This document shows positions 1-64,000 of a stretch of DNA of 64,000 nucleotides, one piece after another. Every line of letters starts with the position of its first letter. Position 1 is the first letter of the stretch. This DNA comes from an uncultured Alphaproteobacteria bacterium (lineage in GTDB: Bacteria > Pseudomonadota > Alphaproteobacteria > HIMB59 > GCA-002718135): positions 137,519 through 201,518 of the forward strand of contig CACIQI010000002.1 of NCBI GenBank assembly GCA_902588745.1. The letters run 5' to 3'. The position numbers and the translations under genes were made by a program. The notes below the pieces were generated by a model. The model worked only from the letters and a program-made list of their open reading frames with translations, ran no database searches and was not told the origin of the DNA.

Positions 1-2
1 TA

Positions 3-563
3 TCTTGTCTCCAAGACTTAATTAAAACAGGTAAAGTAAGGCACATAGGGGTATCTAATGAAACACCCTGGGGTGTAATGAAATATATGAAATTATCAGA
101 AGAAAAAAATCTTCCCAGGATGATGTCTATTCAAAATGTTTATAGTTTAGTAAATAGAATTTTTGATATTCATAACTCTGAAGTTTCAATTAGAGAAAAT
201 TGTGGTTTACTTGCGTATTCACCTTTAGCTGGAGGAAGATTAAGTGGAAAATATATTGGTGGTAAAAATCCACCTAATACAAGATTTACATTATGGGCTA
301 ACCGTTTTGATAGACATAACACGGCGAGAGGAGAAAATGCTATAGAAAAATATGTTAACCTTGCTAACAAGTATGGCATAGCTCCATCTACTTTTGCCAA
401 TGCCTTTGTGAATGATCGTCCCTTTGTAACAAGTAACATTATTGGGGCTACAACAATGGAACAACTTAAAGAAAACATCGATAGTATTGATATTACTTTA
501 ACTGATGATATTTTGCATGAGATTGAAAATATTCATCTTTATGACCCTAATCCTTGTGTATAA
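3..563 (+). CDS. Aldo/keto reductase, 5'-truncated by the window edge (about 186 aa visible); tandem paralog of the next gene
   Basis: The frame is open from nt 3 (SCLQDLIKTGKVRHIGVSNETPWGVMKY...), upstream of the ATG at 78 used by the ORF track. It is colinear with and highly similar to the C-terminal half of the 582..1634 product. Confidence 0.85.
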   Translation, partial: SCLQDLIKTGKVRHIGVSNETPWGVMKYMKLSEEKNLPRMMSIQNVYSLVNRIFDIHNSEVSIRENCGLLAYSPLAGGRLSGKYIGGKNPPNTRFTLWANRFDRHNTARGENAIEKYVNLANKYGIAPSTFANAFVNDRPFVTSNIIGATTMEQLKENIDSIDITLTDDILHEIENIHLYDPNPCV

Positions 564-581
564 TACTGGTAAAAATAAAAA

Positions 582-1634
582 ATGAAATATAGAAAATTAG
601 GTAATACAGATGTTGATGTAAGTGTCATTTGCTTAGGCACAATGACTTTTGGCGAGCAAAATAGTCAAAAAGATGGTTTCGATCAAATGGATTACGCTGT
701 TGAAAGAGGAGTAAATTTTTTTGATACTGCAGAACTATATGCAGTCATGCCTAGAAAAGAAACTTACGGTAAAACTGAAGAAATAGTTGGTAATTGGTTT
801 CAACAAAAGAAAAATAGAGACAAAATAATTTTAGCATCGAAAATAGCTTCAAAATCAGATGGTCTTGAATGGATTAGAGAAGGATCAAAAACTCTTGGTT
901 TTGATAAAAAAAATATGAATGCTGCAATAGATGAAAGTCTTAAAAGATTAAAGACTGATTATATTGATTTATACCAATTGCATTGGCCTGAGAGAAATGT
1001 ACCAAAATTTGGAATATTAGATTTTGAGTATGATGCTAGTGATAATGATTGGACCACTGTTGAAGAAGTTTTATATAATTTAGATCAGCTTGTTAAAGCA
1101 GGAAAGATTAGATATGCAGGTTTATCCAATGAAACACCCTGGGGTGTAATGAAATATCTTCAATTATCAAAAGAAAAAAATTTACCACGCATGATGTCTA
1201 TTCAAAATGTTTATAGTTTGGTTAACCGCGTTTTTGATATTCATAACTCTGAAGTTTCAATTAGAGAAAATTGTGGTTTACTTGCGTATTCACCTTTAGC
1301 TGGAGGAAGATTAAGTGGAAAATATATTGGTGGAAAAAATCCACCTAATACAAGATTTACATTATGGGCTAACCGTTTTGATAGACATAACACGGCGAGA
1401 GGAGAAAACGCTATCGAAAAATATGTTAATCTTTCTCATAAAAATGGCATAGCTCCATCTACTTTTGCCAATGCCTTTGTGAATGATCGTCCCTTTGTAA
1501 CTAGTAATATAATAGGAGCAACTACAATGGAGCAGCTCAAAGAAAACATCGATAGTATTGATATCACTTTATCAAAAGAAATTTTAAAAGAGATCGAAGA
1601 TATTCATTTGTCAGATCCGAATCCGTGCGTTTAA
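582..1634 (+). CDS. NADP(H)-dependent aldo/keto reductase (Tas-like family)
   Basis: 350 aa. N-terminus MKYRKLGNTDVDVSVICLGTMTFG, FFDTAELY, and YIDLYQLHWP are typical AKR motifs, and the length is typical. Confidence 0.9.
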   Translation: MKYRKLGNTDVDVSVICLGTMTFGEQNSQKDGFDQMDYAVERGVNFFDTAELYAVMPRKETYGKTEEIVGNWFQQKKNRDKIILASKIASKSDGLEWIREGSKTLGFDKKNMNAAIDESLKRLKTDYIDLYQLHWPERNVPKFGILDFEYDASDNDWTTVEEVLYNLDQLVKAGKIRYAGLSNETPWGVMKYLQLSKEKNLPRMMSIQNVYSLVNRVFDIHNSEVSIRENCGLLAYSPLAGGRLSGKYIGGKNPPNTRFTLWANRFDRHNTARGENAIEKYVNLSHKNGIAPSTFANAFVNDRPFVTSNIIGATTMEQLKENIDSIDITLSKEILKEIEDIHLSDPNPCV

Positions 1635-3517
1635 GAATTTAATAAATTACTTTTCTCTTTCGCTTTCAAATCGATATGAATAGAATCATATCTATTTTTG
1701 AAACCTTTTATCATTAAGAAGTACTTACAAAGCAACCATATTTTATCTAAATTTTTGTTATTAATAAAATCATCATTAATGTTCTTAAAATTGTAAACAT
1801 TACTTTCTTTAAATTCACTTTCATTAATTATTTCAGAAATCAAATTTATAGTATTTTCATCATAATCAACATTTTGTATAGTTAAGCCTTGTTTAAATTG
1901 TTGAGTATACATAGTTTTAGGAAAATAATTTTTAAAAGCTTCTCTTAATACTGATTTTGTAAAACCATTTTTCAACTTATTAGAACCACTTAATGCCAAT
2001 CCAAATAATCTTACATTATTATCTAAAAAAGGCATTCTAACCTCTACTGAATTTGACATTGACGCCCTGTCCCATTTATTTAAAAAAAATTGAAACCAAC
2101 CACAATAAGACATCAAATAAGTAAAACATAATTCGTAAGGAAAATTTTCTAAATCTTCTAAATCATCATTTATAATTTGGTTACTCCCATCAAAATTACC
2201 TATATGAAGATAGTTTGTAAAACCAAAATTTAAGTCTGGCGTTGCTTTGAAAGATATAGGAGCAATCTGCTGTTCACCTAAACCAAATAATTTCTTAAAT
2301 TTATTAATATTTTGAGTTTTACCAAATTTATTTATTGTATTATAATTATTACAAATACTATTATAAATATCTACGGATAATTCTGGTATCCATTGTGGAT
2401 ACCCTAAAAACTCATCTGCACCATGACCATCAAGACTAACTTTAATACCTTTTTCTTTTTGTTTTTTATATAGTTCAAACTGAATAAAATATTCTTCTAC
2501 AACTTCAAGTGATGAAACAAGATTCATTGTTTTATCTGCAGTCGTTTTTTTAAAATTAACTATTTGATAATTTCTTTTAAATCTTTTTGATAGTTGAACT
2601 GCATCCTCCTTAGTTTTCATTTCTTCATAATCCATTATAATTGGATTCAAATCTAAATCATCTTCGATCAAATTTTCTTTTTTTTGTATCAAATTCATCA
2701 GTGTGAAGATAGAGGAGGAGTCCAAACCACCACTCAGTGAAGTTCCAGTTTTAACATCGCTGTTCAATCTTAATTTTGTAGATTCATAAAGAAGATCAAA
2801 ATAATCATTAACATTTTCTCTAAATCCTGAATTGATTTTTGGTAAATTTTTAAGCGGATAATCCCATCTAAAAATTCTTTTTTCTAAATTGTTTAAATTT
2901 ATTTTTAAATATCTTCCTTGGGTAAGTTGATTAATATTTTTAAATATTGTCTTAGAGCAATTATTTAGAGTAGTAAAACTTATACCTAAATTATTGTTAT
3001 CAAATTCAACTGTATTCTCTAATGCATAAAATGTTTTTATTTCAGAACTGAATGCAAAAAAATTCTTATTATCAAAAATATAACAAGGCTTATATCCGAT
3101 ACCATCCCTACAAACTATCACCTCATTATTTTTTTTGTCTAGTATAGCAAAAGACCATTCTCCGTTAAACTTTTGAAATGAATCAACACCCCATTCTTTA
3201 TACGCATTAAGGATAACCTCAGTATCTGAATTTGAATAAAATTTATATTTCTTTAGAATTAGTTCTTCCCTTAAAGATTTATAATTATAAATTTCTCCAT
3301 TATAAATAATCCAATATCTTCCATCTACAGACATTGGTTGAGAACCAAGATTTGATGTATCGATTATAGATAGCCTAGTATGACCAAGTAAAAGATTTTT
3401 ATGGTTAATAAATCCACTATCATCCGGTCCTCTATGATCTAGAAGCGCATTCATTTTAAGAATTTTTGAAACATCTGTTTTAGATGTTTTAAAAATTATT
3501 CCATTAATTCCACACAT
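1631..3517 (-). CDS. asnB: Asparagine synthase (glutamine-hydrolysing) family amidotransferase
   Basis: 628 aa. N-terminal MCGI provides the Cys2 nucleophile of class II glutamine amidotransferases. SLSGGLDSS is the PP-loop of the synthetase domain. Confidence 0.85.
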   Translation of the reverse strand: MCGINGIIFKTSKTDVSKILKMNALLDHRGPDDSGFINHKNLLLGHTRLSIIDTSNLGSQPMSVDGRYWIIYNGEIYNYKSLREELILKKYKFYSNSDTEVILNAYKEWGVDSFQKFNGEWSFAILDKKNNEVIVCRDGIGYKPCYIFDNKNFFAFSSEIKTFYALENTVEFDNNNLGISFTTLNNCSKTIFKNINQLTQGRYLKINLNNLEKRIFRWDYPLKNLPKINSGFRENVNDYFDLLYESTKLRLNSDVKTGTSLSGGLDSSSIFTLMNLIQKKENLIEDDLDLNPIIMDYEEMKTKEDAVQLSKRFKRNYQIVNFKKTTADKTMNLVSSLEVVEEYFIQFELYKKQKEKGIKVSLDGHGADEFLGYPQWIPELSVDIYNSICNNYNTINKFGKTQNINKFKKLFGLGEQQIAPISFKATPDLNFGFTNYLHIGNFDGSNQIINDDLEDLENFPYELCFTYLMSYCGWFQFFLNKWDRASMSNSVEVRMPFLDNNVRLFGLALSGSNKLKNGFTKSVLREAFKNYFPKTMYTQQFKQGLTIQNVDYDENTINLISEIINESEFKESNVYNFKNINDDFINNKNLDKIWLLCKYFLMIKGFKNRYDSIHIDLKAKEKSNLLNS

Positions 3518-4392
3518 TATATTTTAATTTTTTCCAGCAATTTATGTACATCTTCAATATAGCTTCTATCCCATAAATAAACATTTAATAGTGAATAATA
3601 TAATTGATAAATTGGTTCGTATTCTAGGTAATATTTATCAATCTTGATATGATCATTGTATTTATCTAAAAAATTATCATCAATAAATACTGGGTTAAAC
3701 CATCTCAAATACGATATTTCTAATTCATTATGACCATAAAAAGATCCTGGATCGATAAATCCTACAAACTTTTTATTTTTAAAAAGTATATTTCCTTCCC
3801 ATAAGTCACCATGTAATAAAGATGATATTGGTTTGTTCGGAATAAAATTATCCATCTTTTTAATTAATAAATCAATTTTAGTGTTAATAGTTTCATCCAT
3901 AGGTTGATTTTTGTTAACTAAGTCAAATATATAAGTCAGTCTTTTATCTCTATAAAACTCTAACCAATTTTTAGAACTAGAATTAATCTGCTTCAAACCA
4001 CCAATTTGCGTATCAAAACTAAAACCGTAATTTTTACTTTTATTTGAGTGAAGAGAAATTATACTATTTAATAAATCATCATTAGTTTGGTTTGGCTGAT
4101 CGTCATCATTATTTATGAATGACATTATTAATAAATTATCATTATAGTTTATAATACTTGGAAATTGATTAAATTTTTGTCTATTAAAAAAAAGAAGATT
4201 ATCTGTCTCAGATTTTATAGCATTAAATTCATCATTATTTCTATAATAATATTTGACAATAAACTCTTTACTATCACTTGTGACAATTTTTAAGCAATTA
4301 ATCCCAAAAGAGTCTGATAATAACTTGCTATGTATAATTTTTTTATTATCTAAAAGTTTTTCAATTTCTAAAATGACACTTTGCTCAATCAT
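3517..4392 (-). CDS. Fructosamine/ketosamine-3-kinase family protein (FN3K/YniA-like)
   Basis: 291 aa. It carries SLLHGDLWEGN, IDPGSFYGHNELE and YQLYYSLLN, matching the HGDLWSGN / DP..Y.G..E.D / YQLY.LLN pattern of the family. Its stop overlaps the asnB start (TAATG). Confidence 0.8.
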   Translation of the reverse strand: MIEQSVILEIEKLLDNKKIIHSKLLSDSFGINCLKIVTSDSKEFIVKYYYRNNDEFNAIKSETDNLLFFNRQKFNQFPSIINYNDNLLIMSFINNDDDQPNQTNDDLLNSIISLHSNKSKNYGFSFDTQIGGLKQINSSSKNWLEFYRDKRLTYIFDLVNKNQPMDETINTKIDLLIKKMDNFIPNKPISSLLHGDLWEGNILFKNKKFVGFIDPGSFYGHNELEISYLRWFNPVFIDDNFLDKYNDHIKIDKYYLEYEPIYQLYYSLLNVYLWDRSYIEDVHKLLEKIKI

Positions 4393-4397
4393 ATCAA

Positions 4398-4829
4398 ATG
4401 CCCAAAAAAATTAACCTTCAATTTCTAATTTCATATTTAGGATTAATACCATATGTTTTAACTTTTTTAGATAAATACTATTTTTTAATAGTTGAGGAAG
4501 AAGTTCTGCTTAATTTTGTTATTTACTATAGTTTAATTATAATTGTTTTTATTGGATCAATAAACTGGAATTTAAAAAATAATCCGCCAACTCACATAGT
4601 TGTATACGGTTTTTTGCCAAGCTTATTTGCTGTCATAATTATTATATTAAGTCTTTATAATATTAACATAATAATAATTTTTATTTTGATAATTTTACTA
4701 TTGTTAACTCAGTTATTTTTTGACTATATTATTTTATTTGCAAACGAATCAAATAAACAGGCATTTAAATATCTCAGACTTCCTTTAACAGTTTTAATTA
4801 TCATATTTTTATTTCTTATTTCATTATAA
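4398..4829 (+). CDS. Small polytopic membrane protein (DUF3429-like; family call tentative)
   Basis: 143 aa with about 4 hydrophobic spans. The N-terminal LISYLGLIPYV resembles the DUF3429 signature, but no search was run. Confidence 0.55.
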   Translation: MPKKINLQFLISYLGLIPYVLTFLDKYYFLIVEEEVLLNFVIYYSLIIIVFIGSINWNLKNNPPTHIVVYGFLPSLFAVIIIILSLYNINIIIIFILIILLLLTQLFFDYIILFANESNKQAFKYLRLPLTVLIIIFLFLISL

Positions 4830-5811
4830 GGCTGATGTGGCCAATATTTCTGCCTGCATGATTTTTTAGATCAAATTTTTCTTTTTTTTCTAAATTATTT
4901 AACTCTACTATAGTCATAACTTTCAATTTTTTAAAAATATTAAGTATAGAAATAGGAATGGCCCTTTCATTTCCATCAGTAATTTTAACTACTCCGCTAA
5001 TTTCGTTATGAATATCAATAAATAAAAAAACACCCTCAGCTCCACTTTTACAAAATATTTTTCCTTTTGAAGCTTTCATAACTTTAGTATCAAAACTTCC
5101 TGTTCCTCCTATAAATTCAGGATTTTCTAAAACTGAATTAATTAAAATTTTGACTTCTTCGCTATAATCATAACAATCTTTATAACTTTTAATTAAATTA
5201 TTTAATGCCTTTGATATAGATTTAATTTTAAATGAATATTGTGGTGCGCTACATCCATCTAAAGAGAAATTTTTTTTTGATAATTTAGTTTCTGTAAATT
5301 TGTTGAAAACTTTTCTGATATTTTTTTGATGAATGTGATTGTAATCTAGATAGTTATTGATATTCTGATTATTGACCAAACAGCTTGTTAACATAGCTAA
5401 GTGCTTTCCAGCACAATTATTGTGTAATTCGTTAAATTTTTTTCTAGAATATATTATTTTTTCAGAAGCTTTTTTATCTAATGGTCCATGAATACCACAT
5501 TTTAAATTTTTTGTTTTTAAATTAATTTTTGAAATCCATTTTTTTAATTCCCTTATATGAATTTTTTCTCCTTTGTGTGATGCACAGGCTAAAGCTATAT
5601 GTTTATTGTTTAATTTATAATTTTTTATGGCATTTGACATTGCAAAAGGAATAGCTTGAAATATTTTAATTGATGATCGAGGAAAAAAAAATTCATTATC
5701 ATTATTTGTAGATAATAAAATTTTGCCATCAATGTTTGTAACTAAAGCTTTAACTTGATGGGTACTTTCAACTTTTTTACCCCTAATAAAATCTACGTGA
5801 ATTTTAGACAC
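4816..5811 (-). CDS. Asparaginase II family protein (Rhizobium etli AnsA-type, PF06089-like)
   Basis: 331 aa. The N-terminus RGKKVESTHQVKALVTNIDGKIL...PRSSIKIFQAIPF resembles the RG..VES.H / R(S/A).KP.QALP pattern of this family. It overlaps the convergent upstream gene by 14 nt. Confidence 0.65.
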   Translation of the reverse strand: MSKIHVDFIRGKKVESTHQVKALVTNIDGKILLSTNNDNEFFFPRSSIKIFQAIPFAMSNAIKNYKLNNKHIALACASHKGEKIHIRELKKWISKINLKTKNLKCGIHGPLDKKASEKIIYSRKKFNELHNNCAGKHLAMLTSCLVNNQNINNYLDYNHIHQKNIRKVFNKFTETKLSKKNFSLDGCSAPQYSFKIKSISKALNNLIKSYKDCYDYSEEVKILINSVLENPEFIGGTGSFDTKVMKASKGKIFCKSGAEGVFLFIDIHNEISGVVKITDGNERAIPISILNIFKKLKVMTIVELNNLEKKEKFDLKNHAGRNIGHISLIMK

Positions 5812-5835
5812 GTTTGAAGTTATACAATAATGAGT

Positions 5836-6465
5836 TTATTTTTGCTTAAAAAAAGATTTGATAAATGTAAATAAATTCAAAAAAGATCCATATTTACCAA
5901 AGAATATTACATCTTTTTCAGTAATACTTAAACAGACACAGCCTGTGTCTTTTGAAGCTATTGGTGTATGTTTAATTTTTTGGTCGTTAATTTGGATATC
6001 GCCTTTTGAATATTCACCATATTCATCACAGAAACTACCTTCCAAGACTAATATATACTCTTTTCCACCATGAGAGTGAAGTGGTACAGAAACACCAGGG
6101 TCCATTTTTATTAATTTTAGTTCGTCTTTATCATCAATTGATGCAGAATACTCTTTGAAACCTTTATAAACTTGCTTCCAATTTAAGTTATTTAGGTTTC
6201 CAAAGAAACTAGTCACAGGGTCATTAAGATTTGATGCAGACTGAATATTCTCATTATTAATACAGTCTGTATACTTCAAATTTTTAGGATAAATGTTTTC
6301 GTTATCAATTAAATTTTCACCCAACATATTTTCAAATGTATTGCTAATTTTAGAAGCATCTGAATTTAATTGTAAATATGTTGATGCAAATAGCGATTTT
6401 GCAGGACCTAGTATTCCTGATGCAAAATCAAAGATAAGTTGATTTTTTACTACTGTTCCATTCAT
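5836..6465 (-). CDS. chrR: ChrR-like anti-sigma factor (N-terminal anti-sigma domain plus C-terminal cupin)
   Basis: 209 aa. The N-terminus DFASGILGPAKSLFASTYLQL aligns to ChrR DYAAGTLSEAFSLVVATHLSLC. The cupin motif is PLHSHGGKEYILVLEG...IKHTP. It has a 4-nt ATGA overlap with the upstream ECF sigma gene. Confidence 0.75.
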   Translation of the reverse strand: MNGTVVKNQLIFDFASGILGPAKSLFASTYLQLNSDASKISNTFENMLGENLIDNENIYPKNLKYTDCINNENIQSASNLNDPVTSFFGNLNNLNWKQVYKGFKEYSASIDDKDELKLIKMDPGVSVPLHSHGGKEYILVLEGSFCDEYGEYSKGDIQINDQKIKHTPIASKDTGCVCLSITEKDVIFFGKYGSFLNLFTFIKSFFKQK

Positions 6466-6998
6466 CTTAAAAATCCCTGCATTTTTGTTAAAATATGCCT
6501 TAATCTTGATTTAACTGTCCCTAAAGGAATTTCAAGCTCATCTGCTATTTTTTTATGACTTTTATTTTCAAAAAAGTTCATTTTTATCATTATTTTTTGT
6601 TGTTCATCGAGCTCATTATTTATTATTTCTATTTGTTTTTTTGCCTCATTTTCTTCTATTGGGTCAACTTCTCTATTTTGGTATAAAAACTCTCGTATAT
6701 CTTCTTCTTGGAAATTTATTTTTGAATTTTTCCTGAAAAAGTCTACTTTTTTGTTTCTTGCAATAGTAAATATCCACGTGGAAAGAGCTGATTTATTTGA
6801 ATCATATAGGTTTGATTTTACCCAAACAGTACTTAACACTTCCTGAGTTAATTCCTCAGAACTCTCAATTTTGATTCTATTTTGAATAAAATAAGCATTT
6901 ATTTTTGGAGCAAAAAAGTCAAAGATTTCCGAAAAAGCCATTTCGTCGCGGTCTTTTTGAATCCTCCTCATCAAGCTAATTAAGTTTGATTTTTCCAT
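6462..6998 (-). CDS. rpoE: ECF (sigma-24 / RpoE-type) RNA polymerase sigma factor
   Basis: 178 aa. Region 2 (TQEVLSTVWVKSNLYD...STWIFTIARNKKVDFFRK) and region 4 HTH (KSHKKIADELEIPLGTVKSRL) are present. Confidence 0.9.
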   Translation of the reverse strand: MEKSNLISLMRRIQKDRDEMAFSEIFDFFAPKINAYFIQNRIKIESSEELTQEVLSTVWVKSNLYDSNKSALSTWIFTIARNKKVDFFRKNSKINFQEEDIREFLYQNREVDPIEENEAKKQIEIINNELDEQQKIMIKMNFFENKSHKKIADELEIPLGTVKSRLRHILTKMQGFLR

Positions 6999-7070
6999 AA
7001 TTTAAAAAGACTCTAACATTGATTAAACACTCTTAACTAATTGCATAAGATATACTAAAAGAAGAAATTG

Positions 7071-7541
7071 ATGAAAATTTTTCTTAATTTTTTAATAGTG
7101 CTATATGTAGCACTTCCTGGCGCTCTAAGCGGTTTAGAAGTAGGTAAATGGTCTTTTGAGAAAGCTGATGAGTATTGTTATATAGGCAGTTTAGCAACAG
7201 AAACAGATTTACCAAGTGACAAGAAAAGAGGAGATTTCTACGTTTTAGTGTATAAAAATATAGGTAACCCAGACACTGTTGTTCAAATAGAGGCTGGTTA
7301 TAGTTACAAGGTTTCCTCTGACATCAATATCACTATAGATAAAGGAGAATATAAATTTTATACAACTGAAGATTTACCAACTGCTGCCTGGACAGAAGAA
7401 GATTCAAAAGTAATTTTTGCTATGAAAAAAGGATTAGAGCTTAAAGTTACAGGTGAGTCTTCAAGAGGTACTATAACTAATGATACGTATACACTTAATG
7501 GGTTTACCGCAGCTTATAATAAATTAACTGATGACTGTTAA
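7071..7541 (+). CDS. Secreted/periplasmic protein of unknown function (possibly IalB-like)
   Basis: About 156 aa with an N-terminal signal peptide (MKIFLNFLIVLYVALPGALSG). The C-terminal YTLNGFTAAYNKLTDDC is reminiscent of invasion-associated-locus-B family proteins. I prefer the ATG at 7071 over the TTG at 7068. Confidence 0.55.
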   Translation: MKIFLNFLIVLYVALPGALSGLEVGKWSFEKADEYCYIGSLATETDLPSDKKRGDFYVLVYKNIGNPDTVVQIEAGYSYKVSSDINITIDKGEYKFYTTEDLPTAAWTEEDSKVIFAMKKGLELKVTGESSRGTITNDTYTLNGFTAAYNKLTDDC

Positions 7542-8729
7542 ATGCCAACTAAAATTGTACTAGCTTATTCCGGTGGATTAGACACAAGTGTCATTCTTAA
7601 GTGGCTACAAAATAAATATGAATGCCCTGTAGTTACTTTCACAGCAGATATTGGTCAAGGAGAAGAACTCTCAGCAGTTGAAGAAAAAGCAAAAAGCCTA
7701 GGTGTTGAAGAAATATTTATTGAAAACTTACAAGAAGAATTTGTAAGAGATTATATTTTCCCAATGTTTCGAGCTAATGCTCTCTACGAGGGAACATACT
7801 TGTTAGGTACAGCTATAGCAAGACCCTTGATTGCAAAAAGACAAATTGAAATTGCTAAAATTGTAGGAGCAGATACTGTAGCTCACGGAGCTACGGGTAA
7901 AGGTAATGATCAAGTTAGATTTGAACTTGGATACTATGCAAACAATCCAAAAATTGAAGTTATAGCACCTTGGCGAGATTGGGAATTTGAATCAAGAAAT
8001 GATTTATTAAATTATGCAGAAAAAAATCAAATAACAGTACCAAAAGATAAAATGGGCGAGCCACCATTTAGTACAGATGCAAATCTTCTACATACTTCTT
8101 CTGAAGGTAAGTTGCTAGAGGATCCATGGGTTGAACCACCTGAGCATATTTATTCTAGAACAAAATCTATTGAAGACACTCCAAATATTGCAGAGATTAT
8201 AACAATTGGATTTCAAAACGGTGACCCAGTTTCAATAAATGAAGAGAAACTAAAACCTCACGAAATTCTTACAAGATTAAATTCTATTGCTGGAAATCAC
8301 GGAGTAGGAAGAATAGATATTGTAGAAAATAGATTTGTTGGAATGAAATCAAGAGGAGTTTATGAAACACCAGGTGGAACAATATTATTAGACTCAAGAA
8401 GAGCAATAGAGAGTATTACTCTAGATAAAGGTGAGGCACATATTAAAGATGAATTAATGCCAAAATATGCTGAAGTAATTTATAATGGCTTTTGGTTTTC
8501 TTCTGAAAGAAAAGCAATGCAAAAGTTGATAGATTCTATGTCATACAAAGTTAATGGTGATGTCAAAATTAAAATATTTAAAGGTAATGTAATTATATTA
8601 GGTAGAAGATCAAGCAACTCTCTTTATGACAATTCATTAGTTTCCTTTGATGAAGTAGGTGAGTATAATCAAAAAGATGCTGAAGGATTTATTAAAATTA
8701 ACTCAATAAGACTGCGTAAAAATAACTAA
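7542..8729 (+). CDS. argG: Argininosuccinate synthase
   Basis: 395 aa with [23 protein letters not shown] and [10 protein letters not shown]. Confidence 0.97.
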
Positions 8730-8734
8730 TATTT

Positions 8735-9586
8735 ATGGGTTATGGTGATGATTTACTTGTAACTTCCCTAGCAGCTAAAATAAAAAAACAGTTTCCAGAG
8801 AGACAAATTGTTATTGGTATTGCAGAAAAAAATCATGCTTTCCATTCTCCAATTTATGAGAATAATCCTAATATAGCAGATTGTAGAAATTTAGATAATA
8901 AAAAACCTATTCATCTAATTGATTTTCACGAATTTAATAGGCCTTATATAAATTACAAAAAAACTATTCCAAATAATTATGTTTGGAGAAATTTTAAACC
9001 TGTCCCGGGTGAACTATTTTTTTCAGAAGAAGAAAAAACAGCAGCTAAAAAAATTATTTCTGATGCAAAAAAATTTTGGAAAGAAAATCATATTAAAAAA
9101 TTCAAGAATATAATTTTCCTTGAAACCTCATCAACCAAAATAAGTGATGCACAATTTAGTTTTAAACATCAAAACAAAGACTGGGGTATTCAGAATTGGA
9201 CAAGATTAATTAAAAAACTAAAAAATGATTATTTAATTATTCAATCAAATCATAATCAAACAAAAAAAATTGATGGAGTTTTTATACCTCAAGAAATGGA
9301 TTTTAGACTTGCTTGTGCAATACTTGAAAAAGTTGATTTTTATGTTGGTCCTGAGGGGGGTTTTGGACATGTGGCAGCAGCATTAAATAAAAAAGCAGTT
9401 CTTTATTTTGGAGGCTGGATATCACCAGAAGTAATAGGTTATGAATTTCATGAAAATATTTATTATAAAGATAAACAATCACCATGTGGAGTCAAATTAA
9501 AACTTTGTGAACACTGTTCTAAAGCAAGAGAAGATATAACACCTGATATTTTCCTAGAGCGTATTCATAAAATAAGCTCTTCTTAA
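8735..9586 (+). CDS. Glycosyltransferase family 9-like protein (heptosyltransferase-like)
   Basis: 283 aa. N-terminal GYGDDLLVTSLAAKIKKQFPERQIVIG and C-terminal VGPEGGFGHVAAALNKKAVLYFG fit the GT9 pattern (G.GD...T......P....I... ; G.DSG..HLAAA...P.V.LFG). Confidence 0.55.
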   Translation: MGYGDDLLVTSLAAKIKKQFPERQIVIGIAEKNHAFHSPIYENNPNIADCRNLDNKKPIHLIDFHEFNRPYINYKKTIPNNYVWRNFKPVPGELFFSEEEKTAAKKIISDAKKFWKENHIKKFKNIIFLETSSTKISDAQFSFKHQNKDWGIQNWTRLIKKLKNDYLIIQSNHNQTKKIDGVFIPQEMDFRLACAILEKVDFYVGPEGGFGHVAAALNKKAVLYFGGWISPEVIGYEFHENIYYKDKQSPCGVKLKLCEHCSKAREDITPDIFLERIHKISSS

Positions 9587-9713
9587 TTAAAATACTTAAT
9601 TTTATATTTAGCTGATATATTTCTTATTATTAAGAAAAAATGCTTATAATTTGATATATGATGATTATTAATTAATAAGTATATTAATTATAGCAAATGA
9701 GTTAAATCGAATA

Positions 9714-10688
9714 TTAATTTTTTAATATCTCTAAATCGTTTACAACCATTTTTTCAATTATCTTTTCAACTCCAGTTTTAGGTTTCCATCCTATTTTTTT
9801 TTGTATTTTACTATAATCAGCAATCAACAATTCAACTTCTGCAGGTCTAAAATAAATCTTATTGATTTTTACGTATTTTTGATAATTTAAACCAACGATA
9901 TCAAAAGCATTTTCAACAAAGTATTTTATACTATATGTCTGACCTGTACCTACTACATAATCATCGGGTTTTTTCTGTTGAAGCATTAACCACATTGCTT
10001 GGATATATTCGGGAGCATAACCCCAATCTCGTTGAGCATCCAAATTTCCTAATTCTAGATATTTTTGCTTTTTAAGTTTTATCATTGCAACTGCTTGTGA
10101 TATTTTTCTAGTTACAAATTCAAATCCACGTCTCTCTGATTCATGATTAAATAGTATACCAGTGGATGTATGTAGACCGTAAGATTCTCTATAATTTCTT
10201 GTTAAATCAAATCCAGCTACTTTTGAAATACCATAAGGAGATCTTGGATGAAAAGGTGTATTTTCATTTTGTGGAATTTCTTTAACTTTACCAAACATTT
10301 CAGATGATCCAGCAAAGTAGAATTTACAATTGAGACCACTTTCTTTTATTGCGGAGAGACAATAATGTGTTGAAGATATATTTGATGATAAAGTAGAAAA
10401 TTCATCCTGAAAAGAATAGTCAACATAACTTTGTGCAGCTAGATGATAAAATTCATGTGGTTTTACTTTATTAAATATTTTGAAAATACTTGCATAACTC
10501 TCCATTGATCCAGAATGCAAATTAATTTTTTTTATTATTTTCTTAATTCTCCACAAACGATGATTTTGGTTTTCTAAAGCAACTCTTCTTACAATCCCAT
10601 GAACTTCATATCCTTTCTTAATCAAAAACTCTGCAAGGTAAGAACCATCTTGACCAGTTACACCAGTTATTAAGGCTCGTTTTTTCAT
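9714..10688 (-). CDS. gmd: GDP-mannose 4,6-dehydratase
   Basis: 324 aa with ALITGVTGQDGSYLAEFLIKKGYEVHG, ILFNHESERRG and RDWGYAPEY. Its start overlaps the folD stop (ATGA). Confidence 0.92.
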   Translation of the reverse strand: MKKRALITGVTGQDGSYLAEFLIKKGYEVHGIVRRVALENQNHRLWRIKKIIKKINLHSGSMESYASIFKIFNKVKPHEFYHLAAQSYVDYSFQDEFSTLSSNISSTHYCLSAIKESGLNCKFYFAGSSEMFGKVKEIPQNENTPFHPRSPYGISKVAGFDLTRNYRESYGLHTSTGILFNHESERRGFEFVTRKISQAVAMIKLKKQKYLELGNLDAQRDWGYAPEYIQAMWLMLQQKKPDDYVVGTGQTYSIKYFVENAFDIVGLNYQKYVKINKIYFRPAEVELLIADYSKIQKKIGWKPKTGVEKIIEKMVVNDLEILKN

Positions 10689-11578
10689 ATTTTATTTGAA
10701 TTTTTAAAAGCTATTGTTGTGTTTCTTAGTAAGCAAGCAATAGTCATCGGACCTACTCCTCCAGGAACTGGTGAGATTGCATATACAATATTTTCAACTT
10801 CACTAAAAAGAACATCACCTACCAATTTTGATTTTTCTTCATTTATCTTGATTCGATTTATACCCACATCGATAACAATAGCACCTTTCTTAACCCAATC
10901 CTTATTTACAAACTCAGGTTTACCAATTGCTGCTATTAAAATATCAGCTTTCTTACAAATACTTTCAATATTTATAGTTTTTGAATGAACTGTCGTAACA
11001 GTACAAGACTCTTTTAATAGTAATTGTGCCATAGGTTTTCCAACTATATTTGATCTTCCGATTACCACAGCATTTTTACCAGCTAAATTAATATTAAGTT
11101 CTCTTAGAAGTAACAGACAACCATAAGGAGTACATGGTATCATTAGACTTTCATCATTCTTTTGGTTTATTGAAAGTTTGCCAACATTTAAAGGATGAAA
11201 CCCGTCAGCATCTTTTTTAGGCTCTATACTATTTAAGACCACTTCTTCATTTATAGATTTGGGTAAAGGTAGTTGGACAAGAATACCATTAACATCATCA
11301 TTATTATTTAATTGATTAATTAAATTAATTAAATCATTTTGATTTATCGATTCTTCAAGGTGATGATCAATTACATTAATCCCGACTTCTTTTGCAGCTT
11401 TTGTTTTAGCTTTTACATATACACTACTTGCAGCAACATTTCCCACTTGTATAACTGCAAGTCCAGGTACAAGGTTACATTTTATCTTTATACCTTCAAT
11501 TTCAATTTTTAATTGATCTTTTAATTTTTGTGCTATTTTTTTTCCATCTAATATATGTGGCATATTTATCTGGGCCAA
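10685..11578 (-). CDS. folD: Bifunctional methylenetetrahydrofolate dehydrogenase (NADP+)/methenyl-THF cyclohydrolase
   Basis: 297 aa with ILDGKKIAQ, VGNVAASSVYVKAK, ILVQLPLP, GRSNIVGKPMAQLLL and PVPGGVGPMT. Confidence 0.95.
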   Translation of the reverse strand: MAQINMPHILDGKKIAQKLKDQLKIEIEGIKIKCNLVPGLAVIQVGNVAASSVYVKAKTKAAKEVGINVIDHHLEESINQNDLINLINQLNNNDDVNGILVQLPLPKSINEEVVLNSIEPKKDADGFHPLNVGKLSINQKNDESLMIPCTPYGCLLLLRELNINLAGKNAVVIGRSNIVGKPMAQLLLKESCTVTTVHSKTINIESICKKADILIAAIGKPEFVNKDWVKKGAIVIDVGINRIKINEEKSKLVGDVLFSEVENIVYAISPVPGGVGPMTIACLLRNTTIAFKNSNKI

Positions 11579-11847
11579 TATTCAATTAGTAAACTTTTTA
11601 TAAACCACAAACCAAGATAAACAACTATCGGAGATAAATCTATTGCACCAAAAGTAGGTAAGTATCTTCTTACAAAATTTAAACTTGGCTCACATAATCG
11701 ATATAAAGTATCAAGGATGCTATAAACAAATCGATTACCAGTATTAATTATATTAAAGTTTACAAGCCAAGTTAGAATTATATAAATTATAAGAACAAAC
11801 TGAAATAAGTTTATAACTTGAATAATTAAATACAAAAGCGAGTTCAT
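11566..11847 (-). CDS. yggT: YggT family membrane protein
   Basis: 93 aa with two TM segments and a YggT-like pattern (ILTWL..FN......N.F...L...T.P.L...R..LP..G.IDLSP). Confidence 0.8.
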   Translation of the reverse strand: MNSLLYLIIQVINLFQFVLIIYIILTWLVNFNIINTGNRFVYSILDTLYRLCEPSLNFVRRYLPTFGAIDLSPIVVYLGLWFIKSLLIEYWPR

Positions 11848-11896
11848 TATAAGTTTTTATTTAATTTCTATTATGCATTATGGCTGTAATTTAATC

Positions 11897-11930
11897 AAAA
11901 AAAAAGCGGTCTATAAGACCGCTTTTATTA
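11897..11930 (-). terminator. Rho-independent terminator downstream of the substrate-binding protein gene
   Basis: On the minus strand, the GC-containing hairpin AAAGCGGTC-TTATA-GACCGCTTT is followed by a run of 9 T. It lies 15-50 nt after the stop at 11945. Confidence 0.8.
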
Positions 11931-11944
11931 AAATAAAATTTAAT

Positions 11945-12778
11945 TTACATTGAGATATCTCTACCAAACCACTCTTTAGTTATTTCAGCAGTAGTTCCAT
12001 CTTTAGACATTTCTGCAATTGCAGCATTCCACATCTCTAAGATATCAGTATCTTCTTTTCTAAGTGCTCCACCAACACCATCACCGAAGACACCGCCAGA
12101 AAAAGTTGGGCCAGTAAATGCAACATCAACACCACCATCAGATTCCATAAAATCAATAATTGATCCTACATCAGCTAGAACAGCATCACATCTTCCAGCA
12201 GCTAAATCTAAATTGTGATCGTCAACTGCTTGATACAGTTTAACTTCAACAGCACCTGACATGTGTTTTTCTAAGAAATTTTGGTGAATTGTTGAAGATT
12301 GAACACAAACAGTTTTACCATCCATTGCAGCAATTAATTGACCTATTGCAGCTTGTTCTTTTCCACCTGCATTATTAAGATTAACTTTGGCCATACCTGC
12401 AATATTTAAATTTGCTAAACCACTATTTTTTAAAACAGCAAATCTTGCACCATCAGTCATATATCCATTAGTAAAATTAACTTTTTCTTTTCTTTCTTCA
12501 GTAATAGACATTCCAGCAATAATAATGTCATATTTACCTTGTAGAAGAGCAGGTATTATACCATCCCAATCCTGAGTTACCCATTCACAAGTAACTCCCA
12601 TGCGCTTACAAGCTTCATTGCCAAAATCTATTTCGGCACCTTCTAGCTCACCTGCAGAATTAAGATTATTCCACGGTGGGTAAGCACCTTCTGTACCAAT
12701 TCTTATTGTTTGTGAATTTGCAATTGAAGCAACTCCAAAAACACCAATTGATAATAAGTATATTAAAATTTTTTTCAC
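11945..12778 (-). CDS. ABC transporter periplasmic substrate-binding protein, family 3 (polar amino acid / opine type)
   Basis: 277 aa with a signal peptide, IRIGTEGAYPPWN, GAEIDFGNE, W..IIPALLQGKYDIIIAGMSIT.ER and ITKEWFG. GTG start preceded by AAGGAGGAAAC. Confidence 0.9.
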   Translation of the reverse strand: MKKILIYLLSIGVFGVASIANSQTIRIGTEGAYPPWNNLNSAGELEGAEIDFGNEACKRMGVTCEWVTQDWDGIIPALLQGKYDIIIAGMSITEERKEKVNFTNGYMTDGARFAVLKNSGLANLNIAGMAKVNLNNAGGKEQAAIGQLIAAMDGKTVCVQSSTIHQNFLEKHMSGAVEVKLYQAVDDHNLDLAAGRCDAVLADVGSIIDFMESDGGVDVAFTGPTFSGGVFGDGVGGALRKEDTDILEMWNAAIAEMSKDGTTAEITKEWFGRDISM

Positions 12779-12855
12779 GTTTCCTCCTTGAAGAAGTATT
12801 TCTAAATTATAGAGGAACCATATAAGCTAAATAAAAAAAAACAAAATAAATTGTT

Positions 12856-13242
12856 TCAGACCTTGTTTCGTTTGCTCTTAATTAATACAAAAAATAAGCC
12901 AATTATTAGTAATATAAAAGGAAAACTCCAAAGAAAGATATTATTATAATTCATTAATGGTCTAAAAAGAATGTACTCACCATATCTTTCAACTAAAAAT
13001 TTCTTAATATCTCGCTCACTTTCTCCAGCTTTCAACTTATTTTTAACTATTTTTTTAATATCATTTGAGAATTCTGCATCTGAGTCATAAATGCTTTGAT
13101 TTTGACACGTCATGCAACGTAATTCTAAGGTTAATTCTTTTACTCTCTCATCAATATTTTCAATTGCACATATTTTAAAAGTAAAAAATACAAAACTTAA
13201 TATTATTATATGTAAAAAATTATAAAAGTGGCTCAATTTCAT
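12856..13242 (-). CDS. ccmH: Cytochrome c-type biogenesis protein CcmH
   Basis: 128 aa with a signal sequence, the LRCMTCQNQSIYDSDA motif (CxxC) and a C-terminal TM segment. Confidence 0.9.
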   Translation of the reverse strand: MKLSHFYNFLHIIILSFVFFTFKICAIENIDERVKELTLELRCMTCQNQSIYDSDAEFSNDIKKIVKNKLKAGESERDIKKFLVERYGEYILFRPLMNYNNIFLWSFPFILLIIGLFFVLIKSKRNKV

Positions 13243-13744
13243 TTTTTAAAATATCCATTGTTATTGGACCCATAAATTTATAGATAATCTTACCATCCTC
13301 ATTAATTAAATATGTTTCTGGTAGACCAAAAACACCAAATTCTAATGCAATTAAACCATCAGAGTCTACACCAACAAAATCGTATGGGTTTCCATCATCC
13401 TTCAAATATTTTTTTGCATCAGAAGTTGGGTCTTTGTGGTTAAATCCCAACAAATATAGTTCAGGATATTTTTTACGTATTTCAAAAAAAAGTGGATGCT
13501 CTATTTTACAAGGACTACACCAAGAAGCAAAAAAATTAATTAAGGTCTTCTTATTTTTTATATCTTTTGTTTTAATAATATCCTTTGCATTGTACAAAGA
13601 ACTACTTTCAAAAATAGGAACATCTTTATTTAAGAGTGCGCTCGGTGGTTTATTAGGATCTTTGCCACTTAATAAATAAACTAGTGAAAAAATACATATG
13701 ATTGAAAGTACTATTAATGGTGTTAAAATAAAAATCCTATTCAT
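13220..13744 (-). CDS. ccmG: Thiol:disulfide interchange protein CcmG/DsbE
   Basis: 174 aa with an N-terminal anchor, the WCSPC thioredoxin motif and GVFGLPETYLI. Confidence 0.92.
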   Translation of the reverse strand: MNRIFILTPLIVLSIICIFSLVYLLSGKDPNKPPSALLNKDVPIFESSSLYNAKDIIKTKDIKNKKTLINFFASWCSPCKIEHPLFFEIRKKYPELYLLGFNHKDPTSDAKKYLKDDGNPYDFVGVDSDGLIALEFGVFGLPETYLINEDGKIIYKFMGPITMDILKNEIEPLL

Positions 13745-15603
13745 CTTCTAGAAACTGCTATTAAACCTGAATACATCATTATTATCACTCCAAGCCATAT
13801 AAAGCTAACAAATGGATTAATTAAAACTTTTACAAACCACTCATTATTTTTTTGATCACCAAGGATAAAATATATATCCTTATTCCACTGATGTAAAATA
13901 CCAGCTTCAGATGTAACCATCTTTGACACTGGATAATAATTTTTTCCAGCTTCTATTTCTTTTGATTGATTTTTTTCAATATCAAACAAAAATTTTCCTC
14001 TTAAAGATTGAAAATTAATTTCATTAGTTGTTTCTATTTTTTCAAACAAAACTGTTTTTCCATTTACATTAAACTTATCTCCCTCATTAAGGTTAAAATC
14101 TAGCTCATTTTGAAAAACACTAGAACAAGTGATACCAATTATAGCAATACCAACACCAATATGCGCTACATGAGGATTAATTATTTTGAAAAATTTAATG
14201 TTAACTTTAATTTTATAAGAAGAAAATATAGCAATAATTGAAGCCAATATTATCCAAAAACCTAAAAGTAACCCAACAAAACCCCATGTATTAAAATCCA
14301 AAAAATATGATTGAAGTATAACTAAAACACTTAAGATAATAAAAGCTAGAACATATTTTTTTGAATTATTTATCTTATTTGTTTGCCAGGATAAAATTGG
14401 TGCAATACTCATTAATAAAAAACCAGGGATCATAATAGGAATTACTGTTGAATTAAAATAAGGGCCTCCAACCGATATTCTCTTATTATACAAAACTTCA
14501 ATAATTATTGGGTATATAGTTCCTAGAAGAATAGTTAAGGTAGCTATAATCATTAAAATATTATTTATTACAAGTGCTGAAACCTTATTGATAAATAACA
14601 AGTTCAAAGCATTTGATTTTTTTGGTTCTTTTAATAAAAAAACTAAAAAACCAAATCCAGTTACAATAAAAAAAATTAGTAATATAAATATACCTCTGGA
14701 TGCATCTGCTGCAAATGAATGTACGCTTGTTAAGATTCCAGATCTTACCAAAAATGTTCCAAAAACACTTAATGAAAAGCAAAGAATTGATAAAAAAACT
14801 ATCCATTTTTTAATAGCTTGCTCACCTCTTACCATCATCAGAGAATGAACTAATGCAAGCCCCGCAATCCAAGGCATGAGTGAAATATTTTCGACCGGAT
14901 CCCAAAACCACCAACCACCCCATCCTAATTCATAATATGCCCAATATGAACCCAGAGCTATTCCACCAGTTAAAAAAGTCCAACTAATTAATGACCATTT
15001 TTTAGCAACATAGAGCCATTCATCATCTGTATTTTGAAATAAACCAGCTATTGCAATACTGAAAACTATAGAATAACCAACATAACCTGCATATAAAATT
15101 GGAGGATGAACAGCCAACCCAGGATCTTGTAAAATAGGATTTAAACCTAAGCCCTCATTTACTAATATTGAATTAACTAGAAAAGGATTAGAGGTAAAAA
15201 CTATAAATAGACCAAATAAAATATGAAGAAAAGCTTGAATAATCAAGGTTAATTTTTGAAAGTTATCTTCTATATTTTTAGTAAAAGAAAAAAAGAAGCT
15301 AAAGATAGATAATATACAAAGCCACAGCAGCATTGAACCTTCATGATTTCCCCAAGTACCTGAAATTTTATATATTAACGGTTTATTTGAGTGAGAGTTT
15401 TGAAAGACATTATAATTTGAGAAATCAGATACCACATAGGCATACATCAATGAAAAAAAAGATAACAAAGTTAATAAGGATGAAAAGCGGATGAATAAAT
15501 TAAATTTCTGTTTTTGAAATTTAAATATGTATCTAGATAAAAATAAGTAAAAATTAATACCTATGGCAAAAACTAAGCTTAAAAAACCAACTAATGAACT
15601 CAT
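13741..15603 (-). CDS. ccmF: Cytochrome c heme lyase subunit CcmF
   Basis: 620 aa, polytopic, with the WGGWWFWDPVEN tryptophan-rich motif. Confidence 0.95.
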   Translation of the reverse strand: MSSLVGFLSLVFAIGINFYLFLSRYIFKFQKQKFNLFIRFSSLLTLLSFFSLMYAYVVSDFSNYNVFQNSHSNKPLIYKISGTWGNHEGSMLLWLCILSIFSFFFSFTKNIEDNFQKLTLIIQAFLHILFGLFIVFTSNPFLVNSILVNEGLGLNPILQDPGLAVHPPILYAGYVGYSIVFSIAIAGLFQNTDDEWLYVAKKWSLISWTFLTGGIALGSYWAYYELGWGGWWFWDPVENISLMPWIAGLALVHSLMMVRGEQAIKKWIVFLSILCFSLSVFGTFLVRSGILTSVHSFAADASRGIFILLIFFIVTGFGFLVFLLKEPKKSNALNLLFINKVSALVINNILMIIATLTILLGTIYPIIIEVLYNKRISVGGPYFNSTVIPIMIPGFLLMSIAPILSWQTNKINNSKKYVLAFIILSVLVILQSYFLDFNTWGFVGLLLGFWIILASIIAIFSSYKIKVNIKFFKIINPHVAHIGVGIAIIGITCSSVFQNELDFNLNEGDKFNVNGKTVLFEKIETTNEINFQSLRGKFLFDIEKNQSKEIEAGKNYYPVSKMVTSEAGILHQWNKDIYFILGDQKNNEWFVKVLINPFVSFIWLGVIIMMYSGLIAVSRR

Positions 15604-16040
15604 TTATATTTTTTATTCCAATAACCTGTATCTTTCAGATCTTCTTTTATTGATGCTGGCATATAATTTTCATCATGTTTTGCAAAAACATTAGTTGCAT
15701 TAAAAACTTCATTATTAACAAAAGCACCCTCTATCACTGCACCTTGCCCTTCTCTAAATAAATCAGGAAGAATGCCTTTGAAAGTAACAAGTATAGATGC
15801 TTTTTCATCAGTGATTTTAAATTTAAATGAACTTGAAGAAATTTTATTAAAACTATTATTTTCTACAAAACCACCTATTCTTATTATTTTATTTATCATT
15901 ATATCTGATTTATCAATTTCAGATGGTGTATAAAAATACGACACATTTTCTCTTGTATTGTATAAAATAAGTAGGACTGCACTTAGTATAATTACCAAAG
16001 TAAGCAATATAAATAGCAATCTTTGAAATCGTAGACTCAT
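15600..16040 (-). CDS. ccmE: Heme chaperone CcmE
   Basis: 146 aa with an N-terminal anchor and a C-terminal FAKHDENYMP heme-binding His motif. Confidence 0.93.
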   Translation of the reverse strand: MSLRFQRLLFILLTLVIILSAVLLILYNTRENVSYFYTPSEIDKSDIMINKIIRIGGFVENNSFNKISSSSFKFKITDEKASILVTFKGILPDLFREGQGAVIEGAFVNNEVFNATNVFAKHDENYMPASIKEDLKDTGYWNKKYK

Positions 16041-16141
16041 TTATTTTTTATTCTTTTAAATTTTAAGTGACTAAAAAGTAATAATAAAAAAATCAAAAGA
16101 AAGGCAGTAATATATGATCCTAAAATATACCAAAAATACAT
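16037..16141 (-). CDS. ccmD: Heme exporter protein CcmD (34 aa; below the ORF-track cutoff)
   Basis: Hand-translated as MYFWYILGSYITAFLLIFLLLLFSHLKFKRIKNK: a single TM segment followed by a basic tail. It sits in the canonical slot between ccmC and ccmE, and its TGA overlaps the ccmE ATG (ATGA). Confidence 0.7.
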   Translation of the reverse strand: MYFWYILGSYITAFLLIFLLLLFSHLKFKRIKNK

Positions 16142-16202
16142 AGTTGCTAATAACAAAAATACTTAGGAATGATACTTAATCCAATGGACTAAAAGTCACA
16201 AA

Positions 16203-16901
16203 TTAACTTAAATAAGATTTTCTTGAAATTATCTCTGTTTTTATTCTTAAAATGGCTATTGCTATTCCAATCATCATAAATGCAAATGTCATAATAATTA
16301 AAGGCGTCATCATTGAAGGATCAATACTGGGTTTTGACAATTTACTTATTGTTGCTGGTTGATGCAGTGTATTCCACCAATCCACAGAAAATTTAACTAT
16401 TGGCAGATTTACTGATCCAACGAGTATAAATATTGCAACAACTTTTTCTCTTACAACTCTATTTTCAAAAGAAAAATTCATAAAAATAATAATTAGATAA
16501 ATAATAAAAAGTATTGCAACAGAAGTTAAACGTGCATCCCATACCCACCATGTACCCCACATTGGTTTTCCCCATAATGATCCACTTACTATGCATATTA
16601 ATGTAAAAACTGCACCTATTGGAGCTACTGCCGTATTAAAAATAAAACCAAAGGGTATTCTAAAAGCAAGTGCGACAATGCTATAAAGAGTCATAATTCC
16701 ATAAGTTAGTAAAGATAACCATGCACTTGGAACATGTACATACATTATTCTTACAGTTGATCCTTGTTGATAATCATCTGGTGATAGATAAAGAGCAAAC
16801 AATAATCCTAAGGCAAATAATACGATAGATAAGATCAGTATTGGTTTAAATATATAATCAGCTATTTCATTAAATTTACTTGGATTAACTAAGAAATTCA
16901 T
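16203..16901 (-). CDS. ccmC: Heme exporter protein CcmC
   Basis: 232 aa with the WGKPMWGTWWVWDARLTS (WGxxWxWD) motif. Confidence 0.95.
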   Translation of the reverse strand: MNFLVNPSKFNEIADYIFKPILILSIVLFALGLLFALYLSPDDYQQGSTVRIMYVHVPSAWLSLLTYGIMTLYSIVALAFRIPFGFIFNTAVAPIGAVFTLICIVSGSLWGKPMWGTWWVWDARLTSVAILFIIYLIIIFMNFSFENRVVREKVVAIFILVGSVNLPIVKFSVDWWNTLHQPATISKLSKPSIDPSMMTPLIIMTFAFMMIGIAIAILRIKTEIISRKSYLS

Positions 16902-16902
16902 A

Positions 16903-17574
16903 CTAATTATTCTCCAATGAAAGTTTAAGACACAATCCGCTTGCCCAGGGATTTATAGCAAAAACTATTAATAATATTCCAAATAATATATTTGTAAGTG
17001 AATAAAAGTTCTCTTCTAAATTTATTATACCTACTGAAAAAATAATTATCGGGACACTAAATATCATAACTATGACGCTGCCCAGTAGATAGTTTCGTTG
17101 ATTCATAAGATTCATTGATGACGAAATAGATCCTAGGCAGGATAAAATTAATGATCCTATGGTAAAACTTGTAAATACGTAGATAAGTTTCTCATTTGAA
17201 ATATTTAGCAATATACATGCAATAGGTATTGATAATAAGAAAGGTATTTGTACAAAAATAAAATGTGATAATGTTTTTAAAATAGCAATAAAACCATAAC
17301 TAAAACCATTTAAATGTATAATTAATAAATTACCATTTTCAAAATCATCTTGATAAAACTTTCTTAGAGATAAAGTTGAACTTAATAATAATAATGTCCA
17401 TAATATACCGATTCCTATGAGAGAAATAGTTTCCTTATCTGGTCCAATAGAGAAAATAAATATAAATATTGATACAAAAAAGAAAATAATATTTGTTAAA
17501 ATATCTTGAACACCACTTAGATTTAATTTGTACTCTCTATAAAAAAAGAAAGTTATTTTAGTTAAAAATTTCAT
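16903..17574 (-). CDS. ccmB: Heme exporter membrane protein CcmB
   Basis: 223 aa, polytopic, positioned between ccmA and ccmC. Confidence 0.88.
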   Translation of the reverse strand: MKFLTKITFFFYREYKLNLSGVQDILTNIIFFFVSIFIFIFSIGPDKETISLIGIGILWTLLLLSSTLSLRKFYQDDFENGNLLIIHLNGFSYGFIAILKTLSHFIFVQIPFLLSIPIACILLNISNEKLIYVFTSFTIGSLILSCLGSISSSMNLMNQRNYLLGSVIVMIFSVPIIIFSVGIINLEENFYSLTNILFGILLIVFAINPWASGLCLKLSLENN

Positions 17575-17579
17575 TATTT

Positions 17580-18185
17580 TTATAAGTTAATTTCTTCTGT
17601 AACATAAATTCCTGGATTTTGATGTGAGCTAAATATTATAGAGCCTTCCTTAGCCACATGATCTTCAAAAGTTTGTTTGATTAATTCAATTGAATATTCA
17701 TCTAAATTTGAAAGAGGTTCATCTAAGAACCAAACCTTTTTATTTTCTATTATTAATCTTAAAAATTCTAATTTTTTAATTTCACCAAAAGATAATGTTC
17801 CAACCTTTTGATTTAAATGATCTTCTAATTTTAAGGTTTTTAAAGCAGTTTCAATTTGAGAATTATTTATATTTGATAAAAAAATTTTACTCCAAATACT
17901 AATATTATCTTTAACAGTTAATTTTGTTAAACTAGAAGTTTTATCAGCAATATATGTAATATGACTATAAAAATCATATAAATTTTTTTTTAATAATTTC
18001 CCTTTCCAATATATTGATCCAACAGATGGTTCAATTATATTTAATATTGTTTTCAGTAAGGTAGTTTTGCCAGAACCATTTTTACCTTTTAATATAGTAA
18101 TATTCCCGGAGGTTAGAGATAAGTTAATATTTTCAAATATTTTTTTATTTAGTCTCTCTACAGATAAATCTTTAACAATTATCAT
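17580..18185 (-). CDS. ccmA: Heme exporter ATP-binding protein CcmA
   Basis: 201 aa with Walker A GKNGSGKTTLLK, signature LSFGEIKK and Walker B WFLDEP. Confidence 0.9.
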   Translation of the reverse strand: MIIVKDLSVERLNKKIFENINLSLTSGNITILKGKNGSGKTTLLKTILNIIEPSVGSIYWKGKLLKKNLYDFYSHITYIADKTSSLTKLTVKDNISIWSKIFLSNINNSQIETALKTLKLEDHLNQKVGTLSFGEIKKLEFLRLIIENKKVWFLDEPLSNLDEYSIELIKQTFEDHVAKEGSIIFSSHQNPGIYVTEEINL

Positions 18186-18218
18186 TATTAAGATCTAATT
18201 ACTTTTTGATTTAAAACA

Positions 18219-18253
18219 ATAAAAAAACGGGGTAAAACCCCGTTTTATTTTTT
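18219..18253 (-). terminator. Rho-independent terminator (bidirectional-looking hairpin), second of two after the Lys-rich gene
   Basis: The hairpin ACGGGGT-AAA-ACCCCGT (18227-18243) is flanked by A7 on one side and TTTTATTTTTT on the other, so a U-tract follows the hairpin on either strand. Confidence 0.8.
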
Positions 18254-18294
18254 GGAAAAAGATAAGAAAAAGAAAACTTTAAATTAAAGTTTTC
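18252..18294 (-). terminator. Rho-independent terminator immediately after the Lys-rich gene stop
   Basis: A perfect 10-bp palindromic stem GAAAACTTTA / TAAAGTTTTC (18272-18294) has a 3-nt loop. On the minus strand it is followed by TTTTTCTTATCTTTTTCC. Confidence 0.6.
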
Positions 18295-18313
18295 TTGAAA
18301 AATTGAAGTTTTT

Positions 18314-18490
18314 CTATCTTCTTTTTTTCTTCTTTTTAGCAGCTTTTTTCTTCTTCTTTTTAGGAGCTGCTTTTTTCTTTTTCTTAGGAGCAGCTTTTTT
18401 CTTTTTCTTTTTAGGAGCTGCTTTTTTCTTTTTCTTAGGAGCTGCTTTTTTCTTTTTCTTTGGAGCAGCTTTCTTTTTCTTCTTAGCCAT
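18314..18490 (-). CDS. Extremely basic lysine/alanine/proline tandem-repeat protein (58 aa; histone H1-like / polycationic)
   Basis: The sequence is MAKKKKKAAPKKKKKAAPKKKKKAAPKKKKKKAAPKKKKKAAPKKKKKKAAKKKKKRR. The ATG at 18490 is preceded by AAGGAG with a 6-nt spacer, and two terminators follow the gene. The track's longer 75-aa version starts at a TTG without an SD. Confidence 0.7.
   Translation of the reverse strand: MAKKKKKAAPKKKKKAAPKKKKKAAPKKKKKKAAPKKKKKAAPKKKKKKAAKKKKKRR
18330..18488. repeat. Intragenic tandem repeat, 24/27-bp unit in about 6 copies, forming a ~160-bp polypurine/polypyrimidine tract
   Basis: On the plus strand the unit TTAGGAGC(T/A)GCTTTTTTCTTTTTC(TTT) is repeated head-to-tail and encodes KKKKK(K)AAP on the minus strand. 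Confidence 0.85.
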
Positions 18491-18786
18491 AAAATACTCC
18501 TTGTATTTTGTTACCCCGGAGGAACCTCCCTCCTTTATCAACTTAATGATAATTAAAAAGGCTGACTATTTATTCCCAAAACTTACGGTTAAAGTCAACA
18601 ATATAGCAATATTTTAAAATTAATCTAATTATAGAATATTATTGTAACTTTTTAAAAAAAATTAATTTAAAAAAATTAATTTATTTTTATATTTTTTGGC
18701 AGAAAACTAATAATAAATAAACATTTTGCTATACAAAAATTTATCTTCATACTATTTAGTTATTATAATTTTTAAGCGATTTTATC

Positions 18787-21429
18787 ATGAAAAATATAAA
18801 TTCTTTTAATTCAGAGGACATAATTGAAATAAATGATCAAAAATATAAATATTTCGATTTAAATAAAGCAGTTGAACATTTTGATATTGATCTTAATAAA
18901 ATACCAATTTCTATTAAGATAATAATTGAAAATCTTCTAAGAAATGAAGACGAAGAGAATATTAATAAAGATATGATTTCTAAAGTTCTTTCCTCTTTAA
19001 ATCAAATTAACTCAAAAGAAGAAAAAATCGAAATAGCTTTCTTTCCTACACGTGTTCTAATGCAAGACTTTACTGGCGTACCTGCAGTTGCTGATCTTGC
19101 TGCAATGCGAAATGCGTTAAAATCTCGAGGAATTGAGCCAAAAAAAATAAACCCACTATCTAGGGTAGATCTAGTTATTGATCATTCTGTGATGGTAGAT
19201 AATTATAAAGATAATAATGCTTTGAAAGAAAATGTTAGAAAAGAATTCGATAGAAACAAAGAAAGATATGAATTTCTAAAATGGGGACAAAGTTCATTCG
19301 ATAACTTCTACCTTGTGCCCCCAGGAGCAGGCATCTGCCATCAAGTTAATCTAGAAAATATTGCTAAAACTATATGGTTGAAGAAAATCGATAATAAAAA
19401 CTATTTATTTCCAGACTCAGTAGTAGGAACTGATAGTCATACGACAATGGTTAACTCACTTTCTGTTTTAGGATGGGGTGTTGGAGGAATAGAAGCTGAG
19501 GCAGCTATGCTTGGTCAAGCTATTTCTATGAATATACCAGACGTAATTGGTTTTGAACTTAAAGGATCATTAAAGGAGGGAATTACCGCAACTGATTTAG
19601 TTTTATCTATAACTAAAATCCTTAGAGATAAAGGTGTTGTAGGAAAGTTTGTAGAATTTTTTGGTAGTGGTTTAAAAAATTTATCATTAGCTGATAGAGC
19701 AACAATTTCTAATATGGCACCAGAGTATGGAGCTACCTGTGGATTTTTTCCAACAGATCAAGAAACTATAAATTACTTAAAGTTAACTGGTAAAGAAATT
19801 GAACATCTAAATATTGTTAAAGAATATTCAAAAAAACAGACCCTTTGGGCAGATGAAAATTACTCACCTGATTATTCTGATAAAATATTATTGGACTTAG
19901 ATAAAGTAGAACCTACTCTAGCCGGCCCAAAAAGGCCTCAAGATAAAATTCTATTAAAAGAAGTTCCTAATGAATTTAACAAGATAGATAATAATCAAAG
20001 TAACAATAAAAATAAATTAAACGCTGGTGATATAGTTATAGCTGCAATTACTAGTTGTACAAATACATCTAATCCAAATGTTATGATTGCAGCAGGATTA
20101 GTTGCTAAAAAGGCAATTGAATTAGGTTTAGAGGTTAAGCCATGGGTTAAGACAAGTTTAGCTCCTGGCAGTAAAGTTGTAAGTGACTATCTGGATAAAG
20201 CTGGATTAACAAAATATCTTGATATTATTGGTTTTAAAACTGTTGGCTATGGATGCACAACTTGTATTGGTAATTCTGGGCCTTTAGATGAATGGGTTTC
20301 TCAGGAAGTAAGAAAAAATAATCTAACTGTTTGTTCTGTTTTATCTGGAAATAGAAATTTTGAAGGAAGAGTTCACCAAGAAGTTAAAGCGAATTTCCTT
20401 GCTTCCCCACCACTTGTTGTTGCATATGCTATTGCAGGAAATATTAATATTAACCTTACAACTGAATCTATTGGTAAATCTAAATTTGGTAAAGAAATAT
20501 TTTTAAAAGACCTATGGCCTTCAAATACTGAAATCAATCAAACACTTAGTAAATGCTTAACGCCATCAATGTTTAAAGAAAGATATAAAGAAATTTATAA
20601 AGGTGATGATAACTGGAAATCAATAAATAATAATAATAACACTACATATGATTGGAATGATAGTAGCACGTATATAAAACATCCTCCTTTTTTTGATACA
20701 GAAAACAAATTTGAATTAAAAGATATAAAAAATGCAAGAATACTGGCTTTGCTAGGTGATAGTGTAACAACAGATCATATTTCTCCAGCTGGAAGTATTA
20801 AAGAGGATAGTCCAGCAGGTGCTTATTTAACAGACAGACAAATTAATTCTAAAAATTTTAATTCCTATGGATCAAGACGTGGTAATCATGAAATTATGAT
20901 GAGAGGCACCTTTGCAAATATAAGAATCAAGAATATGATCTTAGATAATGTAGAAGGTGGTTACACAAAGTCATTTATATCAAATAAACAAATGTCAATA
21001 TATGATGCAGCTCAAGAATACATAAAGAGTAATATTGATACAGTTATAATTGCTGGCAAAGAATATGGCACCGGTTCATCAAGAGATTGGGCTGCTAAAG
21101 GAACAAGGCTTTTGGGTGTTAAAGCAGTTATTGCTGAAAGTTTTGAGAGAATTCACAGATCAAATTTAATTGGTATGGGAGTTTTGCCTCTTGAATTTGA
21201 AAATAAGCAAAATAAAACAAATCTTAATATCTTAGGAAATGAAACTATTTCTATTTTGGGTATGTCTGAATTAAAGCCAGGCGCGAAACTTAATTGCAAG
21301 ATTAATAGAGAAATAAATAATAGTATAGAGTTGAGGTGTAGAATAGATACAAATAAAGAGCTTGAATATTATAAAGCAGGAGGAATTTTAAATTACGTTT
21401 TAAATGAAATAATATCAGACGCTGCATAA
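18787..21429 (+). CDS. acnA: Aconitate hydratase A
   Basis: 880 aa with MQDFTGVPAVADLAAMR, VGTDSHTTM, ITSCTNTSNP, GCTTCIGNSG and SGNRNFEGR. Confidence 0.97.
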   Translation: MKNINSFNSEDIIEINDQKYKYFDLNKAVEHFDIDLNKIPISIKIIIENLLRNEDEENINKDMISKVLSSLNQINSKEEKIEIAFFPTRVLMQDFTGVPAVADLAAMRNALKSRGIEPKKINPLSRVDLVIDHSVMVDNYKDNNALKENVRKEFDRNKERYEFLKWGQSSFDNFYLVPPGAGICHQVNLENIAKTIWLKKIDNKNYLFPDSVVGTDSHTTMVNSLSVLGWGVGGIEAEAAMLGQAISMNIPDVIGFELKGSLKEGITATDLVLSITKILRDKGVVGKFVEFFGSGLKNLSLADRATISNMAPEYGATCGFFPTDQETINYLKLTGKEIEHLNIVKEYSKKQTLWADENYSPDYSDKILLDLDKVEPTLAGPKRPQDKILLKEVPNEFNKIDNNQSNNKNKLNAGDIVIAAITSCTNTSNPNVMIAAGLVAKKAIELGLEVKPWVKTSLAPGSKVVSDYLDKAGLTKYLDIIGFKTVGYGCTTCIGNSGPLDEWVSQEVRKNNLTVCSVLSGNRNFEGRVHQEVKANFLASPPLVVAYAIAGNININLTTESIGKSKFGKEIFLKDLWPSNTEINQTLSKCLTPSMFKERYKEIYKGDDNWKSINNNNNTTYDWNDSSTYIKHPPFFDTENKFELKDIKNARILALLGDSVTTDHISPAGSIKEDSPAGAYLTDRQINSKNFNSYGSRRGNHEIMMRGTFANIRIKNMILDNVEGGYTKSFISNKQMSIYDAAQEYIKSNIDTVIIAGKEYGTGSSRDWAAKGTRLLGVKAVIAESFERIHRSNLIGMGVLPLEFENKQNKTNLNILGNETISILGMSELKPGAKLNCKINREINNSIELRCRIDTNKELEYYKAGGILNYVLNEIISDAA

Positions 21430-21433
21430 TGCC

Positions 21434-23983
21434 ATGTCTTTCGAAGATGACAATCTATTAGCTATACTTGGGCCTACTAATACTGGCAAAACTTACACAG
21501 CTTTCGAAAAATTTTTTTCATTTTCTTCAGGCATTTTTGGTTTTCCACTAAGATTACTTGCCAGAGAGAATTATGATAAAGCAGTAAAAAAAATAGGACT
21601 TAGCAATGTTGCATTAATCACTGGTGAAGAAAAAATTATTCCAAAAGAGGCTAAGTATTTTTTTTGTACTGTTGAGTCAATGCCAAATAACATTTCTGTA
21701 GATTGTGTAATTATAGATGAAATTCAGCTAGCTGCTGATTACGAGAGAGGACACATTTTTACTGATAGAATTTTAAATTTGAGAGGTAACTTCCAAACAA
21801 TTTTTCTAGGTTCATTGAATATAGAAGATATATTAAAGAAAATTTATCCAAGCATCATAATAGAAAAAAAAAATAGATTTTCTCAACTTACATTTCTAAG
21901 GAAACAAAATATTTCTAAATTAGAACCAAGATCTGCAATAATAGCGTTTAATATTAATAAAGTTTATGAAATTGCAGAAAATATAAGAACCCATAAAGGT
22001 GGAACCGCAGTAGTTTTAGGATCACTTAGTCCAAGGACTAGAAATGCTCAAGTTGAAGTATATGAAAATAAAAATGTTGATTATCTAGTGGCTACAGATG
22101 CTATTGGAATGGGATTAAATCTTAATATTAATCACGTAAGTTTTTCATCTTTAGAAAAATTTGATGGAAGATATAACCGCAATCTCGCTCCAAATGAATT
22201 AGGTCAAATTGCAGGTAGGGCAGGTAGATATAAACAAGATGGCACTTTTAGTTACACAAAGGAAGCGGGCAACTTAGATCCTTTAATTATACAAAGAATA
22301 GAAACACACAATTTTGATAATATTCAAAAAATTTATTGGAGAAATAGTAATTTAAATTTTAATTCAATTGAAACACTTTTAAGTTCATTAAAACAATACC
22401 CGATTCATAATTACTTCATTCATAAGAAAAATGCTCTGGATGAGATAAATTTACGAAATTTAATTAATGATAATGAAATTAAAAAATTTCTTTCATCAAG
22501 AAGGAATCTGAAGCTTTTATGGGATATTTGTCAAATACCAGATTTTGAAAAATTATTTAATGAAAATTATATATTACTTTTGAAAGATATATATCTTACT
22601 CTAATTAATAACAACTATACTATTCCTGAAGTATGGATAGATAATAAGGTAAGCAGACTAAATAATTTTGGCGGAGGTATACCTGAACTCTCAATTAAAA
22701 TTTCTCAAATTAGAACTTGGACATATATCTCCAACAACTATGATTGGCTTAAAAATAGCTATTATTGGAGAGAAAAAACTCAACATATAGAAAATGAATT
22801 GTCTGACCAATTACACAATAATCTCACAAAAAAATTTATTGATTATTCATCCAAATTTTTTATTGGGGAACAAAAACATAAAAAAATTCAAGATATTTTC
22901 ATAAAAAATAGCAACGAAATTTTTCTAGATACATATAAATATGGAATTATAAAAGGTTTTGATCTAATTGAAGATAAAAAAATATTTTCACAATCTCTTT
23001 TTTCGATTAGTAATATAAAAAAATCAGTTAGAAATATGATTAATGAAAAAGTAGAGAATTTTTTAAATGCACCATTAAATTCATTAACTTTTGGTGATGT
23101 TAGTAAGATTAAAATAAAAGACGATACTTTTATTTATTGGGGAGAGGAGCCAGTCGGTAAATTAAAAAAAGGTAAATCAATTTTTAAACCTACTCCTGAA
23201 GCTTTAAATTCAGAATATTTATCTTCAGAAAATAAATTGCTAATATCAGCAAAACTTCAAAAATGGTTTAATAATGAGATTAATGAAACACTTCATCCAC
23301 TTTTTAAAAATTTAGACTCAAATATAAACTCAGAAATTAGAGCCATAGCTTTTAATTGCTTTGAAAACTTTGGTAATTATCCAATTGAAAAATTTAAAGA
23401 TACAATTAAAAATATCTCACAAGAAAGTAAAGTTCAGCTATCTAAATTAGGTATTAGAATTGGGGCAAAATATTTTTTTGTACCAAATCTATTAAAGAAA
23501 AAGCCATTAGAGTTTTGTGCAATTTTGTGGAAAATATTTTATCAAAACGATAAGGATGATTTCTTACCACTACCATTAAATGGAAGAGTTTCTTTTACAT
23601 CAAAAACTAAAATGCCTGATAACTATTGGCAATCTATAGGATATATAAATGTTAAAAATTTTATCTTTAGAATAGATGTTTTTGAAAAAGTTTTTTTTAT
23701 AGCAAGACAGAAGCTAAAAAAAGGTCCTTTTTTAGAGTCCTCTGATCTTATGAATCCAATAGGGTGTAATAGTAATCAATTAAAAGGTATATTAGCTTTT
23801 TGTGGTTATGAGTTTATAATTCTTTCAGATGAAAAAAAACTATATTTTCTTTCTGATAAGAAAAAAGAAACAAAAAAATTACTAAAAAATAAAGTTAACA
23901 AAAAAATAATTAATAAATCAGAAAATAATAAAATAAAAGGAGATCCTAATTCTCCATTTGCGGTTTTAGAAAAACTTCTTTAA
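21434..23983 (+). CDS. SUV3-like ATP-dependent helicase with a long C-terminal extension
   Basis: 849 aa with GPTNTGKTY (Walker A), LRLLARE, ITGEEK, IDEIQL, LVATDAIGMGLNLNINHV and QIAGRAGR, matching the Suv3/SUPV3L1 pattern. About 450 aa of the C-terminus is unassigned. Confidence 0.85.
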   Translation: MSFEDDNLLAILGPTNTGKTYTAFEKFFSFSSGIFGFPLRLLARENYDKAVKKIGLSNVALITGEEKIIPKEAKYFFCTVESMPNNISVDCVIIDEIQLAADYERGHIFTDRILNLRGNFQTIFLGSLNIEDILKKIYPSIIIEKKNRFSQLTFLRKQNISKLEPRSAIIAFNINKVYEIAENIRTHKGGTAVVLGSLSPRTRNAQVEVYENKNVDYLVATDAIGMGLNLNINHVSFSSLEKFDGRYNRNLAPNELGQIAGRAGRYKQDGTFSYTKEAGNLDPLIIQRIETHNFDNIQKIYWRNSNLNFNSIETLLSSLKQYPIHNYFIHKKNALDEINLRNLINDNEIKKFLSSRRNLKLLWDICQIPDFEKLFNENYILLLKDIYLTLINNNYTIPEVWIDNKVSRLNNFGGGIPELSIKISQIRTWTYISNNYDWLKNSYYWREKTQHIENELSDQLHNNLTKKFIDYSSKFFIGEQKHKKIQDIFIKNSNEIFLDTYKYGIIKGFDLIEDKKIFSQSLFSISNIKKSVRNMINEKVENFLNAPLNSLTFGDVSKIKIKDDTFIYWGEEPVGKLKKGKSIFKPTPEALNSEYLSSENKLLISAKLQKWFNNEINETLHPLFKNLDSNINSEIRAIAFNCFENFGNYPIEKFKDTIKNISQESKVQLSKLGIRIGAKYFFVPNLLKKKPLEFCAILWKIFYQNDKDDFLPLPLNGRVSFTSKTKMPDNYWQSIGYINVKNFIFRIDVFEKVFFIARQKLKKGPFLESSDLMNPIGCNSNQLKGILAFCGYEFIILSDEKKLYFLSDKKKETKKLLKNKVNKKIINKSENNKIKGDPNSPFAVLEKLL

Positions 23984-24002
23984 AAGTATTAAAGGATACA
24001 AT

Positions 24003-24452
24003 TTGATCAATTTATTAAAAAAAATTTTAAATAATAATAGTTCTGAAGATGAGATTGATTACAATAAAAATTTAGAATTGTTAGCCGGCTTAATGATAGA
24101 AGCTGCATATACAGATGGTCAAATCGATAACAGTGAATTAGATAAAATTAAGTTAAGTTTAGTAAATGTTTTTGATGAGCGCCCCAAAGAAGTCGATTTA
24201 GTACTTGAAGAAGCTGTAAAAAACAAAAATAATTCCAAATCCCTTCACCATTATACATCTTACATAAATAAAAATTTTAATGATAATAAAAAAATTCTTC
24301 TTATTGAAACATTGTGGGAAATTGTACTTTCTGATGGTGAGGTTCATGATTTTGAAGCAAATCTTATAAGAAGACTTGCTGGATTACTTTATATTTCTGA
24401 TGTAAACTCTGGAAATGCCAGAAAAAGAGCTCTAGATAAAAATAAAAATTAA
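24003..24452 (+). CDS. TerB-family (tellurite-resistance TerB-like) protein
   Basis: 149 aa with a TTG start. It shows a two-repeat pattern, [16 protein letters not shown] ... [21 protein letters not shown], typical of the TerB fold. Confidence 0.7.
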
Positions 24453-24459
24453 ATTTATT

Positions 24460-24792
24460 ATGACATACGTTGTTGATGAAAAATGTATAAAGTGCAAACA
24501 TATGGATTGTGTAGAGGTTTGTCCCGTTGATTGTTTTTATGAGGGTGAAAATATGTTAGTTATCCACCCTGATGAATGCATAGATTGTGGTGTTTGCGAA
24601 CCAGAATGTCCTGTTGAGGCAATTTTATCTGATACTGAGGATGGAATAGAAAAATGGGCTGAAGTTAATAGAAAATATTCTGAAATTTGGCCTAACATTA
24701 GAGAAAAAAAAGAACCTCCCGCTGATGCAGAAAAATGGCAAAATATTCAAGATAAATTTGCTAAACACTTTAGTGAAAAACCAGGAAGATAA
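24460..24792 (+). CDS. fdxA: Ferredoxin, 7Fe type ([3Fe-4S][4Fe-4S])
   Basis: 110 aa with [25 protein letters not shown] and [17 protein letters not shown]. Confidence 0.93.
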
Positions 24793-25296
24793 ATGAATGC
24801 AAAAAAAAATTCTGAATTTAAAATAGGCGAAATTGTTGTCTATCCTAAGCATGGCGTTGGAGAAATTACAAAAATAGAAAATATGGAGATCTCTAATATC
24901 AAAACAAGTTTTTATGTTGTCAAGATGGAACAATCGAAATTAGTTATTAGAGTACCTCTTGATAAAAAAGATGAGGTTGGTTTAAGAAAAATCTCATCAA
25001 AAAAAATCATTGAAGAAGTTTATTCCACTCTAAAACTAAAACCAAAGATAAGAAGAATTATGTGGAGTAGAAGAGCACAAGAATATGAAACAAAAATTTT
25101 TTCTGGTGATCCTATAAAAATTTCTGAGGTAGTTAGAGATTTATTTAGAAAAAGTAGTCAAGCAGAACAGTCATACAGTGAAAGACAAATGTTTCAAGTT
25201 GCTATTGAAAGATTAGCTAGAGAAGTTGCAGCAGTTGAAAAAACAGATTATTTTCAATCAACAGAGAAAATAGAACAAATTTTGAATAAAAAATAA
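24793..25296 (+). CDS. carD: CarD family transcriptional regulator
   Basis: 167 aa. The N-terminal Tudor-like FKIGEIVVYPKHGVGEITKIE is present, followed by a C-terminal helical domain. Confidence 0.9.
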   Translation: MNAKKNSEFKIGEIVVYPKHGVGEITKIENMEISNIKTSFYVVKMEQSKLVIRVPLDKKDEVGLRKISSKKIIEEVYSTLKLKPKIRRIMWSRRAQEYETKIFSGDPIKISEVVRDLFRKSSQAEQSYSERQMFQVAIERLAREVAAVEKTDYFQSTEKIEQILNKK

Positions 25297-25300
25297 TATC

Positions 25301-26113
25301 TTGGATAACATTAGTAACTTTATAGAATTAAATAAAACCAATAAGATATGGGCAATAGGCTCAATTCATTCAAACCTAAGTTCTTTTAATTCAATAAAAA
25401 AATTTATTTTAAAAAATTTTGATATTGACGATAAGCTGATTTTTTTAGGAAATATTATAGGACTTGGAGATAATTCTAAAGAGACTTTAAGTAGTGTGAT
25501 TGATCTTAGATTTAATTTAATGTCAAAATTTAATCTAAAGCCCGAGTCAATTATTTTTTTAAGAGGAGCTCAAGAAGAAATGTTTAGTAAATTATTGCAA
25601 CTACAACTTGCTCCTAATCCAACCGAAATAGTTCAGTGGATGTTTGATCATGGTGTAAATAAAACTATTGAATCTTATGGTTTTTCTGAACATGAAGTTA
25701 AAAATATAGCTTCATCAGGAACAATTAATATTTCAAAATGGACAGCAAATTTAAACAAAGCTGTACAACTAACTCCTGGACATACACAATATTTTTTAAA
25801 TTTGAAGCATGCAGCATATTCACACACAAAAAAAATTTTATTTGTTAATCGGGGTGTAGATATAACAAGGCCCTTGTCAGCACAAAATGATTGTTTTTGG
25901 TGGGGATTTCAAAATTTTTCTAAATTACAAGAACCATATAAGACCTTTTCCAGAATAGTTAGGGGCTACGAATCTGAACATTTGAATAAATCAGAAATTT
26001 TAAATCAAAAAGTTGTTTGTACTCTTTTTAAACAGCCTCTCTCAAATAAAAATATTTTATGCGGAATTTTTGGAGAAAATGGCGAGATATTAGATTTATT
26101 TGAAAATAATTGA
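25301..26113 (+). CDS. Metallophosphoesterase (PPP/ApaH-like) homolog with substituted metal-ligand motifs
   Basis: 270 aa with a TTG start. Colinear motif positions read AIGSIHSN, IFLGNIIGLGDNS and FLRGAQEEMF in place of canonical GDxHG, GDxxDRG and GNHE. Confidence 0.6.
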   Translation: MDNISNFIELNKTNKIWAIGSIHSNLSSFNSIKKFILKNFDIDDKLIFLGNIIGLGDNSKETLSSVIDLRFNLMSKFNLKPESIIFLRGAQEEMFSKLLQLQLAPNPTEIVQWMFDHGVNKTIESYGFSEHEVKNIASSGTINISKWTANLNKAVQLTPGHTQYFLNLKHAAYSHTKKILFVNRGVDITRPLSAQNDCFWWGFQNFSKLQEPYKTFSRIVRGYESEHLNKSEILNQKVVCTLFKQPLSNKNILCGIFGENGEILDLFENN

Positions 26114-26144
26114 TCCAAATAAATAAACTTACGTATAATTATAT

Positions 26145-27011
26145 ATGTTTAATAAAAACCTCTTTCATTCTAACAATTTGATAGAAATATCAAAAAAAGC
26201 AGCAATTCTTGAGAAAGATGAGGAATTTAAGTTAATTAACGATTGGAGAGATAACAAAACCCCAAGATCACTGCAAAAAATTTTACATTCATATCTTAGG
26301 TTAGCAATATCTTATGCTAGAAAATATTCTAGTTACGGATTACCTATTGACGACTTGATACATGAGGGTGTTCTTGGCATAATGCATGCACTCGAAAAAT
26401 TTGATACATCTAAAGATTTTAGGCTCTCAACTTACGCATCTTGGTGGATAAGAGCATCTATTCAAGATTATATATTAAAAAATTGGTCTGTTGTTAGAAC
26501 TGGTTCTACTGCATCTCAAAAGGCACTTTTTTTTAACCTAAAAAAAATTAAACAACAGATAAATGATGTTTCAAGAGAGTTTATGGGTCAGGATGAATTA
26601 AATAAAGTATCAAATATGCTTAATGTAAAATCTATTGAAGTTCAAAATATGGAGTCTAGACTAACTGGTGGAGATTTACACCTTAATCAAAAAGTAGATA
26701 ATGAGAATGAGAATGACCTAATGAGTCTATTAGCTGACGATCGTCAAAATCCAGAAGAAACTTATGAAGATTTTAATGATAAGAATATAAAAAAAGATTT
26801 TATTAATAAAGCTATAAATACTCTAAATGAAAGAGAAAAAACAATAATACGTCTTAGAAAATTTAAAGAAAAAAGTATTACTCTTGATGAATTAGGACAG
26901 ATGCTAAAAATTAGTAAAGAGAGAGTAAGACAAATAGAAACAAAAGCATTAGAAAAACTCAAAAAATCATTATTAGATATTTCCCAACAAAATAAAGAAT
27001 TTTTTATTTGA
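26145..27011 (+). CDS. rpoH: RNA polymerase sigma-32 (heat-shock sigma factor)
   Basis: 288 aa with an RpoH-box-like QKALFFNLKKIK, region 2 DLIHEGVLGIMHALEKFD and region 4 LGQMLKISKERVRQIETKAL. Confidence 0.93.
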   Translation: MFNKNLFHSNNLIEISKKAAILEKDEEFKLINDWRDNKTPRSLQKILHSYLRLAISYARKYSSYGLPIDDLIHEGVLGIMHALEKFDTSKDFRLSTYASWWIRASIQDYILKNWSVVRTGSTASQKALFFNLKKIKQQINDVSREFMGQDELNKVSNMLNVKSIEVQNMESRLTGGDLHLNQKVDNENENDLMSLLADDRQNPEETYEDFNDKNIKKDFINKAINTLNEREKTIIRLRKFKEKSITLDELGQMLKISKERVRQIETKALEKLKKSLLDISQQNKEFFI

Positions 27012-27042
27012 TAGCTAAATCAAATAATTATAAAATAATTCA

Positions 27043-27573
27043 ATGTTCAAATTATATTTAATTCTATCAATAGTTCTATTTACAACCTCAAGTTTTAGTA
27101 AAGGAACAAATATTATTGGATTAGGTCTTTATGATGTAAGATTTGATGGCTCAGATCAAGAACAAGCAGCTGATTTTAGATACGAATTTAGAAGTGATAA
27201 AACCCTGTTCGATATCGGACCTGAAGAAGACAATTTTTTTTTTCTTAAACCTTTTTTTGGTTTTGAATTTACGAGCGATTCTGCATCATACCTTTTAACA
27301 GGCATCTATGTTGAAGATAATGTTGGTGAATTATTTGAAGGTAAAAGTAATGACTTTTATTTCACACCTAGCCTTGGTTTTGGTTATTATGATGATGGTT
27401 CAGGAAAGAAATTAGGATACGATATTCAATTTAGAACTTCTCTTGAAGTAAGTTATGAATTAAAAACTAAAAGTAGACTAGCAATTTCATTTAGCCATAT
27501 CTCTAACGCAAATATTGGTGATAAAAATCCTGGAGTCGAAACAATTAGTATTTTGTACCATATTCCTTATTAG
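27043..27573 (+). CDS. Outer-membrane acyloxyacyl hydrolase / lipid A 3-O-deacylase (PagL)-like beta-barrel
   Basis: 176 aa with a signal peptide and alternating beta-strand pattern. The C-terminal SFSHISNANIG...Y matches the H.SN catalytic motif of the PagL family. Confidence 0.65.
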   Translation: MFKLYLILSIVLFTTSSFSKGTNIIGLGLYDVRFDGSDQEQAADFRYEFRSDKTLFDIGPEEDNFFFLKPFFGFEFTSDSASYLLTGIYVEDNVGELFEGKSNDFYFTPSLGFGYYDDGSGKKLGYDIQFRTSLEVSYELKTKSRLAISFSHISNANIGDKNPGVETISILYHIPY

Positions 27574-27579
27574 TAAAAC

Positions 27580-28554
27580 TTAACTCAATTTTTTTTCACT
27601 TATAAATTTTATCAATAATTCTTCTATTAAGTTAATTTTTCTATCTTTCATATAGTCATTTATTTTTGACTTGTATATTTTATTATGTGGAACAGAAAAA
27701 AAAATATTAAGTAATGGACTAAGTAGTCTAAATATTGATTCAAAATCTAATTTTGGTTTTATATATTCAAAATAATTATTAATTATTGATTCATCTATCA
27801 GTAAACTTTTTTCTTTGAAAATTTTTTTATCAACTTCTTTTAATATAAACGGATTATTTTTAATTAATCTTCCAACCATTACACCATCAAATTCATTTAA
27901 TAGACTCTCTGCTTTATCAAGATTATTTATACCTCCATTGAGGATAAATGTTATTTTTGGATATTGATTTTTGATTTTTTTAACAAAGTCATAATTTAAG
28001 GGAGGTATTGTTCTATTACCTTGTGGAGTAATACCACTGAGTATTGCATTTCTTGCATGCACATAAATAAATTTTATTCCAGTTTTTGATATCTCATCAA
28101 TAAATTCTTCAAAGAATTCATAATTTAATTCTTTACCTAGTCCCAACCTACATTTTAAAGTGGCTTCAATCCTATCATTTTGTAAAGCTTCCATACAATT
28201 TCTAACAAGAATTTTATCTCTCATAAGACATGCACCAAAACTTCCTTTTTGTACTGCTTTGCTAGGACAACCAACATTTAAATTAATTTCATCATAATTA
28301 TAATCAATTGCTATTTTTGAAGCCTTAGCTAAATCCTCTATCTCAGAACCACCTACCTGAAGAGCAACAGGATTATTAAAGTCATTATCAATAATATTTT
28401 CCCTACTCTTTGAATAAATCAGTGATTTTGTTGCAATCATCTCACTAAATAAAAAACTATTATTTGATAAAATTCTATATAGTTTCCTGGCATATGGTGT
28501 TGTATATCCCATCATTGGCGCAACACAGAATTTTCTACTAATTTCCTTTTTCAT
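27580..28554 (-). CDS. dusA: tRNA-dihydrouridine synthase (DusA-like)
   Basis: 324 aa with VAPMMGYT, INLNVGCPS, HARNA and a TIM-barrel Dus pattern. Confidence 0.85.
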   Translation of the reverse strand: MKKEISRKFCVAPMMGYTTPYARKLYRILSNNSFLFSEMIATKSLIYSKSRENIIDNDFNNPVALQVGGSEIEDLAKASKIAIDYNYDEINLNVGCPSKAVQKGSFGACLMRDKILVRNCMEALQNDRIEATLKCRLGLGKELNYEFFEEFIDEISKTGIKFIYVHARNAILSGITPQGNRTIPPLNYDFVKKIKNQYPKITFILNGGINNLDKAESLLNEFDGVMVGRLIKNNPFILKEVDKKIFKEKSLLIDESIINNYFEYIKPKLDFESIFRLLSPLLNIFFSVPHNKIYKSKINDYMKDRKINLIEELLIKFISEKKLS

Positions 28555-28594
28555 TCAATTTTGCTATATAAATAATTTTTAAAATAATAATAAT

Positions 28595-29227
28595 ATGAAA
28601 ATACCAAAATTTTTAATTGAAAGATATCAATTCTGGAAAAAGAATACCTTTGAAGATTATAAAGACAAATACCAGCAAGCTTGTAAAACACAACAAAAAC
28701 CGATTGCTATGATTATTACTTGTTGTGATTCTAGAATTCTTGAAAATACGATATTTGGTGGAAATGTAGGAGATTATTTTATTCATAGAAATATCGCTAA
28801 TATTGTGCCTTCTAAAAATAATAAGGATCAAAATATACAAACATTATCTGCTATAGAATATGCATTAAAAGTGCTGAAAATTCCTAACTTAATTATTTTA
28901 GGACATTCAAATTGTGGTGGAGTTGAATATTCTTACAAAACATTATTAGATTCAAAAAATATAAATGATTTTGAATACATAAATCAATGGATAAGTTGTC
29001 TACAAAATTCTTACAAAAATATCCCTGATGATCTTCAAGAAACTGAAAAAATAACCTTTTTTGAGCAGGAAAATATAAAACAATCAATTAAAAATTTACG
29101 TGAATATAGTTTTATAGATAAATTAATTAAAGAAAATAAATTGAATATAGTTGGTTTGTGGTATCAAATTAGTTCTGGTTTAATCAAGTTTTTAGATAAT
29201 AATAATAGTTTTATAGACTTAGATTAA
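28595..29227 (+). CDS. Beta-class carbonic anhydrase
   Basis: 210 aa with ITCCDSRI and GHSNCGG zinc-ligand motifs. Confidence 0.9.
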   Translation: MKIPKFLIERYQFWKKNTFEDYKDKYQQACKTQQKPIAMIITCCDSRILENTIFGGNVGDYFIHRNIANIVPSKNNKDQNIQTLSAIEYALKVLKIPNLIILGHSNCGGVEYSYKTLLDSKNINDFEYINQWISCLQNSYKNIPDDLQETEKITFFEQENIKQSIKNLREYSFIDKLIKENKLNIVGLWYQISSGLIKFLDNNNSFIDLD

Positions 29228-30009
29228 TCGTAAGTAAATTTAGTACTAGGAAATTTTTTAAGCTTAACTTCTCGATTATATTTCTTAATTATATTGCTGG
29301 CAACTTTATTAAAATTAAAATAATTTTTTACAAATTTCGGTTTTTTATCATTTGTAGTTAGATTTATTAAATCATCAAATACCAAAACTTGACCATCACA
29401 ATATTTTGAAGCACCTATACCTATCGTAGGTATCGAAATATTTTCTGTAATTAGTTTAGCTGTATCGGTTGTAATACATTCTAACAATACTGCTTTAGCT
29501 CCAAGTGTTTCAGATTCTTTTGCTAACTTTAATAAATTTTGTTTTTCTTTATTAGTTTTTCCTAAAACTTTAATTTTATTAAAATTCTTATAACTCTGTG
29601 GTGTTACTCCTATATGAGAAATTATATTTATTTTTTTATCTACTAAGTGTTTTAAAACAACTAATTTTTTTTTACTAATTTCTATCTTCAATAGATCAGG
29701 CCTACAGTGATCTAAAAGTATTTTAGCATTTTTATACGCATCAATTTTATTATCATACGTTTTATAAGGCATATCTAATACTTTTAAACTTTTCTTAACT
29801 GCTTTATTTACAGCTGCTCCATGATTTTTCATCATATCCATTGTAACTCCTTGAGTATTATTCATCCCATAGAGTGTTGAACCAAGGGAGTCTCCAACTA
29901 GTATTAAATCAATTTTTCCATCTAAAATATTTGCAATTGTTGGAGAGTATGCAGTTAAACAGCTTATTGGTTTAGAAAAATTTCTGTGTAAAATTTTAAT
30001 TTTCTTCAT
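29224..30009 (-). CDS. panB: 3-methyl-2-oxobutanoate hydroxymethyltransferase
   Basis: 261 aa with LTAYS, LVGDSLG, K.E and HIGVTPQS patterns. Confidence 0.9.
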   Translation of the reverse strand: MKKIKILHRNFSKPISCLTAYSPTIANILDGKIDLILVGDSLGSTLYGMNNTQGVTMDMMKNHGAAVNKAVKKSLKVLDMPYKTYDNKIDAYKNAKILLDHCRPDLLKIEISKKKLVVLKHLVDKKINIISHIGVTPQSYKNFNKIKVLGKTNKEKQNLLKLAKESETLGAKAVLLECITTDTAKLITENISIPTIGIGASKYCDGQVLVFDDLINLTTNDKKPKFVKNYFNFNKVASNIIKKYNREVKLKKFPSTKFTYD

Positions 30010-30040
30010 TTTTAAACTTCAGTTAAACTTTTATTAAGAA

Positions 30041-31957
30041 TTAAACTTTTAATTTAAAATTTTTTATATCAATAATTTTATTTTCATAAAAATTATTAAT
30101 TTCTTTAATTATTGACTCCGTATCCATTTTAATATCTTGATATTGTTCATCAGGTGTCATATGTTCAACAAAACGATCTGGAAAAATTAAATTTTTTATT
30201 ACAACGTTATCTTTTTTTGATCTTATATTATGTACATAATGTAAAACATGAGATGAAAATCCACCTATAGAACCTTCTTCTATGGTTAAAATATACTTAT
30301 GATTAATTAATAAGTTATCTATTAATTGTGTGTCTAATGGTTTTGCAAATCTTGCATCTGCAATAGTAGGATAAATATTATTTTGATTAAGAAACTTACT
30401 AGCTTCAATACATTTTTCAAGCCTTGTTCCTAAATTTAAGATTGCAACATCACTACCTTCAATTAAAATATATCCCTTACCTATGTTAATATCTGTAGGC
30501 TGATTATTAAATAATTCATCTGATCCTGTTCCTCTTGGAAATCTAAAAGCAGACGGTGTATTATTAATATCGCAAGATAACTCTATCATTTTAGATAACT
30601 CTTTTTGGTTGCTAGGTGCCATAACTATAAAATTTGGCAATGTGGCCAAATAAGTAATATCAAATGAACCAGCATGAGTAGGACCATCTGATCCTACCAA
30701 TCCTGCTCTATCAATTGCAAATCTAACAGGTAATTTTTGAATAGCTACATCATGTACTATTTGATCGTAAGCTCTTTGTAAAAATGTTGAATAAATTGCA
30801 ACAAACGGTTTGAAACCCTCTGTAGCCAATCCAGCTGCCATTGTAACAGCATGTTGTTCAGCAATACCAACATCAAAAAATCTTTTTTCAAAATTTTGTT
30901 GGAATAATTTTAACCCTGTGCCAGACATCATAGCAGCTGTTATTGCTACAATTTTTTCATCATTTTCAGCAAGTTGTGTTAGCTTTTCTCCAAAGACATT
31001 TGAGTAAGATTTTAAATTTGTTTTTTTTACTGAATTACCTGTATTAATATCAAACTTTTCTACACCATGAAATTTATCTTCTGACTTTTCTGCGGGACTA
31101 TATCCTTTGCCTTTTTTAGTTATACAATGGAGAAAAACTGGTTTATCAAATTTATTATCTCTTATATTTTCTAAAACATTTACCAAGTTATTTACATTAT
31201 GCCCATCTATCGGACCAAGATAATAAAAACCTAATTCTTCAAATAAAGTACCGCCAGAAATAAACCCCTTAGAATATTCTTCAGTACGAGAAAGAGTTTC
31301 AGTAATATTTTTCGGAAAGGTTTTACTAATTTTTTTTATAATATTTCTTAAACTTGAATAAGATTTAGATGATAGTAACTTTGTAAGATATGTACTCATA
31401 GCGCCTACTGGTTTATCAATTGACATTTTATTATCATTAAGAATAACAATTAAACCTTTTTTTTGAGCACCAGCATTATTAAGCCCCTCAAATGCCAAGC
31501 CAGCACTTAAGGCACCATCTCCAACAACACATATAACTTTTGCATTATCTTTATTTATATCTTTTGCAGCTTTTATTCCTAATCCTGCTGAAACTGCTGT
31601 TGAACTATGAGCTGTACCAAATGGATCATATTCACTTTCTGATCTTCTAACAAACCCATACACCCCATCTTTTTTTCTCAGTGTCTCAATATTTTTTTTT
31701 CTACCTGTAATAATTTTATGAGGATACGCTTGATGTCCTACATCCCAAATTAATTTGTCATGTGGAGTGTTAAAGACATAGTGGATTGCTACAGTTAATT
31801 CAACAACACCTAATCCAGCACCTAGATGACCACCAGTTTTTGAGACAGTCTCAATTGTTTTAGCTCTTAATTCTTCTGAGATTTGCTTTAGATCTTTCTT
31901 TTTAAATTCTCTTAAGTCGGATGGAAAATTAATTTTATTTAAAAGCTCATAATCCAT
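30041..31957 (-). CDS. dxs: 1-deoxy-D-xylulose-5-phosphate synthase
   Basis: 638 aa with GGHLGAGLGVVELT, DVGHQAYPHKIITGR, GDGALSAG and DRAGLVGSDGPTH. Confidence 0.97.
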   Translation of the reverse strand: MDYELLNKINFPSDLREFKKKDLKQISEELRAKTIETVSKTGGHLGAGLGVVELTVAIHYVFNTPHDKLIWDVGHQAYPHKIITGRKKNIETLRKKDGVYGFVRRSESEYDPFGTAHSSTAVSAGLGIKAAKDINKDNAKVICVVGDGALSAGLAFEGLNNAGAQKKGLIVILNDNKMSIDKPVGAMSTYLTKLLSSKSYSSLRNIIKKISKTFPKNITETLSRTEEYSKGFISGGTLFEELGFYYLGPIDGHNVNNLVNVLENIRDNKFDKPVFLHCITKKGKGYSPAEKSEDKFHGVEKFDINTGNSVKKTNLKSYSNVFGEKLTQLAENDEKIVAITAAMMSGTGLKLFQQNFEKRFFDVGIAEQHAVTMAAGLATEGFKPFVAIYSTFLQRAYDQIVHDVAIQKLPVRFAIDRAGLVGSDGPTHAGSFDITYLATLPNFIVMAPSNQKELSKMIELSCDINNTPSAFRFPRGTGSDELFNNQPTDINIGKGYILIEGSDVAILNLGTRLEKCIEASKFLNQNNIYPTIADARFAKPLDTQLIDNLLINHKYILTIEEGSIGGFSSHVLHYVHNIRSKKDNVVIKNLIFPDRFVEHMTPDEQYQDIKMDTESIIKEINNFYENKIIDIKNFKLKV

Positions 31958-32139
31958 AACTTAGTTTACTATTTTTGCGTAGATTTGATATTTTAATATC
32001 TCAAAAATAACAAGAGTTTGTGGAAAGATTTTATTAAAGAACGAGAAATATTTAAGTTTTTTTTCTAAAATTATAAAACATAAATTTTAAAGTCAAAATC
32101 ACTAGACTTTTTAGAATATAAAAACTAATTACTATAATA

Positions 32140-33378
32140 ATGATTTACGATGTAGATTCAAAAAAAATTGATAAACTTGCATACTTATCAATTAAAAGAG
32201 GAGTCGCACTTCAAAAAGGTCAAAACCTTTTAATAACAGCACCATTAGAGTCTTTGCCCTTGGTTAGAAAAATAGTTGAATATGCTTACAAAGAAGGTGC
32301 TGGACTAGTTACACCACTTTTTAACGATTCTGATATTACATTGTCACGATTTAAGTATGGAAATGATGAATCTTTTAATGTTGCAGCAAATTGGCTTTAT
32401 AATGGAATGGGTGAGGCTTTTGATAACAATACAGCTAGAATGGCAATTGCTGGTGATGATCCCATGCTATTATCTGAAATTGATCCTGATAAAGTTTCGC
32501 GTGCCAATAAAGCTAATGCTGTCGCATATAAACCAGCTAGAGAAAGAATTACAGAATTTAAAATTAATTGGAATATAATTTCGTGGCCAGGAAAAGCATG
32601 GGCAAAAAGAGTTTTTCCAAATCTTGATGATAGTGAAGCTATTAAAAAATTAGGAGATGCAATATTTCATGCATCAAGAGTTAGTAATGATGATCCTGTA
32701 AGTGAATGGGACAAACACAATAAAAATTTAAGAGATAAAACAGATTGGTTAAATACTAAAAATTTTCATTCTTTAAAATATTCAGGCCCTGGAACATCCT
32801 TAACTGTAGGTCTTGCTGATGATCATGAGTGGATGGGAGGCGCATCAGAGGCACTGAATGGTATTGTTTGTAATCCAAATATCCCATCTGAAGAAGTATT
32901 CACAACTCCTCATGCTAGTCGTGTAAGTGGCGAAGTTTGCTCAACCAAACCTCTATCTTATCAAGGAACACTAATCGAAGATATTAATGTTCGCTTTGAA
33001 GAAGGTAAAATTGTTGATGCAAAATCTTCTAAAGGACAAGATGTTCTATTAAAAGTTCTCGATTCTGATGAGGGTTCAAGAAGACTTGGTGAAGTAGCCT
33101 TAGTTCCAAATAGTTCACCTATTTCACAATTAGGAATAACTTTTTATAACACTCTATTTGATGAAAATGCTGCTTCTCACATTGCTTTAGGACAGTGTTA
33201 CTCAAAATGTTTCAAATCCAAAAAAGATTTATCGAAAGAAGAGATTACTCAAAGAGGTGGTAATTCAAGCATGATACATATTGATTGGATGATTGGCTCA
33301 GGTAAAATTGATGTCGATGGTGTTGATAAAAATGGTGCTGTTACACCAATATTTAAACAAGGAGAATGGTGTAACTAG
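32140..33378 (+). CDS. M29 family aminopeptidase (AmpS/PepS-like)
   Basis: 412 aa with EEVFTTP, LGEVALVP, FYNTLFDENAASHIALG and HIDWMIG. Confidence 0.9.
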   Translation: MIYDVDSKKIDKLAYLSIKRGVALQKGQNLLITAPLESLPLVRKIVEYAYKEGAGLVTPLFNDSDITLSRFKYGNDESFNVAANWLYNGMGEAFDNNTARMAIAGDDPMLLSEIDPDKVSRANKANAVAYKPARERITEFKINWNIISWPGKAWAKRVFPNLDDSEAIKKLGDAIFHASRVSNDDPVSEWDKHNKNLRDKTDWLNTKNFHSLKYSGPGTSLTVGLADDHEWMGGASEALNGIVCNPNIPSEEVFTTPHASRVSGEVCSTKPLSYQGTLIEDINVRFEEGKIVDAKSSKGQDVLLKVLDSDEGSRRLGEVALVPNSSPISQLGITFYNTLFDENAASHIALGQCYSKCFKSKKDLSKEEITQRGGNSSMIHIDWMIGSGKIDVDGVDKNGAVTPIFKQGEWCN

Positions 33379-33383
33379 TTTTG

Positions 33384-33506
33384 CTATTCTTTTAAATAAG
33401 GTCCAAAGCTAAGATCTAAACCTACACCAACTCTAGCTAATGAATAAATAATAACTAAGAAAAAAATTACTATAACTAAGTTTCGTATAATCTTTTTTTC
33501 ATCCAT
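33384..33506 (-). CDS. Candidate 40-aa single-pass membrane peptide (below the ORF-track cutoff)
   Basis: Hand-translated as MDEKKIIRNLVIVIFFLVIIYSLARVGVGLDLSFGPYLKE. Its ATG is 4 nt after the stop of the upstream MFS gene on the same strand. No SD and no known family. Confidence 0.3.
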   Translation of the reverse strand: MDEKKIIRNLVIVIFFLVIIYSLARVGVGLDLSFGPYLKE

Positions 33507-33510
33507 AAAA

Positions 33511-34764
33511 TTACGCTGTTTGAATATTTTTATTAGATAACGGTTTTTCTTTAATTGGTAAATGGATTATTGCAGAAAAAGCACCTACTCCTATTCCAAC
33601 CCACCATACAATATCATAACTTCCATAGATATCATAAAATAGACCACCTAACCAAACACCTACAAAAGATCCTAGTTGATGAGAAAAAAATACAATGCCA
33701 TATAATGTACCCATAAATTTTAATCCATAAATATGACCTATAATTCCTGAAGTTAAAGGAACTGTTGCTAACCATAAAGCACCCATAACTATTGAAAATA
33801 TTGCAATAGATGTTGGTGTAATAGGTAGTAAGATAAATAAAATTGCCGCTATAGTCCTTCCAGTGTAAATTAAAGATAAAAGATATTTCTTATAATGTCC
33901 CTTTCCTAAAGCTCCAGCAACCAAACAACCAATTATATTAAACAATCCTATAAGAGCCATAGATAATGCTCCTAAACCTTCTACAGAACTACAAACCAAA
34001 CTTATTAAACTTCCTTCTATAATTGGACTACTAGATTCAACAATAAATGCTGGAAAATGTGCAGTAATAAATGCTAACTGAAAGCCGCAAGAAAAAAAAC
34101 CAAAGAACAACATTGAGTATGTTGGATCTTTTAATGCAACAAATACAGCATCAGTAATTTTTTCATTTTCATTATTAATATTTGTATTTGATAATTCTGT
34201 TTTTAAAATTGGAACAAGGATCAGTGTTATTAATAATATAATTGAAAAGATTTCAAACACTGAATACCAAGGCAAAAATGATAATAGAAAAGAAGCAAGT
34301 GGTGGACCAACCACTTGTCCAGCCGATCCTGCAGCAGTTGTAATACCTAGTGCTAAAGATCTTCTTTCTGGAGATGTGGCTCTTCCAACTACTGCTAAAA
34401 TTGGACCAAAACCACTACCAGCTATACCAAAACCAATTAGTAAGTTTAAAGTTTGATGCGCCTCTGGAGTTGTAGCAGTACTACTTATGAAAATTCCAAT
34501 TGAATAAAGAATTAAGCCCAGCGCTATTGCTTTTCTATCACCATATTTTTCAGCAAAAGCACTAAAAAGCGGAGTGCCTACACCCCAAGCTAAATTTTGA
34601 ATAGCAATGGCAAGAGAAAATTCTGAACGGTTCCATAAAAAATCAGACGCAATAGGAATTTGAAATAGGCCAAATGTTGAACGAATTGCAAAACTTATTA
34701 AAAGAATTAAACTCCCTCCAATTAGAATAGGAGTAAATACAGAATTAATTCTCTCTTCTTTCAT
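33511..34764 (-). CDS. MFS transporter
   Basis: 417 aa with about 12 TM segments and G..YGDRKA in the loop 2-3 position. Confidence 0.85.
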   Translation of the reverse strand: MKEERINSVFTPILIGGSLILLISFAIRSTFGLFQIPIASDFLWNRSEFSLAIAIQNLAWGVGTPLFSAFAEKYGDRKAIALGLILYSIGIFISSTATTPEAHQTLNLLIGFGIAGSGFGPILAVVGRATSPERRSLALGITTAAGSAGQVVGPPLASFLLSFLPWYSVFEIFSIILLITLILVPILKTELSNTNINNENEKITDAVFVALKDPTYSMLFFGFFSCGFQLAFITAHFPAFIVESSSPIIEGSLISLVCSSVEGLGALSMALIGLFNIIGCLVAGALGKGHYKKYLLSLIYTGRTIAAILFILLPITPTSIAIFSIVMGALWLATVPLTSGIIGHIYGLKFMGTLYGIVFFSHQLGSFVGVWLGGLFYDIYGSYDIVWWVGIGVGAFSAIIHLPIKEKPLSNKNIQTA

Positions 34765-34814
34765 ATTTTACTAGATAACAGTAAGAAATTATATTTCTAG
34801 AATTTATATTATTA

Positions 34815-35285
34815 TTAAATCGTATTATTTAATTCTGTCTTTTCGTTTTCTTCTTTTTCAGGAACTACATACGCAACAGCACAATGATCTAAACAATAAG
34901 GCTTATCTTCAAATCTATCTTTACCACAAAAACGAAAGTCCGCTTCATCAGGATGACCTTCAGGCCATTCACAACCTCTCTTTGGAGCTGCAGTGAATAT
35001 ATTTTTAACCACCGGTTGGAAAAAAGCAGGCTCTGTAGAGACAATGTCTGGTTCTTTGGTGCTTTCAAAATTTAATTTTGGCATTACTGGAGATCTAGCT
35101 TTTTTTCGATCAGGCTTAACGGCTGTTCTTCTTATAGGTGACGGTCTTCTCTCGAGTCCAATTCTATGAGCTTTTCCAACCACTGCATTTTTGGTGAAAC
35201 CTAATAATTTTCCAATTTGAGCTGTTGGTAGACCTTGGTCCCATAAATCTCTAAGTTTTGCTACATTATTATCATCCCAAGGCAT
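34815..35285 (-). CDS. gcrA: Cell-cycle transcriptional regulator GcrA
   Basis: 156 aa with N-terminal W.D..V..L..LW..GL...QIG..LG.TKNAVVGKAHRIGL and a C-terminal CEWP...F.FCG....KPYC..H motif. Confidence 0.88.
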   Translation of the reverse strand: MPWDDNNVAKLRDLWDQGLPTAQIGKLLGFTKNAVVGKAHRIGLERRPSPIRRTAVKPDRKKARSPVMPKLNFESTKEPDIVSTEPAFFQPVVKNIFTAAPKRGCEWPEGHPDEADFRFCGKDRFEDKPYCLDHCAVAYVVPEKEENEKTELNNTI

Positions 35286-35423
35286 GTTTAAACTCCATTA
35301 CTACATTTAGTAGCTTAAAAAAGGTTTAATATACTAAATATATGTATTAAAAAAGATAAAACTGCAAATTTTTAAAAAAAATCAATGATTTCCAGCATTT
35401 TTTTTATATACATGTGAATAGAA

Positions 35424-36620
35424 ATGAAAGAATTAAAAGATCTAGACTGTAAAAATAAAAAAATAATTGTTCGAGTTGATTTAAACGTACCAGTTTTGGA
35501 AGGGACAATTACAGATCATTCAAGAATTAATGCTATTTTACCAACACTAGAAAAATTAATTAAAAATAAAAATAAGATATTCTTAATTGCTCATTTTGGC
35601 CGACCTAAAGGTCAAGTTAATAAAACATATTCCATAGAGTTTTTATGTTCAGATTTAAAAAAATTTTTAAATTTAAACACTATTCATTTTTTAGCTAACT
35701 TTGAAAAAAAAATAATTGAGACAAAAATTGCTGAAATGGACATGGGGGAAATTTGTCTATTAGAAAATATTCGTTTTAATGCTGAAGAAGAAAAAAATGA
35801 TCTTAATTTTTCAAAATTATTAGCTTCTAGTTTTGACATATATATTAATGACGCGTTTTCTGCATCTCATCGTAATCACGCATCTATAGTAGGTATTACT
35901 AAATACTTACCTTCATACGCTGGATTAAGTTTCTCAAAAGAAATTGAAAATTTAGATAAATTTTTAGAAAATTCAAATAAACCAAATTTAGCAATTATAG
36001 GCGGCTCAAAAGTTTCAACAAAAATAAAAGTTTTAGAAAATATAGTTGAAATTTTTGACTCTTTAGTGATTGGTGGTGCAATGGCTAATACCTTTTTGCT
36101 ATCAAATAATTATAACGTTGGTTCTTCTTTGGTAGAAAATGATTTTATTGAACTATCAAAAAAGATACAAAAAAAAGCAGAATCAAAAAATTGCAAAATA
36201 CTTTTACCAATTGATGCTGTTTGCTCAAAAACAATAGAAGATAGAGTAAATGTTAAGACTTATTTAATCAATAATATTCCAAATGACCAAATGATATTAG
36301 ACGTTGGTGAACAAACAACAAAATTAATTTCAGATGAAATATTAAAATCTAAATCAATTTTATGGAATGGACCTTTAGGCGCATTTGAGTATAGTCCATT
36401 TGATAAAAGTACAATTTCAGTTGCAAATATTATACAAAATTATTCAAGTAAATTTCAATTAGATGCTCTAGCAGGAGGAGGAGATACACTTGCAGCAATA
36501 AAAAAAGCTAAAGCCAATGATGCATTTAAATATTTATCTACAGCTGGGGGCGCATTTTTAGAGTGGCTTGAGGGAAATAAATCACCAGGATTTATAGCAT
36601 TAAGAGAGAACAATTTTTAA
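35424..36620 (+). CDS. pgk: Phosphoglycerate kinase
   Basis: 398 aa with VRVDLNVP, RFN.EE, NDAFSASHR and GGGDT. Confidence 0.97.
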   Translation: MKELKDLDCKNKKIIVRVDLNVPVLEGTITDHSRINAILPTLEKLIKNKNKIFLIAHFGRPKGQVNKTYSIEFLCSDLKKFLNLNTIHFLANFEKKIIETKIAEMDMGEICLLENIRFNAEEEKNDLNFSKLLASSFDIYINDAFSASHRNHASIVGITKYLPSYAGLSFSKEIENLDKFLENSNKPNLAIIGGSKVSTKIKVLENIVEIFDSLVIGGAMANTFLLSNNYNVGSSLVENDFIELSKKIQKKAESKNCKILLPIDAVCSKTIEDRVNVKTYLINNIPNDQMILDVGEQTTKLISDEILKSKSILWNGPLGAFEYSPFDKSTISVANIIQNYSSKFQLDALAGGGDTLAAIKKAKANDAFKYLSTAGGAFLEWLEGNKSPGFIALRENNF

Positions 36621-36621
36621 T

Positions 36622-37161
36622 TTAATCTTCAATTTGATATTTTTTAATTAAAGGGAATTGTGTCATAGTAAAAATAAACGTTATTGGCAAGATACCAAAA
36701 ACTTTAAAATTTACCCAAACATCAGTACTTTGTGTTCTCCAAACAATTTCATTTAAAACTGCAAGTGCAACAAAAAAAGCAATCCATCTCTGAGTTAATA
36801 TTCTCCATCCATCTTCTTCTAGTTTAAGCGCAGCACCTAAAAGATACTTTAATAGAGGTTTTTTAACAATCACTCCTCCATATAAAATTAATGCGAAGAC
36901 CATATTTATTATTGTTGGTTTCATTTTAATAAAAATTTCATTATTAAAATAAATTGTTAGACCTCCAAATATTAATACAATCGCAGCCCCAAGAGTTGGC
37001 ATAATTGGTATTTTTTTCTCAAGTATATATGAAATGATTACTGAAATTACAGTTGCAATCATAAGAGGAAGTATTGCCTCTTGAAGACCACTCCTTGTAT
37101 AAAAAATAAAGAATACTGCAAGCGGTCCTATATCAATTAATAATTTATAAACTGACTTCAT
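36622..37161 (-). CDS. yciB: Intracellular septation protein A (YciB/IspZ)
   Basis: 179 aa with 5 TM segments. It begins LLIDIGPLAVFFIFY and sits in the conserved position after ftsY. Confidence 0.85.
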   Translation of the reverse strand: MKSVYKLLIDIGPLAVFFIFYTRSGLQEAILPLMIATVISVIISYILEKKIPIMPTLGAAIVLIFGGLTIYFNNEIFIKMKPTIINMVFALILYGGVIVKKPLLKYLLGAALKLEEDGWRILTQRWIAFFVALAVLNEIVWRTQSTDVWVNFKVFGILPITFIFTMTQFPLIKKYQIED

Positions 37162-38078
37162 TTTTGTTCTTCTAGATTTAAAATAGACCTAGCAAAGTTT
37201 TGAGAATTAAAGGTTACAAGGTCCTCAATACTTTCTCCAAGACCAACATAGCTTATAGGGATTTCAAATTTATTTGCAATTGAAATTAATGCTCCGCCTT
37301 TTGCTGTTCCATCCAATTTAGTTATTATAAGACTTGATACATTAAGTTCATTTCCAAAGATTTCCACTTGCTTAATCATGTTCGAACCATTCGTTCCATC
37401 TAAAACTAACACAGTTTCAATATTAAAAGAGGAATTAACTTTTGAGATAACATTCTTCAATTTAATTAGCTGATTAATGAGGTTAGTATTATTTGATAAT
37501 CTTCCAGCAGTATCTATAAGTAAAAAATCATAATTTTTTTTTCCAAATGCTTCAGTTGCCTGATACGCTACGCTTGCTGGATCTTGATTACTTTTTCCAG
37601 CGATAAAACCATTATTATTTTTTTTAGCCCAATTTTCCAACTGCTCAACAGCTGCTGCCCTAAATGTATCACAAGCCGCAATCAGAATTTTTTTATTTGA
37701 TAAAATTTTATTTGCAATTTTACCAATAGTGGTTGTCTTTCCACTTCCGTTTACTCCAACAAATAATAATATTTTTTTTTCATCATTTTTTTCATTTATC
37801 AGAACATGTTCTCTTGGAAGTAATATACTTTCTATATTTTGAGCTAAGATTTCTAATACATTTTTTATTCCATCATCATTTGAAATTTTTATTTTTTTTA
37901 TAGAATCTATTAGCTGATTTACAACATCCAAACTAATATCAGATGAAATAAGAACATTTTCTAATTCTTCTAAAGTTAAATCGTCTATTTTTTTGTTTTT
38001 TAAAATCTCTAAAATATTAAAAGAAAGTATATTTGAAGTTTTACTTAACTTATCTTTAAATATAGAGAACAAACTCAT
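37158..38078 (-). CDS. ftsY: Signal recognition particle receptor FtsY
   Basis: 306 aa with GVNGSGKTTTIGK, DTFRAAA, DTAGR and TKLDGTAKGG. Confidence 0.95.
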   Translation of the reverse strand: MSLFSIFKDKLSKTSNILSFNILEILKNKKIDDLTLEELENVLISSDISLDVVNQLIDSIKKIKISNDDGIKNVLEILAQNIESILLPREHVLINEKNDEKKILLFVGVNGSGKTTTIGKIANKILSNKKILIAACDTFRAAAVEQLENWAKKNNNGFIAGKSNQDPASVAYQATEAFGKKNYDFLLIDTAGRLSNNTNLINQLIKLKNVISKVNSSFNIETVLVLDGTNGSNMIKQVEIFGNELNVSSLIITKLDGTAKGGALISIANKFEIPISYVGLGESIEDLVTFNSQNFARSILNLEEQK

Positions 38079-39334
38079 GCTATTCTTGCTAATAACGTAT
38101 CATTTTCTACGCCTGTGTATATACAGGAAATTATATTCCCCTCTTTAAACTCTTCTTCAAGTTTTACTTTTAAAAAATGCTGATCTTTTCCAAGTGAAAA
38201 ATTTTCTTTTCTACTTTCAATTAAAATTAGTTCCTTCTTTCCAATATTTTTTTTTAAATGTTGTTTTAATTTCTCCATACCTCTTTCTCTAAGTCTTCTT
38301 GCTCTATCTTTGATAATATTTTTTCGAACTTGAGGCATTCTAGATGCAGGAGTGTTTTCTCTTGGTGAATATGGAAAAATATGAAGATGAGTTAAATTAC
38401 ACTCATCAACTAGATTAATTGAATCTTGAAACATTGTTTCTGTCTCTGTTGGAAAACCAGCAATTATATCTGCACCAAATGTTGCATCTTTCCTAATGGA
38501 TAAAACTTTTTTACAAAAATTAATTGCCATTTCCCTTGAATGTCTTCTTTTCATTCTTTTCAAAATTAAATTGTTTCCAGCCTGCAAACTTATATGAAAA
38601 TGAGGCATTAATCTTTTGTCCCTTAAAACATCCCAAAAATCTTTGTCTATTTCAGCACAGTCAATTGAAGACAAACGCAGTTGTTTTAATTCAGGTACTA
38701 ATTTTAGAATTCTTTTAATTAAGTTAGAAAAAGTAGGTTTTGCAGGAAGATCTTTTCCATAATCAGTTATATCTACTCCTGTTAAGACTATTTCATTATA
38801 TCCATTGCTAACAATTTTTTTTATTTTATTTACTATTTCTCCAGCAGGTACACTTCTATTATTTCCTCTGCCAAATGGAATGATACAAAAAGTACAGCGA
38901 TGGTTACAACCTTGTTGTATTTCAATATAAGCTCTTGATTTTCCTTCAAATTTTTCAATTGAATTAGGTACTGTTTTACTTTCTTCTAATATATTTCCTA
39001 CTTTAAGATTTTTAGACTGATCGATATTTTTCCATGTTAAAGTTTCTAATTTTTCTGTGTTCCCAATTACTGAGTCTACTTCCTTTAAATCTTTATATTT
39101 TAATGGATTGATTTGAGCCGCACATCCTGTAACTACTATTTTATTATTAGGAAAATTTTTTTTTGCCTTTCTAATTTCATAAGAAACTTTTTTCTCAGCT
39201 TCTTCAGTTACTGCACATGAGTTTATGACTGTAACATTATTTAAATTATTTGTTTTAAGATGGTTTTTAATAATTTCACCTTCATAAATATTCAATCTAC
39301 AACCTAGATTGACTACGTAGTTTTTATTTTTCAT
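38075..39334 (-). CDS. mtaB: Radical-SAM methylthiotransferase, MtaB (MiaB-like) family
   Basis: 419 aa with N-terminal GCRLN, NSCAVT and the radical-SAM motif CNHRCTFCIIP. Confidence 0.85.
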   Translation of the reverse strand: MKNKNYVVNLGCRLNIYEGEIIKNHLKTNNLNNVTVINSCAVTEEAEKKVSYEIRKAKKNFPNNKIVVTGCAAQINPLKYKDLKEVDSVIGNTEKLETLTWKNIDQSKNLKVGNILEESKTVPNSIEKFEGKSRAYIEIQQGCNHRCTFCIIPFGRGNNRSVPAGEIVNKIKKIVSNGYNEIVLTGVDITDYGKDLPAKPTFSNLIKRILKLVPELKQLRLSSIDCAEIDKDFWDVLRDKRLMPHFHISLQAGNNLILKRMKRRHSREMAINFCKKVLSIRKDATFGADIIAGFPTETETMFQDSINLVDECNLTHLHIFPYSPRENTPASRMPQVRKNIIKDRARRLRERGMEKLKQHLKKNIGKKELILIESRKENFSLGKDQHFLKVKLEEEFKEGNIISCIYTGVENDTLLARIA

Positions 39335-39337
39335 AAA

Positions 39338-40156
39338 TTATATTTCTAAACTACCCCGATAACTTATTTCTGCAGGTCCTGTCATGATAGATTCATTATT
39401 CACTATATTTATGTGCAGTGATCCTTTTTCAAGCTTCACTTCAGCGTTATTTTCAATCAATCCTTTTTTCCACGCTGCATATACAGCTGCACAGGCACCA
39501 CTACCACAAGCTAACGTGATTCCAACTCCACGTTCCCAAACTCTCATTTCAATTAAATTTGAATTAATAACTTCAACTATCTCAACATTAGTTTTTTTTG
39601 GAAAGAGATCATGATTTTCTATTCTAGGACCTATACTTTCAAGATCTGTATCTTTGATCGATTTCCCAAAAAAAACTACATGTGGATTGCCTACATTAAC
39701 AGCAACTCCATTACTATATCCATCAATTAAAATTGGTATATTCATTGTATCGACTTCTTTACTTAAAGGAATTTTATCCCAAGTATTTTTTATTGAACCC
39801 ATGTTGACACTTATTTTTTTATCTATTTTTGTTGATTCTAATATGCCTGCATCAGATTGAATTTTTAAAATTTTTTTATTTGAATCTTCATCAAATAGTA
39901 TTTTTGCCACGCAGCGTGTTCCATTACCACAAGCTTCGGCTCTATCACCACCAGGATTAAAAATTTCAATTTTAGCATCAGCACTTTGATTACTTGTATT
40001 ATTAATTGTGATTAATTGATCACACCCTGCCCCAGTTCTTCTGTCACTGAGTCTTTTAATAATATCTTCAGTAATTGTGATATTATTAGATCTTTTATCT
40101 ATGATAACAAAATCGTTCCCAAGTCCATGCATCTTTATGAAGTCTACTTTTTGCAT
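39338..40156 (-). CDS. dapF: Diaminopimelate epimerase
   Basis: 272 aa with MHGLGNDFV, the catalytic cysteines ACGNGTRC and ACGSGACA, and VGNPH. Confidence 0.95.
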   Translation of the reverse strand: MQKVDFIKMHGLGNDFVIIDKRSNNITITEDIIKRLSDRRTGAGCDQLITINNTSNQSADAKIEIFNPGGDRAEACGNGTRCVAKILFDEDSNKKILKIQSDAGILESTKIDKKISVNMGSIKNTWDKIPLSKEVDTMNIPILIDGYSNGVAVNVGNPHVVFFGKSIKDTDLESIGPRIENHDLFPKKTNVEIVEVINSNLIEMRVWERGVGITLACGSGACAAVYAAWKKGLIENNAEVKLEKGSLHINIVNNESIMTGPAEISYRGSLEI

Positions 40157-40353
40157 ATTTGTTTTATAACCTAATTTATCAATAAATCTCAGTAAATATG
40201 GGAAATTTAAGAATACTTGACTTTCAATTATTCAGCTAATAGAGGGTCATCAACAAATCCTATATTTGTAAACGAATTGAGCTTGTTACAATTGTGATAG
40301 GTACTCTAGCCCACGAGTTTCGTGCCCTGGAGTTTAAAGGCTATTGGAGATTT

Positions 40354-41718
40354 ATGTTTGATACACTGAACACAAAATTTGAAAAAATTGTTCAAAGTAT
40401 TCGGGGTAAGGCTGTTATATCAGAGACAGATCTTGAAGTTACATTACGTGAAATTAGAATTGCTCTGTTAGAGGCAGACGTTTCCTTAGTTGTAGTAAAA
40501 GAATTTATAAATTCCATCAAGTCAAACATTTTAGGAAAAGAAATTCTCAAATCTGTTAAGCCAGATCAAATGATCATAAAGCTTGTGCAAGATGAGCTTG
40601 TAAAAATTCTTGGATCAGAAAATAAATCCCTAAACTTATCTTCTTCTCAATTAACTAAAATATTGTTTTGTGGATTACAAGGATCTGGGAAAACAACATC
40701 AATTGCCAAACTTTCTTATTTGTTAAAGAAGTCTTCAAAGAAAAAAATTTTACTAGCATCAGCAGACATTTATCGACCAGCAGCACAAGAACAATTAAAA
40801 GTATTAGCTGAAGAAACTGGCTCAGATTTCTTTAATCACAATCAATCATCAGCCAGTAAGATTGTTGATGATTCCATAGACTATGCTCAAAAAAATTTAT
40901 TTGATATTCTTATTTTAGATACTGCTGGACGACAAGTTGTAGATAAAAAGTTAATGAGTGAATTAATAGAAATTGAAAATAAGTTTAAACCTGACGAAAC
41001 TTTATTAGTAGCAGATGCTCTAACAGGACAAGATGCTGCAAATGTAGCTAAAAGTTTTAGTGATGCAATAAATATTACCGGATCAATTTTAACTCGAATA
41101 GATGGTGATAGCAGAGGTGGTGCAGCACTATCAATTAAATCGATAACAAACTCTCCTATAAAATTTATAGGACTAGGTGAAAAAGTAGAAAATTTTGAAC
41201 CCTTCCATCCTGAAAGAATTGCACAAAGAATTTTAGGTATGGGAGATATAGTATCTCTTGTCGAAAAAGCTGCTGAAAATATTGATAAAGAAGAAATGGA
41301 AGATATGGCAAAAAAGATCGCTAAAGGAAAATTTGATCTTGAAGATTTTGCCAATCAATTAAAGCAAATGGGTAAAATGGGTGGAGTCTCCGGTTTACTT
41401 TCTATGATGCCAGGTGTTTCAAAGGCACAGAAGTTAATGGCAGAAAATAAAATTTCTAATTCAATGATTGATAAACAAATAGCTATAATCAGTTCAATGA
41501 CAAAAAAAGAGAGAGCTGATCCAGATATTATAAAGGCTTCACGTAAAATCAGAATTTCAAAAGGATCTGGAACAAAAGTTCAAGACGTTAACAGGTTATT
41601 AAAACAGTTTCTCCAATCACAAAAAATGATGAAGAGAATGAAATCAATGGGCAAAGGAGGAATTCCCAGTGATTTAATGGAAAAATTACAAGGAAATCTT
41701 CCTCCAAACATAAATTAG
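40354..41718 (+). CDS. ffh: Signal recognition particle protein Ffh
   Basis: The start is set at MFDTLNTKFEKIV, which aligns to E. coli MFDNLTDRLSRTL and has GGAG 5 nt upstream. It also has GLQGSGKTT, DTAGR, TRIDGDSRGGAA and a Met-rich M domain. Confidence 0.95.
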   Translation: MFDTLNTKFEKIVQSIRGKAVISETDLEVTLREIRIALLEADVSLVVVKEFINSIKSNILGKEILKSVKPDQMIIKLVQDELVKILGSENKSLNLSSSQLTKILFCGLQGSGKTTSIAKLSYLLKKSSKKKILLASADIYRPAAQEQLKVLAEETGSDFFNHNQSSASKIVDDSIDYAQKNLFDILILDTAGRQVVDKKLMSELIEIENKFKPDETLLVADALTGQDAANVAKSFSDAINITGSILTRIDGDSRGGAALSIKSITNSPIKFIGLGEKVENFEPFHPERIAQRILGMGDIVSLVEKAAENIDKEEMEDMAKKIAKGKFDLEDFANQLKQMGKMGGVSGLLSMMPGVSKAQKLMAENKISNSMIDKQIAIISSMTKKERADPDIIKASRKIRISKGSGTKVQDVNRLLKQFLQSQKMMKRMKSMGKGGIPSDLMEKLQGNLPPNIN

Positions 41719-41730
41719 AAAGGGAATAAA

Positions 41731-42186
41731 ATGCCAGTAAGAATAAGATTATCAAGAGGTGGTGCAAAGAAAAGACCATTTTATAGAATAGTAGTTGCCG
41801 ATTCTAGAAGAGCTAGAGATGGAAAATTTATAGATCAAATTGGAACTTATAACCCAATGCTTCCAAAGGATAGCGCTGATAGAGTTAAAATGGATTTAGA
41901 CAAAGCTAAGGAATGGATTGCGAAAGGAGCAAAACCATCAGATAGAATTTCTATTTTTCTCAGCAATCTTGGTGTGATGGAAAAACCAGTTATTACTGAA
42001 AAAACAAAAAAACATTTACCTAAGAAAAAAGCACAGGAACGTTTAGCTGCTGCTAAAGAAAAAGAAGAAGCTGCGAAAGCTGCAGCAGAAGAACCAAAAG
42101 CAGAAGAAGCAGAAGCTAAGCCAGCTGAAGATGCACAACCTGCTGAAGAACCAAAAGCAGAAGAAGCAGAAGCTAAAAAAGAATAA
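41731..42186 (+). CDS. rpsP: 30S ribosomal protein S16 with acidic low-complexity C-terminal extension
   Basis: 151 aa. The core is [32 protein letters not shown] tail from about residue 90 contains [12 protein letters not shown] twice. Confidence 0.93.
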
Positions 42187-42200
42187 AATTAATTTTTGCT

Positions 42201-42707
42201 TTGAGTAATAAAGATATTATTCTTGTTGGTCAGTTTGGATCTCCTTTAGGATTAAAAGGTGAAATAAAAGTTAATATGATGACTACCTCGTTTGAAGTTT
42301 TTAAAAATTTAAAAAACTATTATAATTTTGATGGTTCAGTTGCTTGGAATTTTAAAAATATTTTATTCAAAAATAATAAGTGTGTTGTTCAAGTTGAAAA
42401 ATACTTTTCTAGAGAAGATGTTTTAGAGCTTAAAGGTCAAAAAATTTTTTCAAATAAGAAATTTTTTCCAAAAACAAAAGATAATGAGTTTTACATAAAC
42501 GATCTAATCGAATGCATGATTTTCTTAAAAGACAATACTAGTATTGGAAAAGTTCTAAGTGTTCAAAATTTTGGGGCAGGTGATTTATTAGAAGTCAAAT
42601 ATAATACCAAACTTATTCTTATGCCTTTTGATAAAACAAATATTTTATCAGTTAATATTAATAAAAAAGAAATTATAGCTGATCCAATACCTGGTATTCT
42701 TGATTAA
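42201..42707 (+). CDS. rimM: 16S rRNA processing protein RimM
   Basis: 168 aa with a TTG start. It has VG.FGSPLGLKGEIKV and a PRC-barrel C-terminus, and sits in the conserved operon position. Confidence 0.88.
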   Translation: MSNKDIILVGQFGSPLGLKGEIKVNMMTTSFEVFKNLKNYYNFDGSVAWNFKNILFKNNKCVVQVEKYFSREDVLELKGQKIFSNKKFFPKTKDNEFYINDLIECMIFLKDNTSIGKVLSVQNFGAGDLLEVKYNTKLILMPFDKTNILSVNINKKEIIADPIPGILD

Positions 42708-42708
42708 A

Positions 42709-43407
42709 ATGAGAGTAGTAATTTTAACTTGTTATCCTGAGATGTTCCCTGGTTCACTAGGGTATTCTGTAATCGGAAATGCATTGAACAATAAAAAATT
42801 TTCTCTCGAGATAGTCAATCTACATAATTATGGAATTGACAAAAGAGGAAGTGTTGATGATGAACCTTTTGGGGGAGGCCCTGGAATGGTTATTCGTCCA
42901 GATGTGATTGAAAAAGCATTAAATTCAATCACTTTCAAAACCGATAATTACTGCAAAATTTTCCTGACGCCGTCGGGTCATAAATTATCTCAAGTCAAAC
43001 TTAATAATCTATCAAAACATGATGAAATGCTTATTTTATGCGGTAGATTTGAAGGGGTTGACCAAAGAGCTATAGAAATTCTTGATTTTCAGGAAATAAG
43101 TATCGGTGATTACGTCCTTTCTGGTGGTGAGATTGCTGCCCAGGTGTTAGTTGAAGGTTGTATTCGTCTCATTCCTGGAGTATTAGGGCAGCCACAAAGT
43201 TTATTAGAAGAATCTTTTTCTAATAATCTGCTTGAATATCCTCATTATACCAGACCACAAACCTGGGAAGATATTCAGGGAAATAAACATGAAGTTCCAG
43301 ATGTTTTAACATCAGGTCATCATGAAAAAATTGATAAATGGAGAAAAGAAAAATCGGTTGAAAAAACTAAAGAATTAAGACCAGATCTTTATAAAAAGGA
43401 AATATAA
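42709..43407 (+). CDS. trmD: tRNA (guanine37-N1)-methyltransferase
   Basis: The ATG at 42709 gives [15 protein letters not shown], the typical TrmD N-terminus. It also has [18 protein letters not shown] and [11 protein letters not shown]. The track's TTG at 42700 would overlap rimM. Confidence 0.93.
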
Positions 43408-43408
43408 A

Positions 43409-44014
43409 ATGAGTAATTTATTAGAGGTATTTGAAAAACAACAGATTGAAAAGTTAACTTCAAAAAAAAGAGTTCCTGCTTTTCGTCCAGGTGATACTCT
43501 AAAAGTTACTGTAAGAATTACAGAGGGAAGTAAGTCGAGACTTCAAGCGTTTGAGGGTATTTGTATTGCAAGAAAAAATAATTCAGTAAACTCTAACTTT
43601 ACTGTGAGAAAAATATCTCATGGAGAGGGTGTTGAAAGAGTATTCCCTTTATTCAGTCCATTAGTAGAAAAAATTGAAGTTGTTAGAAAAGGCGATGTAA
43701 GAAGAGCTAAGCTATATTATCTAAGAGAATTATCTGGAAAGAAAGCAAGGATCGCAGATAAAGATAGGGGCGATGAAGCTGATCAATATGAATATATAGA
43801 GGAAGCTTCTCCGGTAGAAGAAACAAAAACTGCAGATACAGATACAAATGCTGCAGAGGAACCAAAAGCTGAAGAGGTAGAAGCAAAAGAAGCAGAGACA
43901 AAAGCAGAAGAAGCAGAAGCCAAACCAGCAGAAGAATCTAAAGCAGAAGCTGCAGAGGAATCTAGTAAAGAAGAGGAAAAAGCAGCCGAAAATAAATCGG
44001 ATGACAATAAATAA
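43409..44014 (+). CDS. rplS: 50S ribosomal protein L19 with acidic low-complexity C-terminal extension
   Basis: 201 aa. The core is FRPGDTLKV...EG.K.R.Q.FEG.CIARKN...[15 protein letters not shown]. About 80 aa of E/A/K/P-rich tail follows. Confidence 0.93.
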
Positions 44015-45404
44015 TCCTAAAACTCTTTTTGATAAAATTTGGGAACATCATCTTGTTGATAGACAAGAAGATGGAACCTGTCTTATATATATTGATAGAC
44101 ACCTTGTTCATGAAGTTACGAGCCCTCAAGCATTTGAAGGTTTAAGAAATAATAATCGTAAAGTTAGAAGACCCGAAAGTACTTTTGCTGTAGCTGATCA
44201 CAATGTTCCAACCTCAGATAGATCTAAAGGTATAGAAAATAAAGAAAGTAGAATTCAGGTTGAAACACTAGAAAAAAATTGCAAAGATTTTGATGTCACA
44301 CTTTTTCCATTATTAGATAGCAGACAAGGTATAGTTCATATAGTTGGACCAGAACAAGGCATTACTCAGCCAGGTATGACAATAGTTTGTGGCGATAGTC
44401 ATACAGCAACACACGGTGCATTTGGTGCATTAGCTTTTGGTATCGGCACAAGTGAAGTTGAGCATGTATTAGCTACTCAGACTTTAATTCAAAAACCTGC
44501 AAAGAATATGCGAATTTCTGTTGAAGGTAAGTTAAACTTAGGTGTTACAGCAAAAGATATTATTCTTCATATAATAGGAAAAATAGGAACGGCTGGTGGA
44601 ACTGGTTATGTTATTGAATATGCTGGTAATGCAATTTCCTCTCTTTCTATGGAAGGAAGAATGACGATCTGTAATATGAGTATTGAAGCAGGTGCTAGAG
44701 CTGGTTTAATCGCTCCTGACGAAAAAACTTTTGAATATATTAAAGGTAGACCGTACGCTCCATCAGGAGATAATTGGAATAAAGCGGTAGAATTTTGGAA
44801 ATCTCTTCCATCTGATGAGGGCGCAAAATATGATGAAGAAATTTTAATTAATGCTGAAGATATTTCACCACAAATTACTTGGGGCACAAGCCCACAAGAC
44901 GTTGTTGCTATAGATGGTATAGTCCCAAACCCACAAGAAGAGAGTAATCCGAATAGAAAGAGGGCTATGGAACGTTCTCTTGAATATATGGGTTTAGAAC
45001 CCAAACAAGAAATACAAAAAATTAAAATTGATAAAGTATTTATTGGCTCTTGCACTAATGGAAGAATTGAGGATTTAAGAGAAGTTGCCAAAGTTGTAGA
45101 GGGCAAAAAAGTTTCTGTAGACTCAATGATCGTTCCTGGTTCAGGTCTAGTTAAAAAACAAGCTGAAGAAGAAGGTTTAGATAAAATTTTTATTGAAGCA
45201 GGATTTGATTGGAGAGAGCCAGGTTGCTCCATGTGTTTAGCTATGAATCCAGATCAATTAAAACCACAAGAAAGATGTGCATCAACATCAAATAGAAATT
45301 TTGAAGGTAGACAAGGTAGAGAAGGTAGAACACATCTTGTTAGTCCTGCAATAGCTGCTGCCTCTGCAATCAAAGGTTCTTTTGCAACAGCAGAGGATTT
45401 ATAA
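44001..45404 (+). CDS. leuC: 3-isopropylmalate dehydratase large subunit
   Basis: 467 aa with [38 protein letters not shown] and NRNFEGRQG. Confidence 0.97.
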
Positions 45405-46007
45405 ATGGAAACATTTAAAACAATAATTGGTATCCCTGCACCACTACCAATGATTAATGTCGATACCGATATGATTATTCCAAAACAATTTTTGAAAACA
45501 ATAAAGAGATCTGGTTTAGGAAAAAACTTATTTCATGAATTAAGATACGATATTCAAGGTAACATAAAGAATGATTTTGTTCTTAACTGGGACCCTTATA
45601 AAACTTCAAAGATTTTAATTGCTGGGGCAAATTTTGGTTGTGGATCAAGTAGAGAGCATGCACCATGGTCACTTTTAGATTTTGGTTTTAAGTCAATAAT
45701 TGCACCAAGCTTCGCAGATATTTTCTATAATAATTGTTTTAAAAATGGAATACTTCCAATTAAGTTAGATCAACAAAAGGTAGATATATTAATGAACGAA
45801 GCAGAAAATAAAAATGATATTTCAGTTGATTTAGAAAATCAAAAAATCAATTATCAAAATGATAAAACAATAGAATTTGAAATTGATGCATTTCGAAAAA
45901 AATGTTTGTTAGAGGGTTTGGATGATATTGGTTTGACGCTCCAAAAAAATAAAAAAATTGATGTTCACGAAGAAAAAATACACAGTATCCAACCTTGGAT
46001 AGTGTAG
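45405..46007 (+). CDS. leuD: 3-isopropylmalate dehydratase small subunit
   Basis: 200 aa with [27 protein letters not shown] and [13 protein letters not shown]. Confidence 0.95.
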
Positions 46008-46013
46008 TCAAAA

Positions 46014-47126
46014 ATGAGTAATAAAAAAATTTTAATTTTACCTGGTGATGGAATTGGCAATGAAGTTATGGCTGAGGTATTAAAAATCATTGACTGGATG
46101 GAAAAAACTAAATCTTTATCTTTTGATATTTCTGAAAGATTAGTTGGTGGTACAGCATACGATAAAGAAGGTAATTCTATAAGTGATGAAACAATGCAAT
46201 TAGCTATGGACTGTGATGCAGTATTATTTGGTGCGGTAGGAGGCGCTAAATGGGATAACGTAGAAAGAGATAAAAGACCTGAAGCAGCCTTATTAAGATT
46301 AAGAAAAGACCTTGATCTCTTTGCTAATCTAAGACCAGCGGTTGTTTTAGATGCTCTTTCAGATTCATCATCTTTAAAATCTGATCTTGTTAAAGGATTA
46401 GATATTTTGATAATAAGAGAATTAACAAGTGGTGTATATTTTGGACAACCAAGAGGTATATCAAAAATTAGTGAGACTGAAAGTAAGGCAGTTGATACTC
46501 AATTGTATACCACATCAGAAGTTAATAGAGTTTCACGAGTGGCATTTGATTTAGCAAAGTTGCGTAATAACAAAGTTACATCAGTAGAAAAATCAAATGT
46601 AATGGAAACAGGTTTATTTTGGAAACAAACCGTAACAGATTTACATAAAAAGGAATATTCTGATGTTAATTTAGAACACATGCTTGCAGATAATTGTGCA
46701 ATGCAGTTAGTTCGTTATCCAAAACAATTTGACGTCATACTTACAGATAACTTATTTGGTGATCTTTTAAGTGATACTGCTGCTATGTTAACTGGATCTT
46801 TGGGAATGCTCCCTTCAGCAGCTCTTGGACCAGTTAAAGAAAATGGAACTAGAGCGGCAATGTATGAGCCCGTTCATGGTAGCGCACCAGATATAGCTGG
46901 TCAATCTAAAGCAAATCCTTTAGCAATGATCATGAGCTTTGCTATGATGTTGAAATATAGTTTTGATATGCAAGAAGATAGTCAAATGATTGAGAAAGCT
47001 GTACAGAATGTATTACTAAAAGGTTTAAGAACAGCTGATATAAAAGATGGAGCAGAAAAAATTATCTCAACTCAAGAAATGGGCAATGCTGTTATTGAAG
47101 AATTAAAAATTCTATCTGGAAATTAA
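46014..47126 (+). CDS. leuB: 3-isopropylmalate dehydrogenase
   Basis: 370 aa with [23 protein letters not shown] and [12 protein letters not shown]. Confidence 0.97.
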
Positions 47127-48170
47127 ATGACTCAAAAATACAATATAGCAGTAGCAGGAGCAACAGGTGCGGTAGGAACAGAAATAATTCAAATATTAGA
47201 GCAAAGGGATTTTCCAATAGACAATTTATATTTACTTGCATCATCAAAATCAAAAGGCAAAAAATTAGAGTTTAAAGATAAAGAAATTGTTGTAGAAGAC
47301 TTATCAGAATTTGATTTTTCAAAAGCTCACATTGGTTTATTTTCACCTGGCGGTAAAATTTCTGCAGAATATGCACCAAAAGCAGCTAAAACAGGATGTA
47401 TTGTTATAGACAATACCTCTCATTTTCGAATGCAACAAAATATTCCTTTAATTGTTCCTGAAGTAAACGCTAGTGCACTTGATGAATTTTTTGATGATGA
47501 AAACAGAACTAATATTATTTCAAATCCTAACTGTTCAACTATACAAATGGTTGTTGCATTAAAACCACTTCATGAAAAAGCAATTATAAACAGAGTTGTT
47601 GTATCAACATATCAAGCTGTTTCTGGAGCAGGTAAAACAGGTATGGATGAACTATTTAATCAGACTCAAAATGTTTATGCAAACCAAGAATTAAAAAAAG
47701 AAAAGTTTACAAAACAAATTGCTTTTAATGCCATTCCACACATTGGAGCTTTTTTAGAAAATGGTAATACAGAAGAAGAACAAAAAATGATTGATGAAAC
47801 AAAAAAAATTCTAGACGAGGGAATTAATGTTTCAGCAACTTGTGTTAGAACAGCTGTATTTATTGGCCATTCAGAAGCTGTAAATATAGAGTTTGACTCG
47901 CCATTAGATGAAAAAGAAGCTAACGAAATATTATCTAACTCTGAAGGTATTTCAGTAATTGATCATCGAAAAGATGAAGGTTATGTGACTCCTGTTGAAA
48001 TAGCAGGAGAGGATAAAGTTTATATTAGTAGAATTAGAAATGATCAATCAATAGATAATGGTTTGAATTTATGGGTAGTCTCAGATAATTTACGCAAAGG
48101 CGCAGCACTTAATGCGGTTCAAATTGCTGAGTTAGTAATTTCAAAGTACTCAGAAAAAATAACTATTTAA
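47127..48170 (+). CDS. asd: Aspartate-semialdehyde dehydrogenase
   Basis: 347 aa with VAGATGAVG, the active-site SNPNCSTIQ, YQAVSGAG and DNLRKGAALNAVQIAE. Confidence 0.97.
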   Translation: MTQKYNIAVAGATGAVGTEIIQILEQRDFPIDNLYLLASSKSKGKKLEFKDKEIVVEDLSEFDFSKAHIGLFSPGGKISAEYAPKAAKTGCIVIDNTSHFRMQQNIPLIVPEVNASALDEFFDDENRTNIISNPNCSTIQMVVALKPLHEKAIINRVVVSTYQAVSGAGKTGMDELFNQTQNVYANQELKKEKFTKQIAFNAIPHIGAFLENGNTEEEQKMIDETKKILDEGINVSATCVRTAVFIGHSEAVNIEFDSPLDEKEANEILSNSEGISVIDHRKDEGYVTPVEIAGEDKVYISRIRNDQSIDNGLNLWVVSDNLRKGAALNAVQIAELVISKYSEKITI

Positions 48171-48171
48171 T

Positions 48172-48246
48172 TGGCGGTCTCGTAGGGACTCGAACCCCAA
48201 ATCCATGTTCCGAAGACATGTGTGATATCCATTTCACCACGAGACC
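48172..48246 (-). tRNA. tRNA-Arg (anticodon UCG), CCA-encoded
   Basis: Hand-folded cloverleaf on the minus strand: acceptor GGTCTCG/CGAGACC, D-stem GTGA/TCAC, anticodon stem CATGT/ACATG with loop CTTCGGA, and T-arm TGGGG-TTCGAGT-CCCTA. The discriminator is G and the 3' end is CCA. Confidence 0.9.
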
Positions 48247-48257
48247 ATTTATTATAA

Positions 48258-49184
48258 TTATTTATTATTGAAATTTTCTAATTTTTGAATGAAATCTTTA
48301 AGAATAGGATCTCTTTTTATTTCATAGACTATTTTAATTGGGTGCCTATTTTTATCTGAAGCCCATTTCATATCATCTAAAAGAATTGGAGATGGAATTG
48401 TGTTAGTTGGTGCCCAGTCTTCGTTTAAGACATAACCAATAGCTGCCATATCCCAAATTTCTTTTGACCAACCTTTATGGATACTATTGTACTCTTTAAA
48501 TCGCATTGCTAGAAATTTACCGATTTCACCATGAGGTTCGATGTATTTTTCTATTTCTGGAACTGTTGAAGTAAGATGTGAAGTTACTCCTTTACAAGGA
48601 ACCATAACGAGAGAAACACCGCTATCAAATAAAACTTGAGCACCTCCAATATCTTGCTTCAAATTAAATTCCAAATTTTGTGGCCAATAAAGCGCATTAC
48701 CTCCCAACCAAACTACAACAAGTTTTTTTATAATTTCCGGCTCTTTTAATATTGCAGACGTAACATTTGAAATAGCGCCGATAGCTAATACGTATAGAGG
48801 ATCTTCTTCAGAACATTTTAAAGCACTTTCTATGATATTATCTGCTGCAGGCGAATTAATTGGTTTTTTTTCAAAACCTACATATTTTGTTGAGCCTTTA
48901 AAAACAAAATTATTTTTTTTAAAATTTATTTTTTCTAACAATCGGAAGATTTCATCATAACTAAGCTCCATTCCCTTTTTTGGATTATCCGAACGATTAT
49001 TCATTGAAAAAGGAGCTGCATTTATACTTTGCACTTCAATTTTTTCTTTTGAAAACAACATTTGCACTAAAGCAAATTGATCATCAATTTCATTGTAGGT
49101 ATCTGTATCAAGAATTGCTTTAATTTTCCCTTTTTTAAACTTAAGTTGTTTTAATATTTCTGAAAAATTTCTTTCTAAAAGCAT
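48258..49184 (-). CDS. Nucleoside hydrolase (inosine/uridine-preferring, IUNH family)
   Basis: 308 aa. N-terminal ILDTDTYNEIDDQFAL corresponds to the DTDxGxDDxxAL aspartate cluster. Confidence 0.85.
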   Translation of the reverse strand: MLLERNFSEILKQLKFKKGKIKAILDTDTYNEIDDQFALVQMLFSKEKIEVQSINAAPFSMNNRSDNPKKGMELSYDEIFRLLEKINFKKNNFVFKGSTKYVGFEKKPINSPAADNIIESALKCSEEDPLYVLAIGAISNVTSAILKEPEIIKKLVVVWLGGNALYWPQNLEFNLKQDIGGAQVLFDSGVSLVMVPCKGVTSHLTSTVPEIEKYIEPHGEIGKFLAMRFKEYNSIHKGWSKEIWDMAAIGYVLNEDWAPTNTIPSPILLDDMKWASDKNRHPIKIVYEIKRDPILKDFIQKLENFNNK

Positions 49185-49192
49185 ATCTTAAT

Positions 49193-49786
49193 TTACCAAG
49201 AACTATTCGGTTGTGTTAAAAATACCTCTTCTTCATTTGTTGATTTTCTATTTAGTATTTTATTTCTATGCGGATACCTTCCAAATTTTTTAATTGCTAC
49301 GCTATGGTCGTCCCAAGCTTTTTTAATATTAGTATATTCTGAATGATTATTTAAATATTGATCGACTAATTTATGACCAAGTTCATGATCCATAATATCC
49401 TCACTATGAATTAATGGCAGTAATAAAAAATGTATTTTATCAATTTCTAGGCTATCTAAATATCTTTTATTTATTGCTTCTTTAACAATTAAAACACACT
49501 TAGTATCCTGGTCATAAGCTTTTGAATTATTTCTGAAAAAATTTCTTGATAGTTGATCAAGTAATATAATCAAAGCTACACATTCTTCAGCATCATTTCT
49601 CCAATTATCATACTCATTATTAATAGCCTTAATGTAATCATCCATAAAACTACTTTTCAATATATTATCAAATTCATCATCTTTTTTAAACCACTGCTCA
49701 AGTGGAGTTTTGATGAAACAAAATTCTAGAATAGCTTTAGCTCTTTCATTAATCACAGAGCTGTAATATAAATATATATCTTCCAA
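49193..49786 (-). CDS. DUF924 family protein
   Basis: 197 aa with ILEFCF...WFKKDDEFD, LLDQLSRNFFR and RFGRYPHRN, typical of DUF924. The start is uncertain: TTG at 49786 or GTG at 49756. Confidence 0.75.
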   Translation of the reverse strand: MEDIYLYYSSVINERAKAILEFCFIKTPLEQWFKKDDEFDNILKSSFMDDYIKAINNEYDNWRNDAEECVALIILLDQLSRNFFRNNSKAYDQDTKCVLIVKEAINKRYLDSLEIDKIHFLLLPLIHSEDIMDHELGHKLVDQYLNNHSEYTNIKKAWDDHSVAIKKFGRYPHRNKILNRKSTNEEEVFLTQPNSSW

Positions 49787-50458
49787 ATGACATTAAGTAA
49801 TTTAAACAAATCCATTATTCATTGCAGAAAGTGTGAACGCTTAGTTAACTTCCGTGAAAAAATTGCTAAAGAAAAAAGAAAACAATATATTGATCAAAGT
49901 TATTGGGGTAAGCCAATTACTGGTTATGGAGATGAAAAAGCTAAATTATTAATGGTAGGTCTTGCGCCAGCAGCACACGGAGGAAATAGAACAGGTCGAG
50001 TTTTTACAGGGGATAAATCTGCAGATTTTTTATTTTCCTGTTTATATAAAACTGGATTTGCCAACCAACCAGATTCAGTAGATAGAGGTGACGGTTTGGA
50101 ACTCCAAAATATGTACTTAACTACTGCTCTTAAATGTGTACCCCCAGAAGATAAACCTACTTCACAAGAATTGAAAACATGTTTTAATTTTTTTAATCAA
50201 GAAATTGCTTTCTTAAAAAAAGTAAAAGTCATTGTTGCTCTTGGTAAAATTGGTCATGACGCCTGTGTAAATTATTATAAGCAACAATATGCAATACGAA
50301 ATAAAGATTTTATTTTTTCTCATGGATCTATAAATATTTTACCCGATAAGAAAATTTTAGTTGGCAGTTATCATCCAAGCCCACGAAATGTTAACACAGG
50401 AAGAATAGATAAAAGTAAAATGGTAAAACTTTTAAATAGTATTAAAAAATTGCTTTAA
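49787..50458 (+). CDS. Uracil-DNA glycosylase superfamily protein (family 4/5, UdgB-like)
   Basis: 223 aa with N-terminal CRKCERL Fe-S cysteines, GLAPAAHGGNRTGRVFTGD and SYHPSPRN. Confidence 0.85.
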   Translation: MTLSNLNKSIIHCRKCERLVNFREKIAKEKRKQYIDQSYWGKPITGYGDEKAKLLMVGLAPAAHGGNRTGRVFTGDKSADFLFSCLYKTGFANQPDSVDRGDGLELQNMYLTTALKCVPPEDKPTSQELKTCFNFFNQEIAFLKKVKVIVALGKIGHDACVNYYKQQYAIRNKDFIFSHGSINILPDKKILVGSYHPSPRNVNTGRIDKSKMVKLLNSIKKLL

Positions 50459-50464
50459 ACTATA

Positions 50465-51655
50465 ATGAAAAAATTTTTTTTAAATGATCCTAATCTCTTA
50501 GTATACGGATTTGCCATGGTCTTCTTTGCAAGTTTTGGACAGACTTTTTACATTGCATTATTTAACGATGATATTCGAAATCTATATAAAATTACAGATG
50601 GTGAGTTTGGATTAGTTTATGCCATAGCAACGCTTATAAGTTCATTTTTATTTATAAACTTTGCTAAATTAATTGATAAAATTGATCTAAGATTATACTC
50701 CATAAGTATTATTCTTGGTTTAGCTTTCGCTTGCATTGGTTTTTATTTTATTTTCGATAATATTTTTCATCTTTTTTTTATTTTATTTTTATTACGTTTT
50801 TTTGGACAGGGAGCTATGACACATGCCGGTTCAACCTCAATGGCGAGATATTTTTTAACTGATAGAGGTAAAGCAATATCAATTGCAACACTTGGAGGAA
50901 TGTTGGGTATAATGTTTTTACCAAAGATTGTCGTTAATTTGGACTCATACTTTAGTTTTAAAACTCTTTGGTTTTTAACAACTTTGACTCTTTTGATCTT
51001 AATTCCAATAATATACTTTATTCTTCATAATCAAAAAAGCAGGGATGCTTCACTTCAAAAAAATATCGACAATGAGGAAACACATAAAAGTTGGACCATT
51101 ACAGAAATTTTAAAAGACCGAGTTTTTTTTATCTACTTTCCATTAGCTGCATGCTTTCCATTTATTGGTACAGGGTTAATGTTTCATCAGATTTATATTT
51201 TTGATGTTAAAGGGTGGACAATGGAAATGCTAGGGAACGGTTATATATATTTTGGATTATTCTCTATTTTAGGATTATTGATAGGAGGACCCTTAATTGA
51301 TAAGATAAATACAAAGAAAGCAATACCTTTTGTACTATTACCTTTGTTAGTATGTATCACCATTCTTTTTTTCTTTAATAATCATTGGTCATTCGTGCTT
51401 TACATGTCTTTATTTGGATTTAACTTAGGTTTATCAGCACCGTTTATGGGATCACTTTGGGCGGAAATATATGGAGTGAAAAGTATTGGAACTGCCAAAG
51501 CTTTATTGCACGCAGTTGGAGTTTTTGCAAGCGCCTTATCTCCTGTTGTTTTTGGTTATATTATTGATTGGGGTTATGGAATAACAGTTATATTTTTAAT
51601 CAGTTCCACAATGATTGTTGTATCATCAATTTTACCTATAATTTATAAAACATGA
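50465..51655 (+). CDS. MFS transporter
   Basis: 396 aa with about 12 TM segments. Confidence 0.8.
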   Translation: MKKFFLNDPNLLVYGFAMVFFASFGQTFYIALFNDDIRNLYKITDGEFGLVYAIATLISSFLFINFAKLIDKIDLRLYSISIILGLAFACIGFYFIFDNIFHLFFILFLLRFFGQGAMTHAGSTSMARYFLTDRGKAISIATLGGMLGIMFLPKIVVNLDSYFSFKTLWFLTTLTLLILIPIIYFILHNQKSRDASLQKNIDNEETHKSWTITEILKDRVFFIYFPLAACFPFIGTGLMFHQIYIFDVKGWTMEMLGNGYIYFGLFSILGLLIGGPLIDKINTKKAIPFVLLPLLVCITILFFFNNHWSFVLYMSLFGFNLGLSAPFMGSLWAEIYGVKSIGTAKALLHAVGVFASALSPVVFGYIIDWGYGITVIFLISSTMIVVSSILPIIYKT

Positions 51656-51792
51656 ATAAACAAATAATGGAGAGTCTTAATTTTCTTATCAAGGAATATA
51701 AAAGATTAATAAAGAAAAAAGAAGATAAAAATATCAGCAGTGCTGAACTGGAAACTTTAAAACAACTAGAACAGTACTTAGGTAAAAAATAA
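51652..51792 (+). CDS. Candidate 46-aa helical/charged small protein (below the ORF-track cutoff), coupled at both ends
   Basis: Hand-translated as MNKQIMESLNFLIKEYKRLIKKKEDKNISSAELETLKQLEQYLGKK. Its ATG overlaps the MFS stop (ATGA) and its TAA overlaps the zapE ATG (TAATG), so it fills the gap exactly. Confidence 0.4.
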   Translation: MNKQIMESLNFLIKEYKRLIKKKEDKNISSAELETLKQLEQYLGKK

Positions 51793-52826
51793 TGTTTAAT
51801 GTAATTGATCAATACAATAGTTTTGTTGAAAATAATTTTATTAAAAAAAATAGAGATCAAATTGAATTCTTAAAACAAGCAGATAATGTATGGTCATCTT
51901 TTAGTAAAACAAAGTTATTTTTTAAGGATAAAATTTTTGAAGGAATTTATCTTTATGGTCAAGTTGGAACAGGAAAAACATTTTTATTAAATTTATTTTA
52001 TCAAAATACCAAGATTGGAAAAAAAATTCATTTTAATAACTTAATGAATGAAATACATGAACAAGTTAAAAAATCAGAAAATAAAGAACTTTCTATTGAA
52101 AACTATGTAAAGAATTTAAGTCGAGATTACAAAATAATATTTATTGATGAATTACATATTTTTAATATTGTTGACGCATTAATAATAAAAAAAATATTTA
52201 ATTATTTTTCTAAATATAAAATATTTATATTATTGTCGTCAAATTTTCATCCAGATAATTTATATAAAGATGGTTTACAGAGAAATGATTTTTTACCATT
52301 TATTGATTTAATTAAAAAAAATTTTTTTCTCTATGATATTAGTATTAAAACAGATTTTCGCCGACAAACATTAAATCAATCAAAGACATATTTCACACCT
52401 ATAACAACTGAAACGTCAAATGAATTTGAAAAATTATTTAATCGCTTTGTTGATCCTTCCCATTTAACAACTGTAAAAATAAAATCTAAAAGTCGTGAAC
52501 TAGAGTTTGATAAATGCACATCAAATCTAATGATGATAGATTTTGAAAATCTTTGTGAAGTAAATTTTGGTAATGAAGATTACAAAAATATTGCAGACAA
52601 ATTTAGGTTGGTATTTTTAAAAAATGTTCCTGAATTTGATAATCAGAAAAAAGATTCGTGCAGAAGATTTATTGGATTAATTGATATGTTATATGAAAAT
52701 AATTGTTCTATTGTAATTTTAGCATCAAAACCTATAAATTCATTAAATAATATAAATACTCTAGCTGAAGAATTTAAAAGAACCGCTAGTAGATTATATG
52801 AAATGACCATAGTAAAACCAGATTGA
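51792..52826 (+). CDS. zapE: AFG1-family ATPase / cell division protein ZapE
   Basis: 344 aa with Walker A GQVGTGKTFLLN, Walker B IIFIDELHI and the AFG1 N-terminal Y....V......D..Q pattern. Confidence 0.88.
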   Translation: MFNVIDQYNSFVENNFIKKNRDQIEFLKQADNVWSSFSKTKLFFKDKIFEGIYLYGQVGTGKTFLLNLFYQNTKIGKKIHFNNLMNEIHEQVKKSENKELSIENYVKNLSRDYKIIFIDELHIFNIVDALIIKKIFNYFSKYKIFILLSSNFHPDNLYKDGLQRNDFLPFIDLIKKNFFLYDISIKTDFRRQTLNQSKTYFTPITTETSNEFEKLFNRFVDPSHLTTVKIKSKSRELEFDKCTSNLMMIDFENLCEVNFGNEDYKNIADKFRLVFLKNVPEFDNQKKDSCRRFIGLIDMLYENNCSIVILASKPINSLNNINTLAEEFKRTASRLYEMTIVKPD

Positions 52827-53812
52827 TGAAATACATAATCAGATTTTTAGTCAGTACAGTAGTTTTATTAGTAGTAGTTTATTTTACTGCAGGTTTTTAT
52901 GTTGCTTATCAAATTTTAAAAATAGATCCAACTTGTGGATTACACGAAGGATCCCTTCCTAATGCATGGAGTACAACAGTTGATTCACATGAATACTCAA
53001 TTCTTGCACGACAAAAAGTAAGAGAAAATTTTAACTTTAAAGATTATTATTTAGATGAATGGCAAGATGTATACTTTCAATCTCGTGATTCTGACATTAA
53101 GATTAATGGATGGCTGTTTAATTATTTTCCAAATAGACCAATTATAATTGTAACACATGGTATAAGCCCAAATGGTAAATGTAAGTCTGAAGCCAATCTT
53201 ATTGCAAGTTTTTTAGTTAATAAAAAATTTAATGTTCTGACGATAGATTTAAGAAACTACGGCCAAAGTGATACTGTAAGTAGTTATGATGATTTAGGCT
53301 TAAAGTCATATAATGATATTCTTGGTGCATTTGATTTTTTAAAAAAAATTGGTTTCAAGTCTAATAGCATTGGATTACATGGAATATCTCTTGGCGCAAG
53401 CACCTCTATTTTTGCAGCACATGCAGAACCGGAAATACGTGCAGTGTGGGCAGATAGTTCACTTGCTGAATTTAATATGATCTTAAAAGATGAAATAGCA
53501 AGATATGGTCTTACTATAGAATTTGGGCCAGTAGTAAGTTTAGCTGGAAGAATCTTAACTGGAACTGATCCAAGAGAATTATCTCCAGCTAAAAAATTAT
53601 CAAATAAACAATACTATTTTTTTACTCATGGCGATTCTGATACAAGAATCTTAACAAGACACTTTAACTATTTTAAAGATTATACAAATCAAAATAAAAT
53701 TAATGCTGAGTTTTGGTTAGTTGAAAACTCTTATCATGTAGATGCTATGTTTAAATATCCAGAAGTATATTCTAAAAAGATGGAAGATTTTTTTAATAAA
53801 AATTTAAAGTAG
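52823..53812 (+). CDS. Membrane-anchored alpha/beta hydrolase
   Basis: 329 aa with an N-terminal TM segment, the HGISLGAS nucleophile elbow (GxSxG), and later D and H candidates (HGDSDT, SYHVD). Confidence 0.75.
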   Translation: MMKYIIRFLVSTVVLLVVVYFTAGFYVAYQILKIDPTCGLHEGSLPNAWSTTVDSHEYSILARQKVRENFNFKDYYLDEWQDVYFQSRDSDIKINGWLFNYFPNRPIIIVTHGISPNGKCKSEANLIASFLVNKKFNVLTIDLRNYGQSDTVSSYDDLGLKSYNDILGAFDFLKKIGFKSNSIGLHGISLGASTSIFAAHAEPEIRAVWADSSLAEFNMILKDEIARYGLTIEFGPVVSLAGRILTGTDPRELSPAKKLSNKQYYFFTHGDSDTRILTRHFNYFKDYTNQNKINAEFWLVENSYHVDAMFKYPEVYSKKMEDFFNKNLK

Positions 53813-53948
53813 GCCGGACTCTAAAACTAGTTTGTACCTTGGCAGACACCTCTCTAGAATAAGAAACTCAAATAATTATCAAACGGCGGGTAAGATAATT
53901 AAAAATTCTTGGCGTTCCTCCGAAGCTAAGAAACGAGTATTATCCGGC
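53813..53948 (+). ncRNA. Candidate structured RNA / sRNA or sdh leader element (no known family recognised)
   Basis: This is a G+C-enriched island in an otherwise AT-rich 330-nt spacer. A terminal clamp pairs GCCGGA (53813-18) with TCCGGC (53943-48). One 8-bp hairpin spans 53873-53901 with a G-rich loop. A second 8-bp hairpin spans 53906-53932 with the loop GUUCCUCCGAA. A G-U pair favours the + strand. Confidence 0.3.
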
Positions 53949-54142
53949 TTATTAAGAGTAATATCTATCTATTTAAAATTCAAGATTTTTAGTTAAATCT
54001 GGTATTAAATTTGGTCGATTTTCATAAAATTTGCCACTTTTTATCAACATTTTACAAACTTCCATGATAGTAAGAAAAAATAACTAAACCATTAATATTT
54101 TGAAATTTGAAGAAAAATACTTACTTATGAAACATAAGAAAA

Positions 54143-54523
54143 ATGAAAAAAATGACTGATAATAGACCATTATCACCTCACCTATCTATTCACAAAAGAG
54201 TACTTACAGCAGTATTTTCAATTTTTCATAGGATATCAGGAATAGGATTAAGTGTGGGCGCAATATTAATTTCAATTTGGTTTTTATTAATTAGTTTTGG
54301 TCCTGAATTTTATATTTATTTTGAAATTCTTTCTAAAAGTATTTTGTTTAAACTTGTTCTAATGATTTGGACTGTAGGTATTTTTTACCATTTATTTAAT
54401 GGATGTAGAAAATTATATTGGTCATTCGGTATTGGAATGGAATTAGCTCAAGTATATAAATCTGGTTATGCTGTTATATGTTTAACTCTAATTTCTAGTT
54501 TAGTTGTCTGGTATTTTGCATGA
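54143..54523 (+). CDS. sdhC: Succinate dehydrogenase cytochrome b556 subunit
   Basis: 126 aa with the RPLSPHLSIHK motif and 3 TM segments. Confidence 0.9.
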   Translation: MKKMTDNRPLSPHLSIHKRVLTAVFSIFHRISGIGLSVGAILISIWFLLISFGPEFYIYFEILSKSILFKLVLMIWTVGIFYHLFNGCRKLYWSFGIGMELAQVYKSGYAVICLTLISSLVVWYFA

Positions 54524-54849
54524 AAAATTATGCTCTTAAATGGTTAACCCAAAGAATTACTGCTTCAATTTTAATACCTTTGGCGTTTTGGTTTATATAC
54601 TCAGCAATATCATTATCTAAGATGACTTATTCTGAAATAGAAATTTTTTTTCAATCCTATCTTAATGCATCTTTATTTTTTGTTATGATGCAATCTATGC
54701 TTCTGCATTCAAAATTAGGACTGCAAACAATTATTGAAGATTATGTCACATCGAAAAAGACAGCCAAATTTATTAAAGTATCAATTAATTATCTTATTTA
54801 TTTTATCATGATTTTAATTACTGTTAATTTAGTGAGAATGGTGTTTTAG
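54520..54849 (+). CDS. sdhD: Succinate dehydrogenase hydrophobic membrane anchor subunit
   Basis: 109 aa with 3 TM segments. It begins W..QRITA and sits between sdhC and sdhA. Confidence 0.85.
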   Translation: MKNYALKWLTQRITASILIPLAFWFIYSAISLSKMTYSEIEIFFQSYLNASLFFVMMQSMLLHSKLGLQTIIEDYVTSKKTAKFIKVSINYLIYFIMILITVNLVRMVF

Positions 54850-56643
54850 ATGACTAATTCATATAAAATTATTGATCACCATTATGACGTTGTAGTTGTA
54901 GGAGCTGGAGGTTCAGGACTGAGAGCAACGCTTGGATGTGCAGAAGCCGGATTAAAAACAGCCTGTATATCAAAAGTGTTTCCAACAAGAAGTCATACTG
55001 TTGCAGCACAAGGTGGAATTGGAGCAGCTCTTGGTAATATGGGCGAGGATAATTGGAAGTGGCACATGTATGATACAGTTAAGGGTTCAGACTGGCTGGG
55101 AGATCAAGATGCAATTGAATATTTATGTTCTAAAGCCCCTGAAGCAGTAATTGAACTTGAAGAATATGGCATGCCATTTAGTAGAACAGATGATGGCAAG
55201 ATCTATCAAAGACCTTTTGGGGGACACTTAACCAATAATGGCGAGGGAGCTCCTGCTATGAGAGCTTGTGCAGCAGCTGATAGAACGGGACATGCTTTAC
55301 TCCATACACTTTATCAGCAATCACTTAAAAATAATGTAGAATTTTATATTGAATATTTTGTTTTAGATTTAATTTCTGATGATCAAGGTAATTGCATTGG
55401 TGTGGTAACATGGTGCTTAGAAGATGGATCAATCCATCGATTTTTATCTCATCAAACAATTCTAGCTACTGGTGGATATGGAAGAGCTTACTTCTCATCC
55501 ACGAGTGCTCACATTTGTACTGGTGACGGTAGTGCAATGGCTTTAAGACAAAACCTACCTCTTTCTGATATGGAATTTATTCAGTTCCATCCAACAGGAG
55601 TTTACGGCGCAGGAGTGTTAATCACTGAGGGAGCAAGAGGAGAAGGTGGATATTTAACTAATAGTGATGGTGAAAGATTTATGGAAAGATATGCTCCAAA
55701 TGCAAAAGATCTAGCATCAAGGGATGTAGTAAGCCGAGCAATGACTATTGAAATAAGTGAAAATAGAGGTTGTGGAGATAATGCCGATCATGTGCTACTT
55801 CATCTTGAGCACATTGATGCTGATACATTACATAAAAGATTGCCCGGTATTTCAGAAACTGCAAAAATATTTGCCGGAGTTGATCTGACTAAAGATCCAA
55901 TACCAGTTCTTCCAACGGTTCATTATAATATGGGTGGTATACCGACAAATTATAGAACAGAAGTTCTAAGGCCGACAAATGAAAATCCAGATAATGTATG
56001 TGAAGGTTTAATGGCTGTTGGTGAGGCTGCATGTGTTTCTGTACACGGTGCTAATAGATTAGGAACAAATTCACTAATCGATCTTGTGGTTTTTGGCAAA
56101 GCAGCTAGTCTAACATGTAAAGAAAAAGTAAAACCAAATTCTAAAAAAATTGAAATTAGTAAATCAAAAACAGATAATATTATTGAGCGATTTGATAAGA
56201 TTAGAAACAGCAAAGGAAACTCTACAACTGGAGAACTTCGCACTTCCATGCAACATATAATGCAGCAAAAATGTGCAGTATTTAGAACACATGATCTCAT
56301 ATCAAAAGGTATTGAAGAATATTCAAAAGTTGAGAGCTCAATGGATGATATAGATATTAAAGACAAATCATTAATCTTTAATACAGACTTGGTCGAAGCT
56401 TTAGAGTTACACAATTTAATGGCACAATCAAAAGTTACTCTTCATTCTGCGTTAAATCGAACTGAAAGTAGAGGCGCACATGCAAGAGAAGATTATAAAG
56501 AAAGAGATGATAATAATTGGTTGGTTCACTCTTTAGCTTGGTTAAACGATAAGGGAGATGTAAGTATGGGTTCTAGAGGTGTTCATATGAATACTCTAAC
56601 TAATCATGTTCAACCAATACCACCTAAAAGAAGAGTTTACTAA
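54850..56643 (+). CDS. sdhA: Succinate dehydrogenase flavoprotein subunit
   Basis: 597 aa with [27 protein letters not shown] and HGANRLG. Confidence 0.98.
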
Positions 56644-57431
56644 TGGCTCAGTTTACACTTCCTGCGAATTCAAAAATAACTAAAGGGAAAACTCACCAAC
56701 TAAAAGAACCTGCAAACGATCCAAAGAAACTTGCAATCTACAGATGGGATCCCGAAGATGATAAAAATCCTAGGATAGATAATTATGAGATAGATCAAGA
56801 AAAGTGTGGCCCAATGGTATTAGACGCACTTATGAAAATAAAAAACGAAATTGATCCAACTCTAACATTTAGAAGATCTTGTAGAGAAGGAGTTTGTGGT
56901 TCCTGTGCTATGAATATTGATGGTGTTAACACATTAGCATGTTTGAAAAGTATGTCTGATGTTAAGAATGAAATAAAAATTTACCCTCTTCCACATATGC
57001 GTGTAGTAAAAGATTTAGTTCCAGATCTTAGTAAGGCTTATGAGCAACTGGCTTCCATTAAACCTTGGTTGCAGCGTGAAAAAACAAATGAAGAAAAAAA
57101 CTCAGGAGACGAAAAAAAACAATCACCAAAAGATAGAGAAAAACTAGATGGTAAATGGGAGTGTGTATTATGTTTCTGCTGCACTACTTCTTGTCCAAGT
57201 TATTGGTGGAATGGAGATGAATATCTAGGACCCGCAGTCCTTTTACAAGCAGCAAGATGGGTAAGTGACTCTAGAGACTCAGAAAGAAAAGAGAGATTAA
57301 AAGCAATAAATGATTCATTAAAACTTTATAGATGTCATTCTATAATGAATTGCACTAGGTCTTGTCCTAAAGGTCTAAATCCAGCTAAAGAAATTGCTGG
57401 ACTTAAAAAGGCTATTGTTACAGAATTGTAA
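56643..57431 (+). CDS. sdhB: Succinate dehydrogenase iron-sulfur subunit
   Basis: 262 aa with [26 protein letters not shown] and [13 protein letters not shown]. Confidence 0.97.
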
Positions 57432-57449
57432 TTAAAGTATAAAACTTAA

Positions 57450-58412
<963 letters not shown>

Positions 58413-58452
58413 TTGTATTTTTCATCTAATCTAACTATTACCTTTTATCAAA

Positions 58453-59637
58453 ATGAATTTGCATGAATACCAAGCTAAAGATCTACTAAGAAAGTACAAT
58501 CTACCAATACTTGAAGGCAAAAGTTACATTGAAAATGTTGATGATTTAGAAAAAGATTTACAAAATATAAAAGGACCACCTTGGGTTATCAAATCACAGA
58601 TACATGCTGGAGGAAGAGGAGCAGGGAAATTTTTAAAACCATTTAATACAAAAGGTGGAGTACAAATAACAGAATCAATTGATGATGCACAAAAAATTGC
58701 AAAAGGAATGATGGGCAACATATTGATTACAAAACAAACAGGTAATGAAGGAAAGTTAGTAAATAGAATTTATTTAGAAGCTGGATGTGAAATTGATAGG
58801 GAATATTATTTAAGTATTCTTCTTGATAGGAATCAATCAAAATTAATGATGATGGTATCTGATGCTGGCGGTGTAGACATAGAAGATGTAGCTGAGAAAA
58901 CACCAGAAAGAATTCAATATGTTTATTTTGATAACTTAGAAGATTTTACAATTAGTGATAGTCTTCAAAATAAATTAAATTTTTCTATTAATGAGTTTAA
59001 CCAATTTAAAGAAATTGTTTCAAATTTATGTAAGGCCTACGTAGAAATAGATGCTTCTTTAATTGAAATTAATCCTCTTGTTGTGACAAAAGATGAAAAA
59101 CTAATTCTTTTAGATGCTAAAATTAATATTGATGATAATGCTCTGTATAGACAGGCTGACATTGAAAAATTAAAAGACACTTCAGAAGAAAATGATTTGG
59201 AACTTGAAGCTTCTGAAAACGATATGGTTTACATTAAGCTGGATGGAAAAATAGGCTGTATGGTTAATGGAGCTGGACTAGCTATGGCAACTATGGATAT
59301 TATTAAACAATTTGGAATGGAGCCAGCCAATTTTTTAGATTTAGGTGGTACAGCAAATAAAGAAAGAGCCATTAAAGCTTTCAATATCATTCAATCAGAT
59401 AAAAACGTGAAATCAGTCTTCATAAATATTTTTGGAGGAATTATCCATTGTGATATGATTGCTAATGGCATCATTGATGCAATTAAAGAATTAGAATTTA
59501 AACTTCCTGTTGTTATACGTTTTCAAGGAACAAATTCTAAAGAAGGAAGAGATATTATAAATAGTTCATCGTTAGGATTAATTTCAATTGATGATTTTTC
59601 AAATGCAGCTCAGAAAGCTGTGGAGTTATCAGAATAG
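58453..59637 (+). CDS. sucC: Succinyl-CoA synthetase beta subunit
   Basis: 394 aa with [17 protein letters not shown] and NIFGGI..CD. Confidence 0.97.
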
Positions 59638-60521
59638 TGTCAATTTTAGTTAATAAAAATACAAAACTCATTTGCCAAGGCTTTACCGGTTCACAAGGAA
59701 CATATCATTCTGAACAAGCTATAGCATATGGCACAAACCTTGTTGGTGGTGTTACGCCTGGAAAGGGAGGACAAACTCATTTAAATTTACCTGTGTTTAA
59801 TACCGTTGCTGATGCAGTTAAACAAACTGAAGCAAACGCAACAGTAATTTATGTACCTGCAAAGTTTGCGGCCGAAGCAATCCACGAGGCTTTAGATGCA
59901 AATATTGAATTAATTGTGTGTATTACAGAAGGTATTCCAGTCTTAGATATGATTGATATAAAAAAAAGAATTATTAACAATAAAACATATTTGATTGGTC
60001 CAAACTGCCCAGGATTAATAACACCTTCCGAATGCAAAATTGGAATCATGCCTGGTTTCATCCATAAAAAAGGAAAAATAGGTATAGTAAGTAGATCAGG
60101 AACATTAACTTATGAAGCTGTTGCACAAACAACAGAGGTAGGATTAGGTCAATCAACATGTGTTGGTATTGGTGGAGATCCAATACATGGGATGAATTTT
60201 GTAGATTGTATAAAGTTATTTTTAGAAGACGATGAGACTGAGGGAATTTTAATGATAGGTGAAATTGGTGGCGAGGAAGAAGAAAATGCGGCAGAATTTA
60301 TTTCAAAATCAAAAAGAAAAAAACCAGTTTCAGCATTTATAGCTGGACAATCGGCCCCAAAAGGAAAACGTATGGGTCATGCAGGCGCTATCGTTTCAGG
60401 ATCAAAAGGTACAGCACATTCTAAAATTAAATCTTTAGAAAATGCTGGAGTTTTAGTATCAAAATCCCCAGCATCATTGGGAAAAACAATGAAATTAGCA
60501 ATGCAAAATGGGAATAATTAG
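59637..60521 (+). CDS. sucD: Succinyl-CoA synthetase alpha subunit
   Basis: 294 aa. The GTG start overlaps the sucC stop (TAGTG). It has [19 protein letters not shown] and the phosphohistidine site MGHAGAI. Confidence 0.97.
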
Positions 60522-60572
60522 TTTCCTTTAGTATGATTGTTATGCGAAATGGTTTTAGTTTAATAGAAATCT

Positions 60573-63476
60573 ATGAATGATACTTTTTTAAATAGTGCAA
60601 ATGCGCCATATGTGGCCGAACTATATTCTAAATTTAGAAATGATCCTGAAAGTGTGGACACAACTTGGAAAGATTTTTTTAACAATTTGAATGAAGATGA
60701 CTACTCAGTTCTTAAAGATTTTGGAGGACCAGAATGGAAAGAACGTCCATCAAGTATTATAGATAAAAATTATATAACTAAAGTTATAAAATCAAATGCG
60801 AAATACAATTCTGAAGAATTTAGAATTTCAACTTTAGATTCCATTAGAGCATTAAGGTTAATTAGAGCATTTAGAATTAATGGACATTTAATTGCAGATC
60901 TTGACCCCTTAGGAATATCTGAAAGAGAGTATCCTCAAGAATTAGATTATAGAAGTTATGGTTTTGTTGAATCAGATTTAGAAAAAGAAATATTTATTGA
61001 TGGAAGTTTGGGTTTAGAAAAGGGTAAATTAAAAAATATTATTAAAATATTAAAAGAAACTTATTCTGCTTCAATTGGTGTTGAATTTTTACATATACAA
61101 CAAGCTGATCAAAAACAATGGGTACAAGAAAGAATTGAAGAAGTAAGAAATAAAACAAATTTTACTAATGAAGGAAAAAAAGCAATCTATAAAAGATTAG
61201 TTGAATCAGAACTATTTGAACAGTTTTTAGATAAAAAGTTTTTAGGTACAAAGAGATACGGTATCGAAGGTGGTGAGGCGATGATACCTGGGATAGAGCA
61301 AATTGTTAAACAGGCATGTTTGTCTGGAATTGAAGATATTATTATTGGAACAGCTCATCGAGGTAGATTAACACTTCTATCAAGTGTTTTAGAAATGCCT
61401 TACAAAAAAATATTATCAAAATTCCAAGGATCTTTAAATGATCCAAATGAGGTACTAGGTTCGGGTGATGTAAAATATCATTTAGGAGTTTCTGCTGATC
61501 GTGAATTTGAAAAAAAGAAAATTCATTTATCGCTCACTTCTAACCCTTCCCATTTAGAAGCAGTTAACCCAGTTGTGGCAGGAAAAGTAAGAGCTAAACA
61601 AACTTTAGCTAAAGATAAAACAACAGATAAAGTTATAGGTTTATTAATTCATGGAGATGCAGCAATAGCTGGACAAGGAGTTGTGGCCGAAACATTTGCT
61701 ATGTCACAATTAAGAGGGTTTAAAACAGGTGGCACCATTCACTTTGTAATTAACAATCAGATAGGTTTTACAACTATGCCACAGTATGGACGATCAGCAC
61801 CTTATTGTACTGAAATTGCAAAAATGGTTCAGGCTCCAATATTTCATGTTAATGGCGATGACCCAGAAGCAGTAGTTCATGTTTGCAGACTTGCAACAGA
61901 ATTTAGAAATAAATTTAAAGTCGATGTTGTAGTAGATATGTTTTGTTACAGGAGATCTGGACATAATGAAGCCGATGAACCTTCTTTTACTCAGCCCCTT
62001 ATGTACAAGGCTATCAAAAAACAAATAACAACAAGAAAAAAATATGAAAAAAAATTAATTGAGAATAATACTCTTTCAGAAGAAGAATCTAAAGACATTG
62101 TAGATTCTTTTAAAAATTTTTTGGATAAAGAATTTGAATCAACCAAAAATTATAAGCCAAATAAAGTAGATTGGTTAGAGGGAACTTGGACAGGTTTATC
62201 CACTGCAACATTTGATGCGAGAAGAGGAAAAACATCTGTAAAAGAAAAAACATTAATTAATATAGCAAAAAAAATTCATGAAATACCAGCAGATTTCAAT
62301 GCTCATAGACGAATAAAAAAAATTTATGGGGATCGATTAACAAGTGTCATCAACGGAAAAGGTATTGATTGGGCAACCTCTGAAAGTTTAGCTTTAGCAA
62401 CACTTCTTGATGAGGGATACGGTGTTCGAATATCTGGACAAGATGTTGGAAGAGGAACATTTAGTCATAGACATGGTGTTCTATACGATCAAGAAAACGA
62501 AAATCGTTTTGTTCCATTAAGACACTTTCAAAACAAGCAAGGTTACTTTGAAATTATAGATAGTTTTTTATCTGAGTTTGGTGTTCTTGGTTTTGAATAT
62601 GGATATTCACAAGTTGATCCTAAGACACTTGTTATATGGGAAGCGCAGTTTGGTGATTTTGCAAATGGTGCACAAATTATGATTGATCAATTCATTAGTT
62701 CTGGAGAAAGAAAATGGTTAAGAATGTCTGGTTTAACGATTCTTCTTCCCCACGGACATGAGGGCCAAGGTCCTGAGCATACAAGTGGAAGATTAGAAAG
62801 ATTTTTACAGATGTGTGCGGAAGATAATATGCAAATTGTTAATTGCACAAGTCCTGCTAATTATTTTCATGTTTTAAGAAGGCAGTTACACAGAAATTTT
62901 AGAAAACCTCTAATAATATTTACACCAAAATCTACACTTAGACATAAATCTAATGTTTCAAATGTTGAGGATTATATTAATGGATCGACTTTCCATAGAA
63001 TTCTAACAGATAAATTATCAGTTAAAGAAAAAAATAAAAACAAAAGATTAATAATTTGTTCTGGCAAAATATATTTTGAATTAGCAGATCATATAGCAAA
63101 AAATAAAATTAAAAATCTTTCAATAATAAGATTGGAGCAGATTTATCCATTTCCTTATGAAAACTTTAGAGATGAATTAAAACATTATACGGATGCTGAA
63201 ATTATCTGGGCACAAGAAGAACCAAAAAATATGGGAGCCTGGGGTTTTGTGAAAGGTAGATTGGAAAGTGTTATGCAGGAGGCTAAAGTAAAACAAGCAA
63301 AAATATACTATGTTGGAAGAAGTCCAGCTGCGTCTCCTGCCGCTGGTTCTTTAGAAAGACACTTAAGTAACCAAGAAACTATTCTAAAAATGGCAACTGA
63401 AGACTCAATTAGCAAGATTATCAAATCTTGGGCAGGTATCTCAACAAAATTAAAGACTAATCTGCCAATTGAATAA
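60573..63476 (+). CDS. sucA: 2-oxoglutarate dehydrogenase E1 component
   Basis: 967 aa with N-terminal FLNSANAPYVAELY, RAFRINGHL.ADLDPL, HGDAAIAGQG and LPHGHEGQGPEH. Confidence 0.97.
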   Translation: MNDTFLNSANAPYVAELYSKFRNDPESVDTTWKDFFNNLNEDDYSVLKDFGGPEWKERPSSIIDKNYITKVIKSNAKYNSEEFRISTLDSIRALRLIRAFRINGHLIADLDPLGISEREYPQELDYRSYGFVESDLEKEIFIDGSLGLEKGKLKNIIKILKETYSASIGVEFLHIQQADQKQWVQERIEEVRNKTNFTNEGKKAIYKRLVESELFEQFLDKKFLGTKRYGIEGGEAMIPGIEQIVKQACLSGIEDIIIGTAHRGRLTLLSSVLEMPYKKILSKFQGSLNDPNEVLGSGDVKYHLGVSADREFEKKKIHLSLTSNPSHLEAVNPVVAGKVRAKQTLAKDKTTDKVIGLLIHGDAAIAGQGVVAETFAMSQLRGFKTGGTIHFVINNQIGFTTMPQYGRSAPYCTEIAKMVQAPIFHVNGDDPEAVVHVCRLATEFRNKFKVDVVVDMFCYRRSGHNEADEPSFTQPLMYKAIKKQITTRKKYEKKLIENNTLSEEESKDIVDSFKNFLDKEFESTKNYKPNKVDWLEGTWTGLSTATFDARRGKTSVKEKTLINIAKKIHEIPADFNAHRRIKKIYGDRLTSVINGKGIDWATSESLALATLLDEGYGVRISGQDVGRGTFSHRHGVLYDQENENRFVPLRHFQNKQGYFEIIDSFLSEFGVLGFEYGYSQVDPKTLVIWEAQFGDFANGAQIMIDQFISSGERKWLRMSGLTILLPHGHEGQGPEHTSGRLERFLQMCAEDNMQIVNCTSPANYFHVLRRQLHRNFRKPLIIFTPKSTLRHKSNVSNVEDYINGSTFHRILTDKLSVKEKNKNKRLIICSGKIYFELADHIAKNKIKNLSIIRLEQIYPFPYENFRDELKHYTDAEIIWAQEEPKNMGAWGFVKGRLESVMQEAKVKQAKIYYVGRSPAASPAAGSLERHLSNQETILKMATEDSISKIIKSWAGISTKLKTNLPIE

Positions 63477-63507
63477 ATTGAGGTAAATGTTATTAAGCAT
63501 TTAATTA

Positions 63508-64000
63508 ATGAGTACTGAATTAATAGTTCCAACACTTGGCGAGTCAATTACGGAAGCAACCGTTTCAAAATGGCTTAAGAATATAGGCGATAATTTTGAA
63601 GCAGATGAACCGTTAGTTGAAATTGAAACAGATAAAATTACGGTTGAAGTACCAGCGCCCCATGCAGGATCTCTAAAAGAAATAAAAGTTTCCGAAGGAA
63701 CTGATATTGAAATTGGTGGTATTTTAGGAATCTTAGATGAATCCAAAGGTAAAAAACTTACTCCTAAAAAAACTCAAACTAAAGAAGAAAAAGTAAAAGA
63801 AGAAGTAAAAGAAGTTAAGGTTGAAACAAAATCTTCACCTGCTAAATCTTCACCATCTGCAAGAAAAATTGCTGAGGAAAATAATATTAAACTTGAAGAC
63901 GTTACATCATCACGTTCTGATGGAAGAATTAATAAAGAAGATGTAGTTTCTCATCTCTCTTCTTCAAATAAAACAACCACTAACAAAGGTGAAAGAGAAG
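63508..64000 (+). CDS. sucB: 2-oxoglutarate dehydrogenase E2 (dihydrolipoyllysine succinyltransferase), 3'-truncated by the window edge
   Basis: Not in the ORF track because no stop falls within the window. Hand-translated, it has a lipoyl domain MSTELIVPTLGESITEATVSKWLK...VEIETDKITVEVPAP, a linker, and an E3-binding motif SPSARKIAEENNI. Confidence 0.93.
   Translation, partial: MSTELIVPTLGESITEATVSKWLKNIGDNFEADEPLVEIETDKITVEVPAPHAGSLKEIKVSEGTDIEIGGILGILDESKGKKLTPKKTQTKEEKVKEEVKEVKVETKSSPAKSSPSARKIAEENNIKLEDVTSSRSDGRINKEDVVSHLSSSNKTTTNKGERE

Follow-up and report, generated by a model that had tools for sequence, protein, structure and literature searches.

A short lysine-repeat polycation encoded upstream of ccmABC in SAR11 bacteria, a candidate H1-like protein

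The C-terminal tail of histone H1 is a disordered polycation dominated by lysine, alanine and proline that is presumed to neutralise the charge of DNA and to condense it, and in kinetoplastids, H1 consists of such a tail only, without a globular domain. A condensing role is also presumed for protamines and for ScvA of Coxiella, which are small (30-60 aa), about two-thirds basic and devoid of a fold; these proteins are arginine-based and confined to specialised dormant or sperm stages. Among the bacterial H1-like proteins, chlamydial Hc2 binds both DNA and RNA and condenses the nucleoid, its length ranging from 165 to 237 aa through variation of lysine-rich repeats, and BpH1 shows the same kind of repeat-number variation and binds DNA and RNA (PMC2848022). 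KPAA-repeat peptides and AlgP's C-terminal domain bind DNA as well, and the AlgP repeat is a hot spot at which mutation alters the number of repeats (PMC9239181). Here we describe a gene, denoted polyK, whose product resembles these proteins in composition and falls outside their sequence families.

The stretch of DNA that was analysed (the window) comprises 64,000 nt with a GC content of 29%. The polyK coding sequence occupies positions 18314..18490 of the minus strand and, read from its ATG start, translates to MAKKKKKAAPKKKKKAAPKKKKKAAPKKKKKKAAPKKKKKAAPKKKKKKAAKKKKKRR, a protein of 58 aa (6.6 kDa, computed pI of 12) with the pattern MAKKKKKAAP(K5-6AAP)4K6AAK5RR. It contains 37 Lys (64%), 13 Ala (22%), 5 Pro (9%), 2 Arg (3%) and a single Met, includes no acidic residues and has a formal charge of +39, in exact agreement with a preliminary description of this DNA. 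The calculated mass is 6613.5 Da with the initial Met and 6482.4 Da once it is cleaved off. The repeat unit is 7-9 aa long with 4-6 basic residues (K5-6AAP units in the window protein), and the head-to-tail arrangement of the units noted in that description was recovered by Tandem Repeats Finder at 18322-18486 (period 24, 6.3 copies; also 51 × 3.0 and 75 × 2.2). With ~67% of the residues being Lys or Arg and no domain of any kind, the chain is probably intrinsically disordered. The DNA itself had been portrayed as a ~160-bp polypurine/polypyrimidine repeat capable of triplex formation. The coding strand of the repeat, however, is 78% purine, with a longest unbroken purine run of 21 nt and no 160-bp homopurine tract, and these interruptions weaken the triplex (H-DNA) idea.

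On one side of polyK lies ccmA (17580..18185, minus strand; ABC_tran match), followed by ccmB/C and further ccm genes, polyK being located directly upstream of ccmABC; on the other side, in divergent orientation, lies the aconitase gene acnA (18787..21429, plus strand). The spacer between ccmA and acnA (601 nt, 23.8% GC) consists mostly of unconserved AT-rich DNA interspersed with sharply conserved islands. An intergenic region of 596 nt and 22.8% GC was listed in HTCC1062 by Meyer et al. 2009, and this could be the same locus. Because the window AcnA is 85-91% identical to the AcnA of many GORG single-cell genomes and Pelagibacteraceae, the host is, by this comparison, a member of SAR11 (Pelagibacterales), which bears out the earlier statement that the genome is streamlined. 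In one locus (L046), the acnA side is rearranged and polyK comes after a helicase-like gene; a conserved 38-nt block, the leader, polyK, both terminators (T1 and T2; see below) and ccmABC are still found together there, and the order ORF, T1, T2, ccmA is kept in all clades, even with the acnA side rearranged. The same window also encodes the ribosomal proteins bS16 and bL19, both with long acidic A/E/K C-terminal tails.

Relatives of the locus were collected through AcnA (70 loci, of which 53 include DNA upstream of acnA) and by scanning metagenomes for MAKKKKKAAPK as the N-terminal pattern (a further 106 loci). The polyK ORF is in frame in all 53 loci with upstream DNA, at 47-82 aa, and these loci take in a lineage with AcnA only ~70% identical. 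Among the 121 complete SAR11 copies, 120 are intact, the sole exception (L089) carrying a frameshift near the 3' end; these copies come in 29 lengths (36-92 aa) and amount to 76 different proteins encoded by 107 different coding sequences, and three further database fragments push the length range down to ~31 aa. Thus, the copy-number polymorphism that had been predicted for the repeat is indeed observed, over lengths of 31-92 aa.

The family uses seven residue types only. The 4,305 codons examined at basic positions are AAG (1992), AAA (1880), AGA (427), AGG (5) and CGA (1), with no codon for Glu, Asn, Gln or Ile and no acidic or neutral replacement among them; in the distant clade, Arg (AGA) accounts for up to 12 of ~55 basic codons per gene. 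When 25 distinct 58-codon alleles were compared, 22 of the 24 polymorphic codons were purely silent (the exceptions being P18T and R57K), and pairwise differences between the alleles were predominantly synonymous (1223 synonymous vs. 160 non-synonymous). Given that the basic positions carry only Lys and Arg codons, selection evidently acts on positive charge, whereby a single-base change is tolerated if it preserves the charge and is not tolerated if it abolishes it. The preliminary description had treated the ORF as a translated gene and had named its absence, or a broken frame in close relatives, as the sign of a non-coding repeat; with the ORF present in 53/53 loci and intact in 120/121 copies, and with the polymorphism being mostly silent, the comparison comes down on the side of the gene. 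By all these comparative measures, the polyK ORF is a real, translated, single-copy core gene of SAR11.

The choice of lysine codons shows a distinct pattern. AAG accounts for 16 of the 37 Lys codons (43%), compared with 13.6% in the long ORFs of the window (binomial P = 1 × 10−5), and when the Lys codons of the gene itself were shuffled, the longest A-run was 7 nt or less in a fraction of only 5 × 10−5 of the trials. In all 54 homologues analysed, the longest A-run is 5-8 nt vs. 15-18 nt expected from genomic codon usage. These observations support the earlier suggestion that Lys codons are arranged to break A-runs, such that slippery poly(A) would be avoided, although the accompanying claim that A-runs never exceed 6 nt was slightly off: the longest in the coding sequence is 7 nt, at 18322-18328 (AAA AAA A of AGA). 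The pressure behind this avoidance could come from the sliding of ribosomes, from slippage of RNA polymerase or from slippage during replication.

The comparison of the DNA upstream of polyK took in two SAR11 lineages, with 100 distinct leaders in all. The most prominent feature is a promoter-like block of 38 nt, TATATTGTTGACTTTnnnCGTAAGTTTTGGGAATAAAT (18568..18605, minus strand), with at least 97% column conservation in the 100 leaders, in the midst of unconserved intergenic DNA. It contains a −35-like hexamer (TTGACT) and, after 17 nt, a poor −10 (GAATAA) preceded by TGG, and occurs once within the window; with its −10 being non-canonical, the block was missed by a consensus promoter scan. 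In the rearranged locus L046, the block has moved with polyK, not with acnA, starting ~60 nt past the stop codon of the preceding gene. The block therefore belongs to polyK and would most simply be its promoter, the transcription start being putative. A predicted promoter of the form TTTAAA-17-TATAAT at 18656-18628 was rejected as a conserved promoter, the stretch being unconserved in relatives.

At or near the putative 5' end of the leader, a box, AGCCTTTT (18555..18563, minus strand), is kept in nearly all of the 100 leaders, and it is followed by two hairpins. Hairpin 1 (18535..18552, minus strand), an ATCAY...RTGAT stem with a variable loop, occurs in 73 distinct sequences among the 100 leaders, each of which folds, with 6-10 bp, and the stem shows compensatory changes (ATCAC/GTGAT, ATCGC/GCGAT, GTCAC/GTGAC); in the distant clade, it has an extended CACTTA/TAAGTG stem. 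Hairpin 2 (18518..18533, minus strand) has the form GGAGG-N6-CCUCC, an SD-like arm paired with an anti-SD-like arm. Its stem is unchanged in 98 of the 100 leaders, and in the other two the arm is GGGGG and the pair is retained as G.U, while the loop varies (GAGGTT, GGGGTT, TAGGTT, GATGTT); the motif has no second copy in the window and is present in both the MFE and the centroid folds. The contrast between the freely covarying hairpin 1 and the constant GGAGG/CCUCC stem suggests a sequence-specific role of hairpin 2, for example, speculatively, translation control of the SD/anti-SD type or a ribosome standby site. A further pairing in the MFE fold, GUUGACU/AGUCAGC, is not kept in other clades and was rejected. 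The leader also bears on the position of the N-terminus. A 75-aa version of the protein starting from an upstream TTG, as given in a mechanical ORF list, was discarded, comparison showing that its additional codons are in fact non-coding leader RNA. A second candidate start located upstream in the same frame (MEGGSS...) was rejected likewise: the window lacks its ATG, the distant clade has a TAA stop ahead of the main ATG, the changes in this stretch are mostly non-synonymous, and the stretch overlaps both RNA hairpins. A search of 18150-18800 against Rfam, both at the gathering threshold and at E <= 10, gave chance matches on the terminators only and none for the leader.

The Shine-Dalgarno sequence AAGGAG is located at 18497..18502 (minus strand), 6 nt 5' of the ATG, as previously stated; ACAAGGAG is identical in 100/100 leaders, and the ATG start is invariant among them. 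Its duplex with the anti-SD has an energy of −8.0 kcal/mol, by which measure it ranks second among the 63 ORFs of the window, one place below the top rank assigned to it before. On the other side of the gene, the stop codon is followed, after ~20 nt, by terminator T1 (18256..18294, minus strand; −9.7 kcal/mol), an AT-rich hairpin, GAAAACTTTA-ATT-TAAAGTTTTC, with the U-run TTTTTCTTATCTTTTT, and by the GC-rich terminator T2 (18221..18246, minus strand; −14.5 kcal/mol), which was identified by a terminator scan and consists of AAAACGGGG-loop-CCCCGTTTT with a T7 tail. Both are conserved in distant relatives: in the distant clade, T1 has another stem sequence (GAAAAAAAT...ATTTTTTTC) with the same T-rich tail, and T2 is kept in every clade, with a varying loop. 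T2 ends 38 nt before the ccmA start codon, and 130 nt are enough to hold the succession of ORF, T1, T2 and ccmA. No sigma-70-like promoter site was found by the promoter scan between the polyK stop and the ccmA ATG, and for this reason the ccm operon may be fed by terminator read-through from the putative polyK promoter. Taken together, the conserved block, leader hairpins, SD and two terminators agree with the strong, dedicated expression signals that had been proposed, and this expression unit is conserved between lineages with AcnA only ~70% identical.

In databases, the protein is essentially unannotated. Of eight sequence versions looked up exactly in a collection of 15 billion proteins, including the window protein, four homologue variants, the 75-aa TTG form and an antisense Phe-rich ORF of 104 aa, none was present. 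In a word-indexed homology search with the 58-aa protein, K-rich words saturated the search and only a frameshifted copy (P0001) was returned; an N-terminally extended query retrieved only three unnamed singletons, with starts called inside the leader. Between them, these two family searches yielded only four unnamed singletons, from ENA metagenome assemblies, one frameshifted and three with leader-internal starts. A phmmer search against 1.84 billion representatives yielded only three unrelated, eukaryote-like low-complexity proteins. Pfam-A hmmscan gave no family for the window protein at E <= 1, nor did it at E <= 10 for three homologues that are 63, 75 and 92 aa long, although the composition correction of HMMER penalises low-complexity sequences, such that an absent Pfam match is weak evidence. 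No NCBIfam family was matched at E <= 10, a PDB sequence search gave no match, no viral contig matched the N-terminal pattern, and in the literature searched on SAR11 with lysine-rich, histone-like or small proteins, no description of the protein was found. The gene is hard to call and, judging by the 27 of 148 contigs that end inside the repeat, hard to assemble.

The preliminary description had labelled the protein histone H1-like and had proposed a search against the H1/Hc2 families. The compositional part of that label stands. Homology was not borne out: run through Pfam HMMs and phmmer, the search returned no related family, with no match to Pfam HC2, Hc1 or linker histone at E <= 10 and none in NCBIfam or the PDB. 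Hc2 (HctB), together with Hc2-like proteins from Bordetella (BpH1), Burkholderia and Ralstonia, likewise consists almost wholly of short tandem Lys/Arg-Ala(-Pro/Thr) repeats without a globular domain, and in-frame variation of repeat number is common to Hc2 and the polyK protein (29 lengths among 121 copies). However, the polyK protein is 3-4 times shorter (31-92 aa), carries 5-6 consecutive Lys per unit of 7-9 residues compared with 2 basic residues per pentamer in Hc2, lacks a distinct C-terminal domain, gives no HMM match to PF07382, and comes from a free-living oligotroph that has no developmental cycle. With the H1 tail it shares the K/A/P-dominated, disordered, polycationic composition, whereas the winged-helix globular domain of linker histones H1/H5 is missing from the polyK protein, which is all repeat and shows no PF00538 match; its Lys content of 64% compares with roughly 40% in H1 tails, and S/TPKK phosphorylation motifs are lacking, as are nucleosomes that it could bind. 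The KPAA domains of AlgP and PhaF are disordered Lys/Ala/Pro tandem repeats as well, with DNA binding by AlgP observed in vitro; AlgP, however, is a protein of 352 aa with a helical N-terminal domain of 124 aa and acts in tethering at polyphosphate (polyP) granules (PMC9239181), whereas the polyK protein is repeat-only. One Lys per four residues (KPAA) in AlgP contrasts with the far denser K5AAP repeat, and overall the charge density of the polyK protein is two to three times that of Hc2 or AlgP and is nearer to protamine than to any described bacterial H1-like protein. Unlike the arginine-based protamines and ScvA, which it resembles in size and in its basic fraction, it is lysine-based and apparently a core gene product of a growing planktonic bacterium. 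The ribosomal proteins bTHX, bS22, bL36 and eL41 are similarly tiny, extremely basic and often missed in annotation (rpmH, for one, had been left out when HTCC1062 was first annotated; PMC2704228 supplementary table 2), but these have a fixed length and a specific sequence, whereas the polyK protein is a variable-length repeat without an NCBIfam match.

By each testable feature of sequence, therefore, the polyK protein lies outside the H1, Hc2, AlgP and ribosomal-protein families. We would file it as an undescribed member of a compositional and functional kind, the bacterial lysine-rich H1-like polycations, in which it is distinctive by its extreme shortness and charge density, its dedicated conserved leader RNA and its status as a SAR11 core gene. 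Two other loci deserve mention in this context. L132, probably from another alphaproteobacterium to judge from the KAP-rich RpoD next door, has a stand-alone gene of 19 aa, MAKKKKKAAPKKAAKKKKR, with a promoter-like site, an SD and a terminator of its own; in the non-SAR11 locus L107 there is an ORF of >63 aa in which K, R, A and P abound. Neither is a proven homologue of the SAR11 gene, but the two loci hint that a larger hidden class exists, and other Alphaproteobacteria may harbour polycationic mini-proteins that stand alone and are equally unannotated.

As to function, the role that we consider most likely, with roughly even confidence that it is correct, is that of a nucleoid-directed charge neutraliser and compactor. 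Under such a scheme, the gene would be transcribed from its own conserved promoter, with a structured leader of ~70 nt, a strong SD and two tandem terminators, and the protein would bind cellular polyanions in bulk through sequence-independent electrostatics; the chromosome would be the most probable main target, its phosphate charge being neutralised and the nucleoid compacted by an action like that of the C-terminal tail of histone H1, of chlamydial Hc2 or of protamines, with repeat number setting the valency per molecule. The combination of core status with strong expression signals implies an abundant product; high expression, nucleic-acid binding and DNA as the main target are what we infer here. 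The free variation in repeat number (31-92 aa) fits a multivalent, non-stoichiometric electrostatic binder; Hc2 and BpH1 vary likewise, and what is documented for proteins of similar composition points towards the binding and condensation of nucleic acids. Several considerations temper this assignment: a +39 peptide should be just as able as with DNA to associate with RNA, ribosomes, polyphosphate or the acidic tails of proteins, the conserved linkage to ccmABC finds no explanation in a nucleoid role, the poor −10 of the proposed promoter counts against it, and the analogy with H1 and Hc2 is compositional only.

The other readings differ in how far the same observations go against them. That the DNA is merely a purine-rich repeat (structural DNA, an sRNA or a slippage-prone spacer) with an accidental ORF might be suggested by its low complexity, its neglect by gene callers and the 27/148 contigs that break there, but this reading is effectively refuted: a frame kept in 120/121 copies across 29 lengths, overwhelmingly silent polymorphism, Lys-Arg exchange as the only change at basic positions and an invariant ATG and SD are together incompatible with a non-coding repeat. 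A cis-regulatory ORF is also very improbable. Here, decoding of the 37 Lys codons, or the polybasic nascent chain, would control terminator read-through into ccmABC and the peptide would be a by-product, as the arrangement of ORF, two terminators and ccmA conserved in all clades, together with the lack of a sigma-70-like promoter before ccmA and the ensuing possible dependence of ccm on read-through, might indicate. Amino-acid-sensing leader peptides, however, use regulatory codons for a single amino acid, whereas in polyK, Lys is freely swapped for Arg AGA (427/4,305, and up to 12 of ~55 basic codons in a gene), so that selection acts on charge rather than on Lys decoding, which counts against a Lys-codon-sensing leader peptide. 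Moreover, the length of the ORF varies threefold, its stop lies ~20 nt before T1, a conserved antiterminator, as an alternative pairing, was not seen, nothing logical connects heme export with the supply of lysine, and the strong SD and the avoidance of A-runs argue for efficient, faithful protein production; read-through into ccm is in any case compatible with a functional protein.

Readings that keep a functional polycation and change its partner fare somewhat better. Tiny, very basic, lineage-specific ribosomal proteins exist (bTHX, bS22, eL41), and with this precedent the polyK protein could be a small basic ribosomal or hibernation protein, an RNA chaperone or a partner of acidic ribosomal tails, a reading that we consider unlikely. 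The acidic A/E/K tails of bS16 and bL19 in the window would be natural electrostatic partners, the SD/anti-SD-like leader hairpin might suit ribosome-linked feedback, and Hc2 has a higher affinity for RNA than Hc1 does and acts as a repressor of translation (PMC2848022). Nevertheless, a range of 31-92 aa would be odd for a protein lodged in a defined pocket of the ribosome, and with length varying threefold in natural populations, a fixed ribosomal slot is doubtful; no NCBIfam ribosomal-protein model was matched, and the neighbours are ccmA and acnA, with no adjacent ribosomal genes. Binding or tethering of polyphosphate or other polyanion granules, which would organise polyP in a phosphorus-stressed oligotroph, seems improbable, even though a +39 peptide would bind polyP avidly on electrostatic grounds and AlgP (net charge of +55) is the outstanding polyP-granule protein in P. 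aeruginosa whose KPAA domain is needed for granule spacing (PMC9239181): the polyK protein has no second domain for tethering, no ppk/ppx lies beside the gene in the window, and the gene looks constitutive and core, not starvation-specific.

The nucleoid-directed role can be extended to a broader proposal, which we put forward as possible but rather doubtful. SAR11 might rely on a protamine-like, hitherto unannotated polylysine peptide as a major intracellular counter-ion and condenser of the chromosome and/or ribosomes, with repeat-number variation at the population level (31-92 aa) tuning compaction, a leader of the SD/anti-SD type tying synthesis to the state of the cell, and a strong promoter feeding the cytochrome-c maturation operon by read-through. 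Apart from this proposal, the gene exposes a blind spot: gene callers skip such an ORF, profile searches down-weight its product, short-read assemblies break in it and trypsin-based proteomics would destroy the protein, and because all these approaches miss them, polyK-like proteins may be much commoner than catalogues suggest. SAR11 is the most abundant heterotroph of the ocean, its cells rank worldwide with the smallest and the most numerous, and it has few regulators and few nucleoid proteins. A +39 core peptide that is apparently highly expressed would thus represent a large part of the SAR11 cytoplasm so far left unaccounted for and could help explain chromosome packing and charge balance in the very small volume of the SAR11 cell.

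In most clade-1 genomes, an ATG or TTG lies in frame 15–17 codons upstream of the start of polyK, the gene for the 58-residue lysine-rich polycation (MEGGSSGVTKYKEYF-; window 18518–18541, minus strand, and homologous positions), and the few database entries of polyK begin there. In the distant SAR11 clade, the stretch homologous to this extension closes with a TAA directly 5' of the main ATG (TAAATG); the extension coincides with the two conserved leader hairpins, and its evolution is unlike that of coding sequence. These three observations rule out the upstream ATG/TTG as the polyK start.

On the 3' side, T2 is the second of the two terminators following polyK (window 18186–18255, minus strand; same position in loci L001–L062). 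The distance from T2 to the ccmA start is 38 nt, and neither a promoter-like site nor an SD was found between them. The order polyK-T1-T2-ccmABC is common to every clade, including locus L046, in which acnA has moved. This arrangement suggests that ccm expression relies on read-through of the terminators from the polyK promoter. On the opposite side, blocks 5' of the divergent acnA (window 18685–18760, plus strand; for example, TTCTGCnAAAAAA and AAATTTTTGTATAG in minus-strand reading) are at least 97% conserved across both SAR11 lineages, and the spacer around them is unconserved. The blocks probably correspond to the promoter or 5' UTR of acnA; they may also include a regulatory element.

Assemblies break systematically near the AT-rich spacer and the polyK repeat. 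Contigs of single-cell genomes start within acnA codons 15–92 in 12 of 70 cases (L027, L028, L032, L034, L036, L038, L039, L041, L043, L046 and others), and 27 of 148 contigs terminate within the repeat (L076, L085, L086, L097 and others), the cause probably being coverage dropout combined with repeat-allele heterogeneity.

Two further ORFs of interest lie outside SAR11. A stand-alone 19-aa ORF, MAKKKKKAAPKKAAKKKKR (L132, positions 3735–3794, minus strand; contig JADMIO010784951.1, GC 56%), has its own expression signals: a promoter-like site (TTGACG), an SD (GGAGG) and a terminator of high GC content. This ORF, which is convergent with an rpoD gene encoding a protein extended at its N-terminus by a K/A/P-rich segment, may represent a miniature relative in another alphaproteobacterium. 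The ORF MAKKKKKAAPKRRKAAVKKPIKRKVAKK... (L107, positions 1137–1326, plus strand; GC 43%), preceded by the SD AAAGGAGGGG, is incomplete, continuing past the contig end (hence >63 aa), and belongs to an unrelated organism; its predicted product is rich in K, R, A and P but less repetitive.

Electrostatic partners of the +39 polycation could be the poly-acidic tails of bS16 and bL19 of the same genome. Both genes (window 41731–42186 and 43409–44014, plus strand) encode products with long acidic Ala/Glu/Lys low-complexity C-terminal tails, the tail-coding tandem repeats spanning 42084–42173 and 43853–43964, respectively. In the intergenic list for HTCC1062 (PMC2704228, supplementary table 1), region 999830–1000425 (596 nt, 22.8% GC) agrees in size and GC with the ccmA-acnA spacer of the window (601 nt, 23.8% GC). 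If this candidate, identified by size and GC, is the same locus, the type-strain annotation lacks polyK as well.

Follow-up and report, generated by a model that had tools for sequence, protein, structure and literature searches.

A conserved, folded, non-coding RNA gene of SAR11 bacteria oriented divergently from the succinate dehydrogenase operon

SAR11 bacteria are the dominant cells of the surface ocean and carry streamlined genomes with very short spacers. In enterobacteria, sdhCDAB is controlled by RyhB, Spot 42 and RybB, small independently transcribed RNAs with a U-rich 3' end that are encoded away from sdhC and act through open single-stranded seed regions. The CcsR/cuckoo RNAs of alphaproteobacteria occur in several tandem copies, typically beside a DUF1127 gene, and are defined by CCUCCUCCC anti-SD loops on repeated hairpins. 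6S RNA, highly conserved and of housekeeping grade, is a rod made of a closing stem, a large central bubble and a terminal stem, in which the 5' and 3' ends pair. MicF/ompC, OxyS/oxyR and GcvB/gcvA represent another arrangement: back-to-back promoters share one short control region, position is kept to one neighbour only, and the functional link to the divergent neighbour has been demonstrated. Transcription factors are few in SAR11, and its regulation is considered to operate in large part after transcription (PMC2704228, PMC2864753); glcB is under the control of a glycine riboswitch (PMC5069720). Surveys of SAR11 have described the SAR11_0636 motif (Meyer 2009, PMC2704228) and the sRNA-1 and HRC motifs (Stav 2019, PMC6429828). 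Like the RNA described here, these motifs are confined to SAR11 and marine metagenomes, form G+C-enriched islands in AT-rich spacers, count hundreds of representatives and include multi-stem junctions that are predicted to be stand-alone RNAs.

We analysed a 64-kb stretch of DNA (the window) in which positions 53813-53948 are a conserved, folded, non-coding RNA gene of SAR11, read on the minus strand. The gene lies in one of the longest spacers of the window, a 330-nt stretch flanked by two plus-strand genes, one for an alpha/beta-hydrolase (52823-53812) and the other sdhC (starting at 54143 or 54152). The 136-nt element opens the spacer 1 nt past the stop codon of the hydrolase gene, as in most loci, and has a G+C content of 36-37% against 19-25% in the remaining spacer. 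It had been noticed in an initial annotation as a G+C-enriched structured element, and the base composition bears out the enrichment. The individual features drawn there were also placed correctly: a terminal clamp GCCGGA/UCCGGC, hairpins at 53873-53901 and 53906-53932, and a repeated CUUGGC...UAAGAAAC module. Folded by itself, the window sequence is modestly more stable than its shuffled versions on both strands (plus, z = -2.9; minus, z = -2.4), so neither structure nor strand is decidable from this sequence alone. Comparison with homologous loci identifies an intergenic, conserved element with a covariation-supported structure, as expected of a stand-alone small RNA gene, and a stand-alone small RNA is what it probably is. 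We consider it likely that the element is a single-copy gene in its own right, whose product is a structured small RNA of some 136-145 nt encoded on the minus strand in SAR11 (Pelagibacterales) genomes. Its 5' end is placed at 53948 and the last base of its closing helix at 53813.

Scanning species-representative genomes with the hydrolase protein yielded 50 loci, nearly all of them from single-cell genomes labelled uncultured Alphaproteobacteria or Pelagibacteraceae, i.e. SAR11. The element is found in all 50, directly after the hydrolase stop codon, with an identity of 83-100%. Per 20-nt bin, conservation in these loci is 0.93-0.99 in the element, about 0.9 at the end of the hydrolase gene and 0.78-0.88 in the other spacer, and the element also outranks the start of sdhC. 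Among loci retrieved with SdhC, each one that extends far enough upstream contains the element. A scan of metagenomes with two invariant blocks added at least 120 loci that are far more diverse, hydrolase identity descending to 55% and SdhC identity to 35% among the matches listed. The element is likewise present in a deep clade that was retrieved without its use, includes a MarineAlpha5 MAG and has SdhC about 35% identical to that of the window. Nucleotide identity of the RNA is 55-93% across lineages, including some with SdhC proteins only about 35% identical, which makes it likely that the RNA is important.

Each locus contains a single full-length match, always on the same strand, to a covariance model (R1) derived from the minus-strand alignment; the score is 177.8 bits in the window and 49-176 bits in 92 other loci. 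The model also matches loci retrieved independently via SdhC. The metagenome search pattern required blocks of two hairpins, P2a and P3 (described below), so that their invariance in loci L066-L185 is partly built in, and independent support for the invariance of the P2a apex and P3 comes only from the protein-fetched loci L001-L065 and L198-L209. Both blocks are equally invariant in L001-L065 and in the deep SdhC clade. An outgroup-type sdhC that abuts asd without a spacer gave no match to the element. A phage origin was considered and rejected: twelve pattern matches in viral contigs are attributable to chance, and the covariance model recovers none of them. Assembly breaks near the element had suggested a multi-copy repeat, which is ruled out by the single copy per locus and in the window. 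Four contigs from independent metagenome assemblies (L053, L055, L056 and L060) start at the same base, corresponding to window position 53965 or thereabouts, at a distance of some 199 nt from sdhC, on its upstream side, and of 15-20 nt from the RNA 5' end. Metagenome assemblies seem to break at the hyper-conserved element as they do at rRNA and tRNA genes. In one further metagenome locus (L092, oriented 1-1150), a G+C-rich segment (43%) lies directly upstream of a SAR11-like element and sdhC; this contig is probably a chimeric assembly.

Covariation across about 190 homologous loci supports the three helices drawn by the initial annotation, in which the clamp and the two hairpins correspond to P1, P2b and P2a of the consensus. 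A MAFFT-only alignment of 87 diverse sequences left the variable stems too misaligned for RNAalifold, and a covariance-model alignment (A4) was used instead. Homologous spacers keep the helices while their sequences change: on the minus strand 95.4% of cells are paired, and 23 of the 42 pairs have substitutions in both partners, with 307 compensatory cells. On each of five measures the observed values lie beyond those of all 500 shuffles, and shifting the partners by 1-3 columns reduces pairing to 34-44%.

The overall fold consists of a 7-bp helix, P1, which closes both ends and contains a two-hairpin domain (P2, P2a and P2b) and a third hairpin, P3; all coordinates that follow refer to the minus strand. 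The 5' strand of P1 (GCCGGAU, 53942-53948) pairs with GUCCGGC at 53813-53819 in 99% of cells. All seven P1 pairs are compensatory, with C-G replaced by U-A in 19 sequences for example, and in most lineages the 3' strand is followed by a U-rich tract. P2 (helix 2), formed by CUCG at 53934-53937 and UGAG at 53867-53870, encloses the two-hairpin domain; it is paired in 92% of cells, and all five of its pairs change on both sides. P2a (53906-53932) has a GGAG loop and an invariant apex, GCUUCGGAGGAACGC, at 53912-53926. Its outer stem varies solely from U-A to U-G (in 28, 15, 7 and 13 sequences), a change compatible with the minus strand alone. P2b (53873-53901) joins an invariant loop-closing CCCGCCG (53884-53890) to a covarying stem with nine compensatory pairs; each position shows three to five kinds of pair (C-G 51, A-U 19 and U-A 8 at one of them). 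CCCGCCG was never part of a pattern retrieving true homologues and is found in 135 of 136 unique sequences. P3 (53827-53857, helices 6-7) comprises an outer CUAG/CUAG stem, an internal loop and a hairpin tip, GUGUCU-GCCA-AGGUAC (53834-53849), which in the covariance-model alignment is invariant and includes two fixed tandem G.U pairs. The outer extension of P3 covaries in other lineages, where the pairs at offset 9-10 are C-G 52/U-A 36 and U-A 57/C-G 33.

A mutual-information scan for additional long-range or pseudoknot covariation found none beyond the annotated helices. The loops of P2a and P2b are complementary at five of six positions (CGGAGG with CCGCCG), and a loop-loop contact may hold them together; both loops are invariant. 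The three lowest-scoring homologues (L079, L133 and L179, at 49-73 bits) lack GCCGGAU as the 5' strand of P1 and keep its 3' strand, AUCCGGC, together with the U-run. This lineage may build P1 in another way or have its 5' end at another place.

The wobble pairs assign the RNA to the minus strand. The helices of the covariance-model alignment, with 93 loci (91 distinct homologues), hold 455 G.U pairs on the minus strand against 15 A.C. Since an A.C on the minus strand is what reads as G.U on the plus strand, the proportion of 455 to 15 identifies the minus strand as the one transcribed, and the RNA therefore points away from the succinate dehydrogenase operon. The proportion is still 273 to 15 without the two fixed G.U pairs. 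Read on the plus strand, the alignment is paired in 83.6% of cells instead of 95.4%. RNAalifold, given the same 26 sequences in either orientation, forms 42 pairs at -32.3 kcal/mol in the minus sense and 32 pairs at -19.6 kcal/mol in the plus sense. A gap-free, strand-blind count anchored on the invariant blocks gives about 216 G.U against 31 A.C in well-paired positions, and 78 against 0 in the P2a outer stem. Among the 33 unique variants compared first, almost every apparent mismatch in the two hairpins of the initial annotation is A.C on the plus strand, equivalent to G.U on the minus strand.

The initial annotation had favoured the plus strand on account of a G-U pair at 53911/53927; this pair is not conserved and appears on the minus strand as a fixed 1x1 mismatch (A.C or U.C). 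Both the wobble count and the consensus folding energies reverse that assignment, so the small RNA candidate it proposed survives as a conserved, structured, non-coding RNA, probably stand-alone, and loses its plus-strand orientation. Several further proposals fall with the plus-strand reading. The C/U-rich loops taken for anti-SD sequences, "CCUCC" and "CACCUCUCU", read GGAGG and AGAGAGGUG on the transcribed strand. The likeness to cuckoo/CcsR RNAs relied on the same plus-strand loops, in place of which the minus strand has GGAG, CCGCC and GCCA. The duplicated module is real in the lineage of the window, and its first UAAGAAAC copy is not conserved elsewhere; the alternative pairings that the duplication was thought to permit form in 54-60% of cells, compared with 92% for the outer stem of P2a.

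Upstream of the RNA, a -35-like hexamer TTGAAT (53978-53983, minus strand) forms the most conserved block within 215 nt and belongs to the predicted promoter of the small RNA. Counted from the first P1 base, it occupies -35 in 66 of 147 unique upstream sequences and -36 in another 44, 110 in total. It is followed after 17 nt by a weak -10-like hexamer, TACTCT (53955-53960, minus strand), 6 nt before 53948, for which we infer a promoter role. The corresponding consensus, TAnnnT, is weakly conserved, with T at -13 in 95%, A at -11 in 81% and T at -7 in 54%. Together the two hexamers would make up a sigma-70-type promoter belonging to the RNA itself (TTGAAT, 17 nt, TAnnnT), from which transcription would begin at 53948, the first base of P1. 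At the opposite end, P1 is succeeded by a U-rich tail (CUACUUUAAAUUUUUAUU, 53795-53812, minus strand) that overlaps the hydrolase stop codon on the opposite strand; in 100 of 169 loci at least six of the first eight nucleotides after P1 are T. The 3' end might arise by termination at this tract, or by trimming to it, termination itself being uncertain. A terminator scan returned no site on either strand at the element, because P1 is a long-range helix and provides no local hairpin. The plus strand has no U-run after the element, its consensus there being UUAUUAAAAA. Further upstream, at 54040-54052 and about 99 nt from the RNA start, TTTATCAACATTT (TTGATAAA in the minus sense) forms another conserved block. 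It occurs in a subset of the unique sequences (59/147), overlaps a minus-strand promoter-like match at 54047-54018, and could be a second promoter or a regulator-binding site.

The position and orientation of the element relative to sdhC are constant in every locus containing both. The RNA is divergent from sdhC, and its 5' end lies 198-233 nt (median 207) from the sdhC start codon. Loci retrieved with SdhC share the syntenic order MFS transporter, 46-aa ORF, AFG1 ATPase, hydrolase, element and sdhCDAB. The neighbour on the other side is usually the hydrolase gene; it is an AFG1 ATPase gene in L095, L159 and L174, a uracil-DNA glycosylase gene in L184 and L185, a mannose-6-phosphate isomerase-like gene in L206-L208, and other genes elsewhere. 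The element and the sdhC start are separated by about 150 nt of poorly conserved AT-rich spacer. Within this spacer, about 55 nt before the sdhC start codon, lies a separate conserved box, TTTTGAAATT (TTGAAA, window 54100-54105). The sdhC gene would accordingly have a proximal promoter of its own, and its mRNA most likely does not include the element. Given this box and the promoter-like block of the small RNA, the two genes appear to be transcribed back to back from one control region of about 200 nt. The longest sdhC ORF of the window starts at 54143 (MKKMTDNRPLSPH). Homologues begin with M-(T/I/N)-(D/E/N)-N-R-P-L-S-P-H, which places the true sdhC start probably at the ATG at 54152.

The RNA matches no known family, as the initial annotation had surmised. 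The 4227 models of Rfam 15, which include 6S, SRP, tmRNA, alphaproteobacterial small RNAs, riboswitches and ribozymes, were searched for scores at or near the gathering threshold. At gathering thresholds, the whole window gave no match to the element; the sole Rfam/ARAGORN match in the 64 kb is a tRNA-Arg gene (anticodon TCG, 48172-48246, minus strand). Relaxing the threshold to E<=10 around the element produced chance matches to eukaryotic snoRNAs and snRNAs at 11-17 bits, and twelve divergent homologues yielded one chance miRNA match and no family. Full-text literature searches with the invariant sequences and keywords found no description of the RNA, and the SAR11 survey tables for HTCC1062 (PMC2704228) and HIMB5 (PMC6429828) list no motif beside sdhC. 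The survey motifs differ from our RNA in their flanking genes; they are set apart by their descriptions only, so that an unlisted or low-ranked survey region could be the same RNA. We have filed it as a new small RNA family of SAR11. A 71-aa ORF without a Pfam match is called across the RNA in three loci (L206, positions 2133-2348; L207; L208), and in the window a mechanical 54-aa ORF (53832-53996, plus strand) occupies the same place; the exact 54-aa sequence is absent from the protein collection searched. Such spurious ORF calls may explain why intergenic-region surveys have not reported the RNA.

The resemblance to better-characterised RNAs is confined to general properties. RyhB, Spot 42 and RybB are of comparable size and share a U-rich 3' end with the SAR11 RNA, and have no similarity to it in sequence or structure, Rfam being negative on both strands; in contrast to their open seed regions, the SAR11 RNA has closed ends and invariant stems, and its pairing with the sdhC start region is unsupported. 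The CcsR/cuckoo RNAs are similarly alphaproteobacterial and possess repeated hairpins with conserved loops. Their defining anti-SD loops are absent from the transcribed strand of the SAR11 RNA, which moreover is single-copy, is flanked by sdhC and by a hydrolase, AFG1 ATPase or uracil-DNA glycosylase gene, and has no Rfam match. With 6S RNA it shares strong conservation and paired ends, whereas its covariation-supported fold is branched (P1, P2 with two hairpins, and P3) rather than rod-like, and the 6S models of Rfam do not match it. Two rod-like refoldings of the 6S type were rejected: CUUGGC with GCUAAG involves merely invariant columns and clashes with the comparatively supported P2a and P3, and UAAGAA with UUCUUG forms in just 54-60% of cells. 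The arrangement of the putative promoters, in turn, recalls MicF/ompC, OxyS/oxyR and GcvB/gcvA, with the difference that the functional link of the SAR11 RNA to its divergent neighbour is suggested by synteny.

Two explanations would assign the element to the plus strand and to a neighbouring gene, and both had been offered by the initial annotation. As a cis-acting leader or riboswitch of the sdhCDAB-mdh-sucCDAB cluster, it would account for its unvarying place upstream of sdhC, at near-constant distance and in fixed orientation, and for a compact, aptamer-like multi-helix fold closed by P1; riboswitches in the central carbon metabolism of SAR11 are also known, the glycine riboswitch on glcB being an example (PMC5069720). 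A leader would need to be on the strand of sdhC, and the RNA is on the opposite one: transferred to the plus strand, its G.U pairs turn into A.C mismatches, 83.6% rather than 95.4% of cells are paired, and the consensus folding energy goes from -32.3 to -19.6 kcal/mol. The weakly conserved spacer of about 150 nt and the conserved TTGAAA box further separate the element from the sdhC start, and its beginning 1 nt past the hydrolase stop leaves no room for a plus-strand promoter, so we regard a leader as very unlikely. That same proximity to the stop codon, seen in the window and in most loci, is what recommends a 3'UTR element or terminator of the hydrolase gene. This reading is hardly credible, and we count it as refuted by the persistence of the element in loci without the hydrolase (L095, L159, L174, L184, L185 and others); the wobble pairs indicate the opposite strand, the plus-strand U-run expected after a terminator is absent, and the terminator scan is empty on both strands. 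The constant divergent position of the RNA upstream of sdhC, whatever its other neighbour, argues against both. Another candidate is a metabolite sensor on the minus strand. Ligand-stabilised P1 and the U-tract could decide between termination and antisense read-through, or a ligand could control an RNA acting in trans; P1 does close a junction with highly conserved internal nucleotides, and the U-tract follows it directly, as in an aptamer whose P1 serves as terminator stem. Antisense read-through would enter a different gene from one lineage to the next, leaving no conserved cis target, and the context suggests no ligand beyond the neighbouring TCA-cycle genes; we deem such a sensor improbable.

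The mechanism we prefer, tentatively, is that of an RNA acting in trans through its three-dimensional shape. Its invariant hairpin tips would be presented to a protein partner, so that the RNA would sequester the protein or serve as a scaffold; for an RNA of this kind, binding of a ligand is less likely than binding of a protein. The proposal draws on the ends closed by P1, on the multi-helix junction, and on stems that are invariant in sequence (the P2a apex and P3) beside others that covary freely (P1, P2 and P2b). It draws also on the 55-93% nucleotide identity that extends to lineages with SdhC about 35% identical, and on the searches next door, which found no complementary target. A close second to this shape-driven mode, itself somewhat doubtful, is a classical Hfq-type small RNA that base-pairs in trans; it would employ the C-rich loop of P2b (CCCGCCG) or the U-rich linkers, perhaps against mRNAs of the TCA cycle, respiration or iron-dependent proteins, in a role like that of RyhB, Spot 42 and RybB on sdhCDAB. 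Such an RNA would be expected to have the promoter-like element, the U-rich 3' tail, the single-stranded U-rich linkers, the invariant 7-nt loop on a covarying stem and the constant position beside sdhC that are observed here. Base pairing alone provides no explanation for P2a and P3 stems as invariant as their loops, and both termini are locked in P1. Nor does the 64-kb window show enrichment for complements of the P2b loop (19 sites against 12.6 expected). The J2/3 linker (UUUCUUAU) can pair with AUAAGAAA immediately before the sdhC start codon, and this candidate was rejected: the 8-mer is perfect in the window and is lost in a close relative, the linker and the sdhC start region show no co-variation, and cognate combinations are no better than non-cognate ones (-5.6 against -6.1 kcal/mol). 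RNAduplex comparisons of the whole RNA with all translation start regions of the window produced mostly meaningless long-loop duplexes and were set aside.

The fixed place of the RNA beside the sdhCDAB-mdh-sucCDAB cluster suggests, by synteny, a link to the TCA cycle or respiration, and constitutes a concrete, testable lead on how respiration is tuned in SAR11. The association with sdhC could instead stem from the general conservation of synteny in SAR11 and not from function. A more speculative picture, which we hold to be possible but rather unlikely, is that of a hitherto unrecognised core RNA across SAR11 acting by shape, as a protein-sequestering or scaffold RNA or as a trans-acting metabolite sensor, and co-controlled with sdhCDAB-mdh-sucCDAB from the shared region of about 200 nt. 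If true, central carbon and energy metabolism in the ocean's most abundant bacterium, which has very few protein regulators, would be under a global regulator of a new class. On the practical side, the extreme conservation of the element seems to break metagenome assemblies at this site, and ORF calls may mask the RNA. A 46-aa ORF without a Pfam match (51652-51792, plus strand) lies in the window between the genes of the MFS transporter and the AFG1 ATPase. It is called at the same place in every syntenic locus examined and may encode a real small protein.
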